This document shows, piece by piece, positions 1 to 64,000 of a stretch of 64,000 nucleotides of DNA; positions within the stretch are counted from its first letter, which is position 1; every line of letters begins with the position of its first letter. The translations under genes and the position numbers were made by a program. Origin of the DNA: Schizochytrium sp. TIO01 (Eukaryota > Protista > Bigyra: Labyrinthulomycetes); NCBI GenBank assembly GCA_004764695.1, contig SMSO01000035.1, positions 2,542,001 through 2,606,000 on the forward strand, read 5' to 3'. Below the pieces are notes generated by a model, which worked only from the letters and a program-made list of their open reading frames with translations, had not been told where the DNA came from and ran no database searches.

Positions 1-380
1 ATTTGTCCGGATGCGAGAAAAATATTTTTAAATTAAAAGAGAATCAAAAATTTTACAAGGTTTCTTAGTTCTATATTGACGAAGTAGGGAACTACCAGGG
101 AAAGGGACTCTTCTCCCCCTCCCCATTTTGTTTCTATACTAGGGACCTTCGTTTATCTGGAAAGGACAGAACAAATGAAACATGATGGAGGAGGCTCAGT
201 GAAACACACTGCACAGCATCAACAAAACAAGCAACACGCATCTCAATGCATTTTCTTGCTATTGACGATGAAAAGCTCCCGCATCTGCCCGTCATATACT
301 GTTTCCTTTGATTTGAAACAGATGTTTTGAAGCAGCAATGAAAAAAGCAGTGTCTGCACAGAAGCGGTAAAAGAAAGCAA

Positions 381-2242
381 TCACAAGGGGATATTGTTGC
401 TTCGAGCAATTTCGTAAAACGCACCAATGTTGGGAGGTCCTTGTGATAAGATTGCAAACACTTGCTCCATCGCACGGCCCATGGCAGCGCCGTCAGAATC
501 AGAGCTTGGACGAGCAGTTTCGGCCAAGCGCATTGTCACAGAAACAAGCTCATAATAAGCGCCAGGGCCCATATCAAAAAGAGCCCAATATGGACGAGAG
601 CTTGTTGCGTATGAGCCATTTCTCAAGCCGAATTGGTCTGCAAGGTGGGTGTTAATTTGCCCAAGAGACGCAACGATAGGCATCGAAGACGACTCCAGAA
701 CATTGCGATTGTGCTCCAAGTAATAGGCGAGACAGTGTAGGCCTAACATCCCATTCGGGCCCAGGAAGCTCTTGTCTTGAAGGGGATTTTCTTTGGTAAA
801 TCCAAGCAGGCGCCATTGAGGGCCAGAACGCTCGAATGACTCCTGGGGAAAACATGATTTCCAACTTGTCTGTAACAAATCAACGTGCTCGCGGTTGTCA
901 CTATCAAAAGTCTCCCTCATCTTACGTGAAATACTATCAAGTGCACCTTTTTGTTGAGTGTTTGGTGTTGTTTCCCTGTTCCCAGCGTAGGTCATTGCAG
1001 CCTGCCCTGCCTTTTTCAAAAAACCAAAGGTATTTTTACCAAAAGAGCTATTCGAGAAAGCGCCACTTGTCAGTCCACTAAAGTAGCTTGCTGCTTTACT
1101 TGCGCCACTACCGCTCCAACTACCTGCGCCACTACCACTACTACTATTGACATCTCCCGTCATCGAGGATGCACCGCCACGAAATTCGTCGTGTTGTTGC
1201 TGCTGTCGCTTTCGCGCTACAGCAGCACGCCGAGAGCGCTCACCATCAGAAGACGAGTAAGATGATGATCCCGATGAAGATGAAGATGAAGATTCTGACC
1301 CAGAATCACCTTCGTCTTCATCACCGGAGGTCGCACTGAAGGGATCTTCTTCTCCAAAACTTAAATTCTGTTCTTGTGCGGCCGAGGAGCTGTTGCTGCT
1401 CCCGAAGAAGGCATCAAAGTCTTCGTGTCCATCTGACACAGGAGGAGGCGGTGGTGTCAAATCACGTTCTGCGATTGCCGGGGGTGTTGTGCGAACGGCG
1501 GGGGGCTCTTCTTGGCGATTGCTGAAAAAGTCGAATTCTCCCTCTTCACCAGCAGGTACACCATCGTCAAAATCACCAAATTCGTCATCGTCAAAGTCAT
1601 CCTCATGAACTGTCTCCGAGTCATCATCATAATTAATAGGCAGGGCCCGGATGTGCGGGGGTCCACCGGTGGGACTTCTTGGCGCCTCATCATCTGGTTG
1701 CAGTAAATCTTGCCACACTACTGCTCCGCTGTCTAAAACCACTCTGGCACGAAAGTGAAACTCGCCATTCTCTGATATATTTTAACACCGTGGCATGACG
1801 ACATTCATTTGCAAGTTCGTTCGGATTCCCATTGACACCATAAAATACGTTTTCCATCATCGTTTTGGTATTTGAATATCACCATCTTTTACGTTAGTCT
1901 GATCATGCTCTCAAAGTCCCTAATTTCCAATTCGACCCCCTTTGTGTTGTGCGACCATTGTAGTCATTTTCTCGTAACACATCATCTGTTGTGCATATCA
2001 TTGAGACCGCCAGGCCCGCGTTGTTCTTCGCTTTCTCCTTTGTTTATCCGTCTCGAGGACATATTCTTCACCATAGCGTTGAACTCACCAGGGAAGCTCT
2101 GCCGCAAGTTCGCAAGCGTGAGACTGCCTCCATCAAGCCTGAAAGCTGCAACTTCTCGCCAGCTATCCACATCTCGTAGTTTATGAACCGGCGAAGACCG
2201 CACAGGGTCGTGCGCAGAGCACACCTCATACAGCACAATCAT
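381..2242 (-). CDS. Two-exon DIX-like + acidic linker + ELMO-domain protein (about 514 aa); exons complement 2089..2242 and 381..1771
   Basis: ATG at 2242 (MIVLYEV...AFRLDGGSLTLANLRQSFP). Donor G|GTGAGT at 2089/2088 and acceptor ATATCAG| at 1772/1771 join in phase 1 to give SFP-E-NGEFHFRARVVLDSGAVVWQDLL...HIRALPI, a DIX-like pattern. The C-terminal EHVDLLQTSW...WRLLGFTKENP...GMLGLHCLAYY resembles ELMO/CED-12. Confidence 0.8.
1772..2088 (-). other. Spliceosomal GT-AG intron (317 bp) in the DIX-ELMO gene
   Basis: GTGAGT donor and CAG acceptor; removal fuses ORFs 1982..2251 and 381..1742 in frame and restores a continuous DIX-like motif. Confidence 0.8.
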
Positions 2243-2855
2243 CTCCAGCAATTCACAACTTTGTTCCCAATCTGCTCCACGTCCTCTTCAGCTCGAGCGC
2301 CGAGCTTTTCGTTAACACTATGAACTGTTTATCATACTACGTGCAACTAAGAGGAAAACAGACTATCTTCGATACTGTGCACAGTTTCTTTTGTTTCACT
2401 TGTCTTCTCTATACCGTATATTAGTGTCAGGGTACTTACTATGCGTTAAAGAGGAGAACAATGAGATAAAGGAGCAATGGGCTGCGCATAGTGGAGTGCT
2501 AAAGACCCTCTTAGGCGTTTCGGGAGCTGTGCAAGGTAAGACGAAGGATTAAAACTATATAGGAGCAGCCTAGGTCCAAGAAAAGAACTTTGGGAAGTTA
2601 TCGGCGCTGGCCAATGAGCGAGCGAAGGAGGCCGAGTGGCAAGCGAGCGAGCGTTATACGCCGACTGGAAAGTCGCTCAGGGTGGTGGGTGGCGAGGGCG
2701 GAGAACCAGTGAGTAGGCAATTCCACGCGCCAAACCTGCGTCAAGACGCGTGGCTGGGGTTAACGTCACGTGGAAGACGCATAGGATACGAGTCCAAAGC
2801 GTGGTCTTGGATACTGTGAATCGTCTGTTGAAATTTGGAGAAAGCTGCACACGCC
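2243..2855. promoter_or_regulatory. Probable bidirectional promoter between the DIX-ELMO and DDX49 genes
   Basis: Head-to-head start codons about 610 bp apart; CCAAT (about 2611), E2F-like GCGCCAAA (about 2727) and CACGTG (about 2767); phased TA steps at 2489-2571. Confidence 0.5.
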
Positions 2856-4955
2856 ATGGCCACGATGAAATCGCCTGCGCCTAGGACCCCCAGGGCCAAG
2901 CTTGGAGAAGCCAAAAAGCGCAAGCGTGTGGCTAGTAGCGCTAAGACGGAGAAACGGAAGGCCAAAAAGATCACTGTTGAGAGTGAAAGCGATGATGATG
3001 ATGATCATGATGTGGAATTTACATCGTCTAAATCTATGAAGCGAGGAATTGAGGATGAAGACAAAATCTTGAAGCAGAAACGCGAGCTTGCTTCTGATGA
3101 CAGCGACGACAACTCGGAGAATGACAGCGACGAGGATAACGACGACGACGAGATTTTGGTTCAAGATCAAGATCAAAATGATGACGAAATTGACAGCGAG
3201 GAGGAGGAGGACAGCGAGGAGGTGGATGAAGAGCAGATCCAAGTGCCTGTCAAGAGCTCACGCAAGAAGCAAGAAGAACAACAAGATGAAGACAGTGAGT
3301 CTTCTTCAAGCGACGACGAGGACGATGATGACGATGGTTCTCCTGCTGGTGGGAAGGGGCCGGTTTCATTATTTTCAAAACGACCCAAGTCCAAGAAGGA
3401 CTTTGATGCAGAAGCGCAAGCGAAACGAGCAGCCAAGGCTGAGAGTGCCAGAAAAAAGAAGGCAGCTAGGGCTCAGGTTGTTGAAAAGCGAATTATTGAT
3501 GAGGATGAGGAAAAGCCTGACCATGATGACGACGCTTGGACGTTTGAGGGCCTCGGGATCAGTGAATGGCTTGCGAGCACTTGTTTTCAACTTGGTATGA
3601 TTGTCCCAACAGCTGTGCAGCGAGCTTGCATTCCTGCGACGCTCGCCGGCAAAAACATCATTGGCAGCGCTCCCACAGGAAGTGGTAAAACTGCTGCATT
3701 TGCACTGCCAATTCTCAACTCACTCGCTCAAGATATGTACGGAGTTTATGCAGTAGTCCTGACGCCAACCCGTGAGCTTGCGTTTCAGATTGGAGATCAG
3801 TTCAACGCTTTGGGTGCCCCGATTCAGCTTCGATGCTGTGTCGTTGTAGGTGGTACGAACCAGGTCGAAGAAGCCACTGCTCTTTCTCGCCGGCCTCACG
3901 TGGTGGTAGCGACACCTGGCCGTCTTGGTGCACACTTACGCAGCGCGATTCCACCTAAACTCAATCATGTGGCGTACGTGGTTCTTGATGAAGCAGATCG
4001 TCTCATGGATCCTGGATTTGCTCGGGATCTTGGAACTTTGTTTAAAGCTGTTCCGAAAGAACGTCAAACTCTATTATACTCTGCTACGATCAACGAAGCA
4101 CTCGTGCAGATTAAGCAATCTACTGAGGGTACACGAGGTCTCTTCGAGTTCGCGGTTTCCAGGCGAGAGTCTACGCCTGAGGGACTTGACCAGCGCTACG
4201 TTCTTGCGCCACAACAGGTTAAGTTAGCGTACCTTGCATATCTTTTGAGACGTCTCGGTCCTCTGCTTACAGAGGGTCCTCTTCGCCCTGGCTCAGAACT
4301 CATGAAGAAGAAGAAACTCAACCGCTCACGAGCTTCTATGGCAGGTGCTGATGGAACTGATCGCGACGCGAGTTTGCACAAGGTGACCTCTCGTTCAGAG
4401 CCCGGCTTTGAGCGTGATCGTGCTAAGCTGCTTGTGGTCTTTGTGTCTTCCTGCCAAGCCTGCCAGACTGTGGGCCAGACCTTGCTGGAGCTAGGTGTTT
4501 CGTGCTCAATCTTGCATTCAGGATTATCCCAGCCGCAGCGTTTGGCTGCACTCGGCAAGTTTAGGCAGCGCACTACATCCGTTTTGGTCGCTACCGACGT
4601 TGCTTCGCGTGGTCTTGATATTCCGCAAGTTGACCTCGTTATCAATTATGATGTACCTCGTACTCCGGAAGATTATATTCATCGTGTGGGTCGTACTGCA
4701 CGTGCTGGCCGGTCGGGTTTGTCTGTAACTCTCGTGACACAGTATGAGGTGAAGCTTGTGCTAGCAGTCGAGGAGCATACTGGTATCAAAATGAAGCTGC
4801 TGCCGGATATCGATGAGGAGAAGGACATTCTCGTGCTCCTGAGCCGTGTCACAAAGGCCAATAAGATGGCCCGTCTCCGTATTGCGGATAGTGGGATTGA
4901 TGACGAGATCAGGGCACGTCGTCAGCAGCGCCGCCGTCGTCCAGCCGAACAATAA
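2856..4955 (+). CDS. DDX49: DEAD-box RNA helicase, DDX49/Dbp8 family, with long acidic/basic N-terminal extension
   Basis: Motifs PTAVQ, APTGSGKTAAF, LTPTRELAFQI, ATPGRL, DEAD, SAT, ATDVASRGLDIP, YIHRVGRTARAGR. The contexts LAQDMYGVYAVVL and LSRRPHVVVATPGRL are Dbp8/DDX49-like. First ATG (gccATGG) is at 2856; the ORF track starts at TTG 2835. Confidence 0.9.
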   Translation: MATMKSPAPRTPRAKLGEAKKRKRVASSAKTEKRKAKKITVESESDDDDDHDVEFTSSKSMKRGIEDEDKILKQKRELASDDSDDNSENDSDEDNDDDEILVQDQDQNDDEIDSEEEEDSEEVDEEQIQVPVKSSRKKQEEQQDEDSESSSSDDEDDDDDGSPAGGKGPVSLFSKRPKSKKDFDAEAQAKRAAKAESARKKKAARAQVVEKRIIDEDEEKPDHDDDAWTFEGLGISEWLASTCFQLGMIVPTAVQRACIPATLAGKNIIGSAPTGSGKTAAFALPILNSLAQDMYGVYAVVLTPTRELAFQIGDQFNALGAPIQLRCCVVVGGTNQVEEATALSRRPHVVVATPGRLGAHLRSAIPPKLNHVAYVVLDEADRLMDPGFARDLGTLFKAVPKERQTLLYSATINEALVQIKQSTEGTRGLFEFAVSRRESTPEGLDQRYVLAPQQVKLAYLAYLLRRLGPLLTEGPLRPGSELMKKKKLNRSRASMAGADGTDRDASLHKVTSRSEPGFERDRAKLLVVFVSSCQACQTVGQTLLELGVSCSILHSGLSQPQRLAALGKFRQRTTSVLVATDVASRGLDIPQVDLVINYDVPRTPEDYIHRVGRTARAGRSGLSVTLVTQYEVKLVLAVEEHTGIKMKLLPDIDEEKDILVLLSRVTKANKMARLRIADSGIDDEIRARRQQRRRRPAEQ

Positions 4956-7130
4956 AATCCTCTGCAGATGCCCAATTTTCCTTTAATATAAACTCTTTGA
5001 ATTAGCTGGTTAGCATCATGTGGTCATATGATCAATTAGTGTCATAATTTGGACTTCTTCGTACTCTTGGCCGTTGTAGCTATTTTATAACGCTCAAATT
5101 AAAAAAAGGATCAGTAGACAATGTGACGTCAAGGTCGTGGTCAAAAAGGGGGGTACATAGCGGCCTAAATTTTACAGTTCGAGTGTAGCCTGCATTTGCT
5201 GGTGAAATTCCCACCTTGGTTAGTCCCAGAACTTCCGAGGTGCTGCACCTAACCCTGACTCAGGTCCTCTTCAGCCTCGGCCCGAAGTATTTGTGTCTTG
5301 TTCACCTTTCGCACAGCAGCACTGCGTCGTAGGCGTCGACGTTTCCTTCTTTGTATAATCAATTTAGGTTATCTTCCGCTTCTATACATTTGGAGCACCT
5401 TGATAGTATCTTTCTGTTTTCGCCCTTGAAATCTTGCTGATCTGATTGCATGGCTTTTTTGATAGACCAAGCTCATACGTGAGTGCCAGTCTCGTTGGCG
5501 ATTCTTCTCTCGCTGTTAATGCTGGCTTCTAAGAAGTCATTTCCGCTGCAGCCTGAGGCCATCTCGTGTCGCGCTCATCGCACATTCCAGCACACTTGCT
5601 TGGTTCTGTGCAATTTAGCACTGTGCGTACCATCCATTTCCGAACTGTCCGCCAATCGAGTCCTGCCATTCGGATTGTGGTCGTGGATTCCACATTTTAT
5701 CCAGCCGGTCACTCGGACAACAGGTAGGTAGCCATAACTCAATTATAGAGCTTGGCGTGAAAATCTCCCCTGGCTCGATGTGGATTTCCTCGCAGGCGTT
5801 GTGATAAGCCTGGTCAGCGATCCTGATGACAATGAACCGGTGGATCGTCGACGCATCCTCCTCGGTCCTCGGGGTCATTTCAACGTAGATGGGTGCACCA
5901 AGGTAATGGTCTGGCGCAATCCAGGTTGTCTGCACTCCGCAGCCGCTGGAGATAGACGCAGACTGGCATGGTACCTACCTATAACCAACATCTCGCGATG
6001 ATTTTGGCAATCCGAATTCCACAACTATTCCTATTCTTTTCATATGGATGGATCTTTATCTTGTTACATAATTCCACTAACCGCTGGTGGAAGAGATCAA
6101 ATGTTTTCTAAAAAATGTTTTTCGCCAGAGGAAAAATATTAAAAGATAAAAACTCTCGGAGGATCATATCGTATAGTATGACTCAGATCAAAAAAACAAC
6201 TCGAAATGAAAATAACTCTTTGCGAGTCTCTTTTCCTTTGCACTCACTCTAGAGAAAAGGGGGGAGGAGGCCCACACTTGGCATCGCAATGGCCGCATAT
6301 TCCGTGGAACCCATCCCAAGACGGGCAGCGGCCCATACAGCCATGCAGGAAGGAGGCTGGCCGGCGAGCTAATTATTTAGTTAGCAGTTGGCTGGTGAGT
6401 TTCCTTGCCCTTGAGCCTGACTGAGCCCGTGTTCTAAACCAACGGCCCGCAAATTCCCGCAGAATGCTAGCTAGACTTTGAAAGAAAAGACCCCATCGTA
6501 CCCGGGAGGCTCTCTCTCCCCCCTTTCCTGCGGATCGTGTATGTACTAGGTCCTGTAGTACATTTATGATTTTGAAGTGGCGCTTCCCAAGATACACATA
6601 GGTAGGCAGATAGGTGAAGGAGAGCAAGCACTACGAGGAGCTCGGGGTGTCTTCTTGCTCGGCAGCAGCTTTCACCTCAGGAAGGCGACTAGGCACCGTT
6701 ATCCTGAGAAGGAAGTAAAAGTTTGCTTCGACCGTGGAACTTCTTCCTTTCAAGGAACAGGCCTTCAAAACCTCGAAATTCTGGGTGTGAATAGAGCGGT
6801 TGAGCAGCCGAGTTCATCTGCAGCCTCACCACAGAAGTTCGCTGAGCATCGATAGCTTCGACGACTCAAATCAAAATCAGACAAAGGCTGATGCTGATTC
6901 CTGCCTGAGCTTGCTCTGCTGCCTTGGCGAAAAGTCATCGCTCTAGGTTCTCTCGACTTCGTATCTTCGCTCTCCATTGAGCCGGTCCCTGGTCTTCAAA
7001 AAGGGAAGCAAGCCAACAGGCACTACGATCATACTTTTTTGAGGTTCCTGGCACTACGGCCAGAGATGACGAAGGCAATGACGACGGCGACGATTTCGAA
7101 GGCGGTATTCATTAGCCATCCGCCCTCCTC

Positions 7131-7211
7131 TTGATCTTGATCTTAATCAAGGTCATCGATCTTGATCTGATCTTTATCAAGATCATTGATCTTGATCTGA
7201 TCTTAATCAAG
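7131..7211. repeat. 30-bp GATC-rich tandem repeat, about 2.7 copies
   Basis: tcttaatcaaggtcatcgatcttgatctga / tctttatcaagatcattgatcttgatctga / tcttaatcaag. Confidence 0.85.
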
Positions 7212-7648
7212 CTCGCGAAGCCAAAGAACTGTTTTATGTCTCGCTCTTCATTGTCTTCGTAAGTCCAGGAAGGCAGCGTATTCGTGCTCGCGCGTCGGGC
7301 AACCACCAGAACCTCGGCCTTTGAAGTTGGTCTTGAAGACGATCGAAGAGCCCACGGTCCCCGTCTTCATCTTCCTTGCCCATGCAATCTCTAGAGTTCT
7401 TCTGCAATTTCCTGGCTGTGCCGACGCGCCGACCAGATAGGCGTCTGTCAGGACCTGATCCCCTCTGTCTTCGAAGCAGAAGCCGCCTTGCTCCACCACG
7501 GCGGCGTCGTTGGAGCTGTAGGTGCCTTTGTCGAAGGCGTCGTCGCCCTCCGGTGTTCAGTCAGCCCTGGGTCCTCGAGCCCGCGCGAAGAGTTCTGCCA
7601 GCCGCTAGCTAGCTCGCCACAGCCCGTTCGCTTTTGGCTCGTAGGTAG

Positions 7649-7682
7649 GTATGTATGTATGTATGTATGTATGTATGTATGT
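7649..7682. repeat. (TATG)n microsatellite
   Basis: Directly visible. Confidence 0.95.
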
Positions 7683-7858
7683 GCACAGCGAAAGGAAGCC
7701 TGAACTGCGCGGAAGACTTGACTTCTTCATCTCCAGGATTTGAAAACTTGGGTTTTGAATTTCGTCCGACGCAGCGCGACTTTCAAATCGAAGACGGCTT
7801 TATCAGGGCCTGAAGACCTCGTCGGACATAGCGCGCGGATTTCAAATCGATCCCTGTG

Positions 7859-7874
7859 TAGAGAGAGAGAGATA

Positions 7875-7906
<32 letters not shown>

Positions 7907-7925
7907 TACAGAGATACAGAGATAG
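7859..7925. repeat. (GA)n/(GATA)n compound microsatellite
   Basis: Directly visible. Confidence 0.9.
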
Positions 7926-8328
7926 GTAGGTACCTAGCTTCCTTCCTATACTCAGCATCCCTGAGGAATGGAAAAGAGTTGCCTTACAACTTGAATGCGG
8001 CGAATGAAGCAGAGGCATCGCCAGTGGAGACAGTGGGAGTTGGTCTTGATTGGGGTCCGACTTTCGAACACGTCGGTTCTGCGGTTCCTGGGCTTTTGAA
8101 AGCCCAGGCTGGCTAGGTAGTTCCTGCTGCTGATTCAATTAATACTCGATGAGCCATAGATCAGCGTTGGCAGCGACCTCGAAAGCTATTTGCTTGTGGC
8201 GCTTATGGATTCACGCTCGTAATTCTGCGGCCACGAGCGGGGTTGTCAAGGTGGCCTGATGGCTGGAGTGCTTCGCGACGACTATTTGCTCCTTCTTCTT
8301 CTTCTTCTGCTTCTGCTTTCAATAGACT

Positions 8329-8377
8329 AATTCAATTCAATTCAATTCAATTCAATTCAATTCAATTCAATTCAATT
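8329..8377. repeat. (AATTC)n microsatellite
   Basis: Directly visible. Confidence 0.95.
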
Positions 8378-11300
8378 TATACTTTACCTAAAACATGCAG
8401 CCTACGCACACTCAAGAAAGAGACCGATTGGCAAGGCATTATTTATTCTTCTTGCGTGATCCAGCCATCATCCCGCTAACTCAATTGCACGTACCTATCA
8501 AGTTGGCGCGAGACTGGCACGAGTCAAGACCTAAAAGGACAAAAAGGGAGCAGCAGACGCGCTCAGCGCAACGTTGGCCAAGCAAAGACCCTCCTACTGC
8601 ACTGTATACACTCAACGAAGATTTACTGAGTTACCGCCTTAAGACGGTGGCAAGGCGAAAGCTTCTGAAGGATTCGTAACGTACGTACCTACTAAGTTAA
8701 GTTACTTGAGCCATCGTGAACAACCATTGATTGCTTTAATTGTAGTGTCGGTGCCACCTTCACTCACTCTCCCTCCACATGTAGGTATGTGCTCGGCTAC
8801 AGCGAACAGAATTCCGCACGAAGAGGAAATCTCTTCCTCTTTTTTAAATAAATAGAAAGCAGTTTCTGCATAAAATGAAGAAAGAAGAGAGAAAAAAAGA
8901 AGGAAACTGAATGCGGTAATTATATTGAAGGGTTCAAAAGGTCATTTGGGACCGCAGGTGGGAAAGTGGGTGCTCAAAAAAATAGACAGCCCAGTACTAA
9001 GGCAGAGTTACTTAATATCAGCGCGTAAACCGCAAGAGCAACGTGTCGTATTATTTATGCTTTATGCTGCGGCTTGGTCGTGGCTACACACAGAGCCATA
9101 CGCGCGACCTCTGAGTGCGAAATGTCTTTTGCTTGAACAACTCTTGACTGATGGTGAGTGGGTGAGCTGGCCGCAGCACGTGGCGCAACGAACTATGTAT
9201 TTTTGTATATCAAATGTTGATCTTTGTGGCCATTGGGTATGATGAAGGAAGGGAGGGATCTTCTCGTCCAATCAATGACGATTTGGCTTTGATAAACGCA
9301 AGCGTGAATCCATACACTCGAGACTCTTGGCTAGATGGCATAAAAACCGCGAGTTCTTCGTGCAAAGTAACAATGTATGGTTTTTAATTGTCTCGAACCG
9401 TCACAATATCATGAACTGGAGCAAACACATGTTGAACCCGATCAGGACCTTTTCGGGCGGCTCCATTGTGTGATTGCCGGCTCCTTCGAACCCTCATAAA
9501 AATACCATTCCAAAACGTAACCTGCCATCGTGACTTATTCATTTAATCTAGAATTTGGCCAATCTCCTATTTTATCTACAATTTTACATTCCTCCATGCC
9601 ATTTCAATGACTCTTTGCCTGCCACATTTACATTGCATTTTGAGGGTGCTGTGGAATTCAACGCTATTGAGAGTTCGCCTTTAAAAATCAGCACCTTTTT
9701 CTGAATGTAGTAAGAATAGGGACCACATGTCAAATGCATCGCACGCAACCTTACCAAAGTCATGCCATGGGCGGGCGTTGCGCACATTTCCAGCTCATAA
9801 ACTCATGGAATGTTTGCTAATCGCTTTTTTCATTTTTCATTGTCACTACATGAGGTACTGGTGGATCTCCATTTTGGACTTCCTCCACCTTCGTGGCGGC
9901 TCCTGCTATTCTTTATTTTTTTAGAGGATGCAAATCATAATACGTATCTCCTCCACTTGTTCATCCTAAACAGTCAGATCTTGTCTCCAAAGGCTACAGG
10001 AGTCGGTCGGTCGCACGCAGCGCAGCTGACTCCACTACAATCAGGCAGTCAGGCGCAACATGCAAACGAGCGCTAAGAAGCGCTTCATTTAGCGCTTCAT
10101 ATTAATTAAAATGTTTTTTTTTTTTTTTAATTAAAAAGAAATAATTTATTTTGACTTAAATTTGACTTCATATTTTTAATTTTTTTTTAAAAAAATATTA
10201 TTATTATAGTTATATTATTAATTATTAAATAAATAGTTCAACATTGAAAGAAGAAGAAATAGTAATGATAATTTTTTTGTGATTATGATCATTTTTTGTA
10301 TAATTGAAAAAAAGAAAGAAAAAAAAGAGTAAAAAAAAGAAAAAGAAAAAAAAAGTGCCGCGTTCTTAAGAAAGTCATTAGTTCACAACTAGGAGTATAC
10401 AGATGTCCATCCGGAGCCTCTCGCAACGGCCGTAAGCATCCGTCTGATCAGTGGGTTGCGTAAAATGGCATTCGAATTGTTTAATTGGCGCGGGACTTAG
10501 ACAACAGAGCAGGCTCGCGTTTCTCACACCAGGACCGCGTTGCTCTTCTGTCTAAAGCCTCAAGACAGGCATTCACCTCGGTAATAAATTTCCGCGATAC
10601 CTTGGCTTATAAAGAGATATGACCGGCGTGGAGCCTGTTCTTGAAATATCTTCAACACACACTGAAAGGGTATTCTTACCAGTATATGATGCGGTCATGA
10701 TTCTATTTTGAATGAAAATTAACAGATAAAAAATTGATTTCCAGTTTTAAGAACAAAATATTTTACTAAAATAAATCACTTTTAATGGCCTGTTTTGGGC
10801 CCCTACTGATAGCAGGAGGTAGGTAGAAGTCGTACACAAAAGCTTTTCACGGCAGGCAATTGTGCGAGGGATTTCAAGCTATCGGGTTGCTCAGCACCTT
10901 TTAGACTCGTTCTCTACTCTTTCAGGCGGTTCTTCTTGGCAGATAGAGACAACCATAGGTGCTAAATTCGTGCAGGTAGTCAAAATGCACAGTTTCTCTA
11001 ATGAAAAGCAATAACAAATACTTCGAAAGGGTGGGAAGATTCTCTGGGGTGATCTCTAGCAGCACAATTGCATTGTTTCGTCTGGTAAGATCTTGGCATT
11101 GCAAAGGTCTGAAAAGATTGCTTTCATTCAATGTAGGTGAGTAGGTGATGGTGACAACTTGAAGCCTTACCTATGCGGAATAGATATGGGCGGAGGCAAG
11201 GTTGTCGAGAATCCTTCTTCAAGAGCCTCATCTCAGCGTTCGCAATAACCAAGTAGGAAAAAGGTTCCAATAAACGCAATCGTTGCAATGGTCAATTCAA

Positions 11301-14300
11301 TTTACAAATTGGAAAGCACTCCCCTGCCATTCATCTTTCGTGGACATTGCTGTGAATGCTGAAATGAGGCCTCAACTTGCTCGCTTCAAATGCGCTTTCC
11401 CCGCATCATTACATTCCATACTGCCCATGTATCCGGACAAGGTCCATATACACCTAGAAGCTTGAACTTGCCGAAGATTCATGGTTCCATTGTGCAGACT
11501 TTGCAGACAAGACATCAAGCCAATTGCTGGATCTTTGTAACGCGTAAAGGACGTTCACGTCGGGAACGCACAGCCATTATCTGATCTATCTCCAACTCCA
11601 GGTCCACGAAGAGTAGCCAGGCGGCTTCACTTCCTGAGGCCTGCGCCTCCAATATTAGTAAATACATGCCGCCATCAGAGTGCAACCAGAAAGCGATTCA
11701 GGCTACGCCCAATTGGATCGATATGGAGAGCTAGCTTGTAGCACTCTTTTCCTCTGGCATAGCAGTCCCTACAGGTGCTCCTAAAGCTCGAGGTAGCACA
11801 GTGCCTTCGCTTGTTTGTAGCAGCTTCGGTAGGTACTATGCGAGCTCCTAAAGGCTGCTAGACGAAACTAGGTGCTAAGGTCTCTTGGAGCAATCTCGCA
11901 GTAGTTCGCAGAGGCACAAACTTGTGCAAGATTCATCACTTCGCGTGCCCATGGTAAGCGCAACCCGTTTCAGAAGGTTCTGCGGACTTACTTGGCCCCC
12001 TCTCGGCGTTGCAGGGTGCAGAGCATGCCTTCGTTGCAAACTTGAATTAGGCTCTGCGAAATCAGTGAAGAAGCCTGTCTGGCAGAATAAGTTCGAGTCT
12101 GCCATCGAAAGATGCGTTGAGATGAAGAAGGAGCAAGACTTGAAGCAGATATAGTGAGGTACCTACTCTTTAGCGTGTCTATTGCCCACCTAATATCATG
12201 TAGTACGAAAAGAAAGGATCCGGGTGTCTCCTGGATATGGAGGGGTAGGTAAGGTTTTCACATAGTTCCGTTGCGGGGTGACTATACTAGCTGGGAGTTT
12301 GTCTAGCTTTCTAGGAGTTGATATGAGATGTAGCTTGCTCTATCCAGAAGCACGAACGGGACGATTGTCCCCACAGACACTAGTACGTATCCGGGTGACG
12401 CCTTCAGTAAGTGCCAGTATACACCCCTGATATACGTTTTGGAACGCAGAGAGGCTGATAGCGTAGCCTGATAGCGGAGAAGCCATAAATATAATGATCA
12501 TGAAAATAATATTAACTTTTAAAAAAAGAAAAAAAAAGGTAATGAATTCGTCTCTCGTCAAACTGTTGAAAATTAGAAAACAAATTCATTAAATGATTTT
12601 AATTTATTTTTTTATTTTTAATTTTTTAAAGTCTATACGTAAAAGAACGAATCCGAGTCTTTTGTTTGAGAAAGTCCATAAACATAGTGGATGATCTGTT
12701 TCCAGATTAGAAATTAGAAACAATAAACAATGGTTGCTGCTATTGCGAAGGAAGATAAGAGAATTGAAAATGAGGTTTTGACTGTCACCGTGGCGTTCTG
12801 ATATATTGCACAGTCTGCTGCGAGAGCCTCTGGACCATAATAGCCGTTCGGGTATAAAAAGGGTGTCACTCACACGAGACCTTCAGCTGTTGAACTGCTT
12901 TATATGTACCTGACGTTCTGTATGTTCCACGTTCCCGGCCGCCTATTATATCACGCAACGCATGTTGAAGCTCGTCGTCAAGCACGCGAAGAACTTGCGA
13001 ATCGCGAAATCCTCGTCACCGTCACTGATCAGTGAATGACCGATTGAGACTGCTGTTTTCCAGCCTGATATCCACTGAGTCCACTGTCGCCGCGGGCCAG
13101 TTCGTTCGACCTTGAAAGACGGCCTTTCGTCAGTCGTGTCAGTCAATCAATCACTCAATCAATCTGCCTCTCAGCAGTGAGTGAGTCGATCACAAGAACG
13201 GACCCGGACTCAGCGCTCTGCCTCATCGCTACAAGCCTCATCGCTACAAGGACACGGAAAAAAACTCAGAGCTTTGGATTCAATCGCCGTTCAACTTACT
13301 TTGGAGATGGAGAAGAAGCGTGAGGAACCTAAGCGGAAACCTGTTCTGCCGTTTCAAGAGCCCTGCGCTTATCCTGGAAGTTCTTTTTCCAGCAACGCCC
13401 AGAGAGGTAGGTACTCTTTTCAATATCCCTTCTTTTTTTCTTTCTTTCTTTTTTCTTTCTTTTTTTGAAAGCGAAGCATGAATGTTCGGGGACGCGCTGT
13501 GAACAACATGGCCCACTACGTAGTAGGTACGTAACGCGCAGTAGCGCTCAGCTCTAGAAAGGGCGGAGGAGCCGCTCTTTGATCTGAGCTGAGGCCCCTT
13601 CGCATCATGAAAGTTGCCATTGCAATCACGATGGTCCTGAACGGCGTCACTCGGACGCAGCAGCGTCTGATGTTGTGTATTGTACTCGCATGCATGTAGG
13701 TCTGTCTGTGCGTGTGCTGGGATCATGCTGGTTACTACTTTCTTGCGCAGATCTGAGAGGTCGCAATCGGCGGCATACTTCTCCTCCTCGCAGCTTCTTC
13801 AAGCGTCGTAATCTCGCGAAGCGCTTTCCTGAAAAGATAATATGGACACAAGACATTTTATTTTCTACAACTGCCATAAGTCAGGGAAGCAACAGCCCGT
13901 TAGTTTCTCGAAAAGAAAACTTTCAATTGAAAACCCGCTTCTAATTTTAATATTTAATTTTTTTTAATAAAAAATAAAAAAAAATTATGATAATGACAAT
14001 AATCCTTATAATGATTTAATTTAATAGCATTTAATTTAATAGCATTTAATTAAATTAAATTTAATTTTAAAACAAAATAAAATAAAAAGAAAGATACAAA
14101 AAGCGTATCAAATCTGAATTTGAACTGGCCGACGGATGGGAATAGCAGACTCGTGAACCTTCGATGTAAACAGCCGTAAACTTGGAGTTCCTGAGATCCT
14201 GGCACCTTGCGCATCCGCTTTTGCCATTCTCGCGCCAATTCAATTCAAACTGGGCTTGAGACGGCAAATCCGACTTCCTTCAGCACGCAATCTAACGGGT

Positions 14301-15294
14301 CTGTGAGATCGATCATCGCCGCCGCCGTTGGCATCGTTTCCACCGCTTCCCAAGTGGTTTCCAACAGCAGCTGTCTTCGTGGCTGCCCACGAACTGGAGA
14401 GGACCTCGCGAGGCCCGAAAGCGACAGCAAGTCGAGGCTCTCGACTCTTCTTCACTTCTTCGGCAGAGCCCATCGTCCAAGGGTTTGTTTGGGGAGCCTG
14501 GACCATCGAGCGAGCGAGCGACCTTATCCCATTTGAGAACGGCTCCGTCTGATGTGACGTCTGCGCCGGTCTGTTCCTGAGCAATCCCACGCAGCACCCG
14601 CGGCATCTCCACCCGTGGCTGTGCCAAGCAACCTCGATCTGAACGTCCGCAGCCTCTCGCCGCCAAGCCTGTCTCGCGAGACGATTTAGGTCATGATGGT
14701 CGCGAGCTCGATGGCCTCCGCGACGACCTCAGCAACATCGAGGCCCTCCAGGGGCGATTTCGATTTCGATACACGGCGAGTGTCTGTTTGTCTGTCAACC
14801 AATGGCATCGTCGATGCACGAAGCGAACTGCTGATTCGTGGGCCGCTCTCCACGCGAGCGGGAGCAAGAACACGGCCAGCTTGAAGACCGGGAGCTCGAG
14901 CTCGAGCACCAAGGGTGGCCAGGCAGGCAAGCAAGCAAGCAAGCCACTCGTGCCAAGTCTCGAGCGCAGACGGCAATCGAGCGATGCTTTGGGCCTCTCC
15001 GGAGACTCAGTCAGTCTGCTGGCTGCAGCGGCGAAGGGGCGGCGGGAGGAGGTTGACCGCTCGCCGCCGAAGCGGCCCTGCGCCGCTCCACGCGAAGAGA
15101 GCTTGGCGGCGAGCAGCGCCGTATCTTTGCGGCAAACGGCGTCGAGGATTCGAAATTGTATGCGTATGCTAGTTCATAACGGCGATGGCGGATCTTCGAG
15201 TACATTGGTTTTCAAAATTGGGTCTCTTCGTTTTCAGACAGACCCATAGTTAGCCTTTTCTTTTTCTCTTCTTCTCTTCTGTCTATTCTATTTG

Positions 15295-15295
15295 T

Positions 15296-15327
<32 letters not shown>

Positions 15328-15329
15328 TC
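15295..15329. repeat. (CTTT)n microsatellite
   Basis: Directly visible. Confidence 0.95.
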
Positions 15330-16807
15330 GAATAATGCCATAAACATATTTATTTTTAATTTGAATTAAAATAACAACAACAAATACTACCTTTTAGTAT
15401 CGAAAAAAGCGGTTTGATGAAAGAATAACAAGCTAGCTTGCAAGACTTGCATTTCAAAGAATCAGAACGGCAGGACGCTGAGTAATCATTCTATCGATAG
15501 AAGCAACACGTGTCTGGTTTAGGCTCCTATGATGAACTTCATAGGTACTAAGCGTGTCAGTCTATTCAAACAAGTTTGACAACCATTTTCTAGCTTTTGT
15601 TCTTTTCTTTTTTCGCTCAAATGAAATGTGTTTACCATGACGAGACAAGATATTATTAGATTTAAAAGAAGAAAAAAAAAATTGAAGTTCGCAAAGAACA
15701 CCGTAGCGCCCGAACTCCTATTACTACCTACTCTCCTTTGCCCTTCCATTCTCCCTCCTCTAAGTTCAAGTCCTTTCGTGGGCCGTTCAGGGCAGGAAGT
15801 AACAAGCAAGGAGTAGTTCATTAAGAGGAGAGAACGTGCGAAGAGGATTTAATCGTTGGCTTTTGCACTCACTCCTGTCAAGTGCTCTCTTCAAGTTGCA
15901 CAAGTGCATAACAGCCGCGGCCAACTTGAAGGCCACCTTCCAGTGCAAAAACAGCCGTCAGATCGCCCACAAAATCTCGTGAGCCATCGTTGTTCACTGG
16001 CAGCCATAGAAGAGTTAATCTCATCCCCATCTCAAATCGCAAATGTCAAAGCTTAGCTACAAAATCTTCTCAATAGATATTTTTCTTCTTGAAATGCTGG
16101 GATAACGTTATTAAAAAATGTTATATATATTAAAAATATATATATATATATATAAAAACATTATATATATTTTATATACAAATAGTAAACACGATGATAA
16201 CAATAATGATAAAACGTTTGTTTTAAATCAGGTTTTATCCTCTTTTCGAACAAAAAATAAATAAAATAAAATATTTTTAAAGAAGTAGCTTGAATGAGAT
16301 ATGTTTCAATACAGGGACTCCCTTGAAAAGGACAGGAATCTCCCGCCCTCTCAACAAACGTATGAGACAGATTAGATGTGTTCCCAGAAGATTCCCAGAG
16401 AGATCATAATAGAAAGACGGATGAAAAGAACTGGAATGATTCACCACTTCTTAGAATGAATACCTCTACAGGTGACCAAGAAGCTCGAGATGAAGATGAC
16501 ATGAAGAAGATTATATTCTCGATTTGTGCTGTACAGTAGCGAAATGCGGTGCTGTTCATTGCCGGGAGGCCGTTGAAAGCCTTGGGGTGGCTGCTTTTGA
16601 GCATACCTACGCATCACTTTGGGACGAGTCGTGCGAAGCAAGAACTTGAAGAAAGCAATCAACAGAAAACCAAATTAGAGCCCACCTACGCTCCCTAGGT
16701 GTTTCCTTACTTTGTTTTTGTCCAAGCCCGCCTGCATAGCAACCCGATAGGGAGTGGTAGGGAACCACTCAACTTCCTCTTCGCTCGCTCATTTAGCCTC
16801 TTTCAAA

Positions 16808-16902
16808 GTTGTTTGTTTGTTCGTCTGTTTGTCTGTTTGTCTGTTTGTCTGTTTGTCTGTTTGTCTGTTTGTCTGTTTGTCTGCTTGTTTGTTTGTTTGT
16901 TT
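16808..16902. repeat. (GTTT/GTCT)n compound microsatellite
   Basis: Directly visible. Confidence 0.9.
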
Positions 16903-19900
16903 ATCGGCGACGAAGAAAAGAGATTTCGTGGAGATATTGTATATGAGTTGTTAGTAGCTACCTTCCTACCTCCCTTTGTTTGTAGGTAAGCATGTTTTTG
17001 CCATTGTTTCTCTTTCTCTCGAGAATGGCAGTTCTGAGGACGACGATTGTGAGGAGTGAGAACCCTGAAGCAGGCAAGGCCAAGGCATTCATTGATTCAT
17101 TCATTCATTCTTTCACCGGTCAAGGCGTCTTCTTCGCCAACCAGCAAGATGCGATGAGAGGCGGAAAAGAAAGAGCTCGAAAGAAAAGCTGCCCCGAAGG
17201 CAGGCAAGCAGGCAGGCGAGCAGGGAAGCGAGCGAGACTCCGCGCTTTCGAAGTCGATTCGCGATTGAAAAGCAAAGTCGATGATCGATCGATCGGAGAG
17301 TGAGTCCTGCTCGTACTGCGATATTTTCTATTTTCTATTTTTTTAATAAGAAGGGGATAGAGAACAGGTAGGAACTGGTAGAGGCCTGGCTGAGAGGCAG
17401 TCCTAGAGGCCATATAGAGGATTGAGTAGGGAAAAGGCAGGCGCCGCCCGTAGCAGAGACGCTTTAGGTGAGAGTCCATGCGGAATGGGCCCCAAAGAGG
17501 CAAATAGCAGCGGAGACTCCTTCTTTGATGTGCCTCTAGCTAGGCGGGCCGAAGCGGCGTCCGAGGCAGTTCTTCGCAGAAAAGAACTCACTGCTCAAAA
17601 GATTCTTTTAGAGGGTTTGCAGAACCTTAGAGAACCCTGGGCAAGACGAAGTTTAGACCCGGGTTCTGGCGAAAGCAGCAGAACTCGACGAAGAATTAAT
17701 TCTGTAAGTTTATTTATTTTATTTTATGTTATTTTATTCTATTTCAGTTTTCATTTTGAAATATGTAAACAATCTGAATTTGAACTTAAATTTGAATTCT
17801 GATGAATAAGTTGGAAAATAGGAAATGGTACGAAGATGAGACCATGGTGCAGAATCAGACGCAGACCTACATACCCACCTACTGTGGAGCTTGAGCAAGC
17901 TCACGCTGGAGATGGATTTCGACTTGATTTTCTCGATTCGAGCGGCAGGCCTGCCCTCGGGGCCTTTGCTAATTGCTGGACGCGGAGAGACTCCACAACG
18001 TGTAGCTGTCGATCGCCTCCAGTTCTCCGAGTTGCAGATTTGAAAACCTAAACGCTTCGAGAATGCCAACTCTAGTCTAGCGAAGAAAGCGGATCAAGAT
18101 TGATGTTGGAGGCGCCGGAGCGCCTTCATGCACAGCGAGAACGACGCGGAGGACGCCAATGGCCCGTCGCTGAAATTGTGCCAGAGATCGTGAATGCTAG
18201 TGCTCCCTAGGTACCGGGCAAATCATGAATCATCATGGTCCAGCAACCAATGGTATGAATCATGAGCCTGTCGGCACTTGCCGATTCAAGTTGCTCAGGG
18301 GTCACCCGGTCGCAACGCGTGAGTTCATCGTGGTGGTTCAAGTTCTTTCCGAAAGAGCTCGTGAGGTCTAATCTATCAGCTGCTCCACCGACCAATTGAT
18401 CGATCAGCCGCTCAGTGTGTACGCCGCAGTGGACATCCATCTAGACAGGTCCTCACCACAGGTCGTCTCTGGGCTCTCGGACTGACTGAGCCGCCGCCGC
18501 ACGCGCTGCGAGCGAGGGAAAGCCACCGCCGGCTAGCAAAAGCAGCAGCAGACCAAACCTCTGCGAGCTGCGCCCGTGGACTCGCAATCTCCAGTTAGAT
18601 TGCTTTCAGGTTTGCATGCTTGCTTTCAAGTTTGCTAGTATCCTGAGGCCTGCACTCTCAACCACTTTGACGACCACGATACGATGCCGGAGACAGCACC
18701 AATTAGCTGTCTGGAACGAGCATGTGACCTCCGGAGCTTCATGAGCTCGATCATCAGCAAAGGTTTCACGGGCGAAAGCGATCTTGCATTGATTGGCCCA
18801 TCCATCACTTGGCTTCGAAGGCCTTCTGCACATCTTCGGAAAGCAGGCGCCAAAGCAGGAAGCCCGAAGCGGTCCCTTCGCACCGCGAGCTGTTCGCTCC
18901 TTCTTCGTAGCACACCTATCGTGAAGAAGATGCAGGCCCAGACCCGCCCTGCGAACTCCGCCGCCCAGGTAGGTTGCTGGTTCTGCGAGCGCAGCAGCAA
19001 CTGCGGCAGTCCGAAGCGAAGCAGGCCAGCCAAAACGAGCAGCGCCTCCTTGCTGACGAGGACGAGGCCCGGCTCGCCGCTGCTTTTGGAGCTTCTGCGA
19101 TTCACTCGTACACACACACTCACACACACGCACAAAGCTTCTTCTGGTTCGCCACTCTTCATTGTCTGTAATCTTTTCTTCCCTCTTCTTTTCTTTCAAA
19201 GGTCAATTAATTCTGTGTGAACACGGTAGGCAGGGGGCAAAGAAATGCAATCTTTACGGATACACGGAAGTAGCTAGTAGTACCATTCTTCCTCGCAAGG
19301 TGAAGAACTATTTTGAACCTCAAGTTTTTGTTTGTTTTTAGGGAACTGCTTCATCGTCGTCGTGGCCCATTTTCAATACGGCGCTGAGGCCTCCCAAGTT
19401 GGGCTTATGGACTCCTATGGTTAACGTTGGGAGGCCGCGGCCTCTCGAAGCAGTGTCCGTGTTGTCGACAAACTTGCACAATTAGTAATAGGTAGTAGAT
19501 GCAGACGTGATGATAGTAAGTAGGTACCTAATTTGCAGCTAGTATTGTATTCAACCTTTTCAAGAAGCCATTTGAACAAAACTGATTGAATAAATGAATG
19601 AATGAATGAATGAATAATTGAATGGATGAATGATGTAGCCTCTACGTAAGAAGATTTTCAACCCGAATCTCGTACATTATCGTAGAAGAAATGAAGTTTC
19701 TTCCTGAGCCTTGTCCGTTTCGGCGCTAAGAAGTGTACCGGGTGGGTGTCTGGCAGCTTCTTTGGTGTTTCGGAATGACTAGAGGCTTGCTTGCACGTTT
19801 GCTTGCATCTTGCAGGCGGATTCGCAGGCAGCACAACTCTTACAGGCTTGAGGTGCTTTCTACAACTATTTTGGCGATCTGAACACCAGTCAGTCATCTC

Positions 19901-20345
19901 TTCTACCTCTACTACGTACGTCTACATCTCTAAGTGCATCAAGAAAGAGAGAACGAAAGAGAGAACGAAAGAACGCAAGGAGAGCAGAGCAGGATGGAGG
20001 AACCTGAAAGAAGAGGAGCCCCCCAGAAAGTTAAATGTGAGAACCGCATTGAAGTCAGCGAGCAGTTGTGCAAATTACCACGGGCGACGGCTTTCTCTCG
20101 AAGCCGCGTTCTCGATAAGTCGAAGATTGAATTTTATTTCCCTCGCATCGGTGGGCGGTCGTCTCGCGATTGCTGCTTGTGATGGGACCTTGGATCAGGA
20201 TTATAGCGTCAGCTGCATGCACAATTCAGACTCAAGATCAATAATCTGAAGAGAAGCTGCTGTGCCGCATCTTCACACACATGTTTATCCTCGCAGGTTC
20301 CCACTCTCCTAATAGATTTAAAAGAACTCATCTTATTCCAGGCCG

Positions 20346-20376
<31 letters not shown>

Positions 20377-21366
20377 GCGTGCACTAAATGCTTCTTTAGG
20401 CTGTGCCTTTTCTTTTGGCAGCGGCACGTTTGAAAGTGCACCTGCTATTCAAAATGATAAGAGTTAATAAGACTGCCCCCCCCCCACGCGAGAGAGAACG
20501 CAGCCCGTTCTCTCAGGGGCCTTTGTATTTGAAATCACCCATAGAGAAGCGACTAGGAGAACCGCTAGGGCTGCAGAGCGGGCTCCGCCTCCTCGTTGAA
20601 GTATAGACTAGCAGGAGTTAGTAGTCCCTAGTGGGCAGAACCTGAGGCGGAACCGGCACTGCCGGAGCAGGGAAGCGCCCACTCCAGGCAGCTAATAGCA
20701 AGTAAACGGACGAATGAGGGAATGCGCGAGTGAGAGGACGAGTAAATCAACCAATGCATCGATGAATCGATCGCTGAGTGTGGTAGAGTAACTCCGAGAC
20801 GGCGAAGAAATATCCTCAACTTTGCAGAACTGCCACGTTCCATTCAGAAGAATCACACTCACTGGATCCAACTCGTTCCCTTCCAGCTATCTACAGCGCC
20901 TATTTACCTATCCACGCAGCATTACATAATGCATGCACACACATACACACCTACGTACGCCTTGCCTTTTCTGCAAGCCAAAGTGAGCACAGTCAACACG
21001 GTTCTTCAGGTTTAAACAGAAAATCCTGAAATCAACATGCACATCGTCCTTCTTTCGCAGGGTGGCAGTTGTTCCAGCAGTTCCAGCATCACTCAGGGCA
21101 GCAGAACAGAACGAAACGAAACAGCGCAGCTTTGAAGCGGAGCGGGGCGGGTTCTTCAGGTTCACGTACGTGGCATGGTGCCTGGAGGGCGACTATTAGA
21201 GTTGAGGGTAGGAGGGCACGGCTGGCGTGTCTCGTAGCACAAGTTGAAGAAGCTTTTTCTTTTCTTTTCTTTTCTCTTCTTTTCTGAGTCTTTTCTTTTC
21301 TTACTGAAGAAAGAAAAGAAAAGAAAAACAAAGAAAAGCAGAAAAGGAATGCTTGTTTGTAGATTG

Positions 21367-21393
21367 ACTTCTTCTTCTTCTTCTTCTTCTTCT
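21367..21393. repeat. (CTT)n microsatellite
   Basis: Directly visible. Confidence 0.9.
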
Positions 21394-23459
21394 TTTGTTG
21401 GAGAATTGAAGTATTAGTTGCGAGAAGAGTTTAAAGACAGCCCAGATTTTTCAAGCGCAACGAAAGCGCGAGATGAAGCAGAGAGAGAGAACTTTAGGGT
21501 GGGTAGGTAGGTGCCGTGTCTGTTCTGCTCGATCGCCAGCAACGATAAGGCTGAAGCTGAAAGTGCGGAAATGAAGAGAAGGAGGTGCTCGAAAAGGCCA
21601 TGGGTAGGCTAGCTAGTTGTTTTATAGGCATATATCAAACGTTAAAAATACATATTAATATTTTTTAGTTTAAAAATAAAATTAAAGATAAGAATACTAT
21701 TTTTCCTTCAGTATTTTAACTTTCGTTATTTATGGATGGGATTCCTTTAATGTGATTTTAAAAATACAATTATAATTCATTGGCACGATAAGATGAACAA
21801 ACAGAGCTCTCGAGAACCCAGATTGAGAAGCGTTCATAACCATGGTTGTCGCTCCCCTTAAAAAGGTTGAATGAAGGAGAGGTTCAAAGTATCAGCCTTC
21901 TCCCTTTGTGATCATCATAAAACAATAACTTTCCCCATCTTCTTCGTTTCCAAAATAATTTTTAATTAATTATTTATTTATTTATTTTTATTTTATTTTT
22001 TCTCCCCCTCCTCCCCCCCCCCCTCTTTATAAGTATATACTTTTTATGTTACGCTATACTATTTGGTTTTGAAATGAAAAGAAACTTGGTCCGAAGTAGA
22101 AATGGCGCCGTTTGGTCTGCTTGGTTCCCTAGTACGCACCTACTATTGAAAGTTGCGGAAGAGGGAGAGAGACGGAAAGCGTGGGAAAATAGTTCTCTGG
22201 GGCTACGCCCAAAAAAAGAAAAAGGAACTTTATTGGTTTGCATATCGGAGGATTATTGATCGATTGATCGATTGACTGACATATATATGAAGAGTAATTG
22301 CAGAGAAAGCGGCATACACGTCGCTGTGATGTGCGATTTTGGAAACGGAGAGAACTTGTTGGAGATATACCCCAAATAGGTTTATAGGTCAGGTAGAAAA
22401 TGCCTTCTTCTTCTTCTTCTTCGAGGAGTCTCAATGTTTGAAAGCTCATCTTAAAGGGGGTAAGTTTTTGACCTTGGCGTTTTAATCTGTACATCAAAGC
22501 AACTTCATTAAAATAAAAGATCCAACCACAATAGAACTCTATTATCGTTTGTAATAATGAAGATGCCACTATAAGGAGATATGAGAACTTCTGTGACGAC
22601 GAACGAAAGAGAAAACCAACGCGGAAGTTTATCTTTACTACGTTTTGACTTGGATTCTTTCTTTCGTCGATAAATAGTTTATTTTTATTTTGTTACGGCA
22701 AACTATGGTAAACCCCATTTTTTAATTCAAAGTGATTATTTTATATAGCTGTATATGAAGCGGAATTTTCAGTTCGACAGAGCATCAATAAATAGCGCAA
22801 CGACGACACGCTATCTCAAAGACCAGCTTTTCCTATACAACTATAATAGACAGATTGCCTACCTACCAAGATGGGCCGCAAGACAGACATCGCTTACTGC
22901 TCTGAGTGCTTCAACACACAACCGATCAAAGGTCGATTTATAATTCAATCAAGCATGAGAGGGAGGCACAGAGAACATTGATTTGCGAAGATGACGCGAG
23001 CAGAACAGGGGTGAACGTGATAAATTGAATTGAACTGACTGACTGACTGACCTTCCAACGCCCCTCCCTCACCGACCTTGGTTTACGTATGTATATTTAT
23101 TATTATTATTAATTTTAATAATAATTATTTTTTAGTAGAGGGGTTTTGTACTAAGTTAAATCATTTTTATAAGATAAAGTATGACGATATTTGTGGTCCA
23201 CTTAAAGAAAAAGCTTTCAATGGAATACTTCGTCCCTTCTTTCATAATATGTTTTAGTTAGTTAGTTTTTGTTTTTTTTAACTAAGCAGGGAAGGGAAAG
23301 AAGGAAAAAAGGAAAAGGGAAACAAACCCCAAACTCGCGACTGCTCGATCGCTCAATCGATAACTCAATCAATCACTCACCCAGCCAATAATCAAAGCAG
23401 CGGCAGAAGCGGCTGCGATCGACTCCACTTGGACGCAGACAAAGCAGCCAATTGCCGCG

Positions 23460-25007
23460 ATGGGTGCGGAGACAGCAACTCAGGACAGCTCTCGCGTCGT
23501 AGCGAAGAGCTGCATGGGCAAGCGCCAAAGAAAGCACCTCAAACTCCGTTTTGCTATGGATGAAGGGCGTCTCCCCAAGGTGAAAAAGGTGGCAAAGGAA
23601 GAAGATGGGGGCCAGCCCCATGTCCAAGGACGACAGCAGGATCTTGTTGAAGAGCAGAATGGACACGGGTTCCTTCCGGCACTGCCACAGCAGATTGTGA
23701 GGAATATTTTGGAGAACTACGTGGCTAGCCAAAAGGACCTGGTAAATTTGAGATCTGTGGATCGCGCGGCGAGACAAATGTGTACACAAATATTTGCTGA
23801 GAAAGCACTCTTGGAGCAAACTAGTCAGGCAGAATCCACCAAGTTTGCTCTACCGTGGTGCAAAGACCTTGAGGAGCTTGAGCTCTGCGATGTGGAGCTC
23901 TCGGATATGGAATTGTGCAACGTGGCCAGTAAGTGCCAAAAACTGAAGAAATTCACTGCGCTCAAGTGCACAAAGGTCACCGCACATGGCCTCCGCATGT
24001 TCTTCAGCCTCACACGCGGACTCGAGGAGCTCCACCTGGAGCACTGCGACCAACTCTTTGCTTCCACTCTTACTTGCCTTGTGGAGAAGTGCCCCAAATT
24101 GCGAAAGCTTAGTTTTGCGCACTGCCCGAACCTCGACTCCACCGGACTTCACGTCCTTGCGCGTTACGCTGCGCTTGAGGAGGTTGAGCTTCGCCAATGT
24201 GTTGATGTTCGTAATGACTCCATCTACGCGCTTCTTACCTCCTCCCACTCCAATATCCGCCGTCTCAGCTTGCAGGACTGCTCCCAGCTAGATGACACTA
24301 CCTTGCGTTGGGTAGCTCACCTGTGCCCTGCGCTTGAGTACCTCAACATTTCCGGCCTCGACCGCGTTTCAGACAAGGGTTTCGCCGCAGTCTCCAAGGG
24401 TTGCTCCCACCTTCGCCATATTGAGGCGCGTGGCTGCTCCAGCATCCGTTCTGCTGGTGTAGCCGTAGCTCTGCAGCTTTGCAAGAACCTTTGCCACCTC
24501 GATGTCAGCGGCACGAAAGTTGCTGATATTTGCTTCTTGTCTGTGCGCCCAGTTGTGCCCAACCTTGTGTTCCTTGGACTCAAGAATTGCAGCGAGCTCT
24601 CGCGCAAAGGTTTGGCAGAGGCAAAGAAGAAATACCCCTCTACGCAAATTTTTGCAAGCGGATTAAGCGAGCGTCGCAACTCAACTCTTTCTTGTTCAAC
24701 AGGAGAGGCCTCTCCCGGTTGCGAGTCATCCAGCTCTGCCACAATGAGCTGGACTGAGACTGATGTCGTACCGTCACAGACCATAAGCAAGATCAGCTCT
24801 GAGGTCTCTACGCCTACCAAGACTCCGCCTTCGCGGACGCTGGTTAGTCTGGTGCATGCAGCTCCGTTCATGCTTAAAGTTCACTCCCGTGGAGCCAAAA
24901 CGCGCCACAACCGTCTCAGCACACGTGCTATGCTCATGCAACAAATGATTGCGAACACGCACAATGCTCAACAGAGCGATAGTGAGGCGTCGGAATCTCT
25001 TGTCTAA
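23460..25007 (+). CDS. F-box/leucine-rich-repeat (FBXL-like) protein
   Basis: F-box-like LPALPQQIVRNILENY...LRSVDRAARQMC, then about 10 cysteine-containing LRRs (LxxLxLxxCxxL) and a Ser/Thr-rich tail; 515-aa intronless ORF. Confidence 0.88.
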   Translation: MGAETATQDSSRVVAKSCMGKRQRKHLKLRFAMDEGRLPKVKKVAKEEDGGQPHVQGRQQDLVEEQNGHGFLPALPQQIVRNILENYVASQKDLVNLRSVDRAARQMCTQIFAEKALLEQTSQAESTKFALPWCKDLEELELCDVELSDMELCNVASKCQKLKKFTALKCTKVTAHGLRMFFSLTRGLEELHLEHCDQLFASTLTCLVEKCPKLRKLSFAHCPNLDSTGLHVLARYAALEEVELRQCVDVRNDSIYALLTSSHSNIRRLSLQDCSQLDDTTLRWVAHLCPALEYLNISGLDRVSDKGFAAVSKGCSHLRHIEARGCSSIRSAGVAVALQLCKNLCHLDVSGTKVADICFLSVRPVVPNLVFLGLKNCSELSRKGLAEAKKKYPSTQIFASGLSERRNSTLSCSTGEASPGCESSSSATMSWTETDVVPSQTISKISSEVSTPTKTPPSRTLVSLVHAAPFMLKVHSRGAKTRHNRLSTRAMLMQQMIANTHNAQQSDSEASESLV

Positions 25008-25974
25008 GAGAACCTTTGAATCCACAAAATGCAAACATCCACGCACTTGCATATATACATATCATTGTATACATTACACACTCAATACAATCGCTGCGAG
25101 GATTCATCTGTATTCCTCGTTTGTTAGAATGCTTAGATACTTGGCAGACGTAGTACACTCGAATGTACCTAGAAAACTTTTTAATTTAATACAGAAGTGG
25201 AAGCCGCATGACTACCAAAGAACATATGTCGCGCTCAAAATAAACGCACCTGACACGGCCCTGCTTCATTTCTCTTCGAAACAAATACACAAATTTGAAA
25301 AAACAAAGACAGAAAAGACACGAAAACTCTTAAGCACCTTTCCTACTAATTATTATCGAATAAGAAATACATTTGAACCCATTATATACTACAGATGGTG
25401 GTATTCTACACATTTTTCAATACAAACTGTCGAGACTTCTCGCACCACGAATCCACCCCTAACAGTGCCCATGGTTGGTCCCTGACGATCATGCGTTGAA
25501 CATGGGTTCCTACATTGGAAAAATATTCTTCGAAGACAAGGATTACATGTGCTTTGAAATTTTAGTTTTAGTTGCTTCATACAATGGCACACAATGTGCA
25601 AAATACCAAGACCTGTACTAGAAACCCAGAAGTATGGATACAAAAGATTATTTCGAACGACTCGACTATCAACTAGACATTCCTGCAGGAGTCCCACAGG
25701 CATAATATGCGTTGCTCGCTGATGTTCATAACTGAGCTCTCTATGTACTTGAATCTCCTAAAGGTGGGCATGCTACACGTGCACATGCGAAGTCAATTTA
25801 TACATGCTTAGGCATTGGTGATGCATGGATATGATGTGCTGGTGCCAGAAGTGATCTGTCAAAGCTTTTTCAAACCGAATACAGTTTCCCCTAGGCCAAA
25901 CTTGGGACGGGGATGTTCTCCTTGACAGAGACGCTGCACATAATCTAATTGTATTTTTCTTGACATAAAGGCAA

Positions 25975-27081
25975 TTAGTCGCGCTCAAGAGCAGTTTGCA
26001 CGGCGTCTACAACCAGATTGACGTTTTCATGCGAGAGGCAAAACGCGTGAGTGACCGTTCCCGGAAGAACGTGGAAATAAGCTTTCGGGAATGCCTTGTG
26101 CATGCGCTCCACAATCTCGTGATGACACCAACGATCAATAGGTGAAAGTACAAATGTCATCTTGTCCATATGGGGCTTGAGTATGGTGTCATCAAAGTGG
26201 TCAACATCAAGAATCTCTTTCATCTCGTCATTAGCCATGTTTAGCACATTCTGAATTACAGTTGGGTTAACTAGCTTAATTCCATGTGAAACATAGTGAT
26301 CATCCACGCCAGGACAATCCTTCTCCATGACGGTCTTAACAAGGGCATGTTTCACGCGACCAGGCATCATGCCCACAATCATAGAAACTGGGTGCAAGGC
26401 CATATAAGCAAGACTACGAAGCCAAGGCTTATTCAGAAGAGGAGAAAGCTTGACACCATTTGGTGACTGTCCAATAAACATGACTGTAGGGCAGATGCCA
26501 ATGTAACGTGTCCATTTAACCTTCGGCATTTCGTGCATAATCTCAAGACCAACGCGAGCCCCAACAGAGTGACCAGAAACAAAAACTTGGGCGTCTTTAT
26601 CAGCAAACCAGGGAACTTCCTGATTCAGAACCGCGAGCTTATGTTTAATTTGCTCCTGGTAACTAATGGGTGCATGATCGCCTGGAGTCCATGAGCTGTG
26701 TCCAGCATGAGAGATGGCTACAACATGTACCTTTTCATCCATCCGAGTGTAGATTTGGCGAAGCATAGTAAGGTAAAAGTCTACTAAACCTGGGTTTCCA
26801 GGAAAGAAAAGGAACAGTTTCCGTGAAGATACTCCTCCATCGAAATGCACAAGGTCTCCTTCCAGCACACGATTGCCTACCTTGGTTGGTACACATCTGC
26901 GGATAGCCTTTTCATCCTCGAGCGCCGCTTTCTCCATGCTCGCAAAAGGCCCAGACGGAATACGCCTTGATCCGGCGCTTCGAAGTGCCGTGAAAAAAGA
27001 CGCCATTGCAGTGAATCCAGCAAGGGCCACAGCCTGAGCTGTTTGGATCATTTCCGAAACGAAAGACACCAGTCCTGGCAT
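25975..27081 (-). CDS. LDAH: Lipid droplet-associated serine hydrolase (LDAH/DUF2305 family, alpha/beta hydrolase)
   Basis: FFPGNPGLVDFY, ISHAGH, EQIKHK, nucleophile elbow GHSVG, SPNG, DRWC and HAFC motifs. Confidence 0.88.
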   Translation of the reverse strand: MPGLVSFVSEMIQTAQAVALAGFTAMASFFTALRSAGSRRIPSGPFASMEKAALEDEKAIRRCVPTKVGNRVLEGDLVHFDGGVSSRKLFLFFPGNPGLVDFYLTMLRQIYTRMDEKVHVVAISHAGHSSWTPGDHAPISYQEQIKHKLAVLNQEVPWFADKDAQVFVSGHSVGARVGLEIMHEMPKVKWTRYIGICPTVMFIGQSPNGVKLSPLLNKPWLRSLAYMALHPVSMIVGMMPGRVKHALVKTVMEKDCPGVDDHYVSHGIKLVNPTVIQNVLNMANDEMKEILDVDHFDDTILKPHMDKMTFVLSPIDRWCHHEIVERMHKAFPKAYFHVLPGTVTHAFCLSHENVNLVVDAVQTALERD

Positions 27082-28180
27082 CGGTCAACAGTAAATTACT
27101 TTTGTACAGAGCAAGGCGTTCAATCTGCTAATCTATTCTTCCCTCCTTCACTCCGCAAAAAATAAAAGAAAAAGAATCCTTTTCGATACCAAGCTTCAAG
27201 GCAACTTTTGAAGGACCCCCACTGCACAGGCCCTCTTACTTGGCGACAACGCTAAAGACCAAGCAAGCCTTCAGATCCATCAATCAATCAATACCTCGGC
27301 CTAGGTAAGCTCAAAGTGAGCTGTTCTACCAAAGCCAATGTTTTAATGCAGCAACCTCACCTAATCCCTGCCAAACCCCGAGTGTTCAGAGGGCCTTGGA
27401 CGCGGAATTCTCCAACAGTTGCAGTACTGTATCTTCATCACCTTGATGATCATCATCATCGTCATCAGCTGCAATGAGGCCAGAAGAACAACTGGTAGAA
27501 AAAAGAACAGCAAACGACTAGGCAGTGGCTACTAGGTACTATCTGCCTGGAACCCAGTACTACCGAGTTCTACTCTCGCTAGAATAGAACGAACTAGCCT
27601 ACTAGTAGAAGAGCCAACAAGCATGGAACCACCAAAGAACCACTGCAGAACTCTAGCTGCTACTGTGGAGATAAATAGGGTAGTTTTATACGAGTGGAAC
27701 CACAGTCTGGGGTATTAGTATGAGGGAGTTGGGGTACTCGTATTTCATTTTGAAACACCAAGTTTGCTTCAGAGGACATTCTTCGTTTCCTGCACTTTCC
27801 TCGTGTTCTCAAGCTCGGTCTTTCCTCTGTACGCCCCGACCTCCGAAACCTGAGCGCTCTTCAGGGTCTCATTGCTTGATCCTATACCTCAGCTTGATCT
27901 CCTCCCTCACCTCCGAGCTCCACGATGTTTTGCAGGCCAGAAGAAGAACTCTGATCTCAGGAGACCTGCGCATTTCATACAGACTCCGCTAGGAACACTC
28001 AACCCACCATTAGGACCTATTTCGCATAGTAATATGCTAAATTTCAGCAGCTTGCGTATTAGTATGCTGTCTCTGTGCAGCGCTTGCAATTGCTTACTCG
28101 TACAGAAAGTCATAGCTAAGCTTTAGAGCACCAGAGGCAGTCCAGAAAAGAGAGGGAAAAGACAACAATGACGATCGAAA

Positions 28181-28229
28181 TAGAAAATAGAAAATAGAAA
28201 ATAGAAAATAGAAAATAGAAAATAGAAAA
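28181..28229. repeat. (TAGAAAA)7 tandem repeat upstream of NFU1
   Basis: Directly visible. Confidence 0.95.
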
Positions 28230-28430
28230 GCAGCAGGCGAAGCAGAAGCACAGCAAATCCAAATCTAGGCCAAGCGCGTCGCTCCTGGTCAAGGACGATT
28301 GAGATACCTACCTATCAGACCCTTTTGTGTCGATCTCTTTGAAACCCAGTCTTTCGTAGGCCGTCTTCGCCTCGAATTTCTTTGCGACTCGCTCTTGACT
28401 TAGCTTTCTTCATCAGATCATCACGACATC

Positions 28431-29252
28431 ATGTTGACCCGAATTCTTGCCCAAAGCGCTCGCTCTGGCCGTCTTGCCAGCGGTGTCGCCGCTTCCCGTG
28501 GAGTTGTTCGTGGTCAAAGACAGCTCTCTGTGCTCGCAGGACCTGGCCCGAGACGCGGAGTGGCCCTCCAGGCAGCTCCCCTGCCGCTACGCTCGGCTGC
28601 ATGGCGTCATGGAGGCGCGAGATCTCTCTTCATCCAGACTGAAGAAACACCAAACCCGGCGTCGCTCAAGTTTATTCCGGGCAAAGAGGTCCTCCCCGAG
28701 GAGTTTGGAAGCTCCATGGAGTTCCTCAGGGACACGCCTACCAACAACTCGCCTCTGGCACGCCTGCTCATGCGCCTGAACGGCGTCAACAACGTGTTCT
28801 TGAGCCAAGAATATGTCACGATCAGCAAAAACGATAGTGTGGAATGGGCTCAACTCAAGCCTGAGGTCTTTGCCACCATCATGGATTTCTATGCTGGAGA
28901 TAAGCCTGCTGTGACCGGACCCATGGAGATGGAGCAGGACGAGTACCCTGACGAGGATAACGAGATTGTTGAGCTCATCAAGGAGCTTCTTGAGGAGAGA
29001 ATTCGACCCATGGTCCAGGAGGACGGAGGAGATATCTTCTTCAAGGGCTTTGACGAAGAAACAGGAATCGTCAGCGTCAGGCTTGCGGGATCCTGTGCAG
29101 GATGCCCGAGTTCCACCGTCACACTCAAGCACGGTGTGGAGAACATGCTCATGCACTACATCCCGGAGGTTACCGGAGTGCACTCCATTGGAGAGCTGGA
29201 CGAAAGCCCCGACGTTCGCGTCCTGCAGTACAAGCAAGATGACTCTGTCTAA
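28431..29252 (+). CDS. NFU1: Mitochondrial NFU1 iron-sulfur cluster scaffold
   Basis: Arg/Ala-rich presequence; Nfu_N domain LFIQTEETPNPASLKF; NifU-C domain IRPMVQEDGGDI...GSCAGCPSSTVTLKHGVENMLMHYIPEV. Confidence 0.95.
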   Translation: MLTRILAQSARSGRLASGVAASRGVVRGQRQLSVLAGPGPRRGVALQAAPLPLRSAAWRHGGARSLFIQTEETPNPASLKFIPGKEVLPEEFGSSMEFLRDTPTNNSPLARLLMRLNGVNNVFLSQEYVTISKNDSVEWAQLKPEVFATIMDFYAGDKPAVTGPMEMEQDEYPDEDNEIVELIKELLEERIRPMVQEDGGDIFFKGFDEETGIVSVRLAGSCAGCPSSTVTLKHGVENMLMHYIPEVTGVHSIGELDESPDVRVLQYKQDDSV

Positions 29253-29989
29253 ACAAAAAGAAAAAGTACCTAACGAAGCCTGCCTGCAAGTTTATATTTT
29301 ATTGTCATGTCATGTCGCATTGAGTTGCCTTTTACTTTAACTGAGTATATGTGGGACTATCTGCTTGCTTACTCACTGTTATCTTTGGAAAGAACAAAGT
29401 GTGCAAAAGCCTTGTGCTATGGAGTTCCCGCTCATGCTTGGATGCCACATGCCACGCCATCACTGCAGAAGGATTTGAGTTATTAAAGAAAAGATAGGAA
29501 AAATTGAAAAAAGAAAAGAAAAGAAAGGGAGCCGTGAGACAAACCTTTCCAGCCTGTCGAGAGCGTGTTTTCGTTTTTACAAGTGAAGGCGTCTTGGCCT
29601 TTTTCGGAGGGACCTTGGAGGTGATGAAAGGGATTCGTCTTTATTTTGCGGCTGCAGCCACGTAATGTATTCAAGTACGAGAATCATTTCCAACTATATT
29701 TTAAAAGAAAAAAAGATTATGAAAAAAGCAAAAAAGGATAGTGTTAGATTTCAAGATTCTATTATCGCCAGTCTTGGAGAATTCCCGCAACCTATGGGCA
29801 GAAATTTTCCTTCTTGTTTGTTCTTGTGGATTGGCTGGGTCATGCGACCCCTTGTGAATCTGTTTAAGCATAATACATGAATGAAATGAGCGGGTCGACC
29901 AGTTCGAAAAAATGAGCCCATACTCCAGGCGAAAATGTAGGTAGGCCTTCGATAGGCACACTCTTGTACATCATCAAAACGTCGTTTCA

Positions 29990-32182
29990 CTACATAATCG
30001 TGAAAAGTGTCAACGAGATTGCAAGCAAATTCGCAACAAATGAGGACGGACTAATGTAACCTGCTGAGGACGGAGAATTGGCATCCTCGCCATAAATGTC
30101 AATGGTTGTTGGCATAGCAGTTGTATCGCGCGTTGTACTTGGCGTCGGTGCTACTGGTGCCTGCGTCGGCAAAACCGTTGGTGAGGTGGGGACTCCTGTT
30201 GTCGGAAGATGCGTAGGCGTTTGAGTTGGGTTCAAGGTTGTCGGCTTTGACGTAGGAGTTTTGGTTGGCGTATCCGTAGGGGAGTTGGTTGGCTTTCCCG
30301 TAGGCGTCGTAGTTGGATACGGCGATGGGTTTCGAGTAGGATAAGGCGTTGGAGAAAGTGTAGGAACATTGGTCGGGGTCCCAGTGGGTGCGTATGTGTA
30401 GCTCGAACATGTGTCACTGCTTGAGGTCCACTCACACAAGAAATCCTCTTGGCTCTCACATTCCGTCTTGTTGGTGGAAGACCATAGGTTGCATGGATCA
30501 TCATAGCAATACGGAATATAAGCGCTTTCAGCAAGGCACGAGGGCGTACGAGCTTCCGGTAAAAGTGCTGTCAAGCGATCTACATCGTCCGGTAAATCTG
30601 AAGTTAGGTTAGATGCTTCAAATGGATCAGATAATACATCGTACAATTCGAAAGAACCTTGTCGCGGCACATTTTGCACGAGCTTTAGCACTTGATTTGG
30701 CCAGTTCGAAAGGTCAAAGAGACCGAAACCACAGCCAGCATACTTGTTCCATGTCACAGGACAGACCTGACCAGCAGGTCGTTCAACGCCATCACTTATA
30801 AAACACATTTCGGTGTAAACATAGGATCGCGTTGTTGAATTGAATCCGGACGCAGTATCGTTCGCGCTTATAAAAATCGGCTTGAGGTCCATGCCATGAC
30901 CAGGGAGATTTTGAAGTAGATCAAGACTCGAATCGTTGTTTGCAATCCCAGCAAACGAAGCAAAAGTCAATGGCATATCATATAACGCGATCGGATAGTA
31001 GGAAACTGTTCCAGCAGGAATTTGACCAGGCCACCACGCAAGGAATGGCACACGTGTTCCACCAGAATGCAAATAACGTTTAAGGCCTTTCAGACCGCCG
31101 GTGCCATAGAAATCGATGGCGGGATCATAGTCTGCATCAGCATATGCTTCTCTGTGCGCACCATTATCGCTTGAGAAAACAATAAGCGTGTTATTTTCTT
31201 GGCCATGCTCCTTAAGCTTTGCTAACAAATATCGAAGATCCTCATCAATAGTGTACTCCATCATACTCATGAGGCCTCGAATTTCGGGCGTTGTGCGACC
31301 TGTACCATTCAAGTTTTCAACAGTATAGCGTCCGTACGATAGTACAGGATGAGTTCGCAAAACACAGTGTTTGGCATTATTACGATTCTCTACATATTCC
31401 CAGTTTGTTGAATGGCCTGCAGTTGTAGCCCAATATAAAAAGAATGGTTTGTCCAAAGTCACCGCTTCGTCAATCCATGAAAGAGCCTGTTCACGAAAGG
31501 CAAGATCCATGTAAGTACAGGTGGAGTTCTCGCCGAAACAGAGCTCCTCACTTGCATCGGCGTTCTCCGTGTATGTGATGGTTTCAGGGGAGTCGGCCGA
31601 TGATGCATTGCAAGCACCCATCGTTTGCGGAAATGCCTCGCCCAAGGAAGCGTGAGTAAATTTGCCAAAGAACTTGTCAAACCCTTGGTAGCAAGGGCTA
31701 CCGGAAGACGATGAGCTCGCCGTCACACCCCACTTGCCAACTGCATAAGTAGAATAATTGTGTGCCGACAAAACTTTAGCCATGGTTGTGCGATTCGCCT
31801 GGATATCAACGTCTGCTGAGCTATCTCCGTACCCGTTACCTCGAACATATTGGTGGCCGGTGGAGATGCCTGTAATCAGTGAGTGACGCGATGGTGCACA
31901 GATAGGTGAAGCCGCATAAGCACGAAGAAAACGTTTGCCTTGGCGTGCCATTAGTTCAAGTGTAGGCGTGTGGATTCTCCTTGCTTCAGGAATCGCCTCA
32001 AGAGCCGATGTGTTGTCCACAAATGACCATTCTGGAGCATGCTGTGTCAAAGAGCCACTCCCGACATCATCTGCGAGATAAAATACAATATTTGGCCTTG
32101 TGGCTTCTACTCGTGCCCTCCATGCTACGAGCTGGCAAAAGACAACAACAGCGACGACTCCGTGTCTAAGTGCGGCATACAT
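29990..32182 (-). CDS. S1 (formylglycine-dependent) sulfatase with signal peptide, one Cys repeat, Pro/Thr stalk and predicted GPI anchor
   Basis: PNIVFYLADD, CAPSRHSLITG, GKWG, PFFLYW...GH, SSDNG, GLKR, ELYDVLSDPFE; (PTxx)n stalk at about 30130-30395; small residues followed by a hydrophobic C-terminus (SSFVANLLAISLTLFTIM). Confidence 0.93.
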   Translation of the reverse strand: MYAALRHGVVAVVVFCQLVAWRARVEATRPNIVFYLADDVGSGSLTQHAPEWSFVDNTSALEAIPEARRIHTPTLELMARQGKRFLRAYAASPICAPSRHSLITGISTGHQYVRGNGYGDSSADVDIQANRTTMAKVLSAHNYSTYAVGKWGVTASSSSSGSPCYQGFDKFFGKFTHASLGEAFPQTMGACNASSADSPETITYTENADASEELCFGENSTCTYMDLAFREQALSWIDEAVTLDKPFFLYWATTAGHSTNWEYVENRNNAKHCVLRTHPVLSYGRYTVENLNGTGRTTPEIRGLMSMMEYTIDEDLRYLLAKLKEHGQENNTLIVFSSDNGAHREAYADADYDPAIDFYGTGGLKGLKRYLHSGGTRVPFLAWWPGQIPAGTVSYYPIALYDMPLTFASFAGIANNDSSLDLLQNLPGHGMDLKPIFISANDTASGFNSTTRSYVYTEMCFISDGVERPAGQVCPVTWNKYAGCGFGLFDLSNWPNQVLKLVQNVPRQGSFELYDVLSDPFEASNLTSDLPDDVDRLTALLPEARTPSCLAESAYIPYCYDDPCNLWSSTNKTECESQEDFLCEWTSSSDTCSSYTYAPTGTPTNVPTLSPTPYPTRNPSPYPTTTPTGKPTNSPTDTPTKTPTSKPTTLNPTQTPTHLPTTGVPTSPTVLPTQAPVAPTPSTTRDTTAMPTTIDIYGEDANSPSSAGYISPSSFVANLLAISLTLFTIM

Positions 32183-33097
32183 GATGCTTTGTCAATGAGT
32201 CCCTGCCCTCGTCCTGGGGCGAATTTCGCCTCAGGCGTCACCAATGTCTGTGTCGGCTCACAGACTGAACTTAGTTATCACCGCGTCAAGAACCACCTTC
32301 TCCGCTGTGAATCGCAAAGTTTCTGGTTTGCTTTCCCGTCAGGAGTTGCCTTGCACGAACTTTTTTCTAAGTCTACACCGCGGCCTTGTTCTCCGGACAG
32401 TGACTGGAAAGGTGGCTAGCCACAGCTATGTCTCCTCTAAAAATTGTCCAGCTGATCGCCCGTCCTGGCAGCGGCGTTGGACTAGTTCAGGTTCTGTTGC
32501 ACGGCAACTTGTGCAGCAGCTGGTTTGAGTTTGCTGCGTCAGTGGCGTTGACCTTGTTCTGCTGGTTTCAGGAGCGCTGCTTCGGTACTTTTGAGAGGCC
32601 GTGCAGAAAGAAAGCACCTGAAATGGAAAGTTTAAAAGAAACACACAAGAAGTGAAGCTGGTTCTTCTTGTTTTGCCTTGAGTTCGTTCTATTCTGACCC
32701 GCAGAGAACAACTCCGAGGAATGCTCTCGCGATTGTTGCTTTGTTGTGACATTGAACGTGATTATTGTCCAGAAAATTGATTGCTTGTCACCCAATTTTA
32801 ACTTAATCTTAAAAAAAAAAAAAAAAATTATTTCTAAATATGTGTGATAATTGATTCCTTGATTATTGTCCTTCCTATGTGGTCCCATCCGCTCCTGCGC
32901 AGGAGTACTTTGATTGGATTAGCCTCGCGACCGATCCAGCAAAGCCAGGTTGTGGCAGACCTCGACAAGACGCTCGCTTGGTAGGAGTGGGGGAACTGGC
33001 ATGGATGTCTTCAAGTTGGCTGTTGCGATGTTCCGAAATGGACTGCACGATTCGGAAGACTCCGTCAAAAGAAACTAGCATCACAATGACTGCCGCA

Positions 33098-33161
33098 ATA
33101 CATAAATACATACATAAATACATACATACATACATACATACATACATACATACATACATAC
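33098..33161. repeat. (CATA)n microsatellite
   Basis: Directly visible. Confidence 0.95.
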
Positions 33162-33928
33162 ACCTTTGTGTTTTGTGCAATTCACATCAAACCTTCGAGA
33201 CAGGTTTGGGCCGTGCTGTGAACTCGTAGGACTTGGCATCGTCGAAGCACCTGCCGCTTAGACTGCAAGATCGGCATCGTGCAAAAGAGACGCGGCACAA
33301 TAAGTGCCATTCGGTCGCTGTACTATGCATCGAATCAATTTGATCAATTCCTCAGAAACGTTCTCTCGAACACCATTTCTGCGCTCCTTTTAGGCGTATC
33401 AGGAGTGCATCATCTAATTGTGATCAATGCTGATATCCAATCCACCTGAACGGCAATGATTCGCGCAAGAAACTCCAAAGCACTTGCTCCGCTTGCCGAC
33501 ACTCCCGATATCATGGCAGTCCGCTCCGACAAAATAACTACGACTTGCTTCACTTGAAGAGATGATCCCTCGCGAGAAAGAATGAAACCAATAGGCACGA
33601 ACAGCTTCTCAAGTCTTCGTTTCGCTGAAGATCAAAGCAGCCAGGTGCCTAGCTAGACCTGCCTGCCCACATACGAGACGCTCAGGAGCGGTCTAGGGTG
33701 CATACACAGCAGCGAGAAGCGAACGAGGGTAAGAGTGGCGCTCGAAAGTACGATAAACGCCTCAACTTCTTTCCATTAGCTAGTTACGATGAGGCTTGGC
33801 ACAGGTGTCTTTGTAATACAACCGTAGTGTAGTGTAGTGTAGTGCAGGGAAGCAGATAGCAGTTCCCTCGATCGTATTCTTCTGCTTCACGCACAGCATT
33901 GGTGCAGTCGTAGACGTACATATACTGC

Positions 33929-34037
33929 TTGATTGATGTATTGATTGATTGATGTGTTGATTTACTGATTTATTGATTGATTGATTTACTGATTGATTGA
34001 TTTACTGATTGATTGATTTACTGATTGATTGATTTAC

Positions 34038-34070
<33 letters not shown>

Positions 34071-34073
34071 TAC

Positions 34074-34106
<33 letters not shown>

Positions 34107-34146
34107 CATTCATTCATTCATTCATTCATTCATTCATTCATTCATT
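33929..34146. repeat. (GATT)n to (CATT)n compound microsatellite with a 16-bp higher-order unit GATTTACTGATTGATT
   Basis: Directly visible. Confidence 0.95.
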
Positions 34147-37100
34147 GAGATAGCTTAGTTTTAATTAGTTATAATTAATCTACCCGGCTTGGCAGAGAGA
34201 CCGACTCCGTGGGAATTTCAGGAGGAAGGGACCTCGCATTACTCTTAGGGAATAGCTTAGAAGGTGCGTATCGAGGTGAAAAGCCCGAGGATATGGCAAT
34301 ATGGCAGCTCCTTTCGGAGATTGGTGAGTACCTTTATTGAGAAACGTGAAGGAAGAGATCGAGAGCAGTTCGCATGGTTTACATTGGTGGCGAGGCCCTC
34401 TGTCAGCAGGACAAAGATCACGACAGGGGGGATTGCGGGAGCTCGTGAAGATGGTGCAGAGCGGTGCAAGCAACCTGAGGTCCCTGGAACTTGAGGTTGA
34501 ATGGCCATGAACTGAGCTTGCCGCTCGAACACACGCCCAGACTTGTTAAAGCAGCTAACGCTGCCTCAACATCTTGAGTTGCCAAAGCATCTCAAATGTG
34601 CCAGTGCGATGAAATCATGGTTGGCCAACAGACTCTATTTAGGAGATAGGAGATAGCCTGAGGATAAATGTCATGTTGAGCTGACGAACTCCGTATACAG
34701 AAGCGGAATTTGGAGATCTTCGTGTCCTGTCAAATCACATCGGCCAATACCTTCTCTTTAGTAGGTACCGTTGTGTTTTTTTATCGTGTAACTTCTTGCA
34801 TGTCTAACAGGTGCACCAAACTGAAATGGCCATGGCTGTCAACGCCGTTGGCTTTCGACGTTCGATGAAACTAACTCTGGAGCGACCAACAAAGGATTCG
34901 CTTAATCTACAGTTGGGTCTCGATCTTCAAGTTCCTCTTCAAGTTCGTCGACTTGCGTTAGGAAGGGAAGGAAGGAAGAACTATTGCCTTCATTGACCCC
35001 CGGAATTCCGGGTCGAGCACTTCAAGATGGCGCCCCGCCGCGCCGCCTCATGAAAACAGCAAGAACATCACGCAGGTATCCTGAAATCGCCCCCGGCCAA
35101 TAAGCCAATTGATGTAAAAGGAAACTCTGTCTCACTCCAGATTACCATCTCTTCTGACGAGGTCACCTTTGGCGATTGGCTTCATCGCCAGCGCGGCTTT
35201 CTCCTAGTTGAAAAGGCAAGGCAGCAGCCCAAGTACTACAATACGCAGGTATTATATAATATTGCCGCGGTGTGCCGTCGCTATTTTCGCCAGCAGGGTT
35301 CTTGACCGTGCCCTAGTTTTCCGTAGATGCGGACTATCGAATCCTAAGCGATGTCGAGAATGGGACTTTGTGTACAACCATCCGCACTAGGATAGAAGGT
35401 AGGTAGGTGCTACTAGCGTAATTAGCGACGACGAAAAGACCAAAAGCCAAATGACCATAAAGAACAAGGGCGCTGAAGGGAATGCTGGACGTGAGACGGA
35501 GACTGCCGCAGGGTGCCTTGAGCGACTGCGTCCTCCTTTGAGACCGGCGTGAACGCTGGTGGTCTGAAGAAATGGCGCCCCAAGCTCAAAGCCTCGCCTG
35601 TATTTCTACGAGCCTTGTCGATTCATTGATTTATCAATTAATTAATTGAATGATTGAATGATTGATTGATTGATTAATTGCTTTTTCTTCTTATTCATCT
35701 ACTTTGATTAAACTAAAATAAAATTAGTAATGCATGTTTTTTAATAAACTCTGTTGACTTATCTATTTGATCCATTGTCAACTTAACTATCGTTTGATGG
35801 GCTCTGACTTATCTATTGATTCGCGTGGTTGATTGAGTAGGGAGTGAGTGAGTGAATGGGGAAACAAATATTGGAATGTGAGGCTGTTGGGCAAAATGAC
35901 CCTGAATTCGCTGTAGTTATGGATGGTGAGCATCACCAAATTCGCATTCAGGCGCGACTCCTACTTGATGGTGGCCGACCGACCTGCAAGCGATCACGAG
36001 TCGTGATGACCTTGGAGGCCCGGCCCGCCGGCAGCGAGAGCACGGGCCCGCCAACCCGTGGCGGCGAGCAGAGTGCCAAAGTCCCGTAGAGCGAATCTCA
36101 GAAACCATCAGCGACGATGCCTTTCTGTGCGTATAGAGACTCAAAGGTGCACTCTTCGATAACAGAATAAATGAATGAATGAATGAGCGATATGGATGGA
36201 AGGTGCCTCCATCTTGGAAAACCAATATTACCAACTCCAATGGCCGAAGCAAATCCAGTCGAGGTGAGTCTGTCTGGGCATAACTGCGGCCGTCGAGGAG
36301 CTCGCCACACGCTCTGTGTGCTCACTCACTTGAGTCCACTCGAGGTTATAAAAGCTCGCTCGAGTTCAAAAGGGCCTGTCTGATCTTCTTTCAGTTTTGG
36401 CTCTTCTATATCGCTGTTATTCATCGCTTGAATACGACGATGATCTTCAGATTTCCCTCAGTTTATGGCACCTTTTAGAGTTTGGGTACACCATAGAAAC
36501 CACCAGCTGATAAATAAATAAACAAATAAATAAATAAGTAAGTAAATAAATAAATATATATATATATACATATGTTAATCAATACACGCCGTCGACTTCA
36601 ATCGCCAGCTCGTCCTGATCGCCTTCTCTTCGCTCGCTCGAATGGGGAGAGGAGTTACCGTCTTCTGCATTTGGGTTGATGATGGAGGTGCCGTAATTTC
36701 TACAACTCAGTTGAAAATACTCATTGGATCCTCAAGCTGTTGTTGCAATATTACCTATTACCATACATAATTGTGTTTGTTTTTTTACTCAGAAGTCAAT
36801 TCACCCATTCAAAGTAATAAAGTGAAAATAACTTGAATGAGAGCTAATAAAGTCAAAGCGTCGTCTCTTTCAGTGCGAACGGTTTCCAAAAGGAAGGAGC
36901 CATTCTTCCCGCCGCGGCGTTCGGTCCCGGTAGGGGTGACGCTGCGATTATCGGCGCAATAGACGGCTTCCCGGCCCCGTGATGCCTATATTTGAGTCTG
37001 TGTATTAGGTGTTTCGGAGTTACCGGGAGAATAAAAGAGGTGTAAATACTTGTAGAAAGCCCCCCATGCGTGCGCACAAGTGCGGCTAAAGAGATGTAAG

Positions 37101-37806
37101 TGAAACTTTGAGTAAAAGTCACTATACGCGCGGAGAGATAAAGTAGAACAAAGCAGCGCAAGTAGAGTATACCGCGGCACGGGCTTTGTGCTCAAGCCCT
37201 TGCGAGACGGCGGCGGCCACTCGCAAATCGACTTCGAGGCCGCCACCCTCGTCGCCGAAGACCCTTTTAAGGCAGCAAGAGCCACCGCCGCCGACCGCAG
37301 CAAACAGGGCACCAAAACCGCAAGGTAACACAGGCCACCAACAAAGACAGGTGCTCGCTGTCGTAGGTTTTGGGCTCGAATACTTGAGCAATCAAACGTG
37401 GCGGTCCGTGGTCAAGCACGTATCGGTATTGCTTTCCTTTTTCTGGCTTAGACTTCGGTGCGGTCGTTGTTGCTGGCTTGCGTGCAAACGTTGAAGACCA
37501 GCGAGAACTTCGGCCTGTTCTGACTTAGACAGACCTCGGTTGCAGTGTTAGAGATATTTACCGGTCGAACACATAAGCAACGAGAATCAGGTTTGGGTAC
37601 TTGTACGACGTGAAGAGACCAAGGAGGTCGGCGTGAGCTGCAGAAGGGTAAGAACAGCATCAAAGCTAGATTTGAGAGGCGTTGGAGACAACGTCCTGAG
37701 GCAAAAAGGGGTACCGGGGTACGATAAGAACCCCGCGGATTCTGACGTGACTTAGTATTGTATAGCTTGTGAGGTCCGTAGCCGGTCCTGCTTGCATCTG
37801 CAAAAG

Positions 37807-39885
37807 ATGACACCCATGTGGAATGCAGTAATGGCCATTGCAATGGTGGCCATCTGCGGCCAGAACGGCATGCTTGCCGAAGCACGCAAGCCAAAGAATA
37901 TTGTGTTTTATTTGACTGATGACCTTGGCGTCGGTATGATTAACCAACATGCTCCAGAGTGGACCACATTTGAAAATATCTCAGCTTTCGAAGCGATTCC
38001 AGAATCTCGGCGCGTGCGTACGCCTAACATGGAGCGCCTTGCCAAAGAGGGTAAGCGTATGATGCGCTCGTACGTGTCCAGTTCAGTGTGTGCACCTTCA
38101 AGGCATTCTCTCATTACTGGCGTGCAAGCCGGTGTTGCCACAATTCGCGGCAATGGCTTTGGTCCTGACGGAGCCACCGATGCCGACCTGGACGAAAATC
38201 GCTCAACCATGGGTGAAATGCTCACCTCGGCTGGTTTCCGAACTGGAGCTGTCGGCAAGTGGGGAGTGGCAACTAACTCAACTTCGTCAGGGTCTCCGTG
38301 CAAACGTGGGTACGGATACTTTTATGGCAAGTTCACGCACGCAAGCATGGGCGAGGCCTTTCCCACCACCATGTTCAGCTGCACATCCGATGACCCGGAC
38401 AACGTTACCACGCACGAGTACTCTGTGAACGCCGATTCCTCGGCATCTTATTGCGTTGTTGACAACGAAACGCTCACTCCATCGCCTTGCAAACATTTTG
38501 ACGTCCTAGTGCGCGAATCTGCCCTCGAGTTCATTCGCGAGTACGAAAATGACTCAAGTCCATTCTTTTTGTACTGGGCGACCTACGCTGGCCACTCGGC
38601 CATGTATGAGCAAGAGAACAAGTTTGAATACTGTGAGGACAAGACCTACCCGGTCACCAGCTATGGTCGCTACACCAATGCTCTTGTATCCTCAACTGGC
38701 CGATCCACAAGTACCATCCGAGGCCTCATGGCAACAACAGAGTACATCATGGATGAAGATATTGGCCAACTCTTGCAAACCCTTGAAGACGTTGGAGCTG
38801 ATAGTAATACAATGATTATTGTGGCCACCGATAACGGACCAGGCCAAGGCGCATTCATGGATGCTGATTTCGACCCTGATAGCGATGTGACTGCATCTGG
38901 TGGTCTTGTTGGTATCAAGCGCCGAGTCCGTGAAGGCGGAATTCGTAGCCCTACGGTCGTTTGGTACCCATCGAAGGTCCCTGCTGGGTCAAAATCGCTT
39001 TTCCCAATCATGCACTATGACTGGGCCCTCACCATTGCAGGTGCAGTAGGAATCCCAAGTGGCAGCCCGACTCTCGACAAGTTTAAGTCCGATGATGCTG
39101 GTGGTGTTGATCTTTCTGACCTATTGTTTGCTGACGACGACTCGGTTGTTTCCAAGTCTACTCGCTCCTTTGCGTACAGCGAAATTTGCTTTGAACGTGG
39201 TGGCACAACACCAGCAGGTCAAGTGTGTCCTGTTCAATGGGTTCTTAACAAGGGTTGCGCTTTTGCTTATTTTGACATGTCCAAATGGCCTAACAAGATG
39301 TACAAGCTTGTGCAACCGCAGCCACTCGAGGATTACGAACTCTATGACATCATTGCTGACCCCTTTGAAACCAACGATTTGGCTGCATCTAAGCCTGCAA
39401 AGGTAAAAAGCCTTCTTGCTGAGCGTAACAAAATCCGGACAGATTATTGCACAGCTGAATCGGGTTACCTTACTTCTTGCTACTCTGACCCGTGTATGAT
39501 TAACAGCAAAAAGAAAACATGCAACAATGATGCAAACTGTACGTGGACAAGTGGGCAGTGTCTCACGGCCAATTGCACAGATTTGGGCTTGCGCAAAGAG
39601 GATTGTGAATCCCACTCTGAATGTTTCTTTCAAACTTGGCAAAAACAGAAGTCTGACCGTTGTATTGACATGCAGGATACGATTGAGGATACTTATGAAT
39701 ATGCTTGTACAAGTTCGTCCGCGTACTCATGTAAACGAAACAAGATCTGCGACTACTCCAGTAGTTCGGGATGCACTTTGAAAACCTGTGCTGAGCTTTA
39801 CAACAAGAAGGGGGTCTGCAGCAACCGAGAAGACTGCAAATGGGTTAGCAGTGCCACAAAGAAAAAGCGTTGCCAAGACGCCTAA
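37807..39885 (+). CDS. Secreted S1 sulfatase with C-terminal four-repeat Cys-rich domain (tandem copy 1)
   Basis: First ATG 37807, signal peptide ending AEA; NIVFYLTDDLG, CAPSRHSLITG, GKWG, AGH, TDNG, GIKR, ELYDIIADPFE; Cys/Lys-rich tail. Confidence 0.93.
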   Translation: MTPMWNAVMAIAMVAICGQNGMLAEARKPKNIVFYLTDDLGVGMINQHAPEWTTFENISAFEAIPESRRVRTPNMERLAKEGKRMMRSYVSSSVCAPSRHSLITGVQAGVATIRGNGFGPDGATDADLDENRSTMGEMLTSAGFRTGAVGKWGVATNSTSSGSPCKRGYGYFYGKFTHASMGEAFPTTMFSCTSDDPDNVTTHEYSVNADSSASYCVVDNETLTPSPCKHFDVLVRESALEFIREYENDSSPFFLYWATYAGHSAMYEQENKFEYCEDKTYPVTSYGRYTNALVSSTGRSTSTIRGLMATTEYIMDEDIGQLLQTLEDVGADSNTMIIVATDNGPGQGAFMDADFDPDSDVTASGGLVGIKRRVREGGIRSPTVVWYPSKVPAGSKSLFPIMHYDWALTIAGAVGIPSGSPTLDKFKSDDAGGVDLSDLLFADDDSVVSKSTRSFAYSEICFERGGTTPAGQVCPVQWVLNKGCAFAYFDMSKWPNKMYKLVQPQPLEDYELYDIIADPFETNDLAASKPAKVKSLLAERNKIRTDYCTAESGYLTSCYSDPCMINSKKKTCNNDANCTWTSGQCLTANCTDLGLRKEDCESHSECFFQTWQKQKSDRCIDMQDTIEDTYEYACTSSSAYSCKRNKICDYSSSSGCTLKTCAELYNKKGVCSNREDCKWVSSATKKKRCQDA

Positions 39886-42224
39886 GACCTGATAGTCTTC
39901 AAACTCACCCCATTTCACAGAATATTTTCGAGATCAGCTCTGTTATGCTTTATTTAAGTTTGACGCATCAAACTTTAAAACAAAGTGATGATGGAATTAT
40001 TTCTCAAAACTCGCGATACAGTCTTTCCTACACGTTTAATTGGAATGCATGACGCTGAACCACACTTAAATTTTAGGGTTTTAGCAACTTGGTTTACGTC
40101 ATGTGTACTCTCGAGGTGATTGGAGATCCTGCATTTTGAATAGCTATATAAGGAAAGAAAATGTCACTGTCACTCACTGTCAACTTTTCTGTTGAGGTCG
40201 ACCAATCAGAAATAAAGTTGCGAGAGGCCGTTACTAAGATCATCAACCTAACACAAATGTGTCTGCTAGCCCTGACTGAACCTCTTCATGTTGAAATTGT
40301 CTAGCTGCTATCATATTCCATAGTGTGCCATTTCTCCTGATTTGTACTTTTAGGTCTAGCGAATACATTTCCCCAGGTTCTACTCTGATTGCCATAGCGC
40401 TGCATATCTCTGTGACTCTCGCATTCGTTAGTCATCCTTCGTTCCCCCTTTTTGAAAAAGAAAGCTTGGCCTCCCCTAGACCACACTTATAAAGCTGTTG
40501 GATGGTCTTGTCTCAAGCAAACCTAGTTAAACTACTGATACTATGTAATGAATCTAAAGATTTCATGTTACCTCTATCACTCTCGCTTCGTCCGTTCTCA
40601 AGTTTCATTATAAAGATTAGTATACCCTATCTTTTAGATGGCTCACCCCCTTGGGACCCTGCTCTCATACCATGAGATCATCAAAGATGTTTATTGCTGT
40701 TCAGTTGGGACATTGATGTGGCATTAATGTATTGAAGTACGTGTTTTTCTGATTTCACCCACCTTCTCTAAAAGGTGCTCTCTTTATTTTGTTCAGGATT
40801 TCTCTTCATGTCCCGAGCATCAACACGGGCCTGTTTTTGGCTACCCTTATAGGGTCATAGCCATCTTATTTAGCTCATTTCGAAATTGCCTTTCTGAAAC
40901 AAATCATCATCTATGCCCAACCTTGTACCAGTTATACATAACTGGAAGATGCGTGACGTTGCGAGTACTGTAGACTTTGTCTTGGCCTAACAAAAGTGTA
41001 AGTTATGCGTGAGGTCATGTGGCACACGAGAGTAACATTCGGCTGATCAAATCATTCTTTCTTTTCTTGTGGGCTTTTCTAATCAGCGTTTCTAAAATGT
41101 AGTTTATTTGGCTTTTAGCAAGTGCAGAAAGGAAACCCTGCACCCAGCGTAGGCTTGGTATAAAGGCAGGGACTAGAAGCTAAGGTGTCATTTCTGAAAT
41201 TCAATATATATATATGCTCCATTTTCTCGATTCTTTCCAAAGATTAATTACTTTTAAACCCTCAACAACTCAAAGCAAATGATTTTGATTTTTGAAAGTG
41301 AGGTTACAAAAGAATTCACCATCCCAATTCTCTTAATTATTCCCCGATTTTGTTTAATCATTTCTCTTCTACAGCAACTGTAGCATAGTAACCCTCAGAG
41401 TTGAAGCCGCAAAACCTTGTTACATACTCATATTGTGTATCCCCCCTCCCCCTCTATAGCAATAAAAAGACCGACGGTTGAGTGCGAATTACAGGGTTGA
41501 GCAGAAGAGAAAAGTCCCCTTTGTCAGTAACCAAATCATCAACAAACTCGCATGAAAAATGGAGAACGTGTTTGTTTTTGCTTATCTTAAAAGTGAACCT
41601 CACTATTTATAAGGTCGGTCAATCCTTTAAATCTCCATTTACTTTCCTGATCTAGTTTTAAAAAGTTAACGCATCTCTATTTTTTTTTGTGTAAGTTACG
41701 CCAACGGTAGGAATAGGCTAGACAGATGATTCCACCTCCTTGATTTCAAATGATGCTTCGACCTTGTGGCAACCTCCGCGGCCAGAAAGTGCGAGTCAAA
41801 TTTAGAAATAATTTTGAGGAAACGGATCTTTGTTTATTTTTGTAAAAAACTATAAAATAACGAAAAATAAAGAGTGGGAAAATGAAAGGAAAATTAGAAC
41901 GTCACAAGTGACCTATTGAATTCTGGAGGAAGAATAGACCACCTGCACGCCTTATCGTGCAGTGTTTTGTGGACAAAGTGAAGTGAGACGTCCACTTTCG
42001 CGGGAGTAGATTTAGGGATGCTGGGTCGAGGTTGGTTGATGAGAAGTACTGTTGATGCTGGTTTACAGACCTCAAATGTAGACGCTGAAGTCGAGCTAGA
42101 TGGCGCTACTGTAGAGAACTACAGGAAAACCATCGCTAATCACACTCTGCGCGGGTTCTGATAGTCTCCCATTGAGGTCACACGTGAGACAAGCCCTAAA
42201 TCGGCTGCAGGCCTACAAAAAGCG

Positions 42225-44309
42225 ATGGTGAGACGCGTTGTTTTCCTAATAACATTGTTCTTAAGAACGATATCTAATGCAAATGGCTCAGTTGCTCGAC
42301 CGAGGAATGTGGTGTTCTACCTGGCCGATGACCTAGGCGTAGGCTTAGTGAATCAGCAGGCCCCCGAATGGACCACTTTTGCGAACACTTCTGTCTTTGA
42401 AGATATTCCGGAATCGCGACGTATTCAGACCCCGACACTTGAAAAACTGGCTTCAGAGGGCAAGCGCTTTTTCCATTCATATGTATCAAGTTCAGTGTGC
42501 GCCCCGTCAAGGCATTCGCTCATGACAGGAGTTCAGGCGGGGGTTGGTCTCATTCGAGGTAATGGCTTCAGCACCGAGGGAACCACGGACGCAGATTTGG
42601 ACCCAAATCGCACGACCATTAGTGAAATGCTCACATCGGCTGGCTATCGCACTGGTGCTGTCGGAAAGTGGGGTCTTACGCTTAATGAGACCTCGTCAGG
42701 CAACCCATGCAAGCGTGGGTTCGAGTATTTTTACGGCAGATTTACACATAAATCCATGGGAGCTGCATTTCCATCAGAACTTTACGGATGTACATCTGAT
42801 GACCCTGATAATATTACTACGTATAGCCTTCCTGAGAATACGGGAGCCACAGAAAGTTATTGTGTTGTTGAAAATGAGACCTTAACACCTTCCCCATGCA
42901 CACATTTTGATGAAGCTGTGCGTGATGCTGCTCTATCATTTATTCGAGATGTTGAGATTGATACTCGACCATTCTTTTTATATTGGGCTACTGCCGCTGG
43001 TCACACCATGCAGTATGAGGAAGAAAGTGACAAATTTTCTGACTGCGATGAAAATACCTTCCCGGTGAAATCGTATGGAAGATACACCAAGGAGCTTATA
43101 TCACAAACTGGGCGTGCCACGAGTCCAATCCGAGGATTAATGGCAACTGCTGAATACCATCTTGACGAAGATATTCGCGACTTACTAGCCACGCTACAAG
43201 ATGTTGGAGCTGACGAAAATACAATGATTATCTTTGCAACCGACAATGGACCTTCGGAAGAAGTGTATGCAGACCCAGGCTATGATGCAAACCGTGATCT
43301 CACTGCTTCTGGTGGACTAGAGGGTTTTAAGCGACGAGTTCACGAGGGGGGTCTGCGCAGCCCAACAATTGTCTGGTATCCACCCATGGTGCCAGCCGGC
43401 TCCTCTTCAAAATTTCCTATCATGCATTATGATTGGGCTCTAACTATTGCTGGTGCTGTAGGAATTTCTAGTGATAGCAGTACACTGGATACTTTCAAGT
43501 CTGATAATGCAGGGGGCGTCGACCTGTCAGACCTTCTCTTTGCCGATGATGACAGCGGTGTATCCAACGAGACACGGCCATGGGCGTACAGTGAAATTTG
43601 TTTTTCAAGAGCAGGGCAAAACAAAGCTAGTAAGCTTTGCCCGAAGTATTGGGTACAAAACGTTGGTTGTGCATTTGCCTACTATGACATGTCGAATTGG
43701 CCCGATGCCATGTACAAACTTGTGCGTGCGCAGCCAGAATACGATTTGGAGCTTTACGATGTTCTAGCCGATCCTTTCGAGACCAACAACCTTGCAACAA
43801 CTAAACAATCAACCGTAAACCAACTCCTAGCATCTCGCGATGGGATCCGTACTCCATACTGTTCTGTCGAATCCGGTTATGAGACAAACTGCTGGCCGGA
43901 TCCTTGTATGATTAATAGCAATAGCAAGACGTGTAATGCAGATGCAAATTGCACTTGGTCTAGCAAAACATGTGTGACAGCATCATGTTCCGATCTAGGC
44001 TCACGGAAACAAGCCTGCGAATCACGTTCCGATTGCTGGTATCAAAAATGGCAAAAACTCAAATCAGATCGTTGCATTGACTTGCAAAGTACGATGGAAG
44101 ATACTTATGAGTATGCGTGTTCTAGTGAAAGAAGATCTGCGCCAAGTTACTGTAAGAAAAACAAGCTGTGTTCCCACTCAACTTTAAACGGGTGCTCCCT
44201 CAAATCGTGTAAGTCGTTCTCTCGAGCTAAAGCGATTTGCATGAGTCGCGAAGACTGCATCTGGAAAGCCGCTGCCAAGAAAACTGAAAGATGTCAAGCC
44301 GCAAGCTGA
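42225..44309 (+). CDS. Secreted S1 sulfatase with C-terminal four-repeat Cys-rich domain (tandem copy 2)
   Basis: Colinear paralogue; NVVFYLADDLG, CAPSRHSLMTG, GKWG, TDNG, GFKR. Confidence 0.93.
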   Translation: MVRRVVFLITLFLRTISNANGSVARPRNVVFYLADDLGVGLVNQQAPEWTTFANTSVFEDIPESRRIQTPTLEKLASEGKRFFHSYVSSSVCAPSRHSLMTGVQAGVGLIRGNGFSTEGTTDADLDPNRTTISEMLTSAGYRTGAVGKWGLTLNETSSGNPCKRGFEYFYGRFTHKSMGAAFPSELYGCTSDDPDNITTYSLPENTGATESYCVVENETLTPSPCTHFDEAVRDAALSFIRDVEIDTRPFFLYWATAAGHTMQYEEESDKFSDCDENTFPVKSYGRYTKELISQTGRATSPIRGLMATAEYHLDEDIRDLLATLQDVGADENTMIIFATDNGPSEEVYADPGYDANRDLTASGGLEGFKRRVHEGGLRSPTIVWYPPMVPAGSSSKFPIMHYDWALTIAGAVGISSDSSTLDTFKSDNAGGVDLSDLLFADDDSGVSNETRPWAYSEICFSRAGQNKASKLCPKYWVQNVGCAFAYYDMSNWPDAMYKLVRAQPEYDLELYDVLADPFETNNLATTKQSTVNQLLASRDGIRTPYCSVESGYETNCWPDPCMINSNSKTCNADANCTWSSKTCVTASCSDLGSRKQACESRSDCWYQKWQKLKSDRCIDLQSTMEDTYEYACSSERRSAPSYCKKNKLCSHSTLNGCSLKSCKSFSRAKAICMSREDCIWKAAAKKTERCQAAS

Positions 44310-46773
44310 GAGGTTTCAGTTTATGGCCCTGAGACCAAGTGCAGTTGTATTATAAGTTTCCAAAGTTGTGACTAGAGTAGTAATCAAACTCAGCAAAGTT
44401 CTACTTGACAAAGATCTTGGTATCCTTCTATTGGTTGAGCGCGAGCGTCAACTTGACAACATACCTTCCTGCAAACATATGTTAGCCACAATCCCAATCC
44501 CATCTAGGCTTTATTTCTAATACACGGCAAATCATCTCAAATTCAGCGTCTTAAAATCTGAAATTCACAGACGCCGCAAACTGATATGTAGGTACTTACA
44601 CAAATGCCTCAGGTAAGTGAATGTATACGGCCATCACCCCGGGCAATACCGGGGTTAGTAATGGCATGTTTTTCCTGGTTTTACTCAGTTTGAAACTTGA
44701 TTTAGTGTTTCCTTTTCCTTCTTCGGCCTTGGCATAATGAAATGAACTTTTGAGCAAGTGTCCCTCGAGCCATTACTTTAAGAATGTTAATTACCTGGTT
44801 GTTAGTTGTACCAACCACAAAAAAAAACGCACGTTCGCCCACAACTTAGCCATGATCATGCAAGTCGGAGACGTGGACATATTTTCTCTTTCGATGCTCA
44901 AGTAACGTGAAATCTCCAATAATATTATAATGTAGAGTCGCAATGTTCTGAGGTTACTTTTGGCAGTGAATCGAGAAAGGCTAGATTTCCTAGATCTCGT
45001 GTTGCTTAAGCTGCGATATCGTAAATGCACTGGTGCAGCCTTATCGACCCTTTTTTGTTCGATTCACATTTTTTGTTTCTAGAGCTCTTTCTACCAATGT
45101 TTAGCATTACCTTTTTTTAAAAATTAAAATAAGTAGACTATACAGGATGATTGCTTTTATTAATTTTTATTTTTAATAAGAGCAAAAAAACATATATATA
45201 CCTGTACATGTAATAGAAAATTAAGATGGATTTTTAGTCTCTAGAGGAACTTAAGTAGTGGATAGTTAGTACCTGGTTACTACTACTCCTATAGCGAATA
45301 CCTTCAAAAATTTTCTTCTACCTGCGTGCCGAAGACAGTACCTAGACTTCATTATAAACCTTTTGATGTTTCGCTCGCTGTTATCGTCCACAGTATTGTT
45401 CAGATCTCTACACCTGATTATTACCCTGAGACACCGAAGTACCCAGGTACTCTGCAGTAGTCCAGGTCGTCATCATCCAAGGATGATTCGACTAATATTG
45501 GCCGACTCCTCTCCAATTTTTTTTATTTTCCATGTTTCTGTTCTTTAAAACTAGAAGGAAGGGCGGTGGCTACATCATCTCGAACATGCTTTCCGAAATG
45601 TGGCCTTTGACCTTACGGCTTTTCAGCACAGAAGACGAACTCGAATCGTGTGGCACGTGACGGGCTGGTTAAATGGGATGTGAACGTGCCAGAGACTACA
45701 TTCATATTCATTATTAATTGGCTTCCGACATATTTTGTCCTGAGGTCATCGACTTTTCTTTCACACGACTATGCAGGGCGTAAGATATCCTACTTGGTGA
45801 CACACTTCCGAGAGCTACAGGGTAGGAGCTAAATCTTGCGAACTGTGCTCCCTGACCGACTAAAACGAAATTGGAATTCGAAATCATGACAAAGCGCGAG
45901 TCTTTAATGGAATGGGTTTCCTCATAGAGCTGAAGATGCTACCATGGTAGAGTGCAGATTGGTTGCCACATATTTCGAATGCAAGTTCTCCGTTTCATGG
46001 AGGCAATGGCTGACGCTAGGCTGGCTGCAAGCTGCTCTATGAGTTTAGGATAGAACAGAGCGTGGTAAGCTGAATTGTGTTTTTTATTCATGATGGTGTG
46101 CAAATGACACAAATGACAAATCGTACAACTTGAAGCTGCTATATCATTTTCAAGTTATAAATCCCGAGGTTCAAATCATGGTCTGTGCTCTCGCCTGCGC
46201 CAGTCTCAGATTAATTGGTTCTTTGGAGTTAAATGTAGGGGACTTTGAAGGAAGCCAAAAATACCATTTGCAGGAAGCACCGTACAGATACGGGCTTTTA
46301 CATCTCCCACCTCGCGTCGACAATCAGCATCTATGGCTAGAATTTCGCGATGGTGTATACCATGATTATTCTGAATTTCTTTGAGCAATCAAGACTGATA
46401 TTATGTATTAGGCAGTACTACTTGAAGAAGCATTGGCCGTGCCCAGGTCGACTTGAAAACAGAAGAAAACATATTTTTTTAATCTAGTAAAAACCAGCTC
46501 CTGCAGGTGAGTATTTTTTCTTTTCAAAGTAGGCCTTGTTGGAAACAAAAATAAACTGAAGGCAATTCTCAACTTGGGTCCCTCCCTCACAAGAAAGTAT
46601 TATCTCAGTTTTCATTAACCAAGAGTAGGTCGGTAGTCTACGGCTTGGCATGCGCATTGCTTTGGTCAAAGGATTCCATCAATACCCTAATACTCGAGAT
46701 TACAGCATAATCTCAACCTAAAGCAATCGTTACTTCTGGGCACTCGTCCGGTATTCGAATTAAACAACCTTAC

Positions 46774-48891
46774 ATGCGACGTGCAAAGGGAATGCAGTCG
46801 TTATTAGAGATAAAAGCACCCCGTTTCTTACTGATAGTTTTGGCACTTGTAGCAAGCTTTGGTGAGGCAAATGCAGCACGGCCTCGCAATGTGGTCTTCT
46901 ACCTTGCAGACGATCTTGGAATTGGCATTGTAAACCAGCATGCACCGGAATGGAGTATCTTTGGCAACACCACGGTTATGGAGGGAATTCCAGTACCGAG
47001 ACGAATCCATACACCGACACTAGAGAAACTAGCATCTGAAGGCAAGCGTATGTTTCGATCGTATGTCTCAAGCTCCGTTTGCGCGCCTTCAAGGCACTCG
47101 CTACTAACTGGTGTACAAGCAGGTGTGGCGCCAATTCGCGGCAATGGATTTGGACCAGACAGTTCTACTGATGCAGACCTTGACCCCAACCGTACAACAA
47201 TTGGAGAGGTACTAAATGCAGCTGGATATCGCACAGGTGCTGTTGGCAAATGGGGTGTAGCTACAAACTCCACATCGTCCGGAAGTGCCTGCAAGCGCGG
47301 CTTTGAATACTTTTATGGAAAGTATACGCACAAAAGCATGGGAAACGCATTCCCTGCAGAGTTGTACAGTTGTACCTCTGATGACCCAGATAACGTAACG
47401 ACTCATCTGTTCCCAGAAAATGACGATGCTTCTGAAAGTTATTGTGTGGTAGCAAATGAAACTTTGACGCCGTCACCCTGCACGCATTTTGATGTGGCTG
47501 TGCGAGATGCTGCTTTATCATTTATTCGCCAAGTTGAAGAAGATACTAGACCCTTCTTTCTCTACTGGGCAACTTACGCAGGGCACACAGCATTGTATGA
47601 GCAAGAAAACAAGTTTGCCAATTGCGAAGACAAAACATACCCTGTAACGTCTTATGGTCGGTACACGGAAGAGTTAGTTTCAGAAACTGGTCGCTGCTCA
47701 AGTACAATTCGTGGTCTCATGGCTACAGCTGAGTACATCATGGATAAGGATCTTCAGCTCTTGCTTGCAACATTAGAGGAAGTTGGAGCAGATGAGAACA
47801 CAATGATTATCTTTGCTACAGACAACGGGCCTGGAAATGGCGCTTTTATGGACTCCGAATACGACCCCGATCGTGACCTCACAGCCTCAGGAGGTCTCAT
47901 TGGTGTCAAACGTCGCGTCCATGAAGGTGGCGTACGCAGTCCAACGATTGTTTGGTATCCTAAGAAGGTACCTGCAGGTACTCATTCCTACTTTCCTATC
48001 ATGCATTATGATTGGGCTTTGACCATTGCAGGCGCTGTTGGTATTTCAAGTGATAGCTCCTCTTTGGACTTGCTTAAGACCGACGGAGCTGGTGGTGTCG
48101 ATCTCTCAGATCTTTTATTTGCAGATGATGATAGCGGTGTTTCCAGTGAAACCAGACCATTTGCATACAGTGAAGTCTGTTTCGAATCTGCTGGTACCAA
48201 CTCAGCGAAGAAGGTGTGTCCACGTTATTGGGTGAGCGACATTGGTTGCGCGTTTGCGTATTATGACATGTCGAACTGGCCCAGTTCTATGTACAAATTG
48301 TTGCGACCTCAACCTCTTTATGATTTGGAGCTGTACGACATTGTTGCTGATCCGTTTGAGACTAATAATCTGGCACCAACTATGCAATCAACTGTAAATG
48401 CTTTGATGGCCGCTCGTGACGAAATACGTACACCATATTGCAGTGTGGAATCTGGTTATGATACCGAATGCTGGCCTGATCCATGCATGATCAATAGTAA
48501 AAAGAAGACTTGTAATGCGGACTCAAACTGCACGTGGTCAAGTAAGGAGTGTTTGACAGCAAACTGCACAGACCTTAGCACACGTAAGTCTGCTTGTGAA
48601 GAGCGCTCGGACTGCTACTATCAGTCTTTGCAGCGCTTGAAAACAGACCGCTGCATCGACTTGCAAGATACAATTGAAGAAACATATGAATATGCCTGCT
48701 CAAATGACCGAGTGACCTCAAAGAACATGTGCAAGAAGAACAAAATCTGTAGCTATTCGAAGTCATCTGGATGCGATTTGAGTACATGTAAAAGTGATTC
48801 CCACAAAAAGTCCGTTTGCAAAGCCCGCGAAGACTGTGTGTGGAATTCAAGTGCGAAGAGGAGCGAGAGATGTGAAGATGCAGCAGAGTAG
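46774..48891 (+). CDS. Secreted S1 sulfatase with C-terminal four-repeat Cys-rich domain (tandem copy 3)
   Basis: Colinear paralogue; signal peptide ending ANA, CAPSRHSLLTG, GKWG, TDNG, GVKR; alternative start at ATG 46792. Confidence 0.93.
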   Translation: MRRAKGMQSLLEIKAPRFLLIVLALVASFGEANAARPRNVVFYLADDLGIGIVNQHAPEWSIFGNTTVMEGIPVPRRIHTPTLEKLASEGKRMFRSYVSSSVCAPSRHSLLTGVQAGVAPIRGNGFGPDSSTDADLDPNRTTIGEVLNAAGYRTGAVGKWGVATNSTSSGSACKRGFEYFYGKYTHKSMGNAFPAELYSCTSDDPDNVTTHLFPENDDASESYCVVANETLTPSPCTHFDVAVRDAALSFIRQVEEDTRPFFLYWATYAGHTALYEQENKFANCEDKTYPVTSYGRYTEELVSETGRCSSTIRGLMATAEYIMDKDLQLLLATLEEVGADENTMIIFATDNGPGNGAFMDSEYDPDRDLTASGGLIGVKRRVHEGGVRSPTIVWYPKKVPAGTHSYFPIMHYDWALTIAGAVGISSDSSSLDLLKTDGAGGVDLSDLLFADDDSGVSSETRPFAYSEVCFESAGTNSAKKVCPRYWVSDIGCAFAYYDMSNWPSSMYKLLRPQPLYDLELYDIVADPFETNNLAPTMQSTVNALMAARDEIRTPYCSVESGYDTECWPDPCMINSKKKTCNADSNCTWSSKECLTANCTDLSTRKSACEERSDCYYQSLQRLKTDRCIDLQDTIEETYEYACSNDRVTSKNMCKKNKICSYSKSSGCDLSTCKSDSHKKSVCKAREDCVWNSSAKRSERCEDAAE

Positions 48892-51867
48892 TTGCGTGAG
48901 CTTGTTTAGCTTGGCCCGTAACCACCTTAAAACCACAGCACCACCTTCTAGCTTAAAATCGATGGTTCTCACGGTTTCAGTTCTGCTCAATATTAGTTTT
49001 ACACCTGTGTGCGTGTTCATTTATGTCATTCTCTAGATGGCACAATACGCTTTGTACGACGTGAAGTCAGTGCAAACCATGGGAAGTCGGGATCTTGAAT
49101 AACACACGAAACAATGTCATCCTAGCGCCAATCTGAATTTCGTTTTCAGCATACCTATCTAGAGCTATACAAAGCAGTTAGCGATTATCAAGCATGTCTC
49201 TCTCACATTTCTCAGCAAGAATTTTGCTTTCTGTTTCTCAATCGGTTATTAAGAATATGGATTTATACTTCGTAGTTGTCATCATAAGTGATAGTCACAT
49301 TAAATTATAAGTTTGTACTTGGACTTGTCATCATGCTCTTATAAATTATGAAACTCGCGAGACAAAGTTGGGGGAACGGGAAGAATGACGTAAAATAATT
49401 TCGTAAAGTGTGTGACTCTAGTAATGTGAATAAGTAGGAACATGGAAGATCATCCGAGCACAGAGATCTACCCCTTTTAGTATGTGCCAGGTACTACTTA
49501 GCTAGTAGAGTAACAATCAATGCTACTCGCGAAATCCCAGAGGTGCTTTATATATTTCCCAGTAGAATTGCCTAAGTGTGCCTACTGTTACTGTTATAGC
49601 TAGCAGTGATCATGTCTTGATTTCTGCCAGCTGCAAAAAAGCAGAGCTTGCAATCAGGCTGGCGGTGCATCTTCATGGTGATCATGATGAAATCAGTCCA
49701 AGCCCACATATGATTGACGGGAGCCCAGTCCAGTCTGACTTTCTGTTGTTCCTCTCACCGCGACGCCGCTGTAGCCCCGTTGCGGACTTTGGAGTCATTT
49801 TATAAAATGCGCCTCCTCCTCATCGACGCAGCACTCAAAAGAGGAACGTTGAATTGCAATGCTCAGTATCAAATACTACGACTACGTAGCAAAGAATGAA
49901 ACCTTCAACGTCAGCTTGCTAGGGTGGCCATGGCCCCTACATAGTTGGTGAGGACTCGTGAACGAGCTCCAGCGAGCTCCACGAGACCCGAATTCCACGC
50001 CCCAGGGTCCACACAGAGGTGCAATTTTGGTGTCTTGGGCCAGCCTCATTGTACAACTTCAATGTGAACGTTGGAACTCCCAGCAAGTGGTGATTTTGAG
50101 CCCCATGATTTTTGCTTTCTTCATCAAGACAAATACATGGCTTGCGAGCTGCCACGAGGCTAAACTTTTCGCCTCCAAGTTCGCAGCAACCGGAAGGCAC
50201 CTCGTCGCCGATTCTAAATAGAATGCAACTTCGTGACGGCCCTTTGTGTTCTAAAACTTCACGAGTCCTGTCCAACTTGAAGGTACTTCATTCATACTCT
50301 CACGAGCCCGTGTCACCCCCTGGCAATGGGATTTTCCACCAATGCCTGCCTAGCAGCAATCTCTTCATCCCTTTAGCTTCGGGCTTGACGTTATTTTGCA
50401 CCTCTGGGTCTTGACCGCCAGCAGCGTTGCCGTGCAAATTTGGCATTTTGCGCGGCTGTTTTGGGTTACTCACTCGCCTCCATCGCCGCGACTCCGCGTC
50501 GAGCTGGAGCAGGCAGCCCTCTTCGACTTCGAGTTCTTCGCCGCTGGCAGAGAGTGCAGGAGTTCTGGTGCTCGATTTGCTGCTTACCGGTAATCCGGAG
50601 ATCCAGGTCAGTCGATAATACCTTTTACAATTGTAACTTCGCCTGCCGTAGTCCTTCGCCCAAGGCGGCTAAGAGGGAAGCACAACCGACAACAGCAGGG
50701 AGGGAGGGAGGCTGACTGCGAGCTGGCTGCCGAGCCGCTCCATATCGCCAGCCACGCCCACTCGACGGCGAAAGCAGAACTACTGCAGGCCCGGCCTCAG
50801 CTCTCGCGAGTCCACGTCTTTCCAAAGCGATGTCTGCGCATCGATCTCCAAAGCCTTCGCCAGCGCAGCGCTGTCTCCTCCACAAGCCGCCTGCGCTCCT
50901 AAGGGGGAGGCCCTTTTAATCCGCACGATAGCGTTTACCGTACCTAGCCCCTACGCCTCTTTCGTACGAGGCAGGAGCGCAGTAGTCAGCCTGTTATTGG
51001 CCACGAATCGATCGAGTGAGTGAGTGAAGCTTTCCGAGCAGAATGCTGACCCATGCATGATAGCCATGAACATCTCGAGGAGGCCTTCGATGCGGTTTCA
51101 ACAATCATCCCGAAGAGCTTCGCATTTCCATCAACGGGGGCAACAGCCTCCTCCTCCCTTGAAGTTCTTCGAGCTCAGTCGTTCCCATCGAAGTCTCTCT
51201 CTCGTTTTCATCATCGGTTCCGCAAACGTTCCGCAGCTGTGAGTGATCGGCGGTCTCACCCGTAAGGAAGCAGCGAGAGGATCGTTAGTTCATGGCTACG
51301 GTAAACACTAGCCTTGCCAAAGCAAAGCAGAGCTCTGAAGAAAACCAGAAGACCGAGGGATTTCACAGCACAGACGCTGCTGCCTCGCATAAAAGGGGCC
51401 CAGGCCGTCCTCTGCCTTCGAGGAGGCCAACGTTTGCTGCGAGACGCGACTCCATCGCCTCAAGACTCACAAGCAATCTGCTGTTTTCCACGCGCAAAGC
51501 ACGCGGCTAACAGCGCCAGCGCCAGATTCCTATCTATTGGTAGCCGACTCCTACGCGCTCCCATCAGGCCCTCCGCCCGTTGTAGCGTTCCCCCCCAGCT
51601 ATTTCCATGAAACCCTTACATGGGTATATAGCATCAAAGCAACACGAAGGTCCGTGTAATATGCAGTTGGAGACCCCCCAGCTGCGCGACGGTTGCAAGC
51701 TAGGCGAAAAGAAGCAAACCGACGGCCCTCACAGCCCCACTGGGGAGGAACCTCCTGCTTATTTGGGTGTAAATTCCTTTTAAGATGCGCAAGTTTTTCG
51801 GATAATGCTTTGCAGATGAAAGCTCAATCAAACAATCACAGGCGCAACAAACCGCAATCGCAACAAG

Positions 51868-52555
51868 GTACGTGCATCACGCTCTATCGGTGCCGCGGCT
51901 CCTCGCTTCGAGCTTGCCGCCGGCGCGTTCGGGAAGACCTTCCAGGCGGAGACCAGCGACGCTGCTCGAGAGAGGATTGTCCGCAGGCCATGGGGCAGGG
52001 ATGGGGCTGCGCCATGAAGAGCTTGGCTGCAAGTAAACAAGGTGACTGGATGCCTCGCCTATCCGTCTGTGTATCTTGTTGAAACGAAAGCATCAGCTGC
52101 AAACTACGCAAGCAGTGCAATGGACGGCTAGATACATGGCTGGCCATTTGGCCAGCATACCTAGCTGCGAAGCTGCAAACAGACTCTTCGTGCCTGATAG
52201 ATAATCCAAATGAAAGCTGGAATGGATGGGCCTGCCACCTGTCTGGCGGTTGCAACGTTTTAGACGTTGGTGCTCCACATATTATTATGCAATATGGGGA
52301 AACCATTCCACATAGAGTTTATGGTAGATAGTTGTAGGGGTTCCTATTACTAGTGCCAATTAGATAGGAAAAACAGAGAAGTTTGGGGCGCCAAGTCAAT
52401 TGCAGGAGCAAGTGTGTGTTGGCAGAATAAGAAGAGGCTGTCTGAAGAGTGAATCAACTAGGATAAAGCACTTGAATGTCTTGTGCGTTGGAAAATGTGA
52501 ATTTGGTTGGCTGACTTTCGTTGAACTTGTCATGTTTTTTATTTGCAACTTACAG
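51868..52555 (+). other. Probable 5'-UTR intron of beta-tubulin (688 bp; alternative acceptor at 52580)
   Basis: CA-rich leader ending CAAG|GTACGT; branch-like GCTGAC at about 52510; T tract and TTACAG| acceptor 54 nt before the ATG. Confidence 0.6.
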
Positions 52556-52588
52556 AAATTTTGAAGCTTATTCGCCACAGAAGCGTAA

Positions 52589-53941
<1,353 letters not shown>

Positions 53942-55039
53942 GCGAAAGAATCCATTGCACCATATAACGCAAGTTAACTCCACACATTAAATTACTACAC
54001 ATTATGAAGGGAAACATTGTGTCCCACGATGGACCTTTCAATTGCAATGCAATATTGTAAACCTTTTTTGGCTCAAATGAAATTGTTGTTTTTTTTTTCA
54101 GTTCCTTCTTCGTTTTGTTCGCGTTATAGTTGTTGCTTGCTTGCCTGCTTGTGCTTATCTTTTTCCATGCAAAGATTCCCCACCATTTTCGAAGTCGGGT
54201 ATTTATATGTTTCGATATGAAGATTGTAGGTGTTGTTTTAATCACAGCGTTTCGCTTGGAAGAGGCTATTTCGGGGTTGCAAAACACCAGGAATCCTGAG
54301 AGTTCTCTGCAATTGTTTTGTATATGAGGTTATGAGTAGAGACTTGGAATCGTTCATTCATATATTTGTCTCTCTTGCCGTGTGGATGGTTTTGTCTTTA
54401 ATATGGCGCTCTGAGTCGACAGTTCAGGAACACTGCTCCTTGCTTCAGATGTCAAGTGCCACTGCTCAGCACGAAATGTGGCGTACTTACCCATCAGAAC
54501 TAATGAAGTCAAATTTGTGCAAGTGAAATAGAAGTCTCTACTTCCCTCATCTCTGTAGTAGTAGTGATGTTAGTATTACTGACTAGTAATGATTGTCAGC
54601 GAGGAAAGTATCGGTGTCAGAGCAAAAGGAAGGGGAAAGTTGACTTGTTTCCGACAGAATATAAAAGCGAAAAGAACGAAAGAACAAACACGTACGTTTT
54701 TTGTATGCTCGTCGCAATTAGTTCGAGGTGGTCGTAGAATGGACGATCAATGGCTAGCAAGCAGGGACTTCAAGGAATTAGTTGTTTGCACACTCTCAAC
54801 ATTTACACTATTCATTTTTGATGATGACTGGCAGATTTCTTAAAGAGAGTCATAAAATTTAGGTCACTTGTTAATCTATTCTACAGGAGCTTGTGCTACG
54901 CCAGATGAGCGAGTCTGCGAAGCTAGATGAGAGATGTTTAAATGCGCTGTATTGTTTGTTCAATGCCCTTGAACAGAAGGAGGCTATATGTTCTGCTGAT
55001 AGTTAAAGTATTGATATGTGGGGCTGGGGAAAAGTCTAC

Positions 55040-55282
55040 TCATGCCTTCTTGCATTGGAACTCGCATGCAAGCACATCAAACTCTGGGTTGGTGGTACCT
55101 TCGTCTGTGCACGCGTTAAGGCAGTCAAGCCAAGCCTCGCTGCTGAAGTCCGTGGCAGACATGGTTTTGCGTGCACGCATGACTCTCGGCATGGACTCAC
55201 TACGAAGATGAGCTGCCTCGGCATTAAAGAGGCAAGCAGCCAGAAAGACAGTGAAAGCCAACAAGATGTTTTGGAGCTGCAT
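55040..55282 (-). CDS. 80-aa secreted prepropeptide with twin CX3C motif
   Basis: ATG at 55282 in A-rich context; signal peptide MQLQNILLAFTVFLAACLFNAEA; basic pro-region ending RARK; acidic C-terminal domain with CLNAC-x14-CEFQC. Confidence 0.72.
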   Translation of the reverse strand: MQLQNILLAFTVFLAACLFNAEAAHLRSESMPRVMRARKTMSATDFSSEAWLDCLNACTDEGTTNPEFDVLACEFQCKKA

Positions 55283-58200
55283 GATTCTTGATTTGATATT
55301 TGAATTCTCGTACGATACCAAGGTGTTGCTGGCTAGGAGTGTCCTCAAATTCTGCTCGTTTAGAAGCTGGTCTCGAGCACGTAAAAGGGCGCAAGCTCGA
55401 TAGATAGATTTCTAATCCAAAAGGTTTGATTGCAAGCTAGCAAACAACTTGATGTGCAAGAAGACGAGAGTGAACGTCTGAGCGATCGCAAGCAGACCAC
55501 ACGCCTTGAAGAACTCAGTTGCCTAGCCAGGAAGGGAGCTGCCCGCACGCAATGGACGAAGAGAAGAGTCTTAGAAGGCAAGCTTTTGAAAAACGAAGCC
55601 AACTAGTTCCAAAGGACGAGTCTCAACGAGTGTTTGCGAGTACGCAGGGGCCTCTGTTTGAGTTTGGGGTTTGCTTGCACAGCACTTGGGCTTGGCGACA
55701 GCAATTGGTTGGTAGATCTTTTGTTGACGGATAGTTGCCTAACGAATTGGGTGTTTGCAAGGTCAACTAATCAAATAATCCCCACGAGGTTTCTTTTTCT
55801 CTTTCTTTCTTCCTCTCTAGCTAGGCATTTTCCTTTAGGAAATTCTCAATGTTTCTCTACCTAGCGGTATCAGTATGGTTACTTCCCTTCTCCGCTTAAA
55901 AAAAAAAATAAAATGAATAAAACACTTTCTCACTCTCTGAGAACTTGAAAGTGAAATGGAAAAGAGAAACTTTCGTCTCCGAGCCTTCTGACTTAGTCTC
56001 CGCTAGAAAGATGCACATTAGCTGTGCAGACACCTCAAAGCACGCCTCCTAAACCTTGGACTTTGATGCCTGAATGCAAAGTGCTTTGCTTATTTGTTGG
56101 TCTGTTTGTTTGTTTGTTGGTTGGTTGGTTGGTTCAGGTTGTTTATTTTCTATTGTTGGCCAAGTCGTACATAGTTGTTCTTATTGAACGCAATGATCAA
56201 AGTTTCATACCTAAACAGAGACGGTGATCATTTTAGTTTAATATTGCTATCTAAAAATCTTTGTTTTCTTCAAAACAAATTAAAATAACAAACAAGGAAT
56301 AACTTCTACTTTTTCCTTTTTTTAGTTTCTTCAAAAAGGTAGGCGTCCTCATTGAACTCTCGTGAAGGCAGCCTCAGAGCCACAGTGAAGCGGCGACTTC
56401 TGACGAATCATTCTGCGGTGCTGCATTCAATTTCTGCAGAAGAACCCAACATCGCGAGGCTGAGCCCGGCTTCCATCGAGGCGGAGCTCTGTTTGCATCG
56501 AAGGAGACCCCGCAAAGAAAGAGAATCAAAGCCGCGATCTTTGGCCATTTCAATTTCAATGGGACTCCGTGCTAGAGGCTACCTCCCTTAAACTCTACTG
56601 CAGGTGCGGGAGCCGCGTTTTCTGCGACTGTGAGCTTGAACTTCGAAATGAAAATAATTTTTAAGAAATTTTTAATTCAAAAAAAGAAAAAAAGAAAAAG
56701 GAAAAAGGAAAAGGGACTTTCGTTTCGTCTCTTCACGGATATTAAAAAAAGGAATGCAGAAGTTGGCACCAGATACTTCATTAGCTCATCGCCTGTCTCA
56801 ATCCTGCAGCACCGGCCAAAGCAAAGCAGCGCCACTCCCGCTCCCACATCGCCCCCGTCCTCGCCCCGACAGGCTTCTTTGTCGGCCTCGATGGTCAAAC
56901 TGAGCGACCAAGCTTGATCGAAATCGATCTCCAACGAATCAGTTGCAAAGCGGTGGGTCTTTCTTTCAACAGGCAGGTCGACCAGGGCGGCGGCTCCTCT
57001 TATGGTTAACACTAGGACTAGGTAGCAGTAGTAAAGGTAAAGCAGGGCGTAGGAAAAATCAGTGCTATTTCTTTGTTGCTTTATTTCTTCGTTGCTTTTT
57101 TTCTTCTTTTTTTTCTGTCTTCCTTTCTTTGATCTCTGTTTGCTAATTTGCTTATTTATCGACGGGTTATCGACGGCTTCTGCATCGATTTGTGCGCAGG
57201 AATGGCAATACGGATGGATGTACCTAGATCATCACGTCAGAACTTGGAATTCGAATTCGCTCGTTGCATTTTGGCGAAGAAGGGATGGAGCTTTGTCCAA
57301 GAGAATGGTGGAACAGGAGGTGCCCAAATGTTACCCTCGTAGAAAAACAAGTTACGCTCGAGTTTGATTGATGCCTTGGCATTTATTTATTCATCCGAGT
57401 CCTCTTCCCTATCTTTTTATTTCAAAACAGGAACTATTCGCCAAACAGCGTTGAATAGCGGCTCTTGTTTGTTTTAATTCGCCAGGCCTACTCTAGGTTA
57501 TCTACTTCTATGCCAGCCGAAAGTCTTACTTATGGTAATCAATTCATACATAATACCTTTTATTGGAACCTCTTTTAACTTTCTTAAAAAAAATATATAT
57601 ATTTTTTTTTTTTATGTTTTGGAAATGGATAGATTGGATAGATAGAGCGAAAATAGAGTGTTTCTATGACTGATGAGAGGGTGAATTGGAAAGCTTAAGT
57701 TAGTGTGGGTAGTGAAGAGCGATCGGAGGCGGGGTGAAAAAACTCCTAATCGCATCTACGGCAAAGGCGTAGGAGAGGTCCGGTACGCACAGACTTGAGC
57801 CCGAATTTAAATCCTGTTTTATCTAATTTTAATGCCTTTCAATAAGAATATGTACACATGTATATATGTATATATGTATACATACATCTCTGAGAAGGAG
57901 TAGAAAAGGAAAGAGTGTCTGATATAATTACAAAAAGACAAGAAACGAGCGCATGCCTGAGCCCTCGCTCCCATTGGAGAGATGAGGCGCGTGGACAGTT
58001 TGGGCATCTGAACGGAATAAGTTGGCATGCGCAGCGTGCGGAGATTGCGGAGGTCAGGCGGAGAGACCTCTTTGCACAAGCCAGTGAAGGAAAGTTAAGA
58101 GCCTCCCGAACCTGGCTTGGCTCTGCAAGAAGACCAAGGCAAGTCGAGTTGCGAAGTTTAAGCGGGCTGACTGTCAAGATCAAGAAGAGTCAGGAAATCA

Positions 58201-58372
58201 AAAGACTGTATGCAAAGGGGAAAAGAGCGTAGTTCAAGTCCTTCGGAGATGATAGAGCCTTCTTCGTTGCGTCGACTTCGAAGTGGCAATAGCCAGACGC
58301 CTTCTTGCTAAGGCGTCCACCATAATGACACGTTTCCTTCTCCAAGTTTTGTGTATAATTCAGTTTTAAACA

Positions 58373-58389
58373 TTGATTGATTGATTGAC

Positions 58390-58438
<49 letters not shown>

Positions 58439-58467
58439 CCTTCATTCATTCATTCATTCATTCATTG
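58373..58467. repeat. (GATT)n to (CATT)n compound microsatellite
   Basis: Directly visible. Confidence 0.95.
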
Positions 58468-60317
58468 ACACGTACCTTTAATCAATCAACCAAACTCGTA
58501 AATATATTCAAAACACCTCGCACAAACAACTTGACGAAGCTATCGTGCGTCCATCTGTTCGGCATTCTATTAGGTTGCCTGATTCCTGCAAGTATTAGGA
58601 CAGGTTTTCGCCAACTGCGATACAAAGAAGCATGAAATCCCTTTTCAAATTAAAAAATAAATACATATATATTAACAGAACTAACTCTTTGAGCTGTCTT
58701 TAGCATAGGTTCCATGAGGGGAGATCTAGCACGTGCAGGAGATCGCAACGAAAACTACCATCGGGCACCTGTAAAAGAGAAGCCCGCCGAGATGCATCTG
58801 GGTTTGGCTCTTCTCAAAGAAGCGAATGCCGCCAGAAGGTTTGCAAGTCATCAGGATGACATGATGTTTGGTTGAAAGGGTGATGAACAATAGTCCTCCC
58901 AAAAGCATGTCTGCCAGCAAAGGTCCGTCTATCCATTCATCCACTCATGTCCATCCATTTCTTGTACTCCATCAGTGCTACGATTAAATTAATTACCTAG
59001 ACACCCTGACGGCTCAAGATGGGCAATTCGGTCTACACCCACTCGCTCGATTCACGCGCCAGCCCATCAGGGAGAACCGACTTGTGCAAAATTAACTCGC
59101 TGGACATTCAAGGTTGCTGTGTACCTAGTCACCTCTATGAAGGCCGTGCTGCATCCTAAATGGCATACGCCCCTTTTTGATCAGGAGAGCGCGCCACAAC
59201 GATCTTACTCATCCACCTGCGGCAAGTTTCGACTGTTCTGCGGCTGCTACCAATCTTCCGGTGGACCATCGCTCGCTCGTAAGCATTCATGCATCTATCC
59301 ATCCAAGTTAATTTCGAACTGAGTTTGCAACTCGTGGTGATCTTGAAGTTGATCATGAGGATCGTTCTGTGAAACTTAGGCTTGTACAAAGAAAGTGAAA
59401 AGTACGCGCTGAAAAGGCGGTCCAATGAGTTTGCACACACGTGAAAAGTAGGAAATTGAACGTAAGAAAACACCGCAGTGCACCTGGACTCACGCTCGCA
59501 ATCTTAGAGCACGGTAGCCCGGAGCAGAACCAGACCCGCCAAAGAGCCCTGGCTGGAACAAGACTCGTGCCACATCAAGGAGCAGGAGCTCCAGCTCCTT
59601 GAGACGTCCGAATTACTTCTTCGGATTGACCAGGGGACATATGGCGGAGTTTTTAACATGTTTGTTAACTACTTCAGTTCATTTAAATTCATTTATTTGA
59701 GAGGGCCACTACTCCTCCTACTGGGAGTAGGCTAGCGAGCTGAGTTTTATGAACAACTTGAAATTAAACTCATTTGTTACCCACTCGTAATGAGAGTGCT
59801 AGTCAGGGTTTCTTTTTCTTTTCTTTCTTTCGTTCAAATTCATCCAAACTGCCGCTGGCGCTTTCCCTTTTCCATTCCTTTTACCCTTTCTATAAAATAA
59901 CTTAAAGAAGGCTTCCAAGTTCTGGACTTTAAAATTAAAATAACCTGGGATTTTTTTTCTTATTAACTATTCTTTTAAAATTAAAACTATAACTTGTTTT
60001 AATTTCAACCTCATGCTCGAAAGATACTAAAACTTGAAAGGCATAGCATTCTGTGATTCAATGACATCTTTAAGGTCTCCAGAACTGAAAACTGCAGCTG
60101 AAGTCCTACGAAGACGGCCGACCACATTTTGACCATTTCAGAGACACTGAAAAATGCAGACAGAGCATACACATATAGACAGGTACGCGAAAGTTAGCAC
60201 TTACGGAAAGTTAGCCCTTACGGTTTGATTCATGAAAGTTGGAGTCCATCAGCGAAAAAAGACACTGGTAACAATAACGCTAGGCACGCCATAGGCCTGC
60301 CTCAGAGAGCATGCTAC

Positions 60318-60344
60318 CTATCTATCTATCTATCTATCTATCTA
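60318..60344. repeat. (ATCT)n microsatellite
   Basis: Directly visible. Confidence 0.9.
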
Positions 60345-61229
60345 TCCGCTCAACTGTAAGAGGAGAAAGAGGCTTCGTTCAAACATCCAATAAGACTCGA
60401 GAGACTCAGAGAGGGATTGACGAGAAAGCTGAAAAGCGGCTTGCTTGCGTGAGGCCGCTGGGGCTTTCGAGGATCAGGCAAACGATCGATCGAGACCAGA
60501 AAGGCATCGAAAACCTTCCCGGTTCTCCAAGATTTGGGGTTTCCCCATGATTGATGGATTGATTGATTGATTGATTGATTCAGAATCGAAGCAAGGCAGG
60601 AAGCAAGGAAGGAAGGAAAGAAAGGTTGCCAAGATCGTTCACCGTTTCCCAGCAAACCGACGCCTGCCTCCTATGCAAAACCCTAACACTGCTAGCGACA
60701 AACAGGCTTTGCCTTCAGTCCTCTTTCCTGTCCTGCTTCAACTCCATATCTTATGAAGCGCCGTCACGAGAGAATAATGCGCTCCTAGGACGCACTAGCC
60801 AACAGCTAGGCAGCCTTAGGTAGAGGCTAGCAAGTCTTTTAGCAGACCGCGTGCCCCTCCCTGCTTACCCTAGCAGCGCCTAACTACCCCCTACTTGAGA
60901 CCTGCGCGTTGCTATGTATTGCGTGCACAAAGCCGCTCCTCAGGCTTTGTTGATGTTCTGTTCCACTGCCAGAGCATGTGTTTGGAACGGCCAATGGTCA
61001 ATCAATCATCAGTATTGATGTACGTGCGAATTGGCGGTCTGTCGGTTGGAGCCCTGGTCTTCCTTCGTTCGATCCACTGCAGAGGCTCGCGAGTCGGCTC
61101 CTCGAACCAGCTGCTGAAGAGCGCCGGGCATGGCCTGGGCCGCCTTTGAGAAGCCGGCGCCCGAGCCTCCGAAGCCTTTGGCACGCGTGGCCGCGGTTGC
61201 GTGTCTTGCGCTGCCAAGATAGCCTGTCG

Positions 61230-61307
<78 letters not shown>
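61230..61307. repeat. (AAAG)n microsatellite
   Basis: Directly visible. Confidence 0.95.
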
Positions 61308-61308
<1 letters not shown>

Positions 61309-62549
61309 GGGGTGTCCTAGCGGCGGCTATGTGGATGGTATCGAAAGGCCACTGGGGCTGCGATTGGAAATGAATGGGTTTCGAGACGGAGGAGGAGGAG
61401 GATTGGGATCCTTAGAACGCGACCTAAAACCGGGAAGGAGGAAGAAGAAGGCGCTGAAAGAGGAGAAGAATGCTGTCGGGAAGCAGAAAGCGCCGTTTGC
61501 GTGCTTTTGTGGCCATCTAAGTTGTTGAATTGATCATCGATTCATTGCGGTTTGTTTGAAAGCAAATTGTTTTAACTTAATTAATTAAGTTAATTAATTA
61601 AGTTAATGAATAATTGAAAAGTGAATATGAAAAGGAGTTTGTGGGAAATAAATCCACTAAAGAACTGCGTTAGTTTGGGTGAGGATTGGATCTCGTTCGT
61701 AAACTGCATGCAATTCGTAAAGACGGCCGGCGCATGCATCTGAGTGCAGCACAGCACAGGGAGCTTAGGCAATGCCCGGCCGGTCAAAGAAGAGCTCCAA
61801 CCGGTACCTGGTCTGTCTGCGCGTAGGAGGATTGGGGAAATTGTACGAGGAGGCGAAGGTGATTGAAGATTTTATTTAATCTCTCTAAGAGTTGAAGTAG
61901 TAGGTAGATACTCAGGTAGCTAGCGGACAAGGGTGATGGTAATGAATAGTAAAGTTTATGTTTAATTTAAAAAGAGCTTCAAGCTTGAAGGGTGTTGACT
62001 ATAGGTATTAAACTACCAAGAGCAAATGAAAAAAGCTCTTTTCTCCAGCTTGAGCGGGGCTAGCTTACCGGACTAGGGGATATGGAGTTGAACTAAAGCT
62101 AAAGGACCAGTCTTCTTTGCTGCACATGCCGTTGAAGTATGCCCATCAGCTTGCCAGATGAAATTTAGATTGGCGCCTACTTTGGCGCAGCCATTCAGGC
62201 TGGAGATCTAAGCTTGGACTATTAAAACTCCAAGACAGATTGATATAGAGACTCTGGTTGTTAGCTCAAAATATGTCATGTGATGCGTATGCAATAAAGA
62301 TTTTAGATAAGATGTTCACAAGCACGCAGCTGTGAGGGACTGCAGGTCGGGCGAGATTGCCCCAGCACGTGCAGACTACTGCAATATAATGTTGGTAAGT
62401 GCAACATATCTAGCTAGTGATGAAAGTGAACAGGTGCGAATGCAGTTCTCTTGATATACCAATATAATCGTGGATTGTCACCATAATACAAGCGAAACAT
62501 CACGTATTTTAGAGTGGCAAGCCAATATTTTGTAATATTTTAAAAGAAG

Positions 62550-63240
62550 AGCTTTCCAGAGTTTGTGGGTCAGATTTTTGTCTAACTCACAAGGTCCAAG
62601 TTAATGGTGTGTACTAAGATAATGTTTGACCTCATTCAGAAGTGTGCAATTTCTTTTGCAATTCGTTTTCTTCAAACAACCTGAATGTAAAGTCTTACAC
62701 CACTATATGTGGAACTATCAGTATTGTGGCGTACGCTAATTTTCAACCAAAACCCAACATATCACCCATTTGGGATACGCCGATTGGCATACTGATATCC
62801 AGAAACCCCCCTTCGACATAAGACCTAAAACCGTAGAAGTCCTGAAAGATAACAATAAAGCTAAATCAATTTGCTTTGAGTTAAAAAAATAAACTATCAG
62901 GTTTGCACTCCTTGAGGATGATATATGAGCAAGGAGACTCAGAAATATTGACGTCCATCTGAGGGGAGATGGGGGATGCGAACATACGCACTGAAAAGCT
63001 GCATAACTGATTCTATGCAGTCTATGATGAAGGCCAAGGGTCAGGAGATGTATACGTATATACCATATTCACGAATTTGCTCAGCTTATCCAGAGAAACA
63101 AAAAGTTACTTCACTATGGACGGTACGGAACTGCGTATATTTGTCTCTTTTCAACCAATCTCGTGAATGTAAGAACAACTCATACTAGCCAGAACTGCTC
63201 ATTATGATAGCCCTCGTGACTTCTGCAAGCCTGTGAGCCC
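62550..63240 (+). pseudogene. Possible heavily decayed P-loop NTPase (Crinkler-associated NTPase-like) fragment
   Basis: Broken-frame remnants GPS.../TKIMFDLIQKCAISFAIRF (about 62593-62675) and FYAVYDEGQG...YFTMDGTELRI (about 63011-63150), about 140 codons apart; many stops and frameshifts. Confidence 0.3.
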
Positions 63241-63950
63241 CTCAAAGATAGAATGCAGAGATAGGGAACAGGACAGCGTTAATATCCAACAGCCAAACAT
63301 AAATTGTAGAATAACTCGTGATACGTGTTCCGGTAATTACCCCCCTTCCCTTCCGCGATTAAATAACAGTTTATTTAATCGATCGCTATAAATTTAAAAC
63401 TTTATTCAATTGTTTTAAACTTCTTTTTTTAAATATTGTTTTTGGCAGGGAAACTTTTCTTCAATGAAAACAGATGAACGAAGGGCACGCGTTGTCTACA
63501 CGACAAAGTATGCATCTCATATGCAATACCCAATATTATATATTATGCTGTGCGATCGATTGCAGGAGACGAAAATTTGAAAGACATGAAAGACAGCGCC
63601 CTTAGGGCCAAAACCTATGGCCGCGAACACTTTTGCCCTCGAGTTCACAGAACCGCTTCAGCCTATTACTATTATTGTCGTTGTTGTTTTGTTTAATTTT
63701 AACATTAAAAAATAATAAAATAAATCTAAAATGCCTGTGAACGTGATGAAGAGAAGAGCGATACGAACTTGTAAGTTTGAACAGAATAGAGATCGATGAT
63801 GAGGTTTTTTAGAAACTCATCTGAATTCCTTTTTTTTACGTTTAAAACGATTGTAACAAAAGAGACGAACGCGAATGCAGAACACGAGGCAGTCGCAAGT
63901 GGAAGCAGCGTGCCGCCACGTGCTCGGGCATTCATTGAATCTAAGAGAGA

Positions 63951-64000
63951 AAGAAGAAGAAGAAGAAGAAGAAGAAGAAGAAGAAGAAGAAGAAGAAGAA
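63951..64000. repeat. (GAA)n microsatellite running off the window end
   Basis: Directly visible. Confidence 0.95.

Follow-up and report, generated by a model that had tools for sequence, protein, structure and literature searches.

The window analysed here, a stretch of 64,000 nucleotides from the genome of Schizochytrium sp. TIO01, contains between positions 60770 and 60920 a ladder of TA steps at nearly helical spacing, which raises the question whether the locus is a natural counterpart of the nucleosome-positioning sequence 601 that has been kept by selection, or whether its pattern has another origin. An earlier note on this DNA described the locus as the clearest natural 601-like element of the stretch, and took the presence of about ten such patches in 64 kb as a sign of either selection for positioning or a rotationally phased mutational process. 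Its description of the sequence is accurate, as all of the TA coordinates are exact, 11 of the 15 TA steps fall on one lattice with a period of about 10.6 bp, and no ApT occurs from 60777 to 60914, AT steps being confined to the edges of the locus (Table 1).

Nine of the in-phase steps are rungs of related context, in the order CTAG, CTAG, CTAG, TTAG, CTAG, TTAG, two empty positions, CTAG, CTAA and CTAC; YTAG is thus shared by five CTAG and two TTAG rungs, to which CTAA and CTAC are added. The TA-to-TA steps of the left array measure 10, 11, 10, 11 and 12 bp, and its self-similarity, with peaks at lags 11, 21, 32 and 42, is carried by the CTAG cores alone. The right array is in phase with the left one and forms a weak period-10 repeat with the consensus unit CCCTACTACC (2.7 copies, 63% matches, score 29), reported by TRF at permissive settings only, while at standard settings TRF called no repeat at the ladder. 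The identity of the ladder at lag 21 is 0.46 (P = 0.04-0.08 over all lags tested). Two inverted repeats lie at or beside the ladder. An imperfect one with arms at 60779-60789 and 60869-60879 (GCGCTCCTAGG / CTAGCAGCGC-type arms, 10 of 11 positions complementary) encloses most of the ladder and is paired in the RNA fold, although chance alone would provide several such repeats per window, and a perfect 8-bp stem with an 8-nt loop (ACAAAGCC ... GGCTTTGT) occupies 60927-60950, just 3' of the ladder.

Table 1. Coordinates of the features of the TA/CTAG ladder, of its surroundings and of comparable sites (window positions unless a contig or extracted sequence is named).
Feature	Position	Details
TA steps, left part of locus	60775, 60786, 60796, 60807, 60817, 60821, 60828, 60840	
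TA steps, right part of locus	60866, 60871, 60881, 60885, 60892, 60913, 60917	
AT steps within 60770-60920	60774, 60777, 60914, 60918 only	both edges of locus
CTAG copies (five)	60785, 60795, 60806, 60827, 60870	
Left array	60785-60844	six consecutive YTAG rungs: CTAG 60785, 60795, 60806; TTAG 60816; CTAG 60827; TTAG 60839
G+C-rich centre lacking TA	60845-60865	three lattice turns, two rungs empty; dyad predicted by the earlier note at about 60855
Right array	60868-60895	CTAG 60870, CTAA 60880, CTAC 60891
Outermost left rung	60775-60776	context ATAA
Outermost right rung	60913-60914	context CTAT
ApT-free run	60777-60914	137 bp
Other long ApT-free runs, examples	7458-7651, 18930-19100, 32455-32623	
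Upstream microsatellites (TRF)	60314-60346, 60548-60580, 60588-60622	(CTAT)8, (TGAT)8 and GAAG-type, respectively
Downstream microsatellite (TRF)	61230-61308	(AGAA)20
CTAG-triplet sites elsewhere, examples	C6:1788371-1788406 (L022:1501-1536); C6:1948408-1948443 (L023:1501-1536)	

The TA phase resultant R was computed for every 147-bp segment at periods of 10.0-10.8 bp and compared with 200 shuffles in which the dinucleotide content was kept within 500-bp blocks. With R = 8.75 from 14 TA in 147 bp and a best period of 10.6 bp, the locus surpasses every other segment of the window in R and is fourth in R^2/n. Five segments have at least 11 of 14 rungs filled, four of them AT-rich (GC 8-24%), and the locus alone has a normal G+C content (55%), so that it is rightly called the clearest patch; rung-filling counts at control periods are similar. 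The maximum R of the shuffled windows is 8.91 ± 0.73, however, and 52% of these windows reach at least 8.75. Likewise, patches with R^2/n of at least 5 number 9 in the window versus 9.9 ± 3.4 in the shuffles, and a strict chain of six TA at steps of 10 or 11 bp is found in 8.7% of the shuffled windows. In a larger sample of 264 kb, which comprises the window and twenty 10-kb samples from the same chromosome, patches in the 10.0-10.8-bp band are no more numerous than those in the control bands of 8.5-9.2 and 11.5-12.4 bp. No TA periodicity of 10-11 bp is present in this sample, the amplitude being 0.003-0.006 at 10.0-10.8 bp versus 0.023 at period 3, and the autocorrelation of TA is dominated by periods 3 and 4, which belong to coding sequence and tetranucleotide repeats. 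As the patches are as frequent as in the shuffles, show no band excess and are accompanied by no TA periodicity, neither selection nor phased mutation is necessary to account for them, and the TA ladder at the locus, like the set of patches as a whole, needs no explanation beyond chance. A patch frequency matching that of shuffled sequence had been named beforehand as refuting the reading of the earlier note, and this is the frequency found; the inference drawn from about ten patches in 64 kb is lost with it, and the scan beyond the window points the same way. No sign of selection for nucleosome positioning was seen at the locus in the TA-phase tests of the window and of the 264 kb.

The ApT-free core was considered as a special feature in its own right and was rejected. 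The 137-bp run ranks only 12th longest in the window, and a run of this length has P = 0.028 when its own 500-bp block is shuffled. There are 12 runs of at least 137 bp in the window versus 1.6-2.5 in local dinucleotide shuffles (5-7 times more), the tails of the gap-length distributions of AA, TT and GC are as heavy as that of AT, and no peak at nucleosome length exists in the gap-length distribution in the window. The long ApT-free runs are a matter of compositional patchiness. The asymmetry of TA over AT was rejected in the same way, as the value at the locus (13) is shared with another site at the top of the window and (TAAC)n and (CTAC)n microsatellites account for the stronger cases elsewhere. 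The site with the same value (27475-27660) is a second CTAG/CTAC-rich, ApT-poor patch with five CTAG within 90 bp, which is situated in the spacer between the divergent genes for a lipid-droplet hydrolase and NFU1 and is unphased at 10.5 bp.

The immediate context of the rungs behaves differently. The pairwise identity of the rung flanks (positions -1/+2) is 0.60 versus 0.26 at G+C-matched random TA sites (P = 0.0004), while the unit columns outside the core are barely alike (0.31 versus 0.25-0.28, P = 0.03-0.16). At least six chained TA steps, all in flank contexts permissive in vitro, occur in 1.3% of the shuffled windows (P = 0.013 per window), and ladders of YTAR (8 of 14 rungs) and CTAG (5 of 14 rungs) have P = 0.065 and P = 0.025 per window, respectively. 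Non-randomness at the locus is confined to a short series of CTAG motifs, which lie in non-coding DNA of unique sequence. Even this series might be pure coincidence, with unrelated TA and CTAG motifs falling on a 10.6-bp lattice, the best patch picked by eye and no duplication involved. Every statistic based on TA only is matched by 9-52% of the shuffled windows, the YTAR and CTAG ladder scores are equalled at unrelated periods in the 264 kb, and for most 4-mers of comparable abundance, clusters of at least four identical copies in 90 bp are 2-10 times more frequent than under a Poisson model. Nevertheless, given the ladder, CTAG at five and YTAG at seven of 11 rungs is improbable by the flank test above, the chain of six permissive rungs is rare, and the locus carries a type of CTAG triplet that is over-represented throughout the genome (see below), so that coincidence is considered a rather unlikely explanation, yet one of some weight.

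Three tetramer copies in a row were counted in the whole 64-Mb assembly and compared with the expectation under independence. CTAG triplets, with 4.5 expected, number 43 at steps of 6-7 bp, 153 at 10-11 bp, 113 at 12-13 bp and 33 at 13-14 bp, those at 12-13 bp being mostly (CTAG)n microsatellite. The corresponding counts for the reversed control GATC, with 11 expected, are 91, 52, 175 and 51. At 10-11 bp, GTAC, which is as abundant as CTAG in a genome sample, forms 12 triplets (expected 6), and CATG forms 94 (expected 15). CTAG triplets at 10-11 bp are thus 3.5-4.6 times as frequent as those at neighbouring spacings and about 13 times as frequent as those of GTAC, and the locus is one among the 153 sites. 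Given one pair at 10-11 bp, a third CTAG is found 62 times at 21-22 bp versus 52 times at 17-18 bp; the 10-11-bp preference is therefore one of nearest neighbours only and does not reach the second helical turn. By eye, about one fifth of the CTAG triplets listed are perfect 10- or 11-mer repeats, and the remaining four fifths or so have dissimilar G+C-rich spacers. The pattern of four CTAG with the last step fixed at 10 bp has 9-11 matches, of which four are outside perfect repeats, and these four arrays are 32-36 bp long and reside in DNA that contains no coding-like ORFs. At a distance of 340 bp from one four-rung array, a (CTAGCTAGCT)n repeat grades into degenerate 11-bp CTAG units; at L023:1840-1915 the perfect (CTAGCTAGCT)n repeat passes directly into degenerate CTAG/CTAC units 11 bp apart, which may be a snapshot of CTAG arrays forming and decaying. 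The preference of CTAG triplets for this spacing across the genome is a real effect.

The surroundings of the locus are poor in genes and rich in microsatellites. From 55300 to 64000, more than 8 kb, no ORF has coding-like codon usage; the ORFs in 57.8-64 kb score from -0.27 to 0.00 bits per codon versus +0.14 to +0.46 for the genes in the window, and ten nearby ORFs have no Pfam match, so that a coding exon was rejected. A small ORF on the minus strand at 55040-55282 has a gene-like score of +0.18 bits per codon. An RNA gene was rejected as well, as Rfam gives no hit at E ≤ 1 between 58 and 64 kb and the RNA folds of both strands are no more stable than those of shuffles (z-scores of -1.2 and -1.4). 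In the genome search, the segment 60700-60960 matches only itself and the stretch 56001-64000 gives microsatellite matches only. The 11-mer CAGCTAGGCAG of the locus is near the chance level, with 49 copies genome-wide versus about 30 expected, and a transposon or dispersed repeat was rejected on these grounds. Transcription of the locus was also rejected as a supported conclusion: the two runs labelled 'RNA?', whose nature as RNA was a guess, give long contigs over non-coding DNA that break at microsatellites and carry no splice joints, and thus behave like DNA assemblies. The locus was finally compared with contigs of four related isolates, which are roughly 1-1.5% diverged; all public runs that could be aligned to it consist of assembled contigs. 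No indel is present at 60631-60996 in the four isolates among the variants listed, and a length-variable repeat was accordingly rejected within that scope. The sole variant listed inside the locus is 60848 C>G, in the centre, with G in all four isolates, so that the C is either an allele peculiar to the reference or a mistake of the assembly; 60934 C>G, also among the variants listed, is just outside. As the divergence amounts to only about 1-1.5%, the conservation of the rungs in these isolates is uninformative.

The locus is regarded as passive DNA, non-coding and unique, within a stretch that is poor in genes and dense in microsatellites. It is provisionally interpreted, with about even confidence, as a cryptic array of CTAG cores in units of 10-11 bp that local duplication or slippage probably produced, with any influence on nucleosomes as a by-product. 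The core would consist of units of about 10.5 bp sharing only CTAG or a one-step variant of it, with six rungs at 60785-60844 and three at 60870-60895. These units may have arisen in the same way as the short tandem repeats of the genome and then diverged, the agreement of unit length with the helical repeat of DNA would be a coincidence, and the 'TA ladder' would be a by-product of the CTAG cores together with two outer TAs placed by chance. Several observations argue for this duplication interpretation: TA phasing does not exceed the chance level, the flanks of the rungs are alike, and CTAG triplets are in excess genome-wide; the right array is a weak period-10 repeat, and perfect 10- and 11-mer CTAG repeats are present elsewhere in the genome; short tandem repeats are dense, with 372 TRF arrays in the 264 kb (1.4 per kb), among which tetranucleotide units are commonest (65 arrays); and the sequence, present once in the genome, lacks Rfam and Pfam matches, a coding-like ORF and a stable fold. 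Other observations argue against it. The units show no clear likeness outside the YTAG core and TRF at standard settings is empty; since neutral decay should erode cores and spacers equally, similarity restricted to the core fits chance or a motif-level constraint equally well. Moreover, copy number does not vary in the four isolates among the variants listed, and about four fifths of the CTAG triplets listed have, by eye, dissimilar spacers. The distribution of repeat-unit lengths in the 264 kb (43 TRF arrays at periods of 10-11 bp, 59 at 6-7 bp and 20 at 13-14 bp) alone predicts no peak of CTAG at 10-11 bp.

A process aimed at CTAG itself was also considered, in which the rungs are either binding sites of a CTAG factor on one face of the helix, or footprints or target duplications of a mobile element inserting at CTAG, one 10-11-bp unit being added at a time in both versions. 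Such a process agrees with an excess that is CTAG-specific, confined to nearest neighbours and located in non-coding DNA. In the arrays listed, moreover, spacers often start with (G)CAG or end with CTG beside CTAG, by eye above the general level, as CAG directly after CTAG is only 1.6 times enriched around CTAGs in general; the locus shares this character, as it contains CTAGGCAG, TTAGCAG and CTAGCAG. The bias of the spacer ends is, however, a by-eye estimate, neither a factor nor an element emerged as a candidate, the single-copy locus contains no transposon remnants, and CAGCTAGGCAG is not a repeat family. This explanation is thus considered improbable.

The remaining possibilities concern nucleosomes. 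In reconstitution experiments, TA repeated at period 10 strongly promotes nucleosome formation if flanked as CTAG, TTAG/CTAA, CTAC/GTAG, TTAA, TTAC or ATAC, whereas flanks of the types GTAC, CTAT, ATAT and ATAA give no such promotion (Takasuka and Stein 2010, PMC2943623). The fall in free energy is linear as the number of consecutive TAs rises to about eight; four of them give about -1.7 kcal/mol, a 12-fold preference, and mixed periods of 9 and 11 bp are nearly as effective as 10 bp (PMC2943623). In 601L, TA occupies the minor-groove 'pressure points' at SHL ±0.5 to ±3.5, ranked as ±1.5 > ±2.5 > ±0.5 > ±3.5, with CTAG as the context of loosest stacking (Chua et al., PMC3401446). At ±5, ±15, ±25 and ±35, the tetranucleotides central to positioning are CTAG and TTAA, with the consensus YTAR (Collings et al., PMC2880596). 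All six rungs of the left array, and nine rungs in total, have flanks that are permissive according to PMC2943623, while the two outer rungs belong to flank classes that are average or low for nucleosome formation in the same study. For a dyad at 60855, steps of the YTAR type are located at -15, -27, -38, -48, -59, -69, +16 and +26, and CTAC at +37; the offsets -15, -27 and -38, and +16, +26 and +37, correspond to SHL ±1.5, ±2.5 and ±3.5, where the minor groove faces inward and sequences of the 601 type have TA, CTAG or TTAA (PMC3401446, PMC2880596). No TA is present at 60841-60865, and thus none at SHL ±0.5. TTTAA is absent from SHL ±1.5, the contexts there being TTTTAGC at -15 and CCCTAGC at +16. 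At a period of 10.6 bp, the G/C steps (SS) are not significantly in antiphase to TA (R^2/n = 0.41), GC steps are 116 degrees from TA (R^2/n = 1.06) and AA/TT is unphased (0.19).

The comparison with the geometry of 601 stands, while other features of 601 are missing. Like Widom 601 and 601L, the locus carries TA at intervals of about 10 bp, in contexts of the CTAG type, at SHL ±1.5, ±2.5 and ±3.5, on a similarly G+C-rich background (A+T of 45% at the locus and 43% in 601L). Unlike 601, it possesses neither TA at SHL ±0.5 nor TTTAA at ±1.5 nor a significant antiphase of G/C steps, its period of 10.6 bp results in a phase drift of about 2 bp over six turns, and there is no sequence homology. The locus resembles the synthetic period-10 TA DNAs of PMC2943623 in its consecutive TA steps at 10-11 bp with permissive flanks, six plus three in number, and this number lies within the range of the linear fall in free energy. 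The synthetic DNAs, however, have a strict 10-bp period and uniform flanks, whereas the locus has steps of 10, 11 and 12 bp, natural spacers, two empty rungs and four off-phase TAs. The head-to-tail units of 10-11 bp with a shared core are also reminiscent of cryptic or decayed minisatellite-like arrays, from which the locus differs in that similarity is limited to a core of 4-5 bp, TRF is negative at standard settings and no length polymorphism is seen in the four isolates among the variants listed. The 'strong nucleosome' sequences of Trifonov and co-workers (mentioned in PMC9249913) reportedly have a visible periodicity of about 10.4 bp in their purine/pyrimidine runs and are often located in centromeric or tandem-repeat DNA. 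The locus is similar to them as a single genomic site at which a helical-period pattern is visible by eye, but only TA/CTAG is periodic there, and the sequence is unique.

From these comparisons, an in vitro affinity above average and a defined rotational setting are expected for the locus with slightly better than even confidence. A nucleosome here would set the minor grooves of the CTAG/TTAG cores inward, with dyads near 60855 ± 10n, and judging from the published reconstitution data the affinity may be above average without ever having been selected for. It would fall short of that of 601 owing to the lack of TA at SHL ±0.5, the missing TTTAA and a 10.6-bp period that shifts the phase by about 2 bp in six turns. 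The locus is thus a cheap, well-defined candidate for natural strong rotational positioning, with nine in-phase TAs in favourable flanks.

A capacity of this kind is distinct from a natural 601-like element that selection keeps because its phased YTAR steps hold a single nucleosome at a fixed position and in a fixed rotational setting. The placement of YTAR at SHL ±1.5, ±2.5 and ±3.5 for a dyad near 60855, with further steps at -4.5, -5.5 and -6.5, the nine rungs with permissive flanks, the A+T content close to that of 601L, and the genome-wide enrichment at 10-11 bp of CTAG, which is permissive, over GTAC, which is non-permissive in vitro, are all in line with such an element. They are opposed by a patch frequency equal to that of shuffles, by the missing TA periodicity of 10-11 bp in the 264 kb, by the loss of the CTAG preference at the second helical turn (62 versus 52), and by the size of the other four-CTAG arrays examined, which at 32-36 bp are far below that of a nucleosome. 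TA is also lacking at SHL ±0.5, the G/C steps are not in antiphase, and at least 8 kb are devoid of recognisable genes, so that there is no obvious regulatory target. In addition, no such sequences have been found in genomes according to Chua et al. (PMC3401446). Selection for a 601-like element is thus very improbable; to call its geometry similar to that of 601 is a fair description, while the evolutionary inference drawn from this likeness is unsupported. A broader version, in which the genome retains about 150 CTAG-phased arrays since helically spaced YTAR steps lock the rotational setting of nucleosomes, is given still less credence. If it were true, the locus (60785-60895, nine rungs) would be the longest known member and the natural counterpart of 601, and selection would have left its mark in the specificity for CTAG over GTAC. 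Least credible is a mutational process, rotationally phased in nucleosomal DNA, that creates TpA at helical spacing, as nothing specific to the locus speaks in its favour, the 264 kb show no TA periodicity of 10-11 bp, patches are no commoner than in shuffles, and no rung has changed in the four isolates among the variants listed.

With duplication or slippage of CTAG-core units as the preferred origin of the array, the main value of the locus is one of calibration: an eye-catching TA ladder, and about ten patches in 64 kb, are what dinucleotide-matched random sequence provides, and 601-like calls are to be discounted unless they beat both shuffles and control periods. The part worth following up is the short-range excess of CTAG across the genome of this organism, whose preference for 10-11 bp may stem from a mechanism of duplication, from an element that targets CTAG or from a constraint on DNA shape.
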